Shown: positions 1 to 39,257 of the stretch, one piece after another
Position numbering within the stretch: position 1 is the stretch's first letter
Layout of the letters: each line of letters starts with the position of its first letter
Assembly (NCBI GenBank): GCA_021784875.1
Contig: JAJYHF010000019.1
Location: 1-39,257 of the forward strand
Source: a bacterium
Lineage (GTDB): Bacteria > Patescibacteriota > Minisyncoccia > Phycocordibacterales > Phycocordibacteraceae
Direction of reading: 5' to 3'
DNA: 39,257 nt
Notes under the pieces: generated by a model
Told to the model about the DNA's origin: nothing
What the model saw: only the letters and a program-made list of their open reading frames with translations
Databases searched by the model: none
Position numbers and translations under genes: made by a program

Positions 1-8
1 CGAAATAT

Positions 9-17
9 TGCTAGAGT
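9..17 (+). promoter_or_regulatory. extended -10 box TGcTAGAGT, 8 nt upstream of the rnr ATG (leaderless-type promoter)
   Basis: TG at 9-10, TAGAGT at 12-17, ATG at 26. No usable SD spacing. The same architecture recurs across the window. The -35 region falls off the window edge. Confidence 0.4.
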
Positions 18-25
18 GCAGGTAA

Positions 26-1984
26 ATGGAAGGAAGGACGGTCTACGAGGGCCCTATCGCGATGACCCGTAAAGGGTTCGGTTTCTTCAAGCTTGGCGAC
101 GACCAGGAAGACCTTCTCATCCCGCCTGAAAGAACCCGCCACGCGCTCTCGGGCGATATTGTGAAGGTCGCACCGGCCGGCCTGTACCGGGACCCAGCCG
201 GCCGGATGCCGCCGCGTGCCTCGGGAGAGGTCGTCGAGATCGTCTCGCGCGCGCGGGAGACCTTCGTCGGCACGCTTGTCGAAGAAGATGGCCATATCCT
301 CCTCGCGCCGGACTACAAGAAGATGCATGTGCCGCTCGTCATTGCCGACCGCGGCAGTACACCGCTCGGCTCCAAGGTCCTCGTGCGGATGACCGGCTGG
401 GACGAGGGCAAGGAATACCCGCGTGGCGTCATCAAGGAGATTATCGGCAAGGCCGGCGAGCACGACGTCGAGATGCGTGCGCTCGCGCTCGGCCAGGGGT
501 TCTCGCCCGTCTTTCCTCCCGGCGTCGAGAAGGAGGCCGCGCAGCTACGTGAGCACGGCCGCACGCTCATAGCCGAGGAGGCCGCGAGAGTCGGCAACGG
601 CTCGCCGAGGCGCGACTTCCGCTCTGCGCCGACCTGTACCATCGACCCGAAAGACGCGAAAGATTTCGACGATGCACTCTCGCTCAAGAAGAACGGCGAC
701 GGGACCTTCGAAGTCGGCGTGCATATCGCCGACGTCTCCTTCTTCGTACGGCCGGGGGGTGCGCTCGATGACGAGGCCCGCGAGCGTGCGACCAGCGTCT
801 ACCTCGTCGACCGCACCATCCCGATGCTCCCCGAGATCCTCTCGACCGATCTCTGCTCGCTCAACCCCGACCAGGACCGTCTCGCTGTCTCAGCCGTCTT
901 CAGGCTCGATGCGGACGCGAACGTCCTCGACTCGTGGTTCGGCGAGACCCTCATCCACAGCGACCGCCGCTACACCTATGAAGACGCCCAGCAGACGCTC
1001 GACGAGGGCGCGGGCGACCTCCATGACGAGCTCGCCGCACTCCTCGCGCTCTCGCGGAAGATCCGTGCACGCCGGCAAGCGAAGGGCGCAGTCGAGTTCG
1101 ACACGCCGGAGGTCAAGGTCGAGCTGGACAGCACCGGCAAGCCGATCGCCGTCCATCTCAAGGAGCGTAAGGCGACCAATCTTATGATCGAAGACTTCAT
1201 GCTCCTCGCCAACGAAGCGGTCGCCAAGCATTTGGCCGATCTCACGAAGAACGGCGGTCCGCACTTCCAGTCGCTCTACCGCATCCATGACGAACCGGAC
1301 CAGGACCGCATCGAGAACCTTTCGAACCTCCTGCGCGTCATGGGCTACCATCTGAAGATCGCTGGCGACGGAAAAGTCTCGGGCACGGAACTCAACCGCC
1401 TTCTCGAGGAGGTGAAGGGCAAGCCGGAGGAATATCTTGTGAAGACGGCAACCCTCCGCTCGATGAGCAAAGCCTCCTATGCGACGAAGAACATCGGCCA
1501 CTTCGGTCTCGCCTTCGACTATTACACCCACTTCACCTCCCCCATCCGCCGCTATCCCGACCTCGTCATCCACCGGCTCGTGAAGGCGCACGCGGGCGGC
1601 GATCCGATCGCGCCGGAGGAGATGGCGGACTTCGACCGGATCGCCCTCCACGCCTCCGAGCGCGAGGTCGCGGCGGCCGACGCCGAACGCGACTCGGTCA
1701 AGATGAAGCAGGTCGAGTTCCTCGCTCCGCGCGTGGGCGAGACCTTTGACGCCGTCATCTCGGGCGTCACCGACCGCGGCCTCTATGTGGAAGAAAAAGA
1801 GACCCATGCCGATGGCATGATCCTCATCAGGAACGTCGGGGACGATTATTTCGAATACGATGAGAAGCACTATCGCCTCGTCGGCCGCCGCACGCACAAG
1901 GCGTACCGCCTTGGCGACCCGATCAAGGTAAAGCTGGTAGCGGCGCGAGTGCCAGAAAAGGAACTCGATTTCGTTCCTGCTTAA
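26..1984 (+). CDS. rnr: ribonuclease R (RNB-family 3'-5' exoribonuclease)
   Basis: 652-aa ORF. RNB core motifs IDPKDAKDFDDALSL and SVYLVDRTIPMLPE. C-terminal S1-like segment GETFDAVISGVTDRGLYVEE. Confidence 0.9.
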   Translation: MEGRTVYEGPIAMTRKGFGFFKLGDDQEDLLIPPERTRHALSGDIVKVAPAGLYRDPAGRMPPRASGEVVEIVSRARETFVGTLVEEDGHILLAPDYKKMHVPLVIADRGSTPLGSKVLVRMTGWDEGKEYPRGVIKEIIGKAGEHDVEMRALALGQGFSPVFPPGVEKEAAQLREHGRTLIAEEAARVGNGSPRRDFRSAPTCTIDPKDAKDFDDALSLKKNGDGTFEVGVHIADVSFFVRPGGALDDEARERATSVYLVDRTIPMLPEILSTDLCSLNPDQDRLAVSAVFRLDADANVLDSWFGETLIHSDRRYTYEDAQQTLDEGAGDLHDELAALLALSRKIRARRQAKGAVEFDTPEVKVELDSTGKPIAVHLKERKATNLMIEDFMLLANEAVAKHLADLTKNGGPHFQSLYRIHDEPDQDRIENLSNLLRVMGYHLKIAGDGKVSGTELNRLLEEVKGKPEEYLVKTATLRSMSKASYATKNIGHFGLAFDYYTHFTSPIRRYPDLVIHRLVKAHAGGDPIAPEEMADFDRIALHASEREVAAADAERDSVKMKQVEFLAPRVGETFDAVISGVTDRGLYVEEKETHADGMILIRNVGDDYFEYDEKHYRLVGRRTHKAYRLGDPIKVKLVAARVPEKELDFVPA

Positions 1985-1990
1985 AAACGA

Positions 1991-3154
<1,164 letters not shown>

Positions 3155-3207
3155 ACTCGCCTACTGTACGCCTCCCGAGCCGCTTCGAAAAGTGTTATCT
3201 TTGAGTG

Positions 3208-3483
3208 ATGGAAAGTGCCCCGAAGAGAGAAGAACCAAGTCTCGAACAAGGAGTCCTTTTGGCGTTGGATGCGATTCAAAGTGCCGTGTCTCAAGCCTCG
3301 CTGCAGCTCTTTTACGACAACACGGAGAAAGCGGATTATTTACTCCAGATCGCCGAGGATTCCTTCCCGCACCAAGAGAAAATCATCGAAGAAAACAATC
3401 TGGAATCCTTCAAAGAAGGCGCAAACAAGTTGAAGGAATGGATCGAGAAACTCCGGCAGCAATTAGAGGACAAGAAAAGATAA
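3208..3483 (+). CDS. small hypothetical protein (acidic, helical/coiled-coil-like), lower G+C than flanks
   Basis: ORF track 3205..3483. The ATG at 3208 is preceded by TGtTATCTT (3193-3201) with a 6-nt spacer. I recognise no family. Confidence 0.4.
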   Translation: MESAPKREEPSLEQGVLLALDAIQSAVSQASLQLFYDNTEKADYLLQIAEDSFPHQEKIIEENNLESFKEGANKLKEWIEKLRQQLEDKKR

Positions 3484-3523
3484 GCATACGCGCGCACCGC
3501 CGCGAATCCAAAAAGCGACCAGC

Positions 3524-4417
3524 CTATCGCACGAGCGCGTCGAGCACTTTTATACCCTTATTCAAGAAGTGTCGGTTGGAGAATATGCTGACGACAGAGA
3601 ACGCCGTGACCATAAGAAGCGCACCGATAACGCTCAGCCTCGTGGTCGCCTCCGCGAAGAAGACCCAGGAGGTGATGCCGCCGACGAGCGGTTCGACGAC
3701 GCCGTCATACACGGCCGAGGTCATCTCATCGGCCCAGCGGCTCGCCCACTGGACGAGCGCGTACGGCACGATGACGAAGAACAGCACCTGCAACAAAACG
3801 TCACCGACCATGAAGGAAGGCACGCGTAAACTCTCGCCGAAGAAGAGCACGACGAGGCCTGAGAGCAGCGTCGTGACGAAGAACTGCTGCACCAGCAAGA
3901 CGATCGCGTGGCTGTTCCGTTCGCCCTCGAACCGCTCCGAATAAAGGAAGTACAGCGCCATCGCAACGGCGGAGACGAGGAGCATCAGTTGCCCGAAGCC
4001 GAACCCGTGCACGCCGCCGACGAGCAGGTACATGCCGGCGATCGCCAAGAGGAGAGCGACATTGTTCTTCAGCGATACCTTGTCCCGGAACAAGAGCCAC
4101 CCGCCGTACGGGATGAGCAGCATGCCAAGATTGGAGATGAAGACCGTATCCGCCGACGAGCTGAACCGCAGACCGAGCATCTGGAAGATCTCGACGCCCG
4201 CGAGGAGCACGCCCAAGGTCATCCCTTCCCGGAGGCGATAGAAGAGACGCGACTTCCGATAGAATGCGATACCCAGGAACACGAGCCCCGCGATAGCGAA
4301 ATTCCAGAACGTGAGCGTGAAGGGGCTGATGACGTCGAGCAGCGTCTTCTGGAAGGCGAAGCTCGAGCCCCAGAGCAGCGCGACTATGAAGAAGGAGAAT
4401 TTGGACCAGTTTTTCAT
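3524..4417 (-). CDS. EamA/DMT-family transporter
   Basis: 297-aa polytopic membrane ORF with a two-repeat hydrophobic layout typical of EamA proteins. It starts 5 nt after the smc stop. Confidence 0.7.
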   Translation of the reverse strand: MKNWSKFSFFIVALLWGSSFAFQKTLLDVISPFTLTFWNFAIAGLVFLGIAFYRKSRLFYRLREGMTLGVLLAGVEIFQMLGLRFSSSADTVFISNLGMLLIPYGGWLLFRDKVSLKNNVALLLAIAGMYLLVGGVHGFGFGQLMLLVSAVAMALYFLYSERFEGERNSHAIVLLVQQFFVTTLLSGLVVLFFGESLRVPSFMVGDVLLQVLFFVIVPYALVQWASRWADEMTSAVYDGVVEPLVGGITSWVFFAEATTRLSVIGALLMVTAFSVVSIFSNRHFLNKGIKVLDALVR

Positions 4418-4422
4418 CGCGG

Positions 4423-6621
4423 TTACTTCGCCACCTGGACGGCCTCTTCAAATTTGACGGAGAGGAGCTTGGAGATGCCGTCCTGGCTCATGGTGACGCC
4501 GTAGAGGACGCCGGCGCGGGTCATCGTCTCGCGGTTGTGGGTGATGACGATGAGCTGCGACCGCTGCGCGAGGTTGTCGATCATGTCGCCATAGCGGCGG
4601 CTGTTTGCCTCGTCGAGCGCGGCGTCGGTCTCGTCCAGTATCAAAAACGGAGGCGGATTGACCTGCGACATAGCGAAGATGAGTGCAATCGAGGTGAGCG
4701 CGCGCTCGCCGCCCGAGAGCTGCATCAGCGAGCGGACTTTTTTGCGCGGCAGGTTGACTGCGATCTCGATGCCGGCGCGCTGCTTCTCCCCCGGTAGATC
4801 TTCTTGCTCTTCGTCTTCCGCCTCCTCAGAGTCTTCGAGTTCTTCAAGCGCGAGTCGCGCCGAGCCGCCGCCGAACATGAGCGCAAAGTATTCGCCGAAG
4901 GAGGCGTTCACGAGCGCGAGGCCGTCGGAGAAGTGTCTCGCGAGCTCCGTATCGAGATCCTCGATGAGCGCTTTGAGCCCTGCCGCGGACTTCGCGAGAT
5001 CCTCGAGCTCGCCGGCGAGGAACGCCTCGCGCTCGCTCGCCTCCTTGTATTCGGCACGGATGTCTTCGCCGCTTCCGCCCGCTTCCTCGAGGCGGATCTT
5101 CATGCGCTCGAGCGCGCGGCGGCGATCCTCCTGCGCGGCGCGCGGCTCCTCAGGCGCCTCTGCGAGCGGCTCATAGGAGACGGCCGCCATGCCCGCGAGG
5201 GCGCCCGTCTCGGCCTTGTCACGATCGAGTGTCTCGGCGAGGAGGACGAGCTCGCGCTCGCGACCTCCGGCACGCGCCACAGCACCCTCTTCGCGTGCTT
5301 TCTCCTCAGCGAGCCCGAGGATGCGGCGGCGCTGCTCGCGGCCCGTCTCGTCGTGCGCGACGAGTGCTTCGCGGGCGCGCGCGAGCGCAGACTTCGCCTT
5401 CTCGTGTTCTTCAGCGAGCGCCGTGTCCTTGGCGAGAAGCTCCTTCCGCTCCTCTTCGAGCGCGTAGGTGGCGCGGTCCTCTTCACCGAGGTAGTCGCTC
5501 TCGGCGGGAGCAAAACGGTCGACGAACGCGCGAACCGCCTTCCCAATCGCGGCGAGCGCCGCCTGGAGCGTATCAGTCGCATGCGCTTCCGCCACCTGAT
5601 TCTCGACTTCGCTCGCGAGCGCGCTCAGGTCCTCGCGCGGCACCTTCACATAGGGCTCCTTCGCGACCCGCTCGCTCGCCGCCCTCGCGGCAGCGAGCGA
5701 CCCCTCGACCCGCCCGAGCTCGCGCGCAAGATCGGCGCGCGCGGCAGAAGCGTGCTCGAGCGCCCGCTCGGCAGCGCGCACTCGGCCGAGACGCTCCACG
5801 CCTTCGGCGTCAGAGGTCGCGCCCTCTTCGATCGTGGCGAGGCTCGCGGAAACTGCCGCGAGGCGCTCGGCCGCCTGCCGCTTCTCCTCGGCGACCCGTT
5901 CGCGCTCGCGCGCGAGATACGCGTCCTCGATGGCGAAGCAGGTTTGTGCCGCGCTGACGAGCTCGGAGCGCAGCGCCGCCGCCCGCTCGAGCCTCTCCAC
6001 CTGACCTTCGAGGAAGCGCAGATGCGGCGCGAGCTCGCGCCGGAGCGAATTGACCTGCGCGATGTTCTCCTCCGTCTTCTCGAGCTTGCGCTCCGCCTCG
6101 ACCTTCTTGAACTCGTAGACCTTGAGCCCGAGCGCGTCCTCGAGCATCGAGCGGCGCTCGCGCGCGGAGGCGAGCAGGATCCGGTCCGCCTCGCCCTGCG
6201 AGATGATGTGGTGCCCCGTCTCGCCGATGTTCGCGCCCGCGAGGAGTTCAGCGACGTCCTTCAGGCGCACGCGCGAACCGTTGATCGAATATTCGCTCGT
6301 CCCGTCGCGCAGGACGGCGCGCTCGATGGTTACCTCATCGAAGTCGATCTTGAACTGCCGCTTCCGGTTGTCGAAGACGATGGCGACCGCCGCGCGGCCC
6401 GCGCGCGGCGCACTGTGCGACCCGTTGAAGATGAGGTCCTCAGCACGCTTGCCGCGCATGCTCTTCATCGACTGCTCGCCGAGCGCGAAGCGGAACGCCT
6501 CGGCGACGTTCGACTTCCCCGATCCGTTCGGCCCCACGATAGCCGTCGTCGCGCTCGAGAAGTCGAGCACGGTCTTTTTTGCAAAGGATTTAAACCCGAC
6601 GATCTCCAGGCGCTTCAGCAT
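4423..6621 (-). CDS. smc: SMC-like chromosome segregation ATPase, short form without recognisable hinge
   Basis: Walker A GPNGSGKSN at the N-terminus. LSGGE signature and Walker B FLILDETDAALD at the C-terminus. About 400 aa of Ala/Glu/Arg-rich coiled coil lies between. Located downstream of rnc, as in many bacteria. Confidence 0.75.
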   Translation of the reverse strand: MLKRLEIVGFKSFAKKTVLDFSSATTAIVGPNGSGKSNVAEAFRFALGEQSMKSMRGKRAEDLIFNGSHSAPRAGRAAVAIVFDNRKRQFKIDFDEVTIERAVLRDGTSEYSINGSRVRLKDVAELLAGANIGETGHHIISQGEADRILLASARERRSMLEDALGLKVYEFKKVEAERKLEKTEENIAQVNSLRRELAPHLRFLEGQVERLERAAALRSELVSAAQTCFAIEDAYLARERERVAEEKRQAAERLAAVSASLATIEEGATSDAEGVERLGRVRAAERALEHASAARADLARELGRVEGSLAAARAASERVAKEPYVKVPREDLSALASEVENQVAEAHATDTLQAALAAIGKAVRAFVDRFAPAESDYLGEEDRATYALEEERKELLAKDTALAEEHEKAKSALARAREALVAHDETGREQRRRILGLAEEKAREEGAVARAGGRERELVLLAETLDRDKAETGALAGMAAVSYEPLAEAPEEPRAAQEDRRRALERMKIRLEEAGGSGEDIRAEYKEASEREAFLAGELEDLAKSAAGLKALIEDLDTELARHFSDGLALVNASFGEYFALMFGGGSARLALEELEDSEEAEDEEQEDLPGEKQRAGIEIAVNLPRKKVRSLMQLSGGERALTSIALIFAMSQVNPPPFLILDETDAALDEANSRRYGDMIDNLAQRSQLIVITHNRETMTRAGVLYGVTMSQDGISKLLSVKFEEAVQVAK

Positions 6622-6645
6622 TGTTGAATTATTGTACCAAACGAT

Positions 6646-7335
6646 TTACCAACCCATCTTGTCTAATGCTGCCTGGGCGGCTGATTGTTCGGCTTCTTGT
6701 TTTGACTTGCCCTCGCCGCGGGCGACTTCGTCGCCATTGAGGAAGACGCCGACGGTGAAGCGCTTGTCGTGGTCGGGGCCGACTTCCTCGAGCGTCTCGT
6801 AGCGCGGCGTGATGCCCCGCTTCTCCTGCGCGGCCTCTTGGAAGCGGCTCTTGGGGTCGCGGTAGGACTGCTTCTCGATGACCTCGTCGATCTTACGGTA
6901 GAGCTGCCCGGCGATGAAGGCCTCGGCGGCCGCGTAGCCCTGGTCGAGATAGATCGCGCCGATGACCGCCTCGAACGCGTCCGCGAGAATCACATCGCGC
7001 GCGCGGCCGGTGTCGCGCGCCTCGCCCTTCGAGAGGAGGAGATAATCGCTCGTGCCGAGCGCGGCGGCGCTCTCGGCGAGCGAGACGGTGTTGACGAGTG
7101 CAGCGCGATAGGCGGTAAGCTCGCCTTCAGGCTTTGCTGGGAATTTCTTGAAGAGGAAGTCGGTCGCGGCGAGCTCGAGCACCGCGTCGCCGAGGAACTC
7201 GAGCCGCTCGTTGTGCGCGCCCGCGTACTCGCGATGCTCGTTCAGATAGGAACGGTGCGTCAACGCCTCGACGAGGAGGTCGGGATTATGAAAGACGATG
7301 CCGAGCTCCGCGGCGAACGCAGCAAAATCAGGCAT
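6646..7335 (-). CDS. rnc: ribonuclease III
   Basis: HRSYLNE...NERLEFLGDAVLE signature plus a C-terminal dsRBD (DPKSRFQE...GEGKSKQEAEQSAAQAAL). Start chosen at MPDFAAF (cat at 7333-7335). Overlaps the nusB-nudix stop by 8 nt. Confidence 0.9.
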   Translation of the reverse strand: MPDFAAFAAELGIVFHNPDLLVEALTHRSYLNEHREYAGAHNERLEFLGDAVLELAATDFLFKKFPAKPEGELTAYRAALVNTVSLAESAAALGTSDYLLLSKGEARDTGRARDVILADAFEAVIGAIYLDQGYAAAEAFIAGQLYRKIDEVIEKQSYRDPKSRFQEAAQEKRGITPRYETLEEVGPDHDKRFTVGVFLNGDEVARGEGKSKQEAEQSAAQAALDKMGW

Positions 7336-8272
7336 GGACTGCAGCACGGGCGCGCTCACCGCTCGCGCGATCGAGGAGCTTCTGGACGGCCGCCGTGACG
7401 ATGGGGAGCATGTCGTCATAGAAGTTAAGGTCGATGATGTCCTGGAGGCGGAACCACTTCGCATCATCGAGGCCGCCCTTCCCTTTCTGCAGCTCGAGCG
7501 GCTCGAACGCGGAACGGGCGAGGAAGTAGGTCACGCGCTTGCGGTACTTACCCTTCTCCGGGTGGGAAGCGACGTACTCGTTCTCGCCGATCTTCTCCTC
7601 GACCGTAATGTCGAGGCCGATCTCTTCCTTGATCTCGCGCGCAGTCCCCTCCTCGGCCGTCTCGTCCTTGATGCTCGGGTCATCGCCGATCTTCCCCTTC
7701 GAGAGAGTCCAATGGCCGAAGACATCATGCACGAGCGCGAGGTAATACTGGCCGTCGTGCTTGGCATAGACGACCGCGCCACCGAGCTGCTGGAGCGGGA
7801 TATCCTCGTAACGGTGCTTCGCTTTCTTCCCGCCGTGCTCGTCCTTACCCGGTTCGCCGAGCTCCTTATAGACGGCACCGAGCACGCCGTTGACGAAGCG
7901 ACCGGACGACTCGCCACTGAAGGTCTTGGCAAGCTCGATGGCCTCATTGATAGCGACTTTGGCAGGCACCTGCGTACGGTCGGCGAAGAGGAGCTCGTAA
8001 AGCCCCATACGAAGGATGTTGCGATCGACCGGCGCGATGCGCTCGAGCGACCAGTCGGGAGCCGCCTTCTCGATGATGCGGTCGATATCGGGACGCTTCG
8101 CGAGCACGCCCGCGAGGAGGTTCTCCATGAACGGGCGGTCGACATCGTCGCCGCCGAACTCAGCCATGTTGCGCGCAAGAATGGCGGAGGCCTCGGACTC
8201 CGCCGCGTGGGAAGAATCCCACTCGAAGAGCGTCTGGAGGACGACGGAACGTGCGAGATGTCGGTTCGCCAT
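7328..8272 (-). CDS. nusB: NusB antitermination factor fused to a C-terminal Nudix hydrolase domain
   Basis: The N-terminal ~145 aa are NusB-like (RSVVLQTLFEWD...RIAPVDRNILRMGLYELLF...VAINEAIELAK...FVNGVLG). The C-terminal half carries the Nudix box E-x7-REIKEEIGL. Confidence 0.75.
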   Translation of the reverse strand: MANRHLARSVVLQTLFEWDSSHAAESEASAILARNMAEFGGDDVDRPFMENLLAGVLAKRPDIDRIIEKAAPDWSLERIAPVDRNILRMGLYELLFADRTQVPAKVAINEAIELAKTFSGESSGRFVNGVLGAVYKELGEPGKDEHGGKKAKHRYEDIPLQQLGGAVVYAKHDGQYYLALVHDVFGHWTLSKGKIGDDPSIKDETAEEGTAREIKEEIGLDITVEEKIGENEYVASHPEKGKYRKRVTYFLARSAFEPLELQKGKGGLDDAKWFRLQDIIDLNFYDDMLPIVTAAVQKLLDRASGERARAAVHA

Positions 8273-8305
8273 GGAAAGATCGCGTGCTCGCAGTATAGCA
8301 GAAAC

Positions 8306-8329
8306 CGCGGCCGCGCAAGCGCGGCCGCG
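8306..8329 (-). terminator. GC-rich hairpin downstream of rpmF (possible terminator)
   Basis: CGCGGCCGCGC-AA-GCGCGGCCGCG palindrome. On the minus strand it is followed by GTTTCTGC and then by TGcTATACT upstream of nusB. The U-tract is poor. Confidence 0.35.
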
Positions 8330-8353
8330 TGCATTACTTCGTACTCTCCCCGA

Positions 8354-8725
8354 TTACGCCCCGCCGCCGAAGCCGCTCCTTGCCTTCGGCCGGCCGCCCG
8401 TCGCCTCTGCCTTGACGCCCTTGGAGCCTTTCACCTCGGCGTTCTGGTGTGCCTCGTGCGCGTGCTCGTGCATATGCTCGTGAGCATGCTTCTCAGCGAT
8501 CGGCTCCGTATCGGGACCCTTCTTGCTCCCGCCCGGGAGCACGATCTTCTTAGCCTTCGGCGCTGCGATCTGCTTGCTGCGGTACATGCCGGTCGTCTCG
8601 TCGAGGCGATGAGGCAGCCGGAGCGCGCCGCTCGTCGCATCCTTGACGATGGTCGTGCTCTCAAGCGCGTGGTGCGACCGGCGGTTGCCGGTGTGACCCT
8701 TGGTATGGCGCATGCGTACTGACAT
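8354..8725 (-). CDS. rpmF: ribosomal protein L32 with a long C-terminal extension (His-rich)
   Basis: N-terminus MSVRMRHTKGHTGNRRSHHAL...LPHRLDETTGMYRSKQI resembles bL32. No cysteines. The tail contains EKHAHEHMHEHAHEAH. TGcTAGGGT lies 6 nt upstream of the ATG. Confidence 0.65.
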   Translation of the reverse strand: MSVRMRHTKGHTGNRRSHHALESTTIVKDATSGALRLPHRLDETTGMYRSKQIAAPKAKKIVLPGGSKKGPDTEPIAEKHAHEHMHEHAHEAHQNAEVKGSKGVKAEATGGRPKARSGFGGGA

Positions 8726-8784
8726 GGGGCTACCCTAGCACGCGCCCGGATAAAAATCAAAGGCGGGAACTCCGGAACGAAGTA

Positions 8785-8793
8785 TGCTATAGT
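8785..8793 (+). promoter_or_regulatory. extended -10 box TGcTATAGT, 8 nt upstream of the tRNA-Val mature 5' end
   Basis: TG at 8785-8786, TATAGT at 8788-8793, tRNA position 1 at 8802. Confidence 0.45.
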
Positions 8794-8801
8794 CTCCTCA
8801 C

Positions 8802-8877
8802 GCGCGGTTAGCTCAGTTGGTAGAGCACTTCCTTGACGTGGATGGGGTCAGGGGTTCGAGTCCCTTACCGCGCACCA
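8802..8877 (+). tRNA. tRNA-Val (anticodon GAC), CCA encoded
   Basis: Manual cloverleaf: GCGCGGT/ACCGCGC acceptor, GCTC-AGTTGGTA-GAGC D arm, anticodon loop TTGACGT, AGGGG-TTCGAGT-CCCTT T arm, then A-CCA. One U-U mismatch in the anticodon stem. Confidence 0.9.
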
Positions 8878-8878
8878 G

Positions 8879-10060
8879 ATGTCCTCCTTCTTACGCCGGA
8901 ACAGCCTTCTGGTCGTTGCTGCTTTCATCGCCACAGCCCTCGTGTTGAAATTTATCTTCGCCGACCAATTCCTCGGGCTCGGTCCTTGGTGGCTACAGAT
9001 TTCCGCCGCCGCCCTTATCTTCATCATCGGCATCGGCTTCGTCTTCCGCGGCACGAGTCGCATGATCGAAGAGACGACCGACGTCTTGAAGGATCGAACC
9101 GGCCTCGCGGGCGGGTTCCTTCAGTCCTTCGGGACCGCCTTTCCCGACATGATCATCGGCATCGTCGCCGCCATCCTCTCGCTCCAGGTGAGAAACGTCG
9201 ATTACGTGCGCGCCGTCAATCTCGCGGTCCTCGCTGCTGCTGCGACCTTCGGTTCGAACATCTACAACATCCTCCACTCAACCTGGTGCGTGTGGCGGCA
9301 GAATCGCGCCGACACGCTCGGGCGAGAGGTGCTCATGTTCCCGCCCTTCGCATCGTTCGGCACTCTGAAACCGGTCGAAAAGCACGAGACGAAGCCTACT
9401 GCGCACGAAATGGACGGCGCGATCAGCGTGCTTACCGCCCTCACCCTCCTCACCACCTTCGTCGCGATCTCCATGGTCCTCTTCGGCAGGATCGGTTCCG
9501 ATGCCTTCGGTATGACGGGCGATCTCTACCAGCTCGTCCCGCCGGTCGGCATCGTGCTCTTCATGCTGAGCGCCGCTGTCCTCTACTTCTTCCGCAAGAG
9601 CGAACGGCCCGGAGCACCGACCTGCAAGATAGCGGAAGAAGAGCGCGCCTATGCACGCTTCAGCACGCCGCGCATCTGGTTCGAACTCGTCCTCGCCGGC
9701 GTCGCCATCCTCGTCGCCGCCGAGGCTATGGTGCGCGCACTGGAAGTCTTCTCGGATATTACCCATCTTCCTTTCGTCGTCACCGGCGTACTGGCCGGCA
9801 TCATCGGCTGCCTGAGCGAGATGATCATCGTCCACAATTTCTCGATCCATCCGAAGGGCCGCATAGGCGATGCTATTGTCGGCGTCGCGATGGACAACAT
9901 CATCACGACGCTCGGCGCCGCCATAGTAGCGGTCATCGGCGGCATCTTCCTCGGCGGCGGCCCGCTCATTCTTATCTTCATCGTCATCCTCGCCGGCAAC
10001 ACGCTCCTCATCGAGCAGATCGCGAAATTCAAGAACCGTCTACCGAGAATGACCGGCTGA
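8879..10060 (+). CDS. CaCA-superfamily (sodium/calcium exchanger-like) membrane protein
   Basis: 393-aa polytopic ORF with two alpha-repeat-like motifs (GTAFPDMIIGIVA and GCLSEMIIV). The ATG starts 2 nt after the tRNA-Val CCA. Confidence 0.55.
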   Translation: MSSFLRRNSLLVVAAFIATALVLKFIFADQFLGLGPWWLQISAAALIFIIGIGFVFRGTSRMIEETTDVLKDRTGLAGGFLQSFGTAFPDMIIGIVAAILSLQVRNVDYVRAVNLAVLAAAATFGSNIYNILHSTWCVWRQNRADTLGREVLMFPPFASFGTLKPVEKHETKPTAHEMDGAISVLTALTLLTTFVAISMVLFGRIGSDAFGMTGDLYQLVPPVGIVLFMLSAAVLYFFRKSERPGAPTCKIAEEERAYARFSTPRIWFELVLAGVAILVAAEAMVRALEVFSDITHLPFVVTGVLAGIIGCLSEMIIVHNFSIHPKGRIGDAIVGVAMDNIITTLGAAIVAVIGGIFLGGGPLILIFIVILAGNTLLIEQIAKFKNRLPRMTG

Positions 10061-10063
10061 ACG

Positions 10064-10072
10064 TGGTACAGT
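10064..10072 (+). promoter_or_regulatory. extended -10 box TGgTACAGT, 7 nt upstream of the rlmB-like ATG
   Basis: TG at 10064-10065, TACAGT at 10067-10072, ATG at 10080. No SD. Confidence 0.45.
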
Positions 10073-10079
10073 CCTCCTT

Positions 10080-10865
10080 ATGAAAACGAAACGACGCGCC
10101 GGCGTGAACCCTAGGCGCCAACAAAAGGAAAAAATCTATGTCTACGGCCGGCACGCGCTCGCCGAGGCGCTCGAGAACATGCCGCAAGCGGTGCGGAAGG
10201 CTTTCATCGCGCCCGACCTGAAGGACGCCCGGCTGCGTGCCCTCCTTAAGAAGCACGGCATCCCGACCGCCGACCTCGCGCCCGGCAAGGGCAAGGAGCT
10301 CGCGGGCCGCGACGCGGTGCACCAAGGCGTCATCGCCCTCATCGATCCGGCGGCCGTCCTCACCCCGCTCGACCGCTTTCTCGAGACGCTCGACCTCGCC
10401 CGGAATCCGGCGGTCGCGGTCCTCGGCGAACTACAGGACCCGCATAACGTCGGCGCCGTCATCCGCTCGGCGGCCGCCTTCGGCCTCTCGGGCATCCTTA
10501 TCCCCGAACATAACCAAGCCGGTATAACCGGCACGGTCGTGAAGGCCTCGGCCGGCATGGCCTTCCGCATCCCGCTCGTTTCGATCGGGAACGTGAACCA
10601 CACGCTCGAAGTACTCAAGAAGCACGGCTTCTGGACCTACGGTCTCGCGATGAAGGGGACGGCGACCCCTGGCTCCGACGCCTTCGACGCGCCGGCCGCC
10701 TTCGTCATCGGGAACGAAGGCGCGGGCGTGCGCGAGAAGACGCTCGCCGCCTGCGATGTCACGCTCGCAATCCCGATGCATCCGCGCACCGAGTCCTTGA
10801 ACGCCGCCGTCTCAGCCGCCATCATCTTCTACGAGTGGAGCCGCAAGCACCCGGAAGCACTATGA
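10080..10865 (+). CDS. rlmB: TrmH/SpoU-family RNA 2'-O-methyltransferase (RlmB-like)
   Basis: Motifs LGELQDPHNVGAVIRSAAAFG, VIGNEGAGV and IPMHPRTESLNAAVSAAIIFYE. Confidence 0.8.
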   Translation: MKTKRRAGVNPRRQQKEKIYVYGRHALAEALENMPQAVRKAFIAPDLKDARLRALLKKHGIPTADLAPGKGKELAGRDAVHQGVIALIDPAAVLTPLDRFLETLDLARNPAVAVLGELQDPHNVGAVIRSAAAFGLSGILIPEHNQAGITGTVVKASAGMAFRIPLVSIGNVNHTLEVLKKHGFWTYGLAMKGTATPGSDAFDAPAAFVIGNEGAGVREKTLAACDVTLAIPMHPRTESLNAAVSAAIIFYEWSRKHPEAL

Positions 10866-11719
10866 TGCACGACCACCATCTCACTACCCTCTCTTGGGAA
10901 GATTACGAACTTCTCGACTCGGGCGAAGGGATGAAGCTCGAACGCTTCGGTGAGATCGTCGTCGCGCGCCCCGAGACGCAGGCGCTCTGGGCGAAGCAGA
11001 AGCCCGAACTCTGGAAGCAGGCGCACGCCACGTTCGCCTTCCGCGACAAGAAAGGTTCATGGGATATCAAGAAGCCGATTCCGGAATCCTGGGAGCTCGG
11101 CTGGGAGGACGCACACTTCACGGCGAAGCTCACCGGCTTCAAGCATACGGGTATCTTCCCCGAGCAGGCGCCGAACTGGAAATGGCTCCGGCGGGTCGTG
11201 CACCCCGATGCGAAAGTATTGAACCTCTTCGGCTACACGGGCGTCGCCTCCGTCGTCGCAGCGCTCGCGGGCGCGCAGGTGACGCACGTCGACGCCTCGA
11301 AGCAGTCGCTCGATTGGGCACACGACAACGCACGCCGTTCCGGCCTCGCCGAGGACACGATCCGCTGGATCCCGGACGACGCGCTCGCTTTCGCGAAGCG
11401 TGAAGCTCGCCGCAGTACGCGCTACGACGGTATCATCCTCGACCCGCCCGCCTTCGGCCGCGGCGCGAAGGGCGAGGTTTGGAAGATCGAGGAGGACCTG
11501 CCCCGGCTCCTCACCGCACTTCGAGATGTCTTCTCCGATACGCCCGGCTCCTTCTTCCTCTTGAATGGTTATGCCGCCGGCTATGCGCCGCGCTCGTTCG
11601 CGCAGGCGGTCGAGAGCACGTTCGGAGACGTAAGCGGCGAAAGCGGCGAGCTCCACATCAAGGAATCTTCCTCCGACCGCGTCATCCCCGCCGGTATTTA
11701 TGTGCGCTTCGTGCGATAG
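10862..11719 (+). CDS. class I SAM-dependent (rRNA) methyltransferase, RlmI/RlmK-like
   Basis: LFGYTGVASVVAALAG...ILDPPAFGRG motifs. ATGA start/stop overlap with the upstream gene (start 10862). Confidence 0.7.
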   Translation: MMHDHHLTTLSWEDYELLDSGEGMKLERFGEIVVARPETQALWAKQKPELWKQAHATFAFRDKKGSWDIKKPIPESWELGWEDAHFTAKLTGFKHTGIFPEQAPNWKWLRRVVHPDAKVLNLFGYTGVASVVAALAGAQVTHVDASKQSLDWAHDNARRSGLAEDTIRWIPDDALAFAKREARRSTRYDGIILDPPAFGRGAKGEVWKIEEDLPRLLTALRDVFSDTPGSFFLLNGYAAGYAPRSFAQAVESTFGDVSGESGELHIKESSSDRVIPAGIYVRFVR

Positions 11720-11735
11720 CGGATACAATACTTTC

Positions 11736-12596
11736 ATGCCTCGTAAAAATATCGCTATCCTCTATCACGCCGATTGTCCCGATGGCTTCGGTGGTGCCTA
11801 TGCCGCCTGGAAGAAATTCGGCGATGACGCAGAATACATACCGGTTAAGCACGGCCGACCCGCGCCCGAGCTTGGGAATGGGCGCGATATCTACTGCATC
11901 GACTTCTCTTATCCAGCCGAGATTATGAAGACGCTCGCGCAAGCGGCGAAGCATCTCATCGTCCTCGATCATCACGAAGGCGCGCGCGATGTCGCAACGG
12001 CGTTCCCCGGCATCTTCGACACGGAACACTCCGGCGCGACCATCGCGTGGAGTTATTTCCATCCCGAGACGCCGATACCGCTCTTCTTGCGCTACGTCGA
12101 GACCGGCGACCTCTTCCGCTTCGACCTCCCCGATTCACGCGCGATCCTCTCCTACGCTTATACGAAACCCTTCCATTTCGACGTATGGGACGAACTCGTG
12201 CGCCAAATCGAAGACCCGGTTGAACGTGCTAAGGTGATAGCCCGCGGCGCTATCTACTTCGAGTACTACATGTTCACGGTCGAGCGCCTCGCCGCGCGCG
12301 CCGAGCTTGTCATGTTCGAAGGATACGAAATCTACCTAGGCAACGGCGCTTCTATATTCAACTCCGACGTCGGCCATGTACTCGCGGCAAAAAAAGGCCC
12401 TTGTGCGCTCGTCACGAGTGTGGCACACGACGGTATAAAGGTTTCCATCCGCGGCGACGGATCGGTCGATGTCTCCGAGCTCGCACGGCGCCACGGCGGA
12501 AACGGCCATCCGAACGCCTCGGCTTTCTTCGTCCCATGGGGCGAACCGCTCCCATGGACGTCAGTCGCTCGTCATCATGAAAATCCTCGCGATTGA
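11736..12596 (+). CDS. DHH/DHHA1-family phosphoesterase (NrnB/oligoribonuclease-like)
   Basis: ILYHADCPDGFGGAYAAW, VLDHH and GGNGHPNASAF motifs. TACAAT (11724-11729) lies 6 nt upstream of the ATG. Confidence 0.65.
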   Translation: MPRKNIAILYHADCPDGFGGAYAAWKKFGDDAEYIPVKHGRPAPELGNGRDIYCIDFSYPAEIMKTLAQAAKHLIVLDHHEGARDVATAFPGIFDTEHSGATIAWSYFHPETPIPLFLRYVETGDLFRFDLPDSRAILSYAYTKPFHFDVWDELVRQIEDPVERAKVIARGAIYFEYYMFTVERLAARAELVMFEGYEIYLGNGASIFNSDVGHVLAAKKGPCALVTSVAHDGIKVSIRGDGSVDVSELARRHGGNGHPNASAFFVPWGEPLPWTSVARHHENPRD

Positions 12597-13797
12597 AACC
12601 TCCTGCGACGAGACGGCGGTGGCCATAGTCGAAGCGACTGGAGATGAGCGGAACGCGCATTTCCACATCCTAGGCAACGCGCTCCTCTCGCAGATCGAGC
12701 TCCATAAGCCCTACGGCGGCGTCTTCCCTTCTCTCGCCAAGCGCGAGCACGCGAAGAATCTCGTGCCGCTCCTCGACGCCGCGCTCGAGGAGGCTGAGCT
12801 CGTTCGCGAAGACACGCAGGCCATGTCGGAGGAATTGCACAACCGGATTGCCGAAACGCTCGCGCGCGAAGAAGGGCTCGCCGAAGCGTTCTTCGACTTC
12901 ATCGACGAGTGCGAAGCGCCCGCGATCGACGCGATCGCCGTCACGGCCGGCCCCGGCCTCGAGCCGGCGCTCTGGGTCGGCGTGAGCTTCGCGAAAGCGC
13001 TCGCGCTCGCCTGGGACAAACCGCTCGTTGCGGTCAACCATATGGAAGGCCACATCATGGCGGCCCTTGCGGGGGGCGAAGGCGACGGACTCGTCATCAA
13101 GAATGTCGCATTGCCCGTACTCGCGCTCCTTATCTCGGGCGGGCACACCGAGCTCGTCTTGATGAAAGAGTGGCTCGAATACGAACTCGTCGGCAGGACG
13201 CGCGACGACGCGGTCGGCGAAGCCTTCGACAAGGTCGCGCGCATGCTCGAGCTCCCCTATCCGGGCGGGCCCGAGATCTCGAAACTTGCAGAAGGGCTCC
13301 GAGACACGGAAGCGAACGTGAGTAAGGTCAGACCTTACTCAGATGAGGAAGGTCTGACCTTACTCACGCAGAGGCTCCCCCGACCGATGCTCCACGACGC
13401 GACCTGCGACTTCTCCTTCGCGGGGCTCAAGACCGCTGTGTTAAATCTCCTTAAGAAGCACGGCGGCATCTCCGCGAGCGAGCGCTCCCATCTCGCGCGC
13501 GAGTTCGAGGATGCGGTCACCGAGGTACTTCTCAAGAAGACAGAACGCGCCCTCGTGAGAGAGGGCGCGCAAACCCTCGTCCTCGGCGGCGGCGTCTCTG
13601 CGAATACGCACATCCGTCGCGTTTTCAAAAAAGCAATCGAAGAAAACGCCCCGAACGTCGCGCTCCGCATCCCTACTGCCTCCCTCTCGACCGACAACGC
13701 CGTCATGATCGCCCTCGCCGGCTTCTACCGCGCCCTCCGCAACGACTTCACCGACCCTGCCACGCTCATCGCGAACGGGAACCTCTCCCTCGCATAA
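12577..13797 (+). CDS. tsaD: tRNA N6-adenosine threonylcarbamoyltransferase TsaD
   Basis: MKILAIETSCDETAVAIV, VAVNHMEGH and LGGGVSAN motifs. Start at 12577, inside the 3' end of the DHH gene. Confidence 0.9.
   Translation: MKILAIETSCDETAVAIVEATGDERNAHFHILGNALLSQIELHKPYGGVFPSLAKREHAKNLVPLLDAALEEAELVREDTQAMSEELHNRIAETLAREEGLAEAFFDFIDECEAPAIDAIAVTAGPGLEPALWVGVSFAKALALAWDKPLVAVNHMEGHIMAALAGGEGDGLVIKNVALPVLALLISGGHTELVLMKEWLEYELVGRTRDDAVGEAFDKVARMLELPYPGGPEISKLAEGLRDTEANVSKVRPYSDEEGLTLLTQRLPRPMLHDATCDFSFAGLKTAVLNLLKKHGGISASERSHLAREFEDAVTEVLLKKTERALVREGAQTLVLGGGVSANTHIRRVFKKAIEENAPNVALRIPTASLSTDNAVMIALAGFYRALRNDFTDPATLIANGNLSLA
13318..13367 (+). repeat. in-frame tandem pair of ~21-nt palindromes inside tsaD
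   Basis: GAGTAAGGTC-a-GACCTTACTC (13320-13340) and GAGGAAGGTC-t-GACCTTACTC (13345-13365). The outer 17-nt arms GTGAGTAAGGTCAGACC / GGTCTGACCTTACTCAC are perfectly complementary. Translated as VSKVRPYSDEEGLTLLT. Confidence 0.8.
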
Positions 13798-13807
13798 CGC
13801 ACACATT

Positions 13808-13816
13808 TGCTATATT
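13808..13816 (+). promoter_or_regulatory. extended -10 box TGcTATATT, 8 nt upstream of the valS ATG
   Basis: TG at 13808-13809, TATATT at 13811-13816, ATG at 13825. No SD. Confidence 0.45.
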
Positions 13817-13824
13817 CTTAAGCG

Positions 13825-16020
13825 ATGGACGAGAAATTTCTCAAGCCCTACAACCCGCAGGAGACGGAGACGCGGGTCTATGAGGCCTGGGAGACAAGCG
13901 GCTATTTCAATCCGGACAACCTGCCGGAGGGCAAGGAACGGCCGCCATTCACAATCATGATGCCGCCGCCGAACGCGACCGGAATCCTCCACATGGGTCA
14001 CGCGCTCGGCCTCTCTATCCAGGACATCATCATTCGCTTCGAGAGAATGCGAGGCAAGGCGACACTTTGGCTCCCTGGCACCGACCACGCCGCCATCGCG
14101 ACGCAATCCAAGGTCGAGAAGCAGATCAAGAAGGAGGAAGGCAAGAGCCGTCACGACCTCGGCCGCGAGGAGCTCTTGAAGCGCATCGAGACCTTCGTTG
14201 CCGAGAGCCGAGCTACTATCCAGAAACAGGTCCGCGTCATGGGCGCCTCCTGCGACTGGTCACGTGAGGCCTTCACGCTCGATGCGGAACGCAATCGTGC
14301 GGTCAATACGATCTTCAAGCGCATGTACGACGCTGGCCTCATCTATCGCGGCAACCGCATCGTCAACTGGGATCCGAAGGGCCAGACGACGATCAGTGAC
14401 GACGAGATCGTCTACGAAGAGCGCACGGCGAAGCTCTACACCTTCCGATATGCGAAGGACTTCCCCATCCCCGTCGCGACGACACGTCCCGAGACGAAGG
14501 TCGGCGACGTCGCTGTTGCCGTCCATCCGGACGATGCGCGTTATAAGGAGTTCGTTGGGAAGGAATACGACGCCGTCTTCTGCGACGTCCCGATCCATAT
14601 CAAAGTGGTCGCCGACAAAGAGGTCGACCCGACCTTCGGCACCGGCGCGGTCGGCGTCACGCCCGCGCACAGCCAGACCGACTGGGACATCGCCGACCGC
14701 CATGCGCTCTCGCACGAGGTCATCGTCATCAACGAATACGCGAAGATGACCGCCTCCGGCCGCTTAAACGGACTTAAGACGACCGACGCGCGCGAGCAGG
14801 TCGTCGCATGGCTCCGCGGAGAAGGCCTTCTCGAGAAGGAAGAAGACGTAAGGCAGAACATCGCGACTGCCGAGCGCACGGGCGGCATCATCGAGCCCTT
14901 GCCCAAGCTCCAGTGGTGGGTGAACGTGAACAAGGAGGTGCCCGGCCGAGGCAAATCGCTGAAGGATCTCATGCTCGAGCCGGTGAAGGGCGGGAAGATC
15001 ACGATCATCCCTGAGCACTTCGAGAAGACCTACTATCACTGGATCGAGAACCTGCGCGACTGGTGCATCAGCCGCCAGATCTGGTACGGGCACCGCGTCC
15101 CCGTCTGGTACAAGGGCGAGGAGATTCAGGTCGGCGTCGAGCCGGCAGAAGCGGGCTGGGAGCAGGACGAGGACACGCTCGACACCTGGTTCTCTTCCGG
15201 ACTCTGGACCTTCTCGACCCTCGGCTGGCCGGACGATACCGCTGACCTGCGACGCTTCCATCCGACGGATACCATCGTCCCCGCCTATGAGATCCTCTTC
15301 TTCTGGATCGCACGCATGATCCTCATGACCGAGTTCGCGCTCGGCGATATCCCCTTCAAGACGGTGTACCTCACCGGCATCATCCGCGATACGCAGGGAC
15401 GCAAGTTCTCGAAGTCGCTCGGCAACGGCATCGACCCGATCGACATAGCGGCGAAGTTCGGCGCCGACGCTGCGCGCATGGCGCTCGTGGTCGGCAACAC
15501 GCCGGGCACCGACATGCGCATGAGCGAGGACAAGATCAAGGGCTACAAGCACTTCGCGAACAAGCTCTGGAACATCGCGCGGTTCATATTGGAAAATACA
15601 GAAGCCGGCGGAAGCGAGGGTTCGGCAATTCCGGATAGTAAGACTCGGCCGAACGGCCTGGAGCGCTATCCGGAATTGCTGAATCCGAGCGACCGCACGC
15701 ATTTTAAAGCGCTGAGCGCCTTAACCACCGACGTTACTCGCGATATCGAGGAATATCGCCCCTATCTCGCCGCCGAGAAGATTTATCATTATGTCTGGCA
15801 CGAGCTTGCCGACAAGATCCTCGAGGAGTCGAAACCGATCCTGAACGGCACGGATGATGCCGCGCGCGCTTCGCGCGCGCGACTCCTCCTCACACTCCTC
15901 GACACGTCGCTGCGCCTCCTCCACCCCTTCATGCCCTTCGTCACCGAAGAAATCTATCAATCAATGCCCACAAAAGATTCTGATTTCCTCATGATCGCCC
16001 ATTGGCCGGTGGTAGAATAA
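13825..16020 (+). CDS. valS: valine--tRNA ligase (short, no C-terminal coiled-coil domain)
   Basis: HIGH-type PNATGILHMGH, editing-domain TTRPETKVGDVAVAVHPDD, KMSKS-type KFSKSLGN. The protein ends shortly after PFMPFVTEEIYQ...HWP. Confidence 0.9.
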   Translation: MDEKFLKPYNPQETETRVYEAWETSGYFNPDNLPEGKERPPFTIMMPPPNATGILHMGHALGLSIQDIIIRFERMRGKATLWLPGTDHAAIATQSKVEKQIKKEEGKSRHDLGREELLKRIETFVAESRATIQKQVRVMGASCDWSREAFTLDAERNRAVNTIFKRMYDAGLIYRGNRIVNWDPKGQTTISDDEIVYEERTAKLYTFRYAKDFPIPVATTRPETKVGDVAVAVHPDDARYKEFVGKEYDAVFCDVPIHIKVVADKEVDPTFGTGAVGVTPAHSQTDWDIADRHALSHEVIVINEYAKMTASGRLNGLKTTDAREQVVAWLRGEGLLEKEEDVRQNIATAERTGGIIEPLPKLQWWVNVNKEVPGRGKSLKDLMLEPVKGGKITIIPEHFEKTYYHWIENLRDWCISRQIWYGHRVPVWYKGEEIQVGVEPAEAGWEQDEDTLDTWFSSGLWTFSTLGWPDDTADLRRFHPTDTIVPAYEILFFWIARMILMTEFALGDIPFKTVYLTGIIRDTQGRKFSKSLGNGIDPIDIAAKFGADAARMALVVGNTPGTDMRMSEDKIKGYKHFANKLWNIARFILENTEAGGSEGSAIPDSKTRPNGLERYPELLNPSDRTHFKALSALTTDVTRDIEEYRPYLAAEKIYHYVWHELADKILEESKPILNGTDDAARASRARLLLTLLDTSLRLLHPFMPFVTEEIYQSMPTKDSDFLMIAHWPVVE
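16010..16018 (+). promoter_or_regulatory. extended -10 box TGgTAGAAT overlapping the valS stop, 6 nt upstream of the GTG start at 16025
   Basis: TG at 16010-16011, TAGAAT at 16013-16018, GTG at 16025. Confidence 0.4.
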
Positions 16021-16024
16021 AAAG

Positions 16025-16732
16025 GTGACCCTCTCCACGCTCGGCTACGCGTTTATCGGCGGGCTCCTCCCCTCGCTCGTCTGGCTCTATTTCCTCTTGC
16101 GCGAGGAGGCGAACCACCCGGAGCCGAAGCGTCTCATCGTCCTTGCCTTCATCGCCGGCATGATCGCCGTCCCGATCGCACTGCCGCTTGAGCAGTGGGC
16201 GCGGGCACATTTCCCCGATTCATCCATCTTCGTCGCCTGGGCGCTCATCGAGGAGCTGCTTAAGTATGCGATGGCCGCTATCCTCATCCTCTGGCGCCGT
16301 GCAGTCGACGAAGCGCCCGACTATGTGATCTATATGATCACCATCGCACTCGGCTTCGCCGCCGCCGAGAACATGCTCTTCCTCCTCGCGCCGCTCCTCG
16401 ACGGGAACATGGCAAGCACCTTCTTCACCGGCGACATACGCTTCCTCGGCTCCTCCCTACTCCACGTCCTCGCCTCCGCAGCGATCGGCTTCTCGCTCGC
16501 CTTCTCCTCAGGAAGCCGCCCGCTCATCCGGATGGCTGCCGCCTTCGGCGGACTTATCCTCGCCGTGGCGTTGCACACGGCGTTCAACGCCCTTATCATC
16601 AGTCAAGGCGCCTCCGCGACGCTCGGCGCATTTTTCCTCGTCTGGACGGCAGCCGTCGTGTACTTCGCGACCTTCGAGGTACTCAAATATTTCCAATACC
16701 GTCACCTTATAAACCCGCAACGCTACGTATGA
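16025..16732 (+). CDS. PrsW-family intramembrane protease-like protein
   Basis: Polytopic membrane ORF with the EELLKY motif and conserved His (LLHVLASAA, HTAFN) typical of PrsW-like proteases. GTG start. Confidence 0.65.
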   Translation: MTLSTLGYAFIGGLLPSLVWLYFLLREEANHPEPKRLIVLAFIAGMIAVPIALPLEQWARAHFPDSSIFVAWALIEELLKYAMAAILILWRRAVDEAPDYVIYMITIALGFAAAENMLFLLAPLLDGNMASTFFTGDIRFLGSSLLHVLASAAIGFSLAFSSGSRPLIRMAAAFGGLILAVALHTAFNALIISQGASATLGAFFLVWTAAVVYFATFEVLKYFQYRHLINPQRYV

Positions 16733-17256
16733 CTACCAAGCACTCATTCTTCAGCCGCCTCTCCGGCTCCTCCGTCTCCGACGATCCTTTCGACTCCTTC
16801 GACGAGGAACTGCCGACGGTGCCGATACCGGCTCGGTCAGACTTGCGCCGCGCGAGCGAGATGGCCATGACCGCCAGCAGGCAGGCCGTCCGACCCGCGC
16901 CGCTCGAAGAGGTCAGTGCTGAAGCCGAGGGACAGCTGCCGGTCGACGTGCATCAGACCGGGAACGATATCGTCATCCGTGCCTTCGTCGCCGGTGTGCG
17001 TCCCGATGAACTCAGTATTTCGATCAGCCGCGACATGGTAGAGATCGAGGGATCCCGCATGGAACGCGACAAGATCGCCGGGCCCGACTATTTCACCCAG
17101 GAACTTTTCTGGGGTTCGTTCTCGCGTGTCATCTCGCTCCCGCAGGAGATCGACGTCGACGCCGCCACGGCGAGTGCCAAGGATGGTCTCCTCACCATCA
17201 CCCTCCCCAAACTCGACAAGGCTCGTCAGACCAAGCTCCGCGTCAAGGCGGGCTAG
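16729..17256 (+). CDS. Hsp20/alpha-crystallin family small heat-shock protein
   Basis: Alpha-crystallin domain LPVDVHQTGNDIVIRAFVAGVRPDELSISI...AKDGLLTITLPK. ATGA overlap with the upstream gene. Confidence 0.85.
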   Translation: MTTKHSFFSRLSGSSVSDDPFDSFDEELPTVPIPARSDLRRASEMAMTASRQAVRPAPLEEVSAEAEGQLPVDVHQTGNDIVIRAFVAGVRPDELSISISRDMVEIEGSRMERDKIAGPDYFTQELFWGSFSRVISLPQEIDVDAATASAKDGLLTITLPKLDKARQTKLRVKAG

Positions 17257-18341
17257 TCAAGCGTTACGGTCGAGAGCGGAGGCGTCGAGGAGGCGGAGGG
17301 GACGAAAGCAGCGGTGAAGGGGATGCGCGCAATGAGACGGCCATCAGCGGTCTCGACGTCGACACGCCAGGAACCCGCCTCGTTTATAGGCATCGTGGAG
17401 TAGCCGAGGTAGCCGCTCGCGCGGCCGCCGGTGATCGGATAGGTGATAACCGCTTCCGTTACCCAGCCCCTCCCGCTCCCGTCATACCATTCCCAGCGGT
17501 GTGTGATGGCCGCATGAAGCGCCGCCGGCGCGAAGACGGCGCTGAAAGCCGAGAGCGAACTTCCCCGCATGAGGTGCTCGGTCGGCGTGAAGCCGAGCCA
17601 ACGCACCGTCCAGGGCTCAGCCTCTGCAGTCCCGATATACGCGCCCGGAACGCGCTCAACGCTATGATAGATGCCGGCTGCTGGCGCGGTTACCGGCAGG
17701 GGCGGCAGGATGCTGGTGAAATAGAAGAGATTCATCACCGCGAGTACGCCGAGCGCTCCCGCGCGGATCCGCCAGACGTCGGCACGGAAGCGCTCCCGCG
17801 CGAGACGACGCAGGAGCATCGTGAAGAGCGTGAAGACGCCGACCGCGACGAGTCCGCTCCCGATGAAGGTCATCGTGCCGATCGTATGCGTATAGATCGG
17901 GAGCGAGAAGATGGCTGCTGAATAAAGCGCGAGGAAGAAGAGGATGCTCGTGAAGACGAGGCGAGCGTGATACTTATGGAAATATTCGCTCCCGACGAAG
18001 ACGAGGAACAGGAGCAGGAGGAACGGCCACGATGCGCTCCAGACTGCCGCACGAGCATAGAAGATGACGAACGCGCTCCAGAAGCCGCCGAGCGCGAATT
18101 GCGTCACGAACCGCAGGATGACGCGAGAGCGCGGAGGCACAGGACGCGACTCGAGATGATGGAGCCACGGGATCGAGACGAAGCACGCGAGCGAGTAGCC
18201 TGCCAGGAGCAGCTGGGTCTGGAAGATATCCACCCGCTTGAAGAGGAGGTTGTCGGCGATGAAGCCGGCCACCATCGCAAGCGCCGAAAGGTGCCGCTCG
18301 TACCGGCGCACCCAGGCGAAGAACCGTGCAAGCCCCGACAT
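17253..18341 (-). CDS. membrane protein with C-terminal soluble domain (DUF2914-like, tentative)
   Basis: 362-aa ORF with a polytopic N-terminus and a beta-rich C-terminus. The family call is from memory only. The ATG lies 1 nt downstream of the tRNA-Phe 3' end. Confidence 0.5.
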   Translation of the reverse strand: MSGLARFFAWVRRYERHLSALAMVAGFIADNLLFKRVDIFQTQLLLAGYSLACFVSIPWLHHLESRPVPPRSRVILRFVTQFALGGFWSAFVIFYARAAVWSASWPFLLLLFLVFVGSEYFHKYHARLVFTSILFFLALYSAAIFSLPIYTHTIGTMTFIGSGLVAVGVFTLFTMLLRRLARERFRADVWRIRAGALGVLAVMNLFYFTSILPPLPVTAPAAGIYHSVERVPGAYIGTAEAEPWTVRWLGFTPTEHLMRGSSLSAFSAVFAPAALHAAITHRWEWYDGSGRGWVTEAVITYPITGGRASGYLGYSTMPINEAGSWRVDVETADGRLIARIPFTAAFVPSASSTPPLSTVTLD

Positions 18342-18342
18342 G

Positions 18343-18415
18343 TGCTTGGGGTCGGGATCGAACCGACGACCCTTCCCTCTTCAGGGGAATGCTCTACCAA
18401 CTGAGCTACCCAAGC
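18343..18415 (-). tRNA. tRNA-Phe (anticodon GAA)
   Basis: Minus-strand cloverleaf: GCTTGGG/CCCAAGC acceptor, anticodon loop CTGAAGA, GTCGG-TTCGATC-CCGAC T arm, discriminator A followed by CA. Confidence 0.9.
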
Positions 18416-18429
18416 TTATATTTATTTGC

Positions 18430-18723
18430 TTACTTACCACCCTTGAGGAAGTTTATCAGCTTTTGTGCCTCAGAGGAAGTCGGCAGGCCGAAGAGGTTGG
18501 TCGTGGTCGTCGCGGAGAGGCCGGAGACTGCCGAGACCTTTTGGATGATCGGCGCGAGATACTGCTGATAGAGGAAGAGCGGGAGGGCGAGCACGAGGAC
18601 CCAGATGACGATCGAGCCGAGCGTGCTTAAGAATTGGCTCCGCCGGACTGAGCGCAGCATCTTGTGATTGTCGCGCACGAGCGCGTGTATCTCGTCGAGC
18701 TCCTTTCGCAGGTCGGGATCCAT
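18430..18723 (-). CDS. small hypothetical membrane protein
   Basis: 97-aa ORF with one central TM segment (LSTLGSIVIWVLVLALPLFLY). TGgTATACT (18732-18740, minus strand) lies 8 nt upstream of the ATG. Confidence 0.45.
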   Translation of the reverse strand: MDPDLRKELDEIHALVRDNHKMLRSVRRSQFLSTLGSIVIWVLVLALPLFLYQQYLAPIIQKVSAVSGLSATTTTNLFGLPTSSEAQKLINFLKGGK

Positions 18724-18743
18724 GTGCCCTTAGTATACCATTG

Positions 18744-18815
18744 TGCCCTTGCCAGGAATCGGACCTGGATTACCACGTTAGGAGTGTGGAGTTCTATCCG
18801 TTGAACTACAAGGGC
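18744..18815 (-). tRNA. tRNA-Arg (anticodon CCT), atypical T-loop
   Basis: GCCCTTG/CAAGGGC acceptor, anticodon loop CTCCTAA. The T arm is CCAGG-TCCGATT-CCTGG, with C where U55 is expected. One A-C mismatch in the anticodon stem. Confidence 0.75.
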
Positions 18816-18826
18816 CAAGCGAGGCT

Positions 18827-18856
18827 AAAAGAACGTTAGTAATCTAACATTCTTTT
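18827..18856 (-). terminator. AT-rich hairpin between the glutaredoxin-like gene and tRNA-Arg
   Basis: AAAAGAACGTTAG-taat-CTAACATTCTTTT, 13-bp arms with one mismatch. A and T runs are built into the arms. Confidence 0.4.
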
Positions 18857-18905
18857 ACGCCGAGCGCGCCCGCGTATCGAGTCTGCGAAGATAAAGGCGC
18901 GCGCA

Positions 18906-19145
18906 CTACGCGAGGTCGAGCAGGCTCGCGATGCGCTCCTGGTCGAAGCCGACGATAAGGTCGTCGCCGATAATGATGACCGGCACGCCCATCTGGCCGG
19001 ACCGCCGGATCATTTCTTGGCGCTTCTCGAGGTCGGAGAGGACGTCATGCTCGGTGTAAGCAACGCCGTTCGCCTCGAAGAAATCCTTCGCCATATGGCA
19101 GAAGTGGCAGGTCGGAGTCGTATAGATGGTGACGATTTTATCCAT
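18906..19145 (-). CDS. glutaredoxin/NrdH-like redoxin
   Basis: 79-aa ORF with a CHFC active site after the first beta strand (IYTTPTCHFCHMAK) and GVPVIIIGDDLIVGFD. Confidence 0.8.
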   Translation of the reverse strand: MDKIVTIYTTPTCHFCHMAKDFFEANGVAYTEHDVLSDLEKRQEMIRRSGQMGVPVIIIGDDLIVGFDQERIASLLDLA

Positions 19146-19189
19146 AATATTTCTTGGTTACCTGGACAGTATACCACACCGAGATTTTG

Positions 19190-19260
19190 TGCGGAATGCG
19201 AGAATCGAACTCGCGCCACCTGCTTGGGAAGCAGAAGTTCTACCACTAAACTAATTCCGC
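19190..19260 (-). tRNA. tRNA-Gly (anticodon CCC)
   Basis: GCGGAAT/ATTCCGC acceptor, anticodon loop TTCCCAA, GCGAG-TTCGATT-CTCGC T arm, discriminator A followed by CA. Confidence 0.9.
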
Positions 19261-19264
19261 AAAA

Positions 19265-19603
19265 TTAAAACCAACTCAGGATGCGCCGCCACCAGGACGG
19301 CGTCGCGGTCGGCGTCGTCGTCGCGGGCGGTACCACCACGATAACCTCTTCTCCCCGTCGCGCAACCCCGAAGGCCGTCCGGATCGCCGCGTCCTCTCCG
19401 CGCGGCGTCGCGAGAGCGTCGAGGTTCGCCTGGAGCACGCTCTTCCGCGCCTCGAGCGCCTGGTACTGGCTCTTCGCGTCGTTCGCTTCGCGGATCGCCA
19501 CCTGTGCCTTGCCTGTCAGGCCCCAGATGAGCGAGACGAGCCAGGCCACGACCAGGAGAAGGAATCCGATGACGATGCCTCGCCTGATCTGCTTGCCGCG
19601 CAT
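19265..19603 (-). CDS. FtsB/DivIC-like septum formation initiator
   Basis: N-terminal TM, short coiled coil, then IRTAFGVARRGEEVIVV, which resembles the FtsB/DivIC C-terminus. TATACT lies 6 nt upstream of the ATG. Confidence 0.55.
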   Translation of the reverse strand: MRGKQIRRGIVIGFLLLVVAWLVSLIWGLTGKAQVAIREANDAKSQYQALEARKSVLQANLDALATPRGEDAAIRTAFGVARRGEEVIVVVPPATTTPTATPSWWRRILSWF

Positions 19604-19620
19604 GGCTCCAGTATACCTCC

Positions 19621-21414
19621 CTATTCACCAGAGGAACGAACCATCTTCATGAACACCTCCTCCGGGATACGCACCCGCCCCTTCCCTTGTTCGAGGAGTT
19701 TCTTCTTGCCCTTCTTCTGCTTGTCGAGGAGCTTGTTCTTGCGCGTCACGTCGCCGCCATAGAGATAGCCGGTGACGTCCTTACGCATCGCGGAGAGCGT
19801 CCGAGAGGAAATGATGCGTCCGAGAGCGCGTGCTTGGATCTTGGTGACGAAGAGCTGTTTGGGCAGGATTGCATGGAGTTTCTCGACCGCCTTCTCAGCT
19901 TCCTCTTCGAGTCGCCGCCGGGCGACCACGCGAGCGAACGCCGGAACCGGCTCTTCGGCGACGAGGATGTCGAGACGCGCCACATCCGCCGGCCGCTCAG
20001 GCAGGATCTCATAGGAGAGCGACGCATAGCCGGAGGAGATGTTCTTCAATGTGTCGAAGAAGCCGCGCATGAGCTCCCGCAGAGGCATCTCGACCATCAT
20101 CTCGACGCGGCCGTCCGCATAGGTCTCGGTCGCGAGCGTGACGGCCTCGTGCGCGTGGAGAAGCCGGACGAGTGCGCTCACCGTCTCGGGCGGCGTAATG
20201 ATGACGACCTTCGCCCAAGGTTCCTCGACCTTCATGATGTCGCCATGCTCAGGAAACTTGGCCGGCGTGTAGACGGTTTCGCGAGTTCCGTTCGTCTTCG
20301 TGACGATATACGAGATGGTCGGGATGGTGACGACGAGGGCGAGACCGAACTCGCGTTTCAACCGTTCGGTGACGATCTCGAGATGAAGGAGACCTAAGAA
20401 ACCGCAGCGGAATCCGCGCCCGAGTACGCCCGAGGATTCCTCTTCGAACGAGAGCGAGGAATCGGAGAGACGCAGACGTTCGAGCGCCTGACGCAGCTGC
20501 GGCAGGTCATCCTGACTCTCCGGGTACACGCTCGCCCAGACGACCGGGCGCGGGCGTTCATAGCCCGGCAAGGGCGGCAACGTACCGCCGGCGAGGCCGA
20601 CCGTGTCGCCTACCGCGACGACGCCCGGCTCCTTGATGCCGGTGACGACATAGCCGATCTCGCCCGCGGAGAGCGATTCGGCGGGCGTCTCATCAGGCGC
20701 GAAGATGCCCGCTTCGAGTGCCGTAAACGTCTTCCCTGCCGCGCGGAAGACGAGCGGCTCGCCCTTGCGAAAGATACCGTCGAAAACGCGCAGATAGACG
20801 GTGACGCCGCGGTGCGTCGAGTAGGAGAAGTCGAAGACGAGTCCGCGAGGCTCGCTCGAGGACTCGCTCGCCCGGGGCGGAGGCACTTTCCCGACGATCG
20901 TCTTGAGAAGCTCATCCACACCCTGCCCCGTCTTCCCTGAGACGGCAAGGACCTCTTCCGCCTCTATGCCAAGCAGGTCCGCGAGCTCGGCCGAGACCTC
21001 CGCAGCGCGCGCAGCGGGCGCATCGATCTTCGACACGACGGGAATCACGACGCAGCCCTGTGCGCGCGCCGCGGCGAGCGTCGTCAGGGTCTGCGCCTGC
21101 ACACCCTGCGTCGAATCGACAAGCAGGATGACGCCCTCGACCGCCTTCAGAGCGCGCGAGACTTCATAGGAGAAATCGATGTGGCCGGGGGTGTCGATGA
21201 GGTTCAGGATGTAATCCCCATAACGCATCCTGACGGGCTGCATCTTGATGGTGATACCCCGCTCGCGCTCGAGATCCATCCGGTCGAGTACCTGGTCGCG
21301 CATCTTACGCTCCGGGATCGTACCCGTGCGTTCGAGCATACGGTCAGCCAACGTCGACTTGCCATGGTCGACGTGAGCGATGATGGAAAAGTTGCGGATA
21401 TGGTCCTGGTTCAT
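19621..21414 (-). CDS. lepA: elongation factor 4 (LepA)
   Basis: [15 protein letters not shown] and LIDTPGHIDFSYEVSR GTPase motifs, with a LepA-type C-terminal domain. 597 aa. Confidence 0.95.
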   Translation of the reverse strand: MNQDHIRNFSIIAHVDHGKSTLADRMLERTGTIPERKMRDQVLDRMDLERERGITIKMQPVRMRYGDYILNLIDTPGHIDFSYEVSRALKAVEGVILLVDSTQGVQAQTLTTLAAARAQGCVVIPVVSKIDAPAARAAEVSAELADLLGIEAEEVLAVSGKTGQGVDELLKTIVGKVPPPRASESSSEPRGLVFDFSYSTHRGVTVYLRVFDGIFRKGEPLVFRAAGKTFTALEAGIFAPDETPAESLSAGEIGYVVTGIKEPGVVAVGDTVGLAGGTLPPLPGYERPRPVVWASVYPESQDDLPQLRQALERLRLSDSSLSFEEESSGVLGRGFRCGFLGLLHLEIVTERLKREFGLALVVTIPTISYIVTKTNGTRETVYTPAKFPEHGDIMKVEEPWAKVVIITPPETVSALVRLLHAHEAVTLATETYADGRVEMMVEMPLRELMRGFFDTLKNISSGYASLSYEILPERPADVARLDILVAEEPVPAFARVVARRRLEEEAEKAVEKLHAILPKQLFVTKIQARALGRIISSRTLSAMRKDVTGYLYGGDVTRKNKLLDKQKKGKKKLLEQGKGRVRIPEEVFMKMVRSSGE

Positions 21415-21416
21415 GG

Positions 21417-23093
21417 CTATAGAAGGTCCTCGCCGGAAGGTTTCAGAACATTAGCGCCGCCGCAACGTTCGCGCCAGAGCCGCTCGGCCGCAGCCACCAT
21501 CGTCCGGAACTCCTCATTGCCGAGCAGATGAAGCGTGATTGCCGCGGCGGCGAGACCAGCGACGCCGGCGGCAAGGCCCTGTGACAGGACGGCGAGCGAA
21601 GTCGTCAAAGGCGCGATGCCGCCCATGAATGAGAGGACGACATACGCGACCGCTCCGCCCGCAATACCGGCGGCGAGACCGTCACGCGCCGGCAAGAGAA
21701 GCGCTCTTGCGAGGCCGGGTGCCGTTTTCCGCAGGACGACAATCGAGAGTCCAACGAGGAAGAACTGCCCGACCACGTTCGCGAGAGCGAGCAGGAGGAT
21801 GTTCGTGCCGGGGACATCGGAAACCCGCAGGAGTGCCGCGAGCGGCGCGGCGAAACGGTCGGCGGGCAGGATGAGGAAGAGGGACGCGAGCCCGATGGTA
21901 AGCACGGCCGTGGCGAGCTGATACGCGAGCGGCCACCAGGACTGCCGGATCGCGTAGAGCGCACGGGAGAAAAGGAGCTCGAGCGCGTCGACGACAAGAC
22001 CGACCATGGCGATGGCGAGCAGGGCTGCCGTGAGACGCGTCGCGTCCCAGCCGAAGGCACCCGAGCCGAGGATGACGCGGACGATATGCGCGCGCAAGAC
22101 GGCGACCAGCCCGAGCGCGACAAGCGACCAGATGATGATGTGCCGCGCGGCCGTCGAGAGAATGCCGGTGAACTCGGCACGATCCTCCTTCTCCCCCGCC
22201 TCCGAGAGCGCCGGGAATGCCGCGACCGAATAGGAGGAGCCGATGAGCGCGAGCGGGACCGCCTCGAGGTTGCCGGCGAGGGTGAAGACGGAGATATCGC
22301 CCGTGGCGAGCCTCGAGGCTATGGCCGTCAAGGCGAGGAGCGTGAAGGAGTTGACGGAGAGCGCGAGCGAGCGCGGCACCGAGTTGCGCACGATCGGCAC
22401 CATACGCTTCATCGTCGGGAGCGAGAAGCGCGGGAAGACGCCCGCCTTCACGACGACCGGGATGTGCACCGCGAGGTAGCCGATCGCTCCGAGGACGACG
22501 CCGATGCCGATACCCGACAAACCGAAGATCGGGTAGAGCGCGACGGTGCCGAGGATGATGCCGAGGTTGTAGAGGACCGGCGAAACCGCGAAGAGCAGGA
22601 AGCGCCGATGCACCTGCGTCACGCTCGAGATGACGCCGGAAAGGCCGAGCAGGATCGGCTGGATGAGGAGGATGCGCGCAAGAAGGATGAAACTGCTGTA
22701 CTGGGCCGATGCGGCGAAATCCGGATAGAGAAACGTGAGGAGCTGCGGCATGAAGATCGCGAGGACGACGCAGATCGCGCCTCCCGCTCCGAGGAGGAAC
22801 GTCGCGGATTCGGAGAGAAGCTCGCGCGTCTTCTCCCGGTCCAGGTTCGTGATGTACGGGATAATGACGTAAGCCGAGACGAGCGAGGAGACGAGCGCGA
22901 AGACGATGTCCGGCATACGGAATGCCGCGTAGTAGAGGTCGAGCGTCCGCCCTGCGCCGAAAACGTGCGCGAAGGTACGGTCGCGCACGAGAGCGAGCAC
23001 CTGCGACGCGAGCGTGAGCGCAGCCAACAGATACGCGGCCTGATGTAAGCCGCGTATCGGTGCCGCGATGCGTCCGAGAATCCGCCGAACCAT
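21417..23093 (-). CDS. murJ: lipid II flippase MurJ (MviN family)
   Basis: 558-aa ORF of ~14 TM. The N-terminus LASQVLALVRDRTFAHVFGAGRTLDLYYAAFRMPD is typical of MurJ. Confidence 0.85.
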   Translation of the reverse strand: MVRRILGRIAAPIRGLHQAAYLLAALTLASQVLALVRDRTFAHVFGAGRTLDLYYAAFRMPDIVFALVSSLVSAYVIIPYITNLDREKTRELLSESATFLLGAGGAICVVLAIFMPQLLTFLYPDFAASAQYSSFILLARILLIQPILLGLSGVISSVTQVHRRFLLFAVSPVLYNLGIILGTVALYPIFGLSGIGIGVVLGAIGYLAVHIPVVVKAGVFPRFSLPTMKRMVPIVRNSVPRSLALSVNSFTLLALTAIASRLATGDISVFTLAGNLEAVPLALIGSSYSVAAFPALSEAGEKEDRAEFTGILSTAARHIIIWSLVALGLVAVLRAHIVRVILGSGAFGWDATRLTAALLAIAMVGLVVDALELLFSRALYAIRQSWWPLAYQLATAVLTIGLASLFLILPADRFAAPLAALLRVSDVPGTNILLLALANVVGQFFLVGLSIVVLRKTAPGLARALLLPARDGLAAGIAGGAVAYVVLSFMGGIAPLTTSLAVLSQGLAAGVAGLAAAAITLHLLGNEEFRTMVAAAERLWRERCGGANVLKPSGEDLL

Positions 23094-23141
23094 TGCTCCA
23101 TGATACTACGCCTACGACCTTCCTCCCTAAACATTTTCTTG

Positions 23142-23150
23142 TGGTATAAT
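23142..23150 (+). promoter_or_regulatory. extended -10 box TGgTATAAT for RNase P RNA
   Basis: TATAAT at 23145-23150. The first base of the P1 helix (23157) is 6-7 nt downstream. Confidence 0.5.
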
Positions 23151-23156
23151 GTGAAC

Positions 23157-23437
23157 GGACTGGGCTAGGCGATCGCTCTGCTAAACATTGCGGAGAGGAA
23201 AGTCCGGACACGGGCTCCGAAAGGAGCAGCAAGGTAGCGGGTAACGCCCGCACGCCGTGAGGCGCGAGGTGCGAACAGAAACGACCCGGTTAAGTCCGGC
23301 TGAAACGGCTAAATCCTTACCCCCGTGCAAGGCCGTGCCCCGAGAGCAATCGAGGGGAGAGCTGCTTGAGGCGCCGAGTGATCGTCGCCCTAGATACATG
23401 GTCGTCCACGACAGAATCCGGCTTATCGGCCCGGTCC
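23157..23437 (+). ncRNA. rnpB: RNase P RNA (bacterial type), compact ~281 nt
   Basis: GAGGAAAGTCCGGAC (P4 5' strand) and ACAGAATCCGGCTTA (P4 3' strand). The ends pair as GGACTGGGC / GCCCGGTCC (P1). End coordinates are approximate. Confidence 0.85.
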
Positions 23438-23450
23438 AAACAGCATGCAT

Positions 23451-23485
23451 CCGCCCGCGCGTTACGCGCGGGCGGTGCGTTTATA
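23451..23485 (+). terminator. hairpin terminator after rnpB
   Basis: CCGCCCGCGCG-tta-CGCGCGGGCGG, an 11-bp stem, followed by TGCGTTTATAT. It abuts the recG TATAAT box (23486-23491). Confidence 0.55.
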
Positions 23486-23499
23486 TATAATGGAAACGC

Positions 23500-25644
23500 A
23501 TGCATCCCGAAGATCCTGTCGAGCGCCACTTCCTGCGCCTGAAGCCGGAACAGAAGCGCGCCCTGAAGAAGCTCGGCATCCACGCCGTTCGCGACCTGCT
23601 CTACCACTTCCCTTCGCGATATGAACGCTCAGGACCTTCGGCTACGATCGCGGGCATCGCGCCAGGCGCCGAAGTGACGCTCTTCGGCACGGTGCGCAAG
23701 CCAGACATCCGTAAGACCTGGAAGAGCCGCCGCCCCGTCGCCGAAGCCTGGCTTGAGGACGCGACCGGCCGCATCAAGATGATGTGGTTCTCGCAGCCCT
23801 ACATCGCCAAGACGCTCTTCGACGGCATGCAGGCCAAAGTGAGCGGTCGCGTCGCCGGCGAGGGTGCGAAGACGTATCTCGCGAATCCTTCGATCGAGAA
23901 AGCGAGTATCGCGCCAGAGACCGCACACGAAACGCTTTTTAATAACGCATCACCTCAGAGTGCCGATATGGAATGGCACCCCGTCTACCCGGAGAGCAGA
24001 GGACTCTCCTCGCTCTGGCTCGCGCACGCGGTCAAGAAGGCCTTCGAGGCGGGCGTCCATGAGCGGATGGAGGATCCGATTCCTACCGATATCCTCGCGC
24101 GCTACAAGCTTCCCTCACTCGCCCCGGCGCTTATCTTCATCCACGCGCCGCAGAAAAAGCCGGATGCCGAGGCGGCGAAGAAGCGCTTCGCTTTCGAAGA
24201 GATCTTCGCCCTCCAGGTCGCGCTCCAGAAGCGCCGCCGCGAGCTCCTCACCGAACGCGCCCTGCCGGTCTCGGTCGATCGCACCGCGCTCGATGACTTC
24301 ATCGCATCCTTCCCCTTCCCGCCCACGACCGCGCAGCAGAAGGCGATCGATGCGATCGCCGCCGACTTTGCGCGCCCGCACCCGATGATGCGCCTCCTCG
24401 AAGGGGATGTCGGGAGCGGCAAGACGGCCGTCGCCGCCGCGACCGCGTACCTCGTCGCGCATTCCGACCTCCAGGTCGCCTACCTCGTCCCGACCGAGAT
24501 CCTCGCAAAGCAGCACTTCTCGACCTTCGTCGCCTATTTTAAGAATCACCCGATCCCGATCGGCCTCATCACGGGGAATGAATGTCGCGTCTTTCCCTCC
24601 CGTGTCCGTTACGAAGAGTCCGCCAAACTCTCGCGCACGACCTTCAGGAAGCGCGTTGCCGACGGCCTCATCCCGATCGTCATCGGCACGCACGCGCTCG
24701 TCGAGCAGTCACTCGCGTTCAAACGCCTCGCCTACGCCATCATCGACGAGCAGCACCGCTTTGGCACCGCGCACCGTCAGCGGCTCGCGACGAAGGGCGA
24801 CGCGACTCCTCATCTCTTATCGATGACCGCGACGCCCATCCCGCGCACGCTCGCTCTCACCCTCTATGGCGACCTCGACCTCACGCTCCTCGATGAGATG
24901 CCGAGCGGACGCAAGCGCATCATCACCGAAATCCTCGGACCGAAGGAACGCGAGCGTGCCTATGAACGCATCCACACCGAACTCGCAACAGGCCGCCAAG
25001 CCTACGTCATCTGCCCGCGCATCGACGAGCCCGATCCGGCGAAAGAACTCGCCCTCCAAGCGAAGAGCGTGAAGGCTGAAGCGGCACGACTGAAGAAAGA
25101 AGTCTTCCCCGACGCCTCGATCGGCATCCTGCACAGCAAGATGAAGCCGCAAGAGAAGGAAGCGGCGATGAACGATTTCGAGAACGGCGAGACGCAGATC
25201 CTCGTCGCAACCTCCGTCGTCGAGGTCGGCGTGAACGTCCCCGACGCGACCGTCATCCTCATCGAGGGCGCCGAGCGCTTCGGCCTCGCCCAGCTCCATC
25301 AGCTGCGCGGCCGCGTGATCCGCTCGACGCATCAGGCGTACTGCTTCGCGCTTCCTGAATCCTTCGGCCCCGCGACCAAGGAACGCATGAAGGCGTTCAA
25401 GGAGGCGAAGAACGGCTTCGAGCTCGCAGAACACGACCTTCAGCTCCGCGGCGCGGGCGAGCTCGCGGGCTCCAGGCAGTGGGGCATCTCCGACCTCGCG
25501 ATGGAAGCATTGAAGAATATGAAGCTCGTCGAAGCCGCCCGCGCAGAAGCCGCCGCCCTCGTCTTGAACGACCCCGAATTAAAAAACCACCCCGCCCTCG
25601 CCTCCCGCGCCCGCACCGCCGACCAGGAAGTGCATCTGGAGTAA
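23500..25644 (+). CDS. recG: ATP-dependent DNA helicase RecG
   Basis: Wedge-domain N-terminus, Walker A LLEGDVGSGKTAVAA, AIIDEQHRFG, QLHQLRGRVIR. TATAAT lies 8 nt upstream of the ATG. Confidence 0.9.
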   Translation: MHPEDPVERHFLRLKPEQKRALKKLGIHAVRDLLYHFPSRYERSGPSATIAGIAPGAEVTLFGTVRKPDIRKTWKSRRPVAEAWLEDATGRIKMMWFSQPYIAKTLFDGMQAKVSGRVAGEGAKTYLANPSIEKASIAPETAHETLFNNASPQSADMEWHPVYPESRGLSSLWLAHAVKKAFEAGVHERMEDPIPTDILARYKLPSLAPALIFIHAPQKKPDAEAAKKRFAFEEIFALQVALQKRRRELLTERALPVSVDRTALDDFIASFPFPPTTAQQKAIDAIAADFARPHPMMRLLEGDVGSGKTAVAAATAYLVAHSDLQVAYLVPTEILAKQHFSTFVAYFKNHPIPIGLITGNECRVFPSRVRYEESAKLSRTTFRKRVADGLIPIVIGTHALVEQSLAFKRLAYAIIDEQHRFGTAHRQRLATKGDATPHLLSMTATPIPRTLALTLYGDLDLTLLDEMPSGRKRIITEILGPKERERAYERIHTELATGRQAYVICPRIDEPDPAKELALQAKSVKAEAARLKKEVFPDASIGILHSKMKPQEKEAAMNDFENGETQILVATSVVEVGVNVPDATVILIEGAERFGLAQLHQLRGRVIRSTHQAYCFALPESFGPATKERMKAFKEAKNGFELAEHDLQLRGAGELAGSRQWGISDLAMEALKNMKLVEAARAEAAALVLNDPELKNHPALASRARTADQEVHLE

Positions 25645-25859
25645 TCTATTCTGCTACTTCTTTCCCTTTGTCCCTCTCCCCAACAAATTTCTTCACCTCG
25701 TCATATCTCAGTTGTTTTGGCCACACCGAACTTCCATTTAACCGTCTTTGGCGTCTTCGACCTTTTCGATCCTTCGATACTCATGGGCGCAGAATACCAT
25801 ATCTTCGACCACTCTCTTTGGACTCGAATCAAGAGCCACGGAAGCAGCCGCATCTTTTG

Positions 25860-25932
25860 TGCGCGCGCCAGGACTCGAACCTGGACATCGGACGTGTATA
25901 AGACGTCTGCTTTACCATTAAGCTACGCGCGC
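25860..25932 (-). tRNA. tRNA with anticodon UAU (candidate tRNA-Ile2-UAU)
   Basis: GCGCGCG/CGCGCGC acceptor, GCTT-AATGGTA-AAGC D arm, perfect GACGT/ACGTC anticodon stem with loop CTTATAC, CCAGG-TTCGAGT-CCTGG T arm. The variable region looks 6 nt long by my parse. Confidence 0.7.
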
Positions 25933-25945
25933 TTCCCCTCTGGAA

Positions 25946-26617
25946 TCATACACCTTCTCCCATAAATTCACTCCGGAAATAATCGAGAGCCATAAGAACA
26001 TATTCTGATACGTCGCGGTTGTGGTAGATGACATTGCACGTGCCGTGCGTAAATTTCTGCGGATATGACAAGCCGCTCCGATTCGAGGTTTTTACATAAG
26101 GTTTCGTAAATGAAGAGAGCGGCAAACCGAGTGTTTCCGACCAGTATTTCAATTCGGCTCTTACGTTCATATCCGCATACAGATGTACATGCACACGCAA
26201 ACGGTCTCTCGGAACGCCAAGCGATTCCATCCATTTCATAAAGAAACGAAGCATCGTCGGATCAGTATTGGAGAGCGAGGTGGAAGTTGGTTCCGTCTTC
26301 CCTCCTTCGCCCCAATAGAGAAACAACCCTGCAATCAGGAGTTCTCTTTCGCTCAACTTTCCGATGTCTTTCGCGGCACGCTCGCGAACCTCCGCCCGCC
26401 TGCTCTCGCGCTTGAGGCGCATCGTATTGCTGAACCGCTCGATGCGCACGGCGTTATGATCTCGAAGTTCTCGCAGCCGCTTTTCCGGAAGAGGCATGTT
26501 GTGTAACCATAGACTTAAGGAGCTTTTACTTACTTTCAGTTTCTCCTTTATCTGGCTATAGCTCGCGCCTTCCTTGCGCATACGAATCGCTTCGGCTTTC
26601 TTTTCTCGAAGTGCCAT
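25946..26617 (-). CDS. HTH domain protein with LAGLIDADG-like motif (possible homing-endonuclease-like or mobile-element protein)
   Basis: The N-terminus AIRMRKEGASYSQIKEKLKVSKSSLSLWL is a resolvase-type HTH. LIAGLFLYWGEGGK resembles a LAGLIDADG block. Lower G+C than the flanks. Start taken at MALREKK (26617). Confidence 0.45.
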   Translation of the reverse strand: MALREKKAEAIRMRKEGASYSQIKEKLKVSKSSLSLWLHNMPLPEKRLRELRDHNAVRIERFSNTMRLKRESRRAEVRERAAKDIGKLSERELLIAGLFLYWGEGGKTEPTSTSLSNTDPTMLRFFMKWMESLGVPRDRLRVHVHLYADMNVRAELKYWSETLGLPLSSFTKPYVKTSNRSGLSYPQKFTHGTCNVIYHNRDVSEYVLMALDYFRSEFMGEGV

Positions 26618-26643
26618 AGGTGAACCTTTATTCACCTATTATA
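26616..26643 (-). promoter_or_regulatory. TATAAT -10 box plus 9-bp inverted repeat overlapping the TSS and start codon of the HTH gene
   Basis: Minus strand reads TATAAT (26643-26638) then ATAGGTGAA-taaagg-TTCACCTAT, the last arm ending at the AT of the start codon (plus-strand arms 26616-24 and 26631-39). Confidence 0.45.
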
Positions 26644-26694
26644 TAACCTGTGTCCTCTAAAACGCGTCATAAGCTGGGGAAAGTCCCTCAAGAC

Positions 26695-28635
<1,941 letters not shown>

Positions 28636-28642
28636 GTTGCGC

Positions 28643-28650
28643 AGTATACT
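28643..28650. promoter_or_regulatory. palindromic AGTATACT: shared, overlapping -10 boxes for divergent ftsH and smpB
   Basis: The 22-nt intergenic region is 7 nt + AGTATACT + 7 nt. TATACT reads on both strands, each 7 nt from an ATG (28635 minus, 28658 plus). Confidence 0.5.
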
Positions 28651-28657
28651 CTTTGGT

Positions 28658-29098
28658 ATGATTCTCGTCGAATACAAGAAAGCTTCCATTAAGTTCGCTC
28701 CGGTCGAGACCTTCTCGGCCGGGCTCGAGCTCACGGGCGGCGAGGTCAAGACGCTCCGCAGCAAGCGGGGATCCCTCGACGGCTCACGCGTACTAATACG
28801 CGGGGGCGAGGCATATCTGGTCGGCATGACTATCCCGCCTTACCAAGCCGCAAACAGCCCAGAGAGCTACGACCCCGAGCGCCCGCGCCGCCTCCTTCTT
28901 ACGAGAGAAGAGATCGCGCACCTCGCCGCCGAAGAAGCGAAGAAGGGATTGACAATCGTCCCGCTCGAGGTATATACTGCCGGCAGGTTCCTGAAGGTGA
29001 AGATCGCGATCGTCCGCGGCAAGGGCAAGGCCGACCGCCGCGAGGACATCAAGAAACGCGATGCGCTGCGCGAAGCCGCACGCGACCTTAAGCGATAA
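28658..29098 (+). CDS. smpB: SsrA-binding protein SmpB
   Basis: FSAGLELTGGEVKTLR...GEAYLVGMTIPPY...RPRRLLLTREEI...GLTIVPLEVY...KVKIAIVRGKG. Located directly upstream of the tmRNA. Confidence 0.9.
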   Translation: MILVEYKKASIKFAPVETFSAGLELTGGEVKTLRSKRGSLDGSRVLIRGGEAYLVGMTIPPYQAANSPESYDPERPRRLLLTREEIAHLAAEEAKKGLTIVPLEVYTAGRFLKVKIAIVRGKGKADRREDIKKRDALREAARDLKR

Positions 29099-29135
29099 TC
29101 CGATCAGTCGCGGTAAGATCGTAGGCGGAGACGCG

Positions 29136-29141
29136 TATGAT
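29136..29141 (+). promoter_or_regulatory. -10 box TATGAT, 6 nt upstream of the tmRNA 5' end
   Basis: TATGAT at 29136-29141. tmRNA G1 is at 29148. Confidence 0.4.
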
Positions 29142-29147
29142 ATTACC

Positions 29148-29567
29148 GGGGGTGACCGGCTTTGACGGTCTGCTCTTTGAAAGACGTGCGACGCAGTGCA
29201 CGCCCGCTCACCACTACAAACTGGCGGGTACCAAACGTGCCAAGGACACCTTTGCACGCGCGACGAAGTCCCCTTACTTCGGTAAGGTCGGCGACCTCGC
29301 GTTCGCCTACGCGACGGCTCGAGCGTAATGCTCGCCTCCGCCTAGCGCGACGTCTGCTCTCGACCGGCGCTCACAGCGTCGAGAGCGGGCGGAATCTCCT
29401 GTGAGCTAGAGCAGCGGCCGTCCGCCCGCTTCTCGAAACTTCGGACTCGTCGCGGAGCGGTTTCGTCCCGATTTTCACGCCCGCGATCAGACTTCAATCA
29501 GGACTATGCGTCGTAGAAGCGCTTTCAAAGCCAGATTCGGACTCGGGTTCGATTCCCGACATCTCCA
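29148..29567 (+). ncRNA. ssrA: tmRNA (SsrA)
   Basis: 5' GGGGGTGACCGGCTTTGACGG. 3' GGACTCGGGTTCGATTCCCGACATCTCCA. The acceptor GGGGGUG/CAUCUCC includes the G3-U70 pair. Internal tag frame ends at TAA 29326-29328. Confidence 0.9.
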
Positions 29568-29577
29568 CAGCAATAAA

Positions 29578-29616
29578 CACGAAGGTCTGCATGAGCGGGC
29601 CTTCGTGCGTTTTTGT
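29578..29616 (+). terminator. intrinsic terminator after ssrA
   Basis: CACGAAGG...CCTTCGTG stem (29578-29585 / 29600-29607) followed by CGTTTTTGT. Confidence 0.7.
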
Positions 29617-29627
29617 ATACTTCCCGC

Positions 29628-30176
29628 ATGAAGCCCTTACTCCGATCCTGGTTCGCCGGTGATGCGGTCGCGCTGGCGCCGAAGCTCTTGGGAAAGATCG
29701 TGAAGAAAGGCTCCTGCACGGGCATCATCGTCGAGACGGAAGCATACACGACCGATCCCGCGTCTCACGCCCATAGCGTGACGACTCGCTCCCGCATCAT
29801 GCGCGACACCTACGGCCACTGGTACGTCTATTTCACCTACGGCATGCACTGGTGTGTGAACGTGACGACGAATAAGGGCGGCACCGGCGCCGTCCTCATC
29901 CGCGCGGTCGAACCGATCGATGGTATCACCGCCATGAAGCGACGAAGGAAAACTGAGGCGCTCCGCAACCTCTGCAGCGGCCCGGCCAAGTTCTGCCAAG
30001 CTTTCGGCGTCACGGGCAAAGAGAACCAGACATTGGTTGGAGGCGACTTCGCGATCTTCGACGCGCCAGAGATACCGATGAACCAGGTTGCCACGTCAGT
30101 CCGGGTCGGCATCAACGGCAGGTCCGATCTCCCTTGGCGCTTCTTCATCAAGGACAATCCGTTCGTGAGCCGCTAG
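29628..30176 (+). CDS. mpg: DNA-3-methyladenine glycosylase (Mpg/AAG family)
   Basis: APKLLGKIV...GIIVETEAYTTDPASHAH...GHWYVYFTYGMHWCVNV. TATACT (29616-29621) lies 6 nt upstream of the ATG. Confidence 0.85.
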   Translation: MKPLLRSWFAGDAVALAPKLLGKIVKKGSCTGIIVETEAYTTDPASHAHSVTTRSRIMRDTYGHWYVYFTYGMHWCVNVTTNKGGTGAVLIRAVEPIDGITAMKRRRKTEALRNLCSGPAKFCQAFGVTGKENQTLVGGDFAIFDAPEIPMNQVATSVRVGINGRSDLPWRFFIKDNPFVSR

Positions 30177-30186
30177 CGCATCCGGT

Positions 30187-30215
30187 TTGCCCGCCCTCCG
30201 ATTCCCTGCTATCGT
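30187..30215 (+). promoter_or_regulatory. sigma70-like promoter, leader copy A: -35 TTGCCC, 17 nt, extended -10 TGcTATCGT
   Basis: TTGCCC at 30187-30192, TGc at 30207-30209, TATCGT at 30210-30215. Copy B has the same layout and nearly the same sequence. Confidence 0.5.
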
Positions 30216-30222
30216 CCGCTTC

Positions 30223-30272
30223 GGGTAGGCCCGGTTTCTGGGTCTGAATGTTGTTTTACAGGGAGGTAGAGA
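30223..30272 (+). promoter_or_regulatory. conserved 5' leader copy A: hairpin (GTTTC loop) + AATGTTGTTTTACA + GGGAGG SD
   Basis: Stem AGGCCC/GGGTCT (30227-30232 / 30240-30245), loop GGTTTCT, 14-mer at 30247-30260, SD at 30261-30266, ATG at 30273. Confidence 0.6.
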
Positions 30273-31244
30273 ATGGAGACGTTTACCGACCGCCTTCAGA
30301 AGGCGATGCGGGTAAAGGAGAGTGTTTTGTGCGTCGGGTTTGATCCGCAGCTCAAGTTCATACCGCCGCACCTCATCAAGGAAGCGATAAAATTCAAAGG
30401 GAGAACGTGGGAGGCCTTGGAATACTGCTTCCTTAAGTTCAACCTTGGAATCATGGACGCGGTCGAGCCGTACGCGGCAGTGATCAAGCCGCAGGCTGCG
30501 TTCTACGAGGCGAGCTATCAGTTGTGGCACGCGCTCGAGCAGACTATAAACTGGGCTGAAAAGTGTGAGCTCCTCGTCATCAAAGACGCCAAACGTCTGG
30601 ACGGAGGCGATACAGCGGATGCATATGCCCAGACTCACATTGGCATGGTGCCCTTCTTCGACGGAAAGATGATCAAGTCCCCACTCCGTACGGATGCAGT
30701 GACTATCGGCGGATCAATCGGCGAAGATTGCATCTCCAGATTCGTAAAGGAGATGAAGGCGCACGGAACCGGCGGATTCGTGGTCGACAAGACATCGTTC
30801 AAGCCGAACTCCGTCATAGAGCAGCTCGTGACGGAAAATGGTCTCAGCGTCTGGGAAGAACTCGCCTATTACGTCTCCATGTGGGGTGAAGGGACTGAAG
30901 GCGAGAACGGCTACCGAAACCTTGGCGTCGTCATGGGAGCTACATATCCCGAAGACGCTCTTAGGATGCGGAAGATTCTGCCGAATGCTGTCATGCTTGT
31001 TCCTGGTTACAGCCTGCCGGACAGCATCGGTCAAGGCGGAACAGCAGACGAAGCAGTCGTTTCCTTCAACGACGACGGCTTCGGTGCAGTGGTCAACGCC
31101 TCGCGAGCGATTATTGCCGCGTGGCAGAAGGGACCTTTCGCATGCGATCCAAAGGATTTCGCCAAGGCAGCAGGACAAGCCGCAAAAGCCGCTCGCGACG
31201 ATCTGAACGAGGCACTCAAGCGCGCGGGCAAGTATCCCTTCTAA
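30273..31244 (+). CDS. pyrF: orotidine-5'-phosphate decarboxylase-like protein (type 2 PyrF family)
   Basis: LCVGFDP, IKPQAAFYE, DAKRLD (DxKxxD), DAVTIGG, VVMGAT, and PG...GQGG with an insert. Lower G+C than the flanks. Confidence 0.6.
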   Translation: METFTDRLQKAMRVKESVLCVGFDPQLKFIPPHLIKEAIKFKGRTWEALEYCFLKFNLGIMDAVEPYAAVIKPQAAFYEASYQLWHALEQTINWAEKCELLVIKDAKRLDGGDTADAYAQTHIGMVPFFDGKMIKSPLRTDAVTIGGSIGEDCISRFVKEMKAHGTGGFVVDKTSFKPNSVIEQLVTENGLSVWEELAYYVSMWGEGTEGENGYRNLGVVMGATYPEDALRMRKILPNAVMLVPGYSLPDSIGQGGTADEAVVSFNDDGFGAVVNASRAIIAAWQKGPFACDPKDFAKAAGQAAKAARDDLNEALKRAGKYPF

Positions 31245-31265
31245 ATATCGATCATTCGGTTCGAA

Positions 31266-31299
31266 AAGGCCACGACCTGTGTCGCGGCCTTTGCCTTTT
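31266..31299 (+). terminator. hairpin terminator after the pyrF-like gene
   Basis: AAGGCCACGAC-ctgt-GTCGCGGCCTT (10 of 11 bp) followed by TGCCTTTT. Confidence 0.5.
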
Positions 31300-31306
31300 C
31301 TGTCGC

Positions 31307-31335
31307 TTGCTCGCTACCCTCTTCCTTGCTATCGT
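31307..31335 (+). promoter_or_regulatory. sigma70-like promoter, leader copy B: -35 TTGCTC, 17 nt, extended -10 TGcTATCGT
   Basis: TTGCTC at 31307-31312, TGc at 31327-31329, TATCGT at 31330-31335. Confidence 0.5.
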
Positions 31336-31341
31336 CCGTGC

Positions 31342-31393
31342 GGAGCCCTGTTTCGGGGCTAAATGTTGTTTTACACGGGAGGAAAAGAAAAAG
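31342..31393 (+). promoter_or_regulatory. conserved 5' leader copy B: hairpin (GTTTC loop) + AATGTTGTTTTACA + GGGAGG SD
   Basis: Stem AGCCC/GGGCT (31344-31348 / 31356-31360), loop TGTTTCG, 14-mer at 31362-31375, SD at 31377-31382, ATG at 31394. Confidence 0.6.
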
Positions 31394-31795
31394 ATGAGTG
31401 GCGCGAAAAAAGTAGATGACTTCAACACAGGGAAAACTCTGAATGAGCTGGCGAGGACGTATGCACATGTTGTCCTGGAAAAGTTCACGAAGAGGGACAA
31501 ATTTCTTGGCTTCGAAAGCTTGTATGGTGAAGACATAATCGTAGGTCCCACCGCAATGGTTTTGGACTTGTTGTGCGGGAATGTAAACCCCCCGATTCAC
31601 TTTGGCTCAAAGATCGAGCCCGGCAACCGTGTCCTCATTATGAACGGCACGACTTCCGCCGAGCAGGCAGCAAGACTTGTCGAATATGTTACGAGATCAA
31701 ACGCTATCCCAGTCGGTCTCGTTTCTTTCCCTTTCTCTGGCGCTAAAGAATTCGAACAGAAGTATGAGGTGCCAGTACATATCGTTACTCTGTAG
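31394..31795 (+). CDS. small phosphoribosyltransferase-like protein with degenerate PRPP-binding loop
   Basis: 133 aa. RVLIMNGTTSAEQA aligns to the type I PRTase motif (hydrophobic x4, acidic x2, then TTG-type loop), but with NG in place of the acidic pair. The C-terminus GLVSF...EVPVHIVTL is PyrE-like. The call is from motif resemblance only. Confidence 0.4.
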   Translation: MSGAKKVDDFNTGKTLNELARTYAHVVLEKFTKRDKFLGFESLYGEDIIVGPTAMVLDLLCGNVNPPIHFGSKIEPGNRVLIMNGTTSAEQAARLVEYVTRSNAIPVGLVSFPFSGAKEFEQKYEVPVHIVTL

Positions 31796-31800
31796 AAAGA

Positions 31801-31845
31801 CCCGCGGTGCACTGTGTGCACCGCGGGATTCTCATTTTTATTTTC
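31801..31845. terminator. bidirectional terminator between the PRTase-like gene and typA
   Basis: CCCGCGGTGCAC-tgt-GTGCACCGCGGG, a perfect 12-bp stem at 31801-31827. It is flanked by AGAAAGA upstream and ATTCTCATTTTTATTTT downstream. Confidence 0.75.
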
Positions 31846-33631
31846 AGCCTCGACGTGCGCGGGCGCGGTCGGTCTCGGTGAGGTACTGCTTGCGCAGGCG
31901 CACGGACTTGGGCGTGATCTCGAGATACTCGTCGTCGGCCATCACCTCGAGGCCGCGTTCGATCGAGAGTTCGTAGGGCGGCACGAGGTCGATCGCCTCG
32001 TCGGTACCCGAGGCGCGGACGTTCGTGAGATTCTTGTTCTTCGTCGGGTTCACCATCATCTCCTCGCCCTTGCTTGTGTTGCCAATCACCTGTCCCTCGT
32101 AGACTTCGGTCGCGGGCGTGATGTAGAGGACCCCACGTTCCTGGAGACCCCAGAGCGAATAGCCGAGCGCCTTCCCCGTCGCCATCGAGATCATCGAGCC
32201 GACCTGTCGCTTCTTTATCTCGCCTGCATAGGGCTTGAAGCCGACGAAGCGCGACGAGAGGATGCCCTCGCCTTTCGTGTCGATGATGAACTGGTTCTTG
32301 TAGCCGAGGAGGCCGCGCGTCGGGCCCTGGAGCGTGAGGCGCACGCCGCCGCCCTCGGGCCGGAGGTCCTGGAGAACGAAGGCGCGAAGCCCGAGCTTCT
32401 CGATGATCGCACCCTGAAACTCCGAAGGCGTATCGATGACGACCTCCTCGAAGGGCTCGAGCTTCTTCCCTTCTTCCTCGCGCGTGATGACCTGCGGCTG
32501 CGAGACCTGGAGCTCGTAACCCTCGCGACGCATATTCTCGAGCAGGATCGCGATGTGGAGCTCGCCGCGGCCGCTCACTTTGTACGCATCCGCGCTCGAG
32601 AATTCGACGCGCAGGCCGACGTTGACCTCGAGCTCCTTCTCGAGCCGGTCGCGGATCTGGCGCGAGGTCACGAACTTCCCTTCCCGCCCGGCGAAGGGCG
32701 AGTTGTTGACAAGGAAATCGAGCGTGATGGTCGGCTCGTCGACGGCAATCGCCGGCAAGGGCGCGGCCGCAGGGTCGGTCGTCACCGTCTCGCCGATGTA
32801 GATGTCGGGGAGGCCGGCGATAAGGACGATGTCGCCGGCCGACGCCTCCGCCGCCTCGACGCGATCGAGACCTTTGAAGGTGAAGAGCTTGGTCGTCCTC
32901 CCCGTCCGCGCCTCTCCGTCCGGCTTCTTGACGATGACATTCTGGTTCGGCTTCACGGTGCCTTGGTAGATGCGCCCGACCGCCATCCGACCGAGGAAGT
33001 TGTCATAAGCGAGATTGAAGGGCTGGAGCACGAGCGGCGCGCTCGCGTCCGTCCCGACGTTCGCCGCCGGGACCTTCTCAAGGATCGTATCGAGGAGCGG
33101 CGTGAGGTCCTTCCGTTCATCGTCAAGTTTCTTCATCGCGACGCCTTCGCGCCCGATCGCGTAAACCACCGGGAAATCGCTCTGTTCGTCGGAAGCGCCG
33201 AGCTCGAGGAAGAGCTCGAGGACCTGTTCCTCGCAGCGGCCTGGGTCGGCGGCCGGCTTGTCGATCTTGTTCACGACGACGATGGGCTTCAACCCGAGTT
33301 CGAGCGACTTCTTCAGCACGAAGCGCGTCTGCGGCATCGGCCCCTCAGCCGCGTCGACGACGAGCAGCACCGAGTCGATCGAGCGCAACACGCGCTCGAC
33401 CTCGCTTCCGAAATCGGCGTGCCCCGGCGTGTCAACGATATTGATCTTCGTGCCCTTATACTCGACTGCCGTATTCTTGGAGTAGATGGTGATGCCGCGC
33501 TCGCGCTCGAGCGTGTTGCTGTCCATCGAGACGCCCTCGGCGACGGCGCCCGTCTGGCGCATGATGGCGTCGGTCAAGGTCGTCTTCCCGTGGTCGACGT
33601 GCGCGATGATAGCGATATTCCGGATTTCCAT
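31844..33631 (-). CDS. typA: translational GTPase TypA/BipA
   Basis: [38 protein letters not shown]. Start chosen at MEIRN (cat at 33629-33631). Confidence 0.95.
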
Positions 33632-33635
33632 AAAT

Positions 33636-33662
33636 GAAAAACGCCCGTGGGCGATGCGGGCA
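33636..33662 (-). terminator. hairpin + U5 downstream of the Nramp gene, immediately upstream of the typA ATG
   Basis: Minus strand: (T)GCCCG-catcgccca-CGGGC(G) followed by TTTTTCATTT then ATG. A TATAAT box (33667-33662) abuts the 5' arm. Confidence 0.45.
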
Positions 33663-33679
33663 TTATACGACAAAACATT

Positions 33680-34969
33680 CTAGACCGCCAGCGACGCGAT
33701 AGCGGCAATGCCGGAGACGGCCATGAAGGCGACCGTGACCCAGCCGAGCCAGGCAGTGAGACGAGAATTGCGATGCTCGCCCACGACCGACGCATTGCCC
33801 GAGAGCTTCACGACAAAATAGAGGATGAACGGCGCAGCGATGCCGTTCGCGACCGCAGAATAGATGAGCATCTTGATCGGATTGAGGTGCATGAAGTTGG
33901 CGGCGATGCCGAGGACCATTGAGATGATAATGACGCTATAGAAGGCGCGAGCCTGCTTGAGCTTGCGCGAGAGGCCGACACGCCAGCCGAAGCTTTCGGA
34001 AAGCGCATACGCGGTCGATCCGGCAAGAACCGGTACCGCGAGAAGACCGGTTCCGACGATCCCGAGCGTGAAGAGGAGGAATGCGAACTCGCCGAATGGC
34101 TTCAGAGCAAGCGCAGCCTGGTCCGCCGTCTGAATGTCATGGATGCCGTGCACATAGAGCGTTCCGGCACACGCTGCGATGATGAAGAAGGCGACCGCAT
34201 TCGAGAAGGCCATCCCGCTCCAGACGTCGGTGCGCATCGCGCGTATGGCCTCGGCATGGTTCCCATGCCGCCGCGCATGGACCGTCTTCTCGCCCCGGGC
34301 GACCTCTTCCTCGACTTCTTGCGCCGTCTGCCAGAAGAAGAGATAGGGCGAGATGGTCGTCCCGAGGATCGCGCAGACGAGGAAGATCTGGCCGCGCGAG
34401 AAGGAGAGCGAGGGCACGAGCGCATGGCTCATCACCTGCCCCCAGTCGAGATGAACCACGAGAGCGACCGCGACATAGGAGAGGAGCGCGAGCGAAAGAT
34501 ATTTGAGATATTTCGCGTAGCGCGCATAGGTGGTGTAGATCTCGAGGAAGAGGATAAGCGCGCCGAAGAACACGACAAGCGGCCCGACTGCGAGCCCCGG
34601 CATCACGAGACGCGTCGTAGCGGCCATCGCGCCGAGGTCGGCGGCGATGTTGAAAGTGTTCGCGAAGAAGAGGATGGCCGTGATGCCATAGAGAACGTAT
34701 CGCGGATAATGGTGGCGTATGTTCGCCGCGAGTCCTCTCCCCGAGACGACGCCGATGCGCGCGCACATCTCTTGCACCGTCGCCATGAAGGGATAGGTGA
34801 GAATCATCGTCCAGATGAGGCCGAGGCCGTACTGCGCACCAGCCTGCGAATACGTAATGTTCCCCGAAGGATCGTCATCAGCCGCGCCGGTCACGAGCCC
34901 CGGCCCGAGCGTATGCCAATACGCCGCCGCGTCTTCCTCGATCTTCTTCGCTTCCGCCTTCATCTCCAT
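33680..34969 (-). CDS. Nramp-family divalent metal cation transporter
   Basis: GPGLVTGAADDDPSGNITYSQAGAQYG motif and about 11 TM. Start moved to MEMKAEAKK (34969) because TATACT lies 6 nt upstream of it. Confidence 0.8.
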   Translation of the reverse strand: MEMKAEAKKIEEDAAAYWHTLGPGLVTGAADDDPSGNITYSQAGAQYGLGLIWTMILTYPFMATVQEMCARIGVVSGRGLAANIRHHYPRYVLYGITAILFFANTFNIAADLGAMAATTRLVMPGLAVGPLVVFFGALILFLEIYTTYARYAKYLKYLSLALLSYVAVALVVHLDWGQVMSHALVPSLSFSRGQIFLVCAILGTTISPYLFFWQTAQEVEEEVARGEKTVHARRHGNHAEAIRAMRTDVWSGMAFSNAVAFFIIAACAGTLYVHGIHDIQTADQAALALKPFGEFAFLLFTLGIVGTGLLAVPVLAGSTAYALSESFGWRVGLSRKLKQARAFYSVIIISMVLGIAANFMHLNPIKMLIYSAVANGIAAPFILYFVVKLSGNASVVGEHRNSRLTAWLGWVTVAFMAVSGIAAIASLAV

Positions 34970-35065
34970 CGCTCCAGTATACGCGAGCGGCATCCCGAGA
35001 CGGAAAGAATCCCCCGCCCCGCGCGTATGAAGTATCCGTGAGCGTTAGCAGATAACCGAATATCC

Positions 35066-35620
35066 ATGCAAGCATTGAAACGCAGTATTCTTGCGATTGT
35101 AACCATCCTGGTGAGCGTCGGCGCGCTCGCCTTCCTCGTCCCCGCCTTCGCCGAGGCGGCTCCCGCCTGGACAACGCAGCCAGGAGTCGCCACCTCGACG
35201 CTTCACGCAAACGTCCGCGCGCGCGCCGAGTGGGCGCATGCCCGGCACGCTGAGCGCGCGGCGAGAGTGAGGCTATCCGCCCTTATCAAGGGCAACGGCG
35301 AGCCGATCGTCGGCGGCACCGTCTCCGCAGTCAGCGGCTCGACCCTCACCGTCACGACCAAGAGCAGCATCGCCTATACGGTCGACGCTGCGAGCGCGAC
35401 GGTAATCAAGGATCACGCGACTTCGACGCTCGCGAGCGTCGCGCAGGGCGATGCGGTCGTCGTCCAAGGTACGGTCAACGGCACCGCGATCACGGCCTCA
35501 TCCATCATCGACCAAGCGGCAACTCCTGCCGGCACTTCGCGAAACAGTGTCACGGGAGCGGCGCACCGCTTCTTCGGCGCAGTCGGCGGATTCTTTACCC
35601 GCCTCTTCGGATTCTTCTGA
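35066..35620 (+). CDS. secreted hypothetical protein (signal peptide, Thr/Ser/Ala/Val-rich beta domain)
   Basis: N-terminal signal-like LAIVTILVSVGALAFLVPAFA. The repeat-like segments GTVSAVSGSTLTVTT and GDAVVVQGTVNGTAITA suggest a small beta-barrel domain. Confidence 0.45.
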   Translation: MQALKRSILAIVTILVSVGALAFLVPAFAEAAPAWTTQPGVATSTLHANVRARAEWAHARHAERAARVRLSALIKGNGEPIVGGTVSAVSGSTLTVTTKSSIAYTVDAASATVIKDHATSTLASVAQGDAVVVQGTVNGTAITASSIIDQAATPAGTSRNSVTGAAHRFFGAVGGFFTRLFGFF

Positions 35621-35639
35621 TTCCTGAACCATAAATAAG

Positions 35640-35680
35640 AAAGGACGCGTCCATCCCTCCCGGGATGGCCGCGTCCTTTT
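35640..35680. terminator. long bidirectional hairpin between convergent genes
   Basis: AAAGGACGCG-t-CCATCCC-tccc-GGGATGG-c-CGCGTCCTTT, with A and T runs on the two sides. Confidence 0.7.
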
Positions 35681-35694
35681 CCTCAAGCGCCAGG

Positions 35695-36066
35695 TCAGCC
35701 GATCGAGAAGAGGAACAGGCCCACGACGACCATGACGAGGCCGTAAAGGTTGACGGTATCGAGGAACTTCTTAGTGACGAGCTTATGCAGCTTCTCGGGG
35801 ATGAAGATCCACGCGAGCCCCTTGAAGAGGATGAGCCACATGAGTATCGTCACGATCGACCGCCACGTCCCGTCCCACACATCCGCCTGGATAAGGAAGA
35901 TCGTCGAGAGGAAGACGAGCACGATACCGATGACGTACGTGATGGCAGGGTGGTCGAAGAGATCCTTGAGGAGCGCCGGGAGCGTCTTCCCTTTGAACAT
36001 GAGAAAGAGGCCGCTGATGACAAAATAGATGCCGAGAATCTTCGCGGCGATGAGAGAGATTTCCAT
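35695..36066 (-). CDS. small hypothetical membrane protein (4 TM)
   Basis: 123-aa hydrophobic ORF. I recognise no family. Confidence 0.45.
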   Translation of the reverse strand: MEISLIAAKILGIYFVISGLFLMFKGKTLPALLKDLFDHPAITYVIGIVLVFLSTIFLIQADVWDGTWRSIVTILMWLILFKGLAWIFIPEKLHKLVTKKFLDTVNLYGLVMVVVGLFLFSIG

Positions 36067-36110
36067 TGATGAATCCGTTATCCGTTAATGCCCCCAGTAT
36101 ACCCTGCCCG

Positions 36111-36836
36111 TCAGATACCCTTCTTCAGATAGTGCTCGAGCGTGTAGATCCAGTCCGCCTCGGCGGCGGGGTTCTGCTTCTTCTGAGCGAGCAGCCACTC
36201 GAGATAGTTCCGGTCGCTCGTCGCCACCTCCTCGAGCCTCTTCCCCGCGTATTTGCCGAAGCGGATGGTGGTGAAGAGCAAGGGGCGCGCCGAGACCGCG
36301 AGCATGGCTCCGAGCGCGGCTTCTTCCGTCCCGTGCCGCTCCTTCATCTTGACCAAGAGCCGCTCGAAGAGCGCTTCGAGCACGAGCACGTCGCCCCACG
36401 CGTCGTGCGCCTCCGCCTCGATCTCGAGACCTAAGAGATAACGGAGATACTGGAGGCGGTAATTAGGCAGCGTGTCCTCCGGGTCGAGCGCGTAGGCGAC
36501 CTTGTAGGTGCAGATAACCTGCTTCGACTGGATGCCCTCGCGGCCGAGCATCGCGAGATCGAAGGCCGCGTTGTGCGCGACGGCGATCATCTCCTTGTTC
36601 TCGAAGAGGTCCTTCACGCTCGCGTACTCCGGCGCGTCCTCGAAGGACGGCTTTCTTTCCACCATCTTCTCGGTGATGTGGTGAATCGCCATCGACTCGA
36701 TGGAGATGGGTACCGGCGGCTTATAGAGCGCATTCACGAGCGGCTCATCGACGTAGCGCTCCTTGATCGCAAGCTGACAGAGGCGATCCTTCTCGCCGTT
36801 CCCCGTCGTCTCCGTGTCGAAGAAGATGATGCTCAT
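36111..36836 (-). CDS. DEDDh 3'-5' exonuclease (DnaQ/ExoX-like) with a small C-terminal domain
   Basis: IIFFDTETTG (Exo I), AHNAAFD (Exo II), HDAWGDVLVL (Exo III). C-terminal FGKYAGKRLEEVATSDRNYLEWLL. TGgTAGAAT (36843-36851, minus strand) lies 6 nt upstream of the ATG. Confidence 0.8.
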   Translation of the reverse strand: MSIIFFDTETTGNGEKDRLCQLAIKERYVDEPLVNALYKPPVPISIESMAIHHITEKMVERKPSFEDAPEYASVKDLFENKEMIAVAHNAAFDLAMLGREGIQSKQVICTYKVAYALDPEDTLPNYRLQYLRYLLGLEIEAEAHDAWGDVLVLEALFERLLVKMKERHGTEEAALGAMLAVSARPLLFTTIRFGKYAGKRLEEVATSDRNYLEWLLAQKKQNPAAEADWIYTLEHYLKKGI

Positions 36837-36888
36837 CCCGCCATTCTACCAGCCGACACCCTATAATAGGAATCAGCGCTGGCGATCC

Positions 36889-37371
36889 TCACGCGTTCAA
36901 GGACCAGAGGGTGTAAGCGAGATAGGTCGCGAAGGTGACCCAGGCGAGATAGGGGGCGAGGAGCCAGGCGGCCGCGCGCGATACGCGGGCGAAGGCGGCG
37001 ATCGTCACAGCGATCGCGAGCCAGAGAAGGACGATCAGGGCGAGCGCGCCCGAGAGCGAATGGAGACCGAAGAAGACCGGCGACCAGACCGCATTCAGGA
37101 CGAGCTGGATGAAGAAGAGCCGGAGCGCGCGACGACGCAAGAGCGGGGCTGTGCGCTTATTGCGCCACACGAGCCAGGCCGCGACACCCATAAGGAGATA
37201 AAGCGTCGTCCACACAGGACCGAAGAGCCAGGAGGGCGGCGCGAACACCGGCTTCGCGAGCGCCGCATACCAGACCGGAATGGCGGAGACGGTGAAGAAC
37301 GCGCCGATCGCGCCCGCTGCCTCGCAGAGGACGATCCAACCTAGAAGAGCGAAGATACGGGAGCGGATCAT
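36889..37371 (-). CDS. tspO: TspO/MBR family tryptophan-rich sensory protein
   Basis: 160 aa, 5 TM. PVWYAALAKPVFAPPSWLFGPVWTTLYLLMG and YLAWVTFATYL are typical of the family. Confidence 0.85.
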   Translation of the reverse strand: MIRSRIFALLGWIVLCEAAGAIGAFFTVSAIPVWYAALAKPVFAPPSWLFGPVWTTLYLLMGVAAWLVWRNKRTAPLLRRRALRLFFIQLVLNAVWSPVFFGLHSLSGALALIVLLWLAIAVTIAAFARVSRAAAWLLAPYLAWVTFATYLAYTLWSLNA

Positions 37372-37372
37372 G

Positions 37373-37792
37373 TTAGGTATGGCGACGAAGCGAAAACCAC
37401 TTCCAGGCTACTAAGAGGAGCGAAAGCACGGAAACGACTTCGCCCGCGAGACGCGCCGCATCGTCGCGATAGAAGGGAAAGAGATCTATGCCGATACCCG
37501 TGAAGCTGACCGGCGTCGTCGCGACGAAGATGAACGCAAGCGGAAACGCCCATACGGCGAAGCGGAACCAGCTCTTGAACGCTTCACGCGGAATGAAGAT
37601 GAGGATGATGGCGAGGGGGAGAAAGTAGAGGGAGAAGAAATATATTGGATATGTTATTTCTGGAATCATCCGATCTATTATCGTATGGTAACAAATTTGA
37701 CCGGCACCAGCACACCATTGGCTAAAGTAACTGAAACCAATAACCACAAGGGCAAGCAAAGCCGGAATAGTCTGGAACAGTTTCGATTTCAT
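37373..37792 (-). CDS. hypothetical membrane protein
   Basis: 139-aa ORF with 4 hydrophobic segments. Its 5' half is visibly lower in G+C. Packed 1 nt from both neighbours. Confidence 0.45.
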   Translation of the reverse strand: MKSKLFQTIPALLALVVIGFSYFSQWCAGAGQICYHTIIDRMIPEITYPIYFFSLYFLPLAIILIFIPREAFKSWFRFAVWAFPLAFIFVATTPVSFTGIGIDLFPFYRDDAARLAGEVVSVLSLLLVAWKWFSLRRHT

Positions 37793-37793
37793 A

Positions 37794-39257
37794 TCAGAAG
37801 AAGCTGCTTATCGCGAGCCAGAGCGCATGCAAGGCATTATAAACGGCGCTCATGAGCCGACTGAACCAACTGGCAGGAATCTGTTGAGAAGCGTCATAGA
37901 CGGAAGCGGTCTGAGGCGCGGGAGCTGCAGATGGAGAAGGCGCCTGGCTTCCGCCCGTGTCCGGTGCGGCCGAAGAACTCGCCACCGGCTGCGCGGGCGG
38001 GACTGGGGCGGGCTCCGCCGGAACTGCGAGCGCGACCGGCCCGCTCGACGCGGCTGCCGCAGGAACGTCTTGCCCTTCGAACGCAGGAGAAGTCTGACTC
38101 CCCGAATCCGGGTTTGAAGTCAGGCTTCCGCTCGTATCCGGTACGGAAGGAATACCGGCTGAATCCGGAACGGCAAACGGAGTATCCGATGGGGCCGCAG
38201 CGGGCACGGAAGCGAGAACCGGAATCGAGATACTCCCGTTCGGGGCAGGAGACGTCGCCACAGCCGGTGGCGAAGATTCTTGATCCGTCGAGCCGGCTGG
38301 AGCGGGTTGAGGTTCAGGTTCCGGCGCTGGCGTCTCCTCGGTCGAGGATGCGGTATCAGATCCACTGGTCTCGTCCGTCGACGTCGCGGAAGATGAATCG
38401 GGGACTGACTCATCAAGCGACGGATCATAAACGACGGTCTCCCCTGCCTGCGGCGTGACGGTCAGCACGTCCGTGCCGTCGCCATTCTCGTCGACCCGGA
38501 TCGGCGTCGGAGAACCGACGCTCGAGACCGAGAAAGTCGCCACCGTCTGCGCCGTCGTCGGTATGCCTGCGACGGAGCTCGTGGCGGTGATGGTCCCGCC
38601 CGATGACTCCTGCAGGTCGAGCGAGAACGTGCTGTCCCCTTGGCCGTCTATGGTGAGCTCGTACGGATCGCCCTCGGGAACGGTGACATACCTGACTCCT
38701 CCGAACTCGCCGTAGGTCGAGCCGGGAATGTCCTCCGTCATCGAGCCGTCCGGCGCGAGGCCAGTGACCTTGCCTGACGTGTCGGCGACCCGGAGCGTCG
38801 GCGACGAGTTGGCGGCCTCGGGTGTAGACGACGCACGGAGGAAGAAGAGGAGTTTCTTATCCGCGGCGTTCGGCGGCGGTGCGGTGGTGGTGATATAGGC
38901 CGGGAGCGTGCTCGTGCTGTTCTCGATAAGATTCTTTATGAAAGTCTGCAATGATGGCACTTCGAAAATGTCCGCATGAGTATGCTTTGTTCTTGTGTCT
39001 TTATAGTATGTACTTAAATCCAACCAATACCGCTTCACCTGCGTGCTTGAGGCCATCTCAAGCGCGCTCGGGACGGCGACCGTGCCGTCGCCATCCTCGG
39101 TGAAGATAGGGCGGTACGCGCGTGGCGCGGCTATCGCGAGCGCGCTTGAGAGGGGCGGCAAGGTGTAGAAGTCGATACCCGCGACAGTGTCGACGCCCCA
39201 GCCGGCAATCTCGTCGACCACGATGCCCGCGGGCGGCGACCAGCCGTCGAGGGAGTC
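37794..39257 (-). CDS. surface/secreted protein, 5'-truncated by the window edge: alpha/beta-hydrolase (lipase/PGAP1-like) C-terminal part, beta-rich domain, P/S/A/T-rich stalk, C-terminal hydrophobic anchor
   Basis: The frame is open to position 39257. EDGDGTVAVPSAL and HADIFEVPSL resemble the Asp and His regions of lipase-like hydrolases. There is a long low-complexity PAPEPEPQPAP/SS-rich region. The protein ends with LHALWLAISSFF. Confidence 0.45.
   Translation of the reverse strand, partial: DSLDGWSPPAGIVVDEIAGWGVDTVAGIDFYTLPPLSSALAIAAPRAYRPIFTEDGDGTVAVPSALEMASSTQVKRYWLDLSTYYKDTRTKHTHADIFEVPSLQTFIKNLIENSTSTLPAYITTTAPPPNAADKKLLFFLRASSTPEAANSSPTLRVADTSGKVTGLAPDGSMTEDIPGSTYGEFGGVRYVTVPEGDPYELTIDGQGDSTFSLDLQESSGGTITATSSVAGIPTTAQTVATFSVSSVGSPTPIRVDENGDGTDVLTVTPQAGETVVYDPSLDESVPDSSSATSTDETSGSDTASSTEETPAPEPEPQPAPAGSTDQESSPPAVATSPAPNGSISIPVLASVPAAAPSDTPFAVPDSAGIPSVPDTSGSLTSNPDSGSQTSPAFEGQDVPAAAASSGPVALAVPAEPAPVPPAQPVASSSAAPDTGGSQAPSPSAAPAPQTASVYDASQQIPASWFSRLMSAVYNALHALWLAISSFF

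Follow-up and report, generated by a model that had tools for sequence, protein, structure and literature searches.

A Promoter and Structured 5' Leader Duplicated Upstream of pyrF and a PyrE-Like Gene in a Patescibacterial Genome

Results

Two adjacent pyrimidine-related genes lie on the plus strand of the 39,257-nucleotide stretch of DNA analyzed here (the window), which comes from an uncultured, ultra-small bacterium of the Kaiserbacteria-like kind. The first (30273 to 31244) encodes a 323-amino-acid orotidine-5'-phosphate decarboxylase of subfamily 2 (PF00215, 9.7e-17) that scores 180.6 bits against TIGR02127 (cutoff, 110.6), so that the gene, called pyrF-like in the original prediction, is a true pyrF. 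Homologues of pyrF are widespread in Parcubacteria. It is followed by an intrinsic terminator (31265 to 31299, plus strand; stem GGCCACGAC/GUCGCGGCC, tail UUUGCCUUUU; −12.6 to −16.0 kcal/mol; tail score, −3.98). The second gene, ORF2 (31394 to 31795; GC content, 0.48), encodes a 133-amino-acid truncated and divergent OPRTase (PyrE)-like protein and ends before a terminator with a 12-bp stem (31801 to 31843, plus strand; −24.7 kcal/mol; tail score, −2.87), which is bidirectional and serves the convergent typA as well. Both genes are atypical in composition (GC3, 0.67 for pyrF and 0.55 for ORF2, against ~0.8 for the genome and ~0.8 to 0.87 for neighboring genes); they are probably of foreign origin and laterally acquired.

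The assignment of ORF2 is transitive. No Pfam (including PF00156) or NCBIfam family matched it, and only three relatives were found among 1.84 billion representatives; it is nonetheless 33% identical to P0124 (E value, 3e-15), which in turn matches solved OPRTases (3e-19). The earlier description of this frame as PRTase-like is thus upheld through P0124, although not by a direct family match. Relative to OPRTase, ORF2 is without ~48 N-terminal and ~33 C-terminal residues, and its PRPP motif reads VLIMNGTTSAEQ, with the acidic pair replaced by N-G. Compared with its homologue in a related genome (L112), dN is 0.35 and dS is saturated; ORF2 evolves 3 to 5 times faster than its neighbors and appears to be under some purifying selection. 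An AlphaFold model built on a 3-sequence alignment was unusable (pLDDT, 45.7). ORF2 showed no similarity when it was compared directly with the true PyrE that adjoins pyrF in L114, and the idea that it is simply the decayed orthologue of that gene was therefore rejected.

A promoter with a structured leader of ~50 nucleotides (nt) is duplicated as a genuine module before these two neighbors, copy A (30187 to 30272) preceding pyrF and copy B (31307 to 31393) preceding the OPRTase-derived ORF2. Common to both are a promoter (TTGnnn-17 nt-TGcTATCGT), a GC-rich hairpin whose loop reads GUUUC, the 14-mer AATGTTGTTTTACA, and a GGGAGG Shine-Dalgarno (SD) sequence; all four had been described for both upstream regions in the original prediction, whose coordinates and sequences were reproduced. 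In copy A, the hairpin (30226 to 30246; stem AGGCCCG/UGGGUCU; core at 30227 to 30245, AGGCCCGGTTTCTGGGTCT) was recovered in both MFE and centroid folds (−10.3 to −11.3 kcal/mol). It is followed by the U-rich 14-mer (30247 to 30260; AAUGUUGUUUUACA), which the predicted folds leave single stranded and which holds an upstream AUG (30248 to 30250), and by the SD (30261 to 30266), 6 nt before the ATG at 30273. The hairpin of copy B (31344 to 31360; AGCCCU GUUUC GGGGCU; −9.7 kcal/mol) precedes an exact repeat of the 14-mer (31362 to 31375) and an SD (31377 to 31382) that lies 11 nt before the ATG at 31394; all of these elements are on the plus strand. Across all copies, including those in related genomes, predicted hairpin energies range from −9.7 to −11.3 kcal/mol, and in the promoter-initiated leader neither the SD nor the U tract is predicted to pair. 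The 14-mer has only these two sites in the window, even at 2 mismatches (0 expected from shuffles), and within the window the exact 17-mer TTCCYTGCTATCGTCCG likewise occurs only in copies A and B. One detail was corrected: a U-rich run had been placed 2 to 3 nt past the hairpin, whereas the first U was found 3 to 4 nt and UUUU 8 to 9 nt after the stem, so that the U run does not abut the stem as a terminator model would have it.

Promoter A (30187 to 30215, plus strand) consists of a −35 box TTGCCC (30187 to 30192), a 17-nt pyrimidine-rich spacer, and an extended −10 box TGcTATCGT (30207 to 30215); promoter B (31307 to 31335, plus strand) has TTGCTC (31307 to 31312), a 17-nt spacer, and TGcTATCGT (TATCGT at 31330 to 31335). 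All four copies found retain the TTG, the 17-nt spacing, and TAnnnT, although the spacers of copy B and a further copy, C, depart from that of A at many positions, and every copy is of the sigma-70 extended −10 type (TTGCCC, TTGCTC, or TTGTAC; 17-nt spacer; TG(c/g)TATC(G/A)T). A generic TTGACA/TATAAT scan of the window did not list the module promoters, because TATCGT scores low against TATAAT. A scan of the window found 14 genes that have TAnnnT 6 to 9 nt ahead of the start codon but lack an SD, so that no fewer than 14 genes besides these two are leaderless, and the −10 form of the module (TGnTAnnnT) is the same as that before these 14 leaderless start codons. The leaderless background reported earlier (sixteen start codons, 6 to 8 nt) therefore stands as a pattern, with adjusted numbers. 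The view that a ~50-nt leader with a strong SD is exceptional here also held: in the window, only pyrF and ORF2 have such a leader with a well-placed SD.

For the leaderless genes, in which start codon and transcription start coincide, this position is 7 to 9 nt past the final T of the −10 box. Applied to copy A, this rule predicts a start at 30222 to 30224 (plus strand) and hence a 5' end 2 to 4 nt before the hairpin; for copy B, the predicted start is 31342 to 31344, and the hairpin begins 0 to 2 nt from there. Given these predicted starts, the hairpin would lie 0 to 4 nt from the 5' end of the transcript in both copies. The end of the pyrF terminator tail is 7 nt from the −35 box of copy B, which leaves no room for another promoter upstream of that copy.

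Two further copies were found in related genomes, one before pyrF in L081 (80% identity) and one before a 56%-identical ORF2 homologue in L112, for a total of four in three closely related genomes (typA, 86% nucleotide identity); the element thus precedes pyrF in two species and ORF2 homologues in two species. The leader core is identical at 34/37 positions (92%) between the window and L081 and at 29/34 between copy B and L112. Fourfold-degenerate sites of flanking genes are 42 to 69% identical (leader core versus neutral, P ≤ 1e-3), and the synonymous sites of pyrF are near saturation (dS, 1.46; fourfold identity, 48%). By this comparison, the leader core is conserved beyond neutral expectation. 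The spacer and the SD-to-ATG segment have diverged freely between copies, unlike the hairpin, the loop, and the 14-mer. The 14-mer is identical in A, B, and L081; in L112, it reads AAUGUUUUUUAUAUA, altered but still A/U rich and with a longer U run, and a constraint on composition and lack of structure consequently fits better than a strict motif. The AUG within the 14-mer is conserved, but what it opens differs among copies: a +1 frame in A and B, the pyrF frame itself in L081, and a 4-codon ORF in L112. A leader peptide starting there was therefore rejected.

All six stem pairs are standard in all four copies, the closing pair alternating between G·U and U·G, and the GUUUC loop is invariant; the hairpin element keeps a constant spacing of 15 to 17 nt upstream of the SD. 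Covariation was seen at one pair among 13, and 86 of 500 shuffles equaled the observed score, a lack of statistical significance that follows from having four copies from only three close genomes. The structure-preserving variation looked for among homologs is therefore present as pairing kept through the G·U/U·G swap, but not as significant covariation. A loop-to-tail pseudoknot was rejected because it would have no more than 3 adjacent pairs, is implausible on steric grounds, and lacks conservation, and the GUUUC loop has no conserved complement downstream in the four copies. Promoter A and its L112 counterpart are 100% identical over ~55 nt (adjacent coding DNA, ~83%), and the L112 copy combines A-like with B-like parts, a chimera showing that the copies recombine; the L112 genome appears to have lost pyrF through recombination between its two leader copies.

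Rfam gave no relevant match at the locus at gathering or permissive thresholds (E ≤ 10 on 29900 to 31900), in keeping with the proposal of a candidate new element, and the PyrR binding-site model (RF00515) had no match under either setting. A covariance model built from the four copies, the check proposed for finding further homologous leaders, was run on the window plus 85 loci of pyrF/ORF2 homologues and returned the four input copies only. Pattern scans were also negative: the 26 matches to GTTTCNGGGN{3,4}AATGTTGTTTT metagenome-wide were all chance, none having the CCC arm or the leader context, and the 8 matches to GTTTCNGGGN{3,4}AATGTTNTTTT in viral contigs had model scores of at most 17 bits (59 to 75 bits for true copies). 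Synteny with TypA homologues yielded four new loci (L115 to L118), none carrying the leader. The MPG-TypA interval varies in gene content among relatives. On present evidence, this is a small, narrow family of ordinary-looking architecture.

Discussion

The explanation that we favor, tentatively and as something short of an even prospect, is a duplicated, self-contained module for expression that acts chiefly on the RNA. It would consist of a hairpin that protects the 5' terminus, a U-rich tract for ribosome loading, and an SD, and it would serve two low-GC genes. A host-type extended −10 promoter would start transcription ~7 to 9 nt past TATCGT, and a stable GC-rich stem-loop with 0 to 4 unpaired 5' nt could then shield the transcript from 5'-end-dependent decay. 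RNase J is a 5'-to-3' exonuclease. The enzyme is retained in CPR genomes (PMC12641178). The structure-free U-rich tract of ~15 nt may be a ribosome landing or enhancer region, from which the strong GGGAGG SD would drive canonical initiation, and the module as a whole would serve pyrimidine-salvage pyrF and a decaying PyrE-like ORF in an almost wholly leaderless genome. We infer that the leader came to be shared by duplication rather than for co-regulation. Favoring the module are its promoter match to the 14 leaderless genes, the 5'-proximal position predicted for a hairpin whose pairing every copy keeps, the unpaired U tract and SD, the excess conservation of the leader core over neutral sites, the still A/U-rich 14-mer of L112, the retained RNase J, and the low GC3 of both genes.

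Known RNA elements offer partial parallels. Stem-loops that stabilize mRNA from the 5' terminus occur in the Escherichia coli ompA 5' untranslated region and in the aprE and ermC leaders of Bacillus subtilis. As in these, the module has a stable hairpin, here predicted to lie a few nucleotides from the 5' end, followed by an accessible ribosome-binding region, with no need for an alternative structure, and protection would be directed against 5'-end-dependent RNases. The sequences are, however, unrelated, the loop and downstream tract of the module are conserved in sequence, and its host is otherwise leaderless. A/U-rich translational enhancers, or ribosome standby sites, upstream of the SD are binding sites for ribosomal protein S1, and the hairpin-flanked, unstructured, U-rich tract of ~15 nt directly 5' of a strong SD resembles them, although this putative enhancer is more conserved in sequence than a purely compositional signal requires. 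Against an expression module, the invariant GUUUC loop and a 14-mer that is letter perfect in three copies, both paralogues among them, exceed what a generic stabilizer or enhancer needs, and the same leader on two genes of one pathway resembles a regulon. Overall, a module for mRNA stability and translation seems a better description of the leader than a new pyrimidine sensor.

A regulon would be explained if the leader were an RNA operator, in which a pyrimidine- or PRPP-responsive protein binds the GUUUC hairpin and the 14-mer and blocks the SD or alters decay, co-regulating pyrF and ORF2. An operator for an RNA-binding protein had been among the models of the original prediction; it gained no specific support, and we regard it as unlikely, even with the compatible invariant loop, the exact 14-mer in paralogous and orthologous copies beyond neutral expectation, the constant spacing to the SD, and the occurrence before each gene in two species. 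The regulator could be ORF2 itself, a noncatalytic PRTase-fold protein acting on its own mRNA in the manner of PyrR; its OPRTase ancestry, the lost acidic pair of the PRPP motif, and the purifying selection apparent in dN and dS would suit such a role. The small number of relatives and the fast evolution of ORF2 suggest decay more than an essential regulator, however, and in L081 the leader precedes pyrF although the locus lacks ORF2, the ORF2 structure model gives no help, and the window encodes no candidate regulator. The pyr leaders bound by PyrR in Bacillus and Mycobacterium (RF00515) are likewise hairpins repeated before more than one pyr cistron, with a PRTase-fold protein encoded at the same locus. 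Yet their covariance model does not match here, the module has no terminator/antiterminator pair, and ORF2 is truncated and OPRTase derived rather than a PyrR/Upp homologue; the binding-loop motif of PyrR also differs from GUUUC. The boldest version, that the GUUUC hairpin and U-rich tail form a new lineage-restricted cis-regulatory RNA for an orotate-salvage pair in Kaiserbacteria-like CPR, with a catalytically dead ORF2 as RNA-binding metabolite sensor, is a long shot; if true, the PyrR principle (a PRTase turned RNA-binding attenuator protein) would have been reinvented independently, with ORF2 autoregulating via its own leader copy. Similar conservation could reflect a DNA operator, in which an imperfect AGCCC-N7-GGGCT palindrome, TGT-N6-ACA in the 14-mer, and TTCCYTGCTATCGTCCG bind a repressor of both promoters by roadblock or occlusion. 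The promoter does share in the conservation (A and B agree over a run of 17 bases, and A and L112 over ~55 nt against more diverged coding DNA), but G·U stem pairs (two in copy A) break DNA symmetry while keeping RNA pairing, the closing-pair swap from G·U to U·G preserves RNA pairing and not a DNA half-site, and a regulator gene is absent nearby; this too seems very improbable. Nor do we put much weight on the view, in our judgment distinctly improbable, that the leader has no function beyond promoter and SD and that its similarity reflects recent duplication, gene conversion, and short genome divergence. All copies do come from three close genomes, recombination among them is evident in the L112 chimera, and covariation is not significant, but the leader core is 92% identical while pyrF synonymous sites approach saturation, and the free divergence of the spacer and SD-to-ATG segments contrasts with the hairpin, loop, and 14-mer.

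The original prediction had put forward UTP-sensitive attenuation of the E. coli pyrBI and pyrE kind, in which the hairpin and (G/A)AAUGUUGUUUU would act as a weak intrinsic terminator that stops some transcripts before the SD, with read-through tuned by UTP-dependent elongation kinetics. The likeness lies in a GC-rich hairpin followed by U-rich RNA before a pyrimidine biosynthesis gene. Both hairpins pass as terminator-like in a lenient consensus scan (7 to 9 stem pairs, 5 U in 8), imperfect tails occur in local terminators as well, the L112 copy has a longer U run, and pyrimidine-pathway genes lie downstream. The model nevertheless gained no specific support and appears quite unlikely, since both hairpin (6 to 9 pairs) and tail are weaker than those of every local terminator: four real ones have energies of −12.6 to −27.6 kcal/mol and tail scores of −2.76 to −3.98, compared with module tail scores of −1.96 to −2.28, which do not reach the TransTermHP cutoff of ~−2.5. 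Moreover, the UUUU run begins well past the stem, the four copies have no conserved antiterminator fold, no leader ORF crosses the hairpin, and no U-rich pause region lies upstream of it. The sole upstream AUG is 3' of the hairpin in a frame that shifts among copies, which makes translation-coupled control of the pyrBI/pyrE type impossible. Mechanisms of the pyrG, pyrC, or codBA type (reiterative transcription or switching of the start site) were rejected as well, since the predicted start lacks a conserved run of G or U. In addition, U tracts are mostly absent behind the hairpins of more distant pyrF leaders. The prediction also offered a small riboswitch, and a fold occluding the SD in transcripts entering from upstream, as the fold requires. 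In such longer transcripts, CCUCC/UUCCYUG would pair with the SD region (P1) around the hairpin (P2), and the conserved "promoter" and 14-mer could be junctions that bind a pyrimidine-pathway metabolite. P1 can form in all four copies (96% of cells paired) and appears in MFE folds of extended transcripts (z-score in L081, −2.5), and for copy A and L112, read-through from the upstream MPG gene is possible because no terminator intervenes. Only L081, however, outperforms shuffled spacers; in A, B, and L112, same-composition shuffles pair the SD region equally well, which attributes the pairing there to pyrimidine-rich composition. Copy B sits right behind a strong terminator with no space for an upstream promoter, the upstream gene is divergent in L081, and the promoter geometry is exactly conserved. 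With a single 6- to 7-bp hairpin, no conserved pseudoknot, no Rfam match, and no copies beyond the three genomes in the loci and metagenomes scanned, a switch of this kind lacks specific support and is extremely unlikely.

Because CPR/Patescibacteria are uncultured, their gene regulation and mRNA biology have hardly been explored, and our literature search on leaderless translation or pyrimidine control in CPR returned nothing specific. The locus places two modes of expression in one genome: nearly all genes are leaderless, versus two compositionally foreign pyrimidine-salvage genes with a structured leader and SD. Should the module prove to be a cassette for stability and translation, it would illustrate how a leaderless host can accommodate acquired genes and how repeated leaders can promote cassette loss, as the apparent pyrF deletion in L112 would exemplify. 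Should it instead act as a regulated operator, CPR would gain its first described RNA control element linked to pyrimidines.

Among the more distant pyrF leaders, an unrelated strong hairpin lies upstream in 7 of 14 (3.5 expected), which favors the expression module, although the other half, being without one, counts against it. Six of these seven hairpins are inside the leader, with an A/U-rich spacer and then an SD behind them; the seventh (L016) resembles the terminator of the preceding gene.

The regions upstream of pyrF (30273-31244) and of the following 133-aa open reading frame (ORF2, 31394-31795) share one promoter-leader module, here called copy A (30187-30272) and copy B (31307-31393). 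Copy A consists of TTGCCC, a 17-nt spacer, TGcTATCGT, the hairpin AGGCCCG-GUUUC-UGGGUCU, the U-rich 14-mer AAUGUUGUUUUACA, GGGAGG, 6 nt, and ATG; copy B consists of TTGCTC, a 17-nt spacer, TGcTATCGT, the hairpin AGCCCU-GUUUC-GGGGCU, the same 14-mer AAUGUUGUUUUACA, GGGAGG, 11 nt, and ATG. Checked on the sequence, promoter, hairpin, 14-mer, and GGGAGG all match the original prediction. A third copy of the 14-mer is absent from the window even with two mismatches allowed (0 expected), and the exact 17-mer around the −10 box occurs there only twice.

Start regions of about 30 high-GC3 open reading frames included 14 genes with a TAnnnT box, mostly preceded by TG or GG, that ended 6 to 9 nt before the start codon, without a Shine-Dalgarno (SD) sequence (e.g., plus-strand starts at 10080, 13825, 16025, 23500, and 29628 and minus-strand starts at 3154, 6621, 8725, 18723, 19603, 23093, 34969, and 36836). 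Because at least 14 genes show (T/G)GnTAnnnT 6 to 9 nt from the start without an SD, this Kaiserbacteria-like genome appears predominantly leaderless; in these leaderless genes, the −10 box is fixed in position, as is the transcription start. The −10 boxes upstream of pyrF and ORF2 share this form but stand ~57 nt ahead of the ATG, with a well-placed GGGAGG after them, an arrangement found in no other window gene; a leader with an SD was rightly predicted to be exceptional here.

The contig (GC content, 62%) comes from an uncultured member of the Parcubacteria (Kaiserbacteria/Paceibacterota-like) and the same contig also occurs in NCBI GCA_027342425.1 and among ENA and Logan assemblies; Candidatus Kaiserbacteria, Moranbacteria, and Paceibacterota supply the closest named pyrF homologues. 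Gene order around the leaders is ftsH (−), smpB (28499-29098), transfer-messenger RNA (tmRNA; 29148-29570, directly 3' of smpB; 76.9 bits), the methylpurine glycosylase gene MPG (29628-30176, with a leaderless promoter behind a strong terminator at 29578-29607), pyrF, ORF2, typA (−), and an Nramp gene (−). Since pyrF and ORF2 each end in their own strong terminator, they form two monocistronic cassettes. Together these make a low-GC island (30187-31843; GC content, 0.55 for pyrF and 0.48 for ORF2 versus 0.62 for the window), and their GC3 (0.67 and 0.55 versus 0.76 to 0.88 in nearly all other window genes), marks both genes as compositionally foreign and suggests lateral acquisition from a lower-GC relative with SD-led initiation. 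Elsewhere in the window, a bacterial class A RNase P RNA (23157-23441) is a reduced version, since its 285 nt cover the entire 367-position model, and a single open reading frame (7328-8272, minus strand) joins an N-terminal NusB domain to a C-terminal NUDIX hydrolase domain.

The pyrF product is a bona fide subfamily 2 orotidine monophosphate (OMP) decarboxylase (TIGR02127, 180.6 bits versus a cutoff of 110.6). ORF2 matched no Pfam or NCBIfam family, and among 1.84 billion representative proteins, searched exhaustively with HMMER, only three relatives turned up: P0122 (147 aa; 56% identity), P0124 (214 aa; 33% identity; pairwise E value, 3e-15), and a repeat protein, probably a spurious match. 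As P0124 matches solved orotate phosphoribosyltransferases (OPRTases; enterobacterial and yeast) at 3e-19, ORF2 is, by homology, an OPRTase-derived protein. It lacks ~48 N-terminal and ~33 C-terminal residues, its PRPP motif is VLIMNGTTSAEQ, with the acidic pair replaced by N-G, and it has no similarity to the conventional PyrE behind pyrF in L114, a 70% relative. The label "PRTase-like" in the original prediction therefore holds for ancestry, traced through P0124, but not for family membership or an intact PRPP motif. ORF2 is fast-evolving (dN of 0.35 against its homologue in the related locus L112, versus 0.12 for pyrF and 0.07 for TypA in comparable genome pairs); because dS is saturated, it is probably still under some purifying selection. 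Its AlphaFold model, built from three sequences, had a pLDDT of 45.7 and was too poor for use.

Tracing pyrF and ORF2 homologues yielded two further leader copies. Locus L081 (GCA_021824665.1) has the order smpB, MPG, cyclopropane-fatty-acid-synthase (CMAS)-family methyltransferase (−), pyrF (80% identity), and typA (−), without ORF2, and its pyrF leader is composed of TTGTAC, a 17-nt spacer, TGgTATCAT, CCGCUGCAGAUA, GGCCCU-GUUUC-GGGGCU, GAAUGUUGUUUUACAGGAAUGAGGAGG, and ATG. L112 (ENA ERZ27233565) lacks pyrF and has the ORF2 homologue P0122 directly behind MPG, with a promoter identical to that of copy A, the hairpin AGCCCG-GUUUC-UGGGCU, and the tail AAAUGUUUUUUAUAUAGGGAAGGAAG. This leader is chimeric, with an A-type promoter and closing pair and B-type stem flanks (L112:1270-1372 versus window 30177-30275 and 31336-31396); it is the remnant expected if, as it looks, recombination between copies A and B deleted pyrF. 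The gene call before the ORF2 homologue (L112:286-1269) gives a 327-aa product matching ABC_tran and Pur_DNA_glyco, either a fusion or a miscalled start. With one copy before pyrF in L081 and one before the ORF2 homologue in L112, the leader evidently goes with both genes across species. The spacers between −35 and −10 are pyrimidine-rich in all four copies (0.74 to 0.83 over the 23 nt from −35 hexamer to −10 box, versus 0.22 to 0.61 in 13 other promoters; 30193-30209, 31313-31329, and L081:2918-2934).

Rfam had no match for the leader, and a covariance model built from its four copies, the route to related leaders envisaged in the original prediction, recovered only its own input when run over the window and over 85 homologous loci. 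Scanning JGI metagenomes with a sequence pattern gave 26 matches, all chance; a scan of viral contigs and a synteny walk via the closest TypA homologues found no leader. Leader sequences of pyrF homologues at ≤73% identity are unrelated. Known so far from four copies in three close genomes, the leader falls outside every described RNA family. It has a familiar kind of architecture, and nothing found for it requires a new mechanism. The 73% pyrF relative L085 likewise has pyrF flanked by a repeated hairpin sequence: the core CCGAAUGGUU is common to its leader hairpin CAGCCGAAUGGUUCGGCUG and its post-pyrF terminator UUGCAACCGAAUGGUUGCGA (560-600 and 1600-1630).

Between the window and L081, fourfold-degenerate identity is 48% for pyrF (dS, 1.46) and 69% for typA, and 34 of 37 positions from hairpin through 14-mer are identical (P = 2e-8 to 9e-4). 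Copy B and the L112 leader agree at 29 of 34 positions versus 42% at ORF2 fourfold sites; the promoter spacer and SD-to-ATG segments of the same copies diverged. These comparisons point to a genuine, selectively maintained leader, on pyrimidine-salvage genes of a phylum that is poorly understood, and a leader without function beyond promoter and SD is distinctly unlikely. All six stem pairs are standard ones in each of the four copies; two copies close the stem with G·U and two with U·G, A-U or G·U forms the outer pair, and copy A has an additional G·U pair. Because G·U pairs and the G·U-to-U·G swap keep an RNA helix and not a DNA palindrome, a hairpin acting at the RNA level is favoured; a DNA operator is very unlikely. 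Covariation was not significant with only four sequences (86 of 500 shuffles reached the observed score), and pairing was 98% in the true register versus 25 to 69% in slid registers, a contrast partly due to how the structure was derived.

Applying the leaderless −10-to-start distance places the predicted transcript 5' end at 30222-30224 (copy A) and 31342-31344 (copy B), so that in each of the four copies 0 to 4 nt would separate the hairpin from the 5' end. This would be the geometry of a 5'-terminal protective stem-loop, like the 5' hairpins of Escherichia coli ompA and Bacillus subtilis aprE and ermC, which block 5'-end-dependent decay. RNase J, a 5'-to-3' exonuclease and endonuclease, is retained in CPR genomes (PMC12641178). 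The unstructured U-rich tract of 15 to 17 nt and the strong SD after it would suit a ribosome standby or enhancer layout. Upstream regions of more distant pyrF genes carry a strong, unrelated hairpin in 7 of 14 cases (3.5 expected), six of them inside the leader with an A/U-rich spacer and an SD behind; the seventh (locus L016) resembles the terminator of the preceding gene. Together with the L112 14-mer, altered with its A/U-richness kept, these hairpins favour a physical over a sequence-specific role. Given the hairpin geometry, the tract-and-SD layout, and these signs of a physical role, a duplicated promoter-leader expression cassette is our best, if tentative, explanation; it accounts incompletely for the letter-perfect loop and 14-mer.

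The original prediction had proposed an attenuator, a small riboswitch, or an operator for an RNA-binding protein. A lenient scan did call both leader hairpins terminator-like, but they are weaker than four real terminators (three in the window and one after pyrF in L081) in stem energy (−9.7 to −11.3 versus −12.6 to −27.6 kcal/mol) and U-tail score (−1.96 to −2.28 versus −2.76 to −3.98), the UUUU run starts 8 to 9 nt 3' of the stem, and no alternative, antiterminating fold is conserved. The sole upstream AUG, within the 14-mer in all four copies (30248-30250, 31363-31365, L081:2971-2973, and L112 about 1339-1341), sits 3' of the hairpin in inconsistent frames (+1, running across the main start, in copies A and B; an in-frame 10-codon pyrF extension in L081; a 4-codon open reading frame in L112), which excludes ribosome-coupled control of the pyrBI/pyrE type; with frames disagreeing, a leader peptide is probably not made from it. 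Nor is a homopolymer run that could support reiterative transcription conserved at the predicted start. A weak attenuator is unlikely.

A riboswitch-like switch is scarcely credible for one short hairpin whose loop has no conserved complement. All four copies can form the proposed SD-occluding helix (TTCCYTG/CAGGGAG), which reaches as far as CCUCC-like sequence of the spacer; on read-through transcripts from upstream, this anti-SD could mask the SD. Composition-matched shuffled spacers, however, pair with the SD equally well in copies A and B and L112, and L081 alone exceeds them. The helix also requires a transcribed promoter region, but a strong terminator ends 7 nt before the copy B −35, making entry from any separate promoter impossible, and the gene upstream in L081 is divergent, making transcription through the promoter unlikely. 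The invariant loop and near-invariant tail do fit a protein operator, which we regard as doubtful: the PyrR model did not match the leader, and the window shows no apparent regulator. Attractive as a PyrR-like regulatory role for ORF2 would be, this protein is very rare, fast-evolving, and missing from the L081 locus.

The content of the MPG/smpB-typA interval varies among close relatives (L081 and L115 to L118): pyrF and ORF2, a CMAS-family methyltransferase and pyrF, ORF2 alone, that methyltransferase and small unknown open reading frames, or nothing. By gene content, the MPG-typA interval behaves as a hotspot of cassette gain and loss.

Follow-up and report, generated by a model that had tools for sequence, protein, structure and literature searches.

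Two copies of a promoter and hairpin-bearing leader before pyrF and a PyrE-like gene: a possible reused expression cassette

What is served by two similar but diverged leaders standing before two adjacent genes of the UMP pathway? The window (the whole stretch of DNA analysed here, 39,257 nucleotides of an uncultivated, ultrasmall CPR bacterium) contains one such leader, copy A, at 30187-30272 upstream of pyrF, and a second, copy B, at 31307-31393 upstream of a 133-aa truncated PyrE-like ORF. Each carries a promoter, a hairpin, a U-rich box and a Shine-Dalgarno (SD) sequence; more specifically, a -35 TTG, a 17-nt spacer, an extended -10 element (TGC TATCGT), a GC hairpin, the sequence AAUGUUGUUUUAC and GGGAGG are common to both. 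The features in question, predicted or observed, are these:

30187-30215, + strand: copy A promoter, TTGCCC, 17-nt spacer, TGC TATCGT
30226-30246, + strand: copy A hairpin, UAGGCCCGG-UUU-CUGGGUCUG, 9 bp
30246-30259, + strand: copy A U-rich box, GAAUGUUGUUUUAC
30261-30266, + strand: copy A Shine-Dalgarno, GGGAGG
30273-31244, + strand: pyrF, type-2 orotidine-5'-phosphate decarboxylase (TIGR02127, 3e-53; PF00215)
31265-31302, + strand: pyrF intrinsic terminator, AAGGCC(A)CGAC-CUGU-GUCG(C)GGCCUU, then UGCCUUUUCUG
31307-31312, + strand: copy B -35 element, TTGCTC, 17 nt 5' of the -10
31327-31335, + strand: copy B extended -10, TGC TATCGT, first part of TATCGTCCG
31336-31343, + strand: copy B GC-rich discriminator CCGTGC and inferred start (~G31342)
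31344-31360, + strand: copy B hairpin, AGCCCUG-UUU-CGGGGCU, 7 bp, 3-nt loop
31361-31374, + strand: copy B U-rich box, AAAUGUUGUUUUAC, also readable as AUG UUG UUU UAC
31377-31382, + strand: copy B Shine-Dalgarno, GGGAGG
31394-31795, + strand: 133-aa PyrE-like ORF with a degenerate PRPP loop, VLIMNGTTS

Every block that a preliminary description had reported for copy B is found in the sequence where it was placed. The block TATCGTCCG lies at 31330-31338 in B and 30210-30218 in A, AAATGTTGTTTTAC lies at 31361-31374 in B and GAATGTTGTTTTAC at 30246-30259 in A, and AATGTTGTTTTACA does not differ between the copies. The spacer from the upstream block to the stem is indeed 5 nt in B, but it is 9 nt in A rather than the 8 nt reported, and the similarity reaches beyond the blocks noted at that time to take in the -35 TTG and the 17-nt spacer. 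Overall identity is ~77% and patchy: the box agrees at 13/14 positions and the -10 block at 12/12, and the stem strands and spacer differ. Such a pattern bears out the view that the two are not a very recent plain duplicate. In the whole window the box pattern is matched twice, against 0.02 matches expected.

The block TATCGTCCG had been taken for a piece of conserved RNA; it corresponds instead to the -10 hexamer and discriminator of a predicted extended -10 promoter. Both 31307-31335 and 30187-30215 match the sigma-70-type, extended -10 form (-35 TTGnnn, a 16-18 nt spacer, TGn and TAnnnT). Measured against the consensus for such promoters, the leader -10 hexamer agrees at 4/6 positions and the -35 at 3-4/6; the likeness lies in the TTG, the 17 nt and the TGC TATCGT, as in other promoters of the window. 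Those of the RNA genes have the same form, reading TGG TATAAT (RNase P RNA), TGC TATAGT (tRNA-Val) and TGT TATGAT (tRNA-Ile), and before all three a TGnTATnnT stands 6-12 nt upstream of the mature 5' end; the -10 boxes of the many leaderless-looking genes are likewise of this form. Since the pattern by itself is no rarity (the window has 3 matches, where our own estimate would expect ~3.6), the case for a promoter rests on conservation and on this within-genome comparison. Among related leaders, which we refer to by locus number, TTG, TG and TAnnnT keep a constant register in A, B, L021, L108, L022, L023, L027 and L033 as the spacer sequence varies, with the -35 TTG itself kept in A, L021, L108, L023, L027 and L033.

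Three side observations concern the RNA genes of the window. The tRNA-Ile gene (25859-25932, - strand) has the anticodon UAU, a lysidine-modified CAU anticodon being the more usual route to the reading of AUA. The RNase P RNA match (23157-23441) spans only 285 nt of a 367-position class A model, and the RNA therefore looks like a reduced form. The tmRNA gene (29148-29570) lies directly 3' of smpB.

At other genes in the window the -10 is followed by the start at a distance of 6-9 nt, which makes ~G31342 (B) and ~G30223 (A) the likely sites of initiation. The hairpin would then probably begin 2-4 nt from the 5' end of the transcript; it lies 8-16 nt from the -10, a gap that narrows to 8-12 nt among A, B, L021 and L108, the four close leaders. 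The predicted initial sequences are GGGU, GGAG, AGAU and GGAG. Start-site switching of the pyrC/pyrD type and reiterative transcription of the pyrG/upp type were considered and rejected, there being no conserved run at the inferred start. With 16 nt between the end of the hairpin and the SD, the SD is also not inside the 5' hairpin, as pyrC/pyrD-type control would require. A leaderless ORF running through the copy B hairpin, from GTG at 31338 to an ATGA at the main start, was rejected as well, because the GTG is only 2 nt past the -10 and has no counterpart in copy A.

The hairpin itself repays closer inspection. Its stem is correctly described, pair by pair, as three C-G pairs followed by G.U in A versus G-C in B and then by G-C in A versus A-U in B. 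The 7-nt loops of the preliminary description do not hold up, since the two outer bases on each side also pair and leave a loop of 3 nt (UUU). The hairpins are therefore 7 bp in B and 9 bp in A, where the stem gains two further pairs at its base. Of the additional inner pairs, one is an unchanged G-C, and the other shows a second double change (G.U in A, U.G in B). Five of the 14 inner stem positions are not the same in A and B, with 7/7 pairs kept. Simulated random substitution keeps all seven in 0.6-3% of trials (P ~0.006-0.03), and the earlier judgement that two copies carry no statistical meaning was thus too pessimistic.

Across the four close leaders pair 7 is variously G-C, G.U or A-U, and either G.U or U.G stands beside the loop-closing G-C. 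A larger alignment had been named as the means of deciding whether the stem is maintained, and in a set of eight leaders, consisting of these four and four distant pyrF-region leaders (three in L027, one in L022), pairing is kept. Here 90.6% of cells are paired, a percentage that is inflated by the choice of hairpins by eye at the equivalent position and comes from few sequences; double changes occur in 5/8 pairs, and the observed pairing score is reached by 0/500 shuffles, with no slid register near it. RNAalifold, applied to the four close leaders from the inferred start to the ATG, returns the hairpin as the sole helix, and in single folds it is the only stable element, with box and SD unpaired; neither approach yields an alternative fold in the leader. 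The energies of the leader folds are no better than those of shuffles (z -0.4 to -1.6). Where pairs within the stems of the four close leaders and of L027a are imperfect, they are all G.U on the + strand, which fits an RNA helix better than a DNA palindrome. Taken with the compensatory changes in A, B, L021, L108 and the distant pyrF leaders, these G.U-type changes support selection on the hairpin for pairing as RNA, read from the + strand. The original proposal of selection on an RNA hairpin plus a single-stranded conserved block survives as regards stem pairing and box conservation, and fails as regards TATCGTCCG, which is not RNA.

The U-rich box behaves differently from the stem in that its sequence is conserved, well above the level of its flanks. 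A, B and L021 share it unchanged (13/13) despite differing promoter spacers and SD regions, and L109, whose leader carries AAUGUUCUUCUAC, agrees with it at 11/13 positions. The box is single-stranded in all folds. In every leader it lies 1-5 nt from the SD region, with a distance from the hairpin that ranges from 0 to ~15 nt; because this spacing varies while the box stays near the SD, hairpin and box look like separate modules. In 50 related loci, two of the nine matches to the box with at most two mismatches fall within the 1.2% of positions that lie just upstream of pyrF. Elsewhere in the window AATGTTT-like words number 3 against 1.1 expected, which is not convincing. Box-like words (GAATGTTTT, AATGTTT) at 33672-33680, 23129-23135 and 23183-23189, all on the - strand, sit in the typA promoter spacer and near the murJ leader, and are not clearly above chance. 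The GAATGT of the window-type box is the reverse complement of the ACATTC in the L027 type; with no partner in the same leader, we treat this match as coincidence.

How widely is this leader distributed? The relatives of the window are labelled Moraniibacteriota or Kaiserbacteria, and hairpin and box are kept in the leaders of three other genomes, L021, L108 and L109. In L021 the leader lies upstream of an 80%-identical pyrF, and in L108 upstream of a 147-aa PyrE-like gene. In L109, a Kaiserbacteria MAG with an mpg 76% identical to that of the window, it lies between mpg and a gene for another type of OMP decarboxylase, which shares only 21% identity with the window's. The window-type leader is known from only four genomes or contigs and one variant. 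U runs are also present 5' of the SD in other pyrF leaders (L009, L022). A more distantly related cassette is found four times within 4 kb of L027 (1400-1535, 2200-2335, 2860-3000 and 4740-4870), where it consists of a terminator, a promoter, a hairpin and then AUUGUACAUUU (GAACAUUC in the 2200-2335 copy); these cassettes precede zinc-ribbon small ORFs (once), two 168-aa ORFs whose N-terminus faintly resembles OMP decarboxylase, and pyrF-pyrE.

A covariance model of hairpin and box (R1), run over 67 sources comprising 369 kb, found only A, B, L021 and L108, and missed L109, L033 and the L027 type even with filters off; a weak antisense match inside the pyrF of L016 was taken as chance. The exact pattern of -10 block plus box gave 0 matches in JGI metagenomes. 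As to the organization of L108 (286-1369), a contig of the same sample, an ABC-transporter ATPase frame runs into mpg as a single 327-aa ORF. Behind mpg come a mosaic leader, in part A-like and in part B-like, and then the PyrE-like gene; pyrF is missing. The arrangement could be either a deletion between two leader copies or an assembly chimera.

The genes behind the two copies bear on what the leaders might be for. The pyrF terminator (-17.1 kcal/mol, z = -3.1, tail score 3.0) separates pyrF from copy B. The 133-aa ORF downstream of copy B is without a match in Pfam and NCBIfam, and a separate homolog search returned only the ORF itself (one with mpg gave nothing above 76% identity); the clade is thinly sampled. 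An exhaustive phmmer search from the ORF led to a 147-aa homolog, P0122, and to a 214-aa protein, P0124 (BLASTP 3e-15). The latter matches the OPRTase structures 1sto/1oro at 1e-18 to 1e-19, as well as TIGR00336, and since this homolog matches solved orotate phosphoribosyltransferases we regard the ORF as a truncated relative of PyrE. The PRPP loop of the ORF has lost its two acidic residues; the 133- and 147-aa proteins have NG/DG there for DD. A pN/pS of ~0.39 between the ORF (31394-31795) and its L108 homolog (1369-1812) indicates purifying selection, and the truncated protein is a possible pseudoenzyme. Its AlphaFold model has a pLDDT of 46, too low for use in a fold search. No pyrE-like gene is present at this position in L021, the closest relative; in L023 the order is pyrF, pyrE and a convergent typA, and in L027 too pyrE comes after pyrF. 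Within pyrF itself a perfect palindrome, CGCCTTCAGAAGGCG, occupies window positions 30285-30299 (codons 5-9, RLQKA), with a CAA centre in L021 (3969-3983); having no U tract after it, it is probably a by-product of coding.

In the last 17.9 kb of the window an SD at working distance precedes 2/16 called protein genes, pyrF and the PyrE-like ORF only. At least 11 protein genes have no SD and a TAnnnT box 6-9 nt before the ATG, among them recG, smpB, ftsH, mpg, the Nramp gene and the RNase T gene, and it is on this account that they look leaderless. Most heads of transcription units here are of this type, and the region thus appears to be dominated by leaderless mRNAs. Heads of the leaderless type can be seen at 23480-23500, 28620-28660, 29610-29628, 34963-34990, 36836-36850, 13805-13825, 3154-3205 and 8725-8760, and the divergent ftsH and smpB starts apparently have in common one palindromic -10 (AGTATACT). 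A literature search on riboswitches or leaderless mRNAs in CPR/Patescibacteria turned up nothing relevant. Another hairpin-bearing leader is that of typA, where a -10 box is followed by a small GC hairpin (CGCC-CACG-GGCG), UUUUUCAUUU and then the AUG, with no SD. This leader is kept in three genomes:

33631-33665, - strand: typA leader in the window
6774-6840: typA leader in L021
4142-4203: typA leader in L023

Its loop is GAGA in L023, its U tract is as conserved between the window and L021 as the box is, and as a whole it resembles a terminator right behind a promoter (tail score 4.3).

With these observations in hand we tentatively favor a reading in which a reused promoter and 5'UTR expression cassette is present twice, copy B being the second. 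The extended -10 promoter (TTGCTC, 17 nt, TGC TATCGT) would start the mRNA at ~G31342; a GC hairpin would fold within the first 2-4 nt of the RNA; and the single-stranded U-rich box would come next, abutting the strong GGGAGG SD that precedes the ATG. Near the 5' end, the hairpin may shield the transcript from 5'-end-dependent decay, and the U-rich box may keep the ribosome-binding region open and load ribosomes in the manner of an S1- or standby-type enhancer. Copying of the cassette would have provided both pyrF and the adjacent PyrE-like gene with their own promoter and leader, the pyrF terminator lying between the two transcription units, and the outcome would be constitutive, efficient expression of SD-led genes in a mostly leaderless-looking genome. 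Direct support extends to the blocks, their conservation in relatives, the maintenance of the stem at the RNA level and the absence of an alternative fold.

Stabilizing stem-loops at the 5' terminus and AU- or U-rich S1-type enhancers are familiar from the leaders of E. coli ompA and B. subtilis aprE and ermC. The present leaders resemble these in having a hairpin near the inferred 5' end whose sequence may vary provided that pairing is kept, an unpaired U-rich tract immediately before the SD, and no alternative fold; they differ in that the box is conserved in sequence and not just in composition, and in a host that is mostly leaderless-looking. A generic cassette is favored by the shared plan of typA (-10, 5' hairpin, U tract, AUG), by the four related cassettes of L027, one of them before zinc-ribbon ORFs unrelated to pyrimidines, and by the U runs before the SD in other pyrF leaders. 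On the other hand, the exactness of box conservation in L021 and L109 exceeds what a generic U-rich enhancer needs, and the restriction of SD-led genes, among the 16 called, to a UMP-pathway pair, together with the placement of the L109 leader before a different type of OMP decarboxylase, hints at a pyrimidine-specific role.

That hint leads to the explanation we rank second and consider doubtful, namely that hairpin and U-rich box form an attenuator or pause site with UTP-dependent read-through, or the site of a trans-acting regulator (PyrR-like logic), and so couple expression of the orotate-to-UMP genes to pyrimidine supply. Elsewhere, pyr genes are reportedly controlled in a typical case by U-rich leaders and hairpins. 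Here UMP-pathway genes stand behind both copies and are the only SD-led, long-leadered genes among the 16. A loose terminator scan flags both hairpins, and the leader stays with pyrF across genomes: the box is upstream of pyrF in L021 and L109 and, as a variant, in L033, even though the decarboxylase of L109 is so distant from the window's. Several features speak against an attenuator. Three to five A-rich bases (AAAUG or UGAAUG) intervene between stem and U run, the leader tail scores (0.57-1.41) fall below those of terminators in the same DNA (1.54-4.51), the variable spacing of hairpin and box is out of keeping with such a device, no antiterminator or competing fold is predicted, and no ORF passes through the hairpin in copy A. 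The sign of the feedback would also be wrong, in that low UTP would give more termination unless a ribosome were coupled. The leaders of E. coli pyrBI and pyrE are reported to be UTP-sensitive attenuators (Turnbough and Switzer, 2008). Our leaders are like them in belonging to pyr genes and in their GC hairpin, U-rich RNA and a U tract readable as Phe codons, and unlike them in having no leader ORF through the hairpin, a U run set off from the stem and no ribosome-coupling geometry.

The likeness to PyrR binding loops (RF00515) consists in a stem-loop in pyr leaders that is repeated before successive pyr cistrons, but neither a terminator/antiterminator pair nor a pyrR gene is seen. An Rfam scan of the leader gave nothing relevant at the gathering score or at E up to 10, RF00515 and hence any PyrR site included. 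The PyrR-site consensus is ARUCCAGAGAGGYU, and it is absent from the leader. The PyrE-like protein was considered as a PyrR-like regulator and rejected, having a near-neutral pI of 6.3, no RNA-binding signs and no other supporting feature. Nor does the leader have the marks of a riboswitch, consisting as it does of a single 7-9 bp hairpin with no multi-helix aptamer and no Rfam family. Pyrimidine control in general is further opposed by the L027 cassette, which also precedes non-pyrimidine genes. A more particular form of the idea, which we think unlikely, is that the hairpin and the AAUGUUNUUNUAC box constitute a lineage-specific pyrimidine-responsive leader of CPR orotate-to-UMP genes, acting through the U-rich mini-ORF of 4 codons (MLFY/MFFY) next to the SD or through a box-binding factor.

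Could the box itself be translated? A, B and L021 have AUG UUG UUU UAC (MLFY), L109 has MFFY-stop, L108 MFFI-stop and L033 a GUG-started MLFF, and one might imagine a tiny uORF whose translation, or ribosome stalling beside the SD, sets initiation at the main ORF. The start codon is kept in 6/6 leaders (AUG becoming GUG in L033), the differences between the window and L109 boxes fall at the third positions of codons 2 and 3, and in L108 and L109 a stop codon comes just before the SD. Its relation to the main ORF, however, is not constant. In A and B the two overlap in different frames, with uORFs of 31 and 18 codons respectively; in L021 and L033 the frame is shared; and in L108 and L109 the uORF has just 4 codons. 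The upstream AUG has no accessible SD, the sole G-rich run being tied up in pairing as the 3' side of the hairpin; the leaders of L027, L022 and L023 have no AUG there; and two or three substitutions underlie the argument from codon positions. We regard such a uORF as improbable.

More improbable still is an account at the level of DNA, according to which the box or the hairpin palindrome is an operator bound by a repressor, or the repeat is a neutral leftover of duplication without function beyond the promoter. The L027-type box AATTGTACATTT is nearly palindromic, and the copy A promoter region (30179-30219) is 40/40 identical to that of L108 where synonymous sites of mpg differ by 36%, an identity that may stem from a DNA site or from gene conversion. 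Against this stand the compensatory stem changes, the confinement of imperfect pairs in the four close leaders to G.U on the sense strand, and a window-type box that has no dyad. Neutral drift, or conversion of the whole unit, is likewise a misfit to the patchwork in which box and -10 block are conserved and stem and spacer differ.

Least probable of all is a long-range helix in which the pyrimidine tract TTCCTTG (31322-31328) pairs with CACGGGAG (31374-31381) and masks the SD in upstream-started or read-through transcripts: both elements are present as the preliminary description had it, complementarity is seen in 4/4 close leaders (a C-G pair in A becoming U-A in L021), the L021 duplex (-22.9 kcal/mol) is reached by 0.2% of shuffles, and with no terminator between mpg and copy A a read-through RNA may carry the tract there, but the copy B duplex (-9.4 kcal/mol) is equalled or bettered by 93% of composition-preserving shuffles and so is no better than composition predicts, those of A (18%) and L108 (28%) are unremarkable, the tract lies within the promoter spacer upstream of the inferred start, a strong terminator stands 5' of copy B, and the outer helix of RNAalifold is placed differently and weakly supported.

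What would these leaders mean for the biology of the group? Were the leader pyrimidine-responsive, it would represent a new type among the mechanisms of pyr control, and the lineage-specific version, if true, would be the first cis-regulatory RNA for nucleotide metabolism described in the CPR radiation. Even with no response to pyrimidines, the expression cassette that we tentatively prefer would be a useful native expression tool for these organisms. Gene control in the CPR/Patescibacteria is almost unstudied, and this locus offers a concrete, testable promoter and leader.
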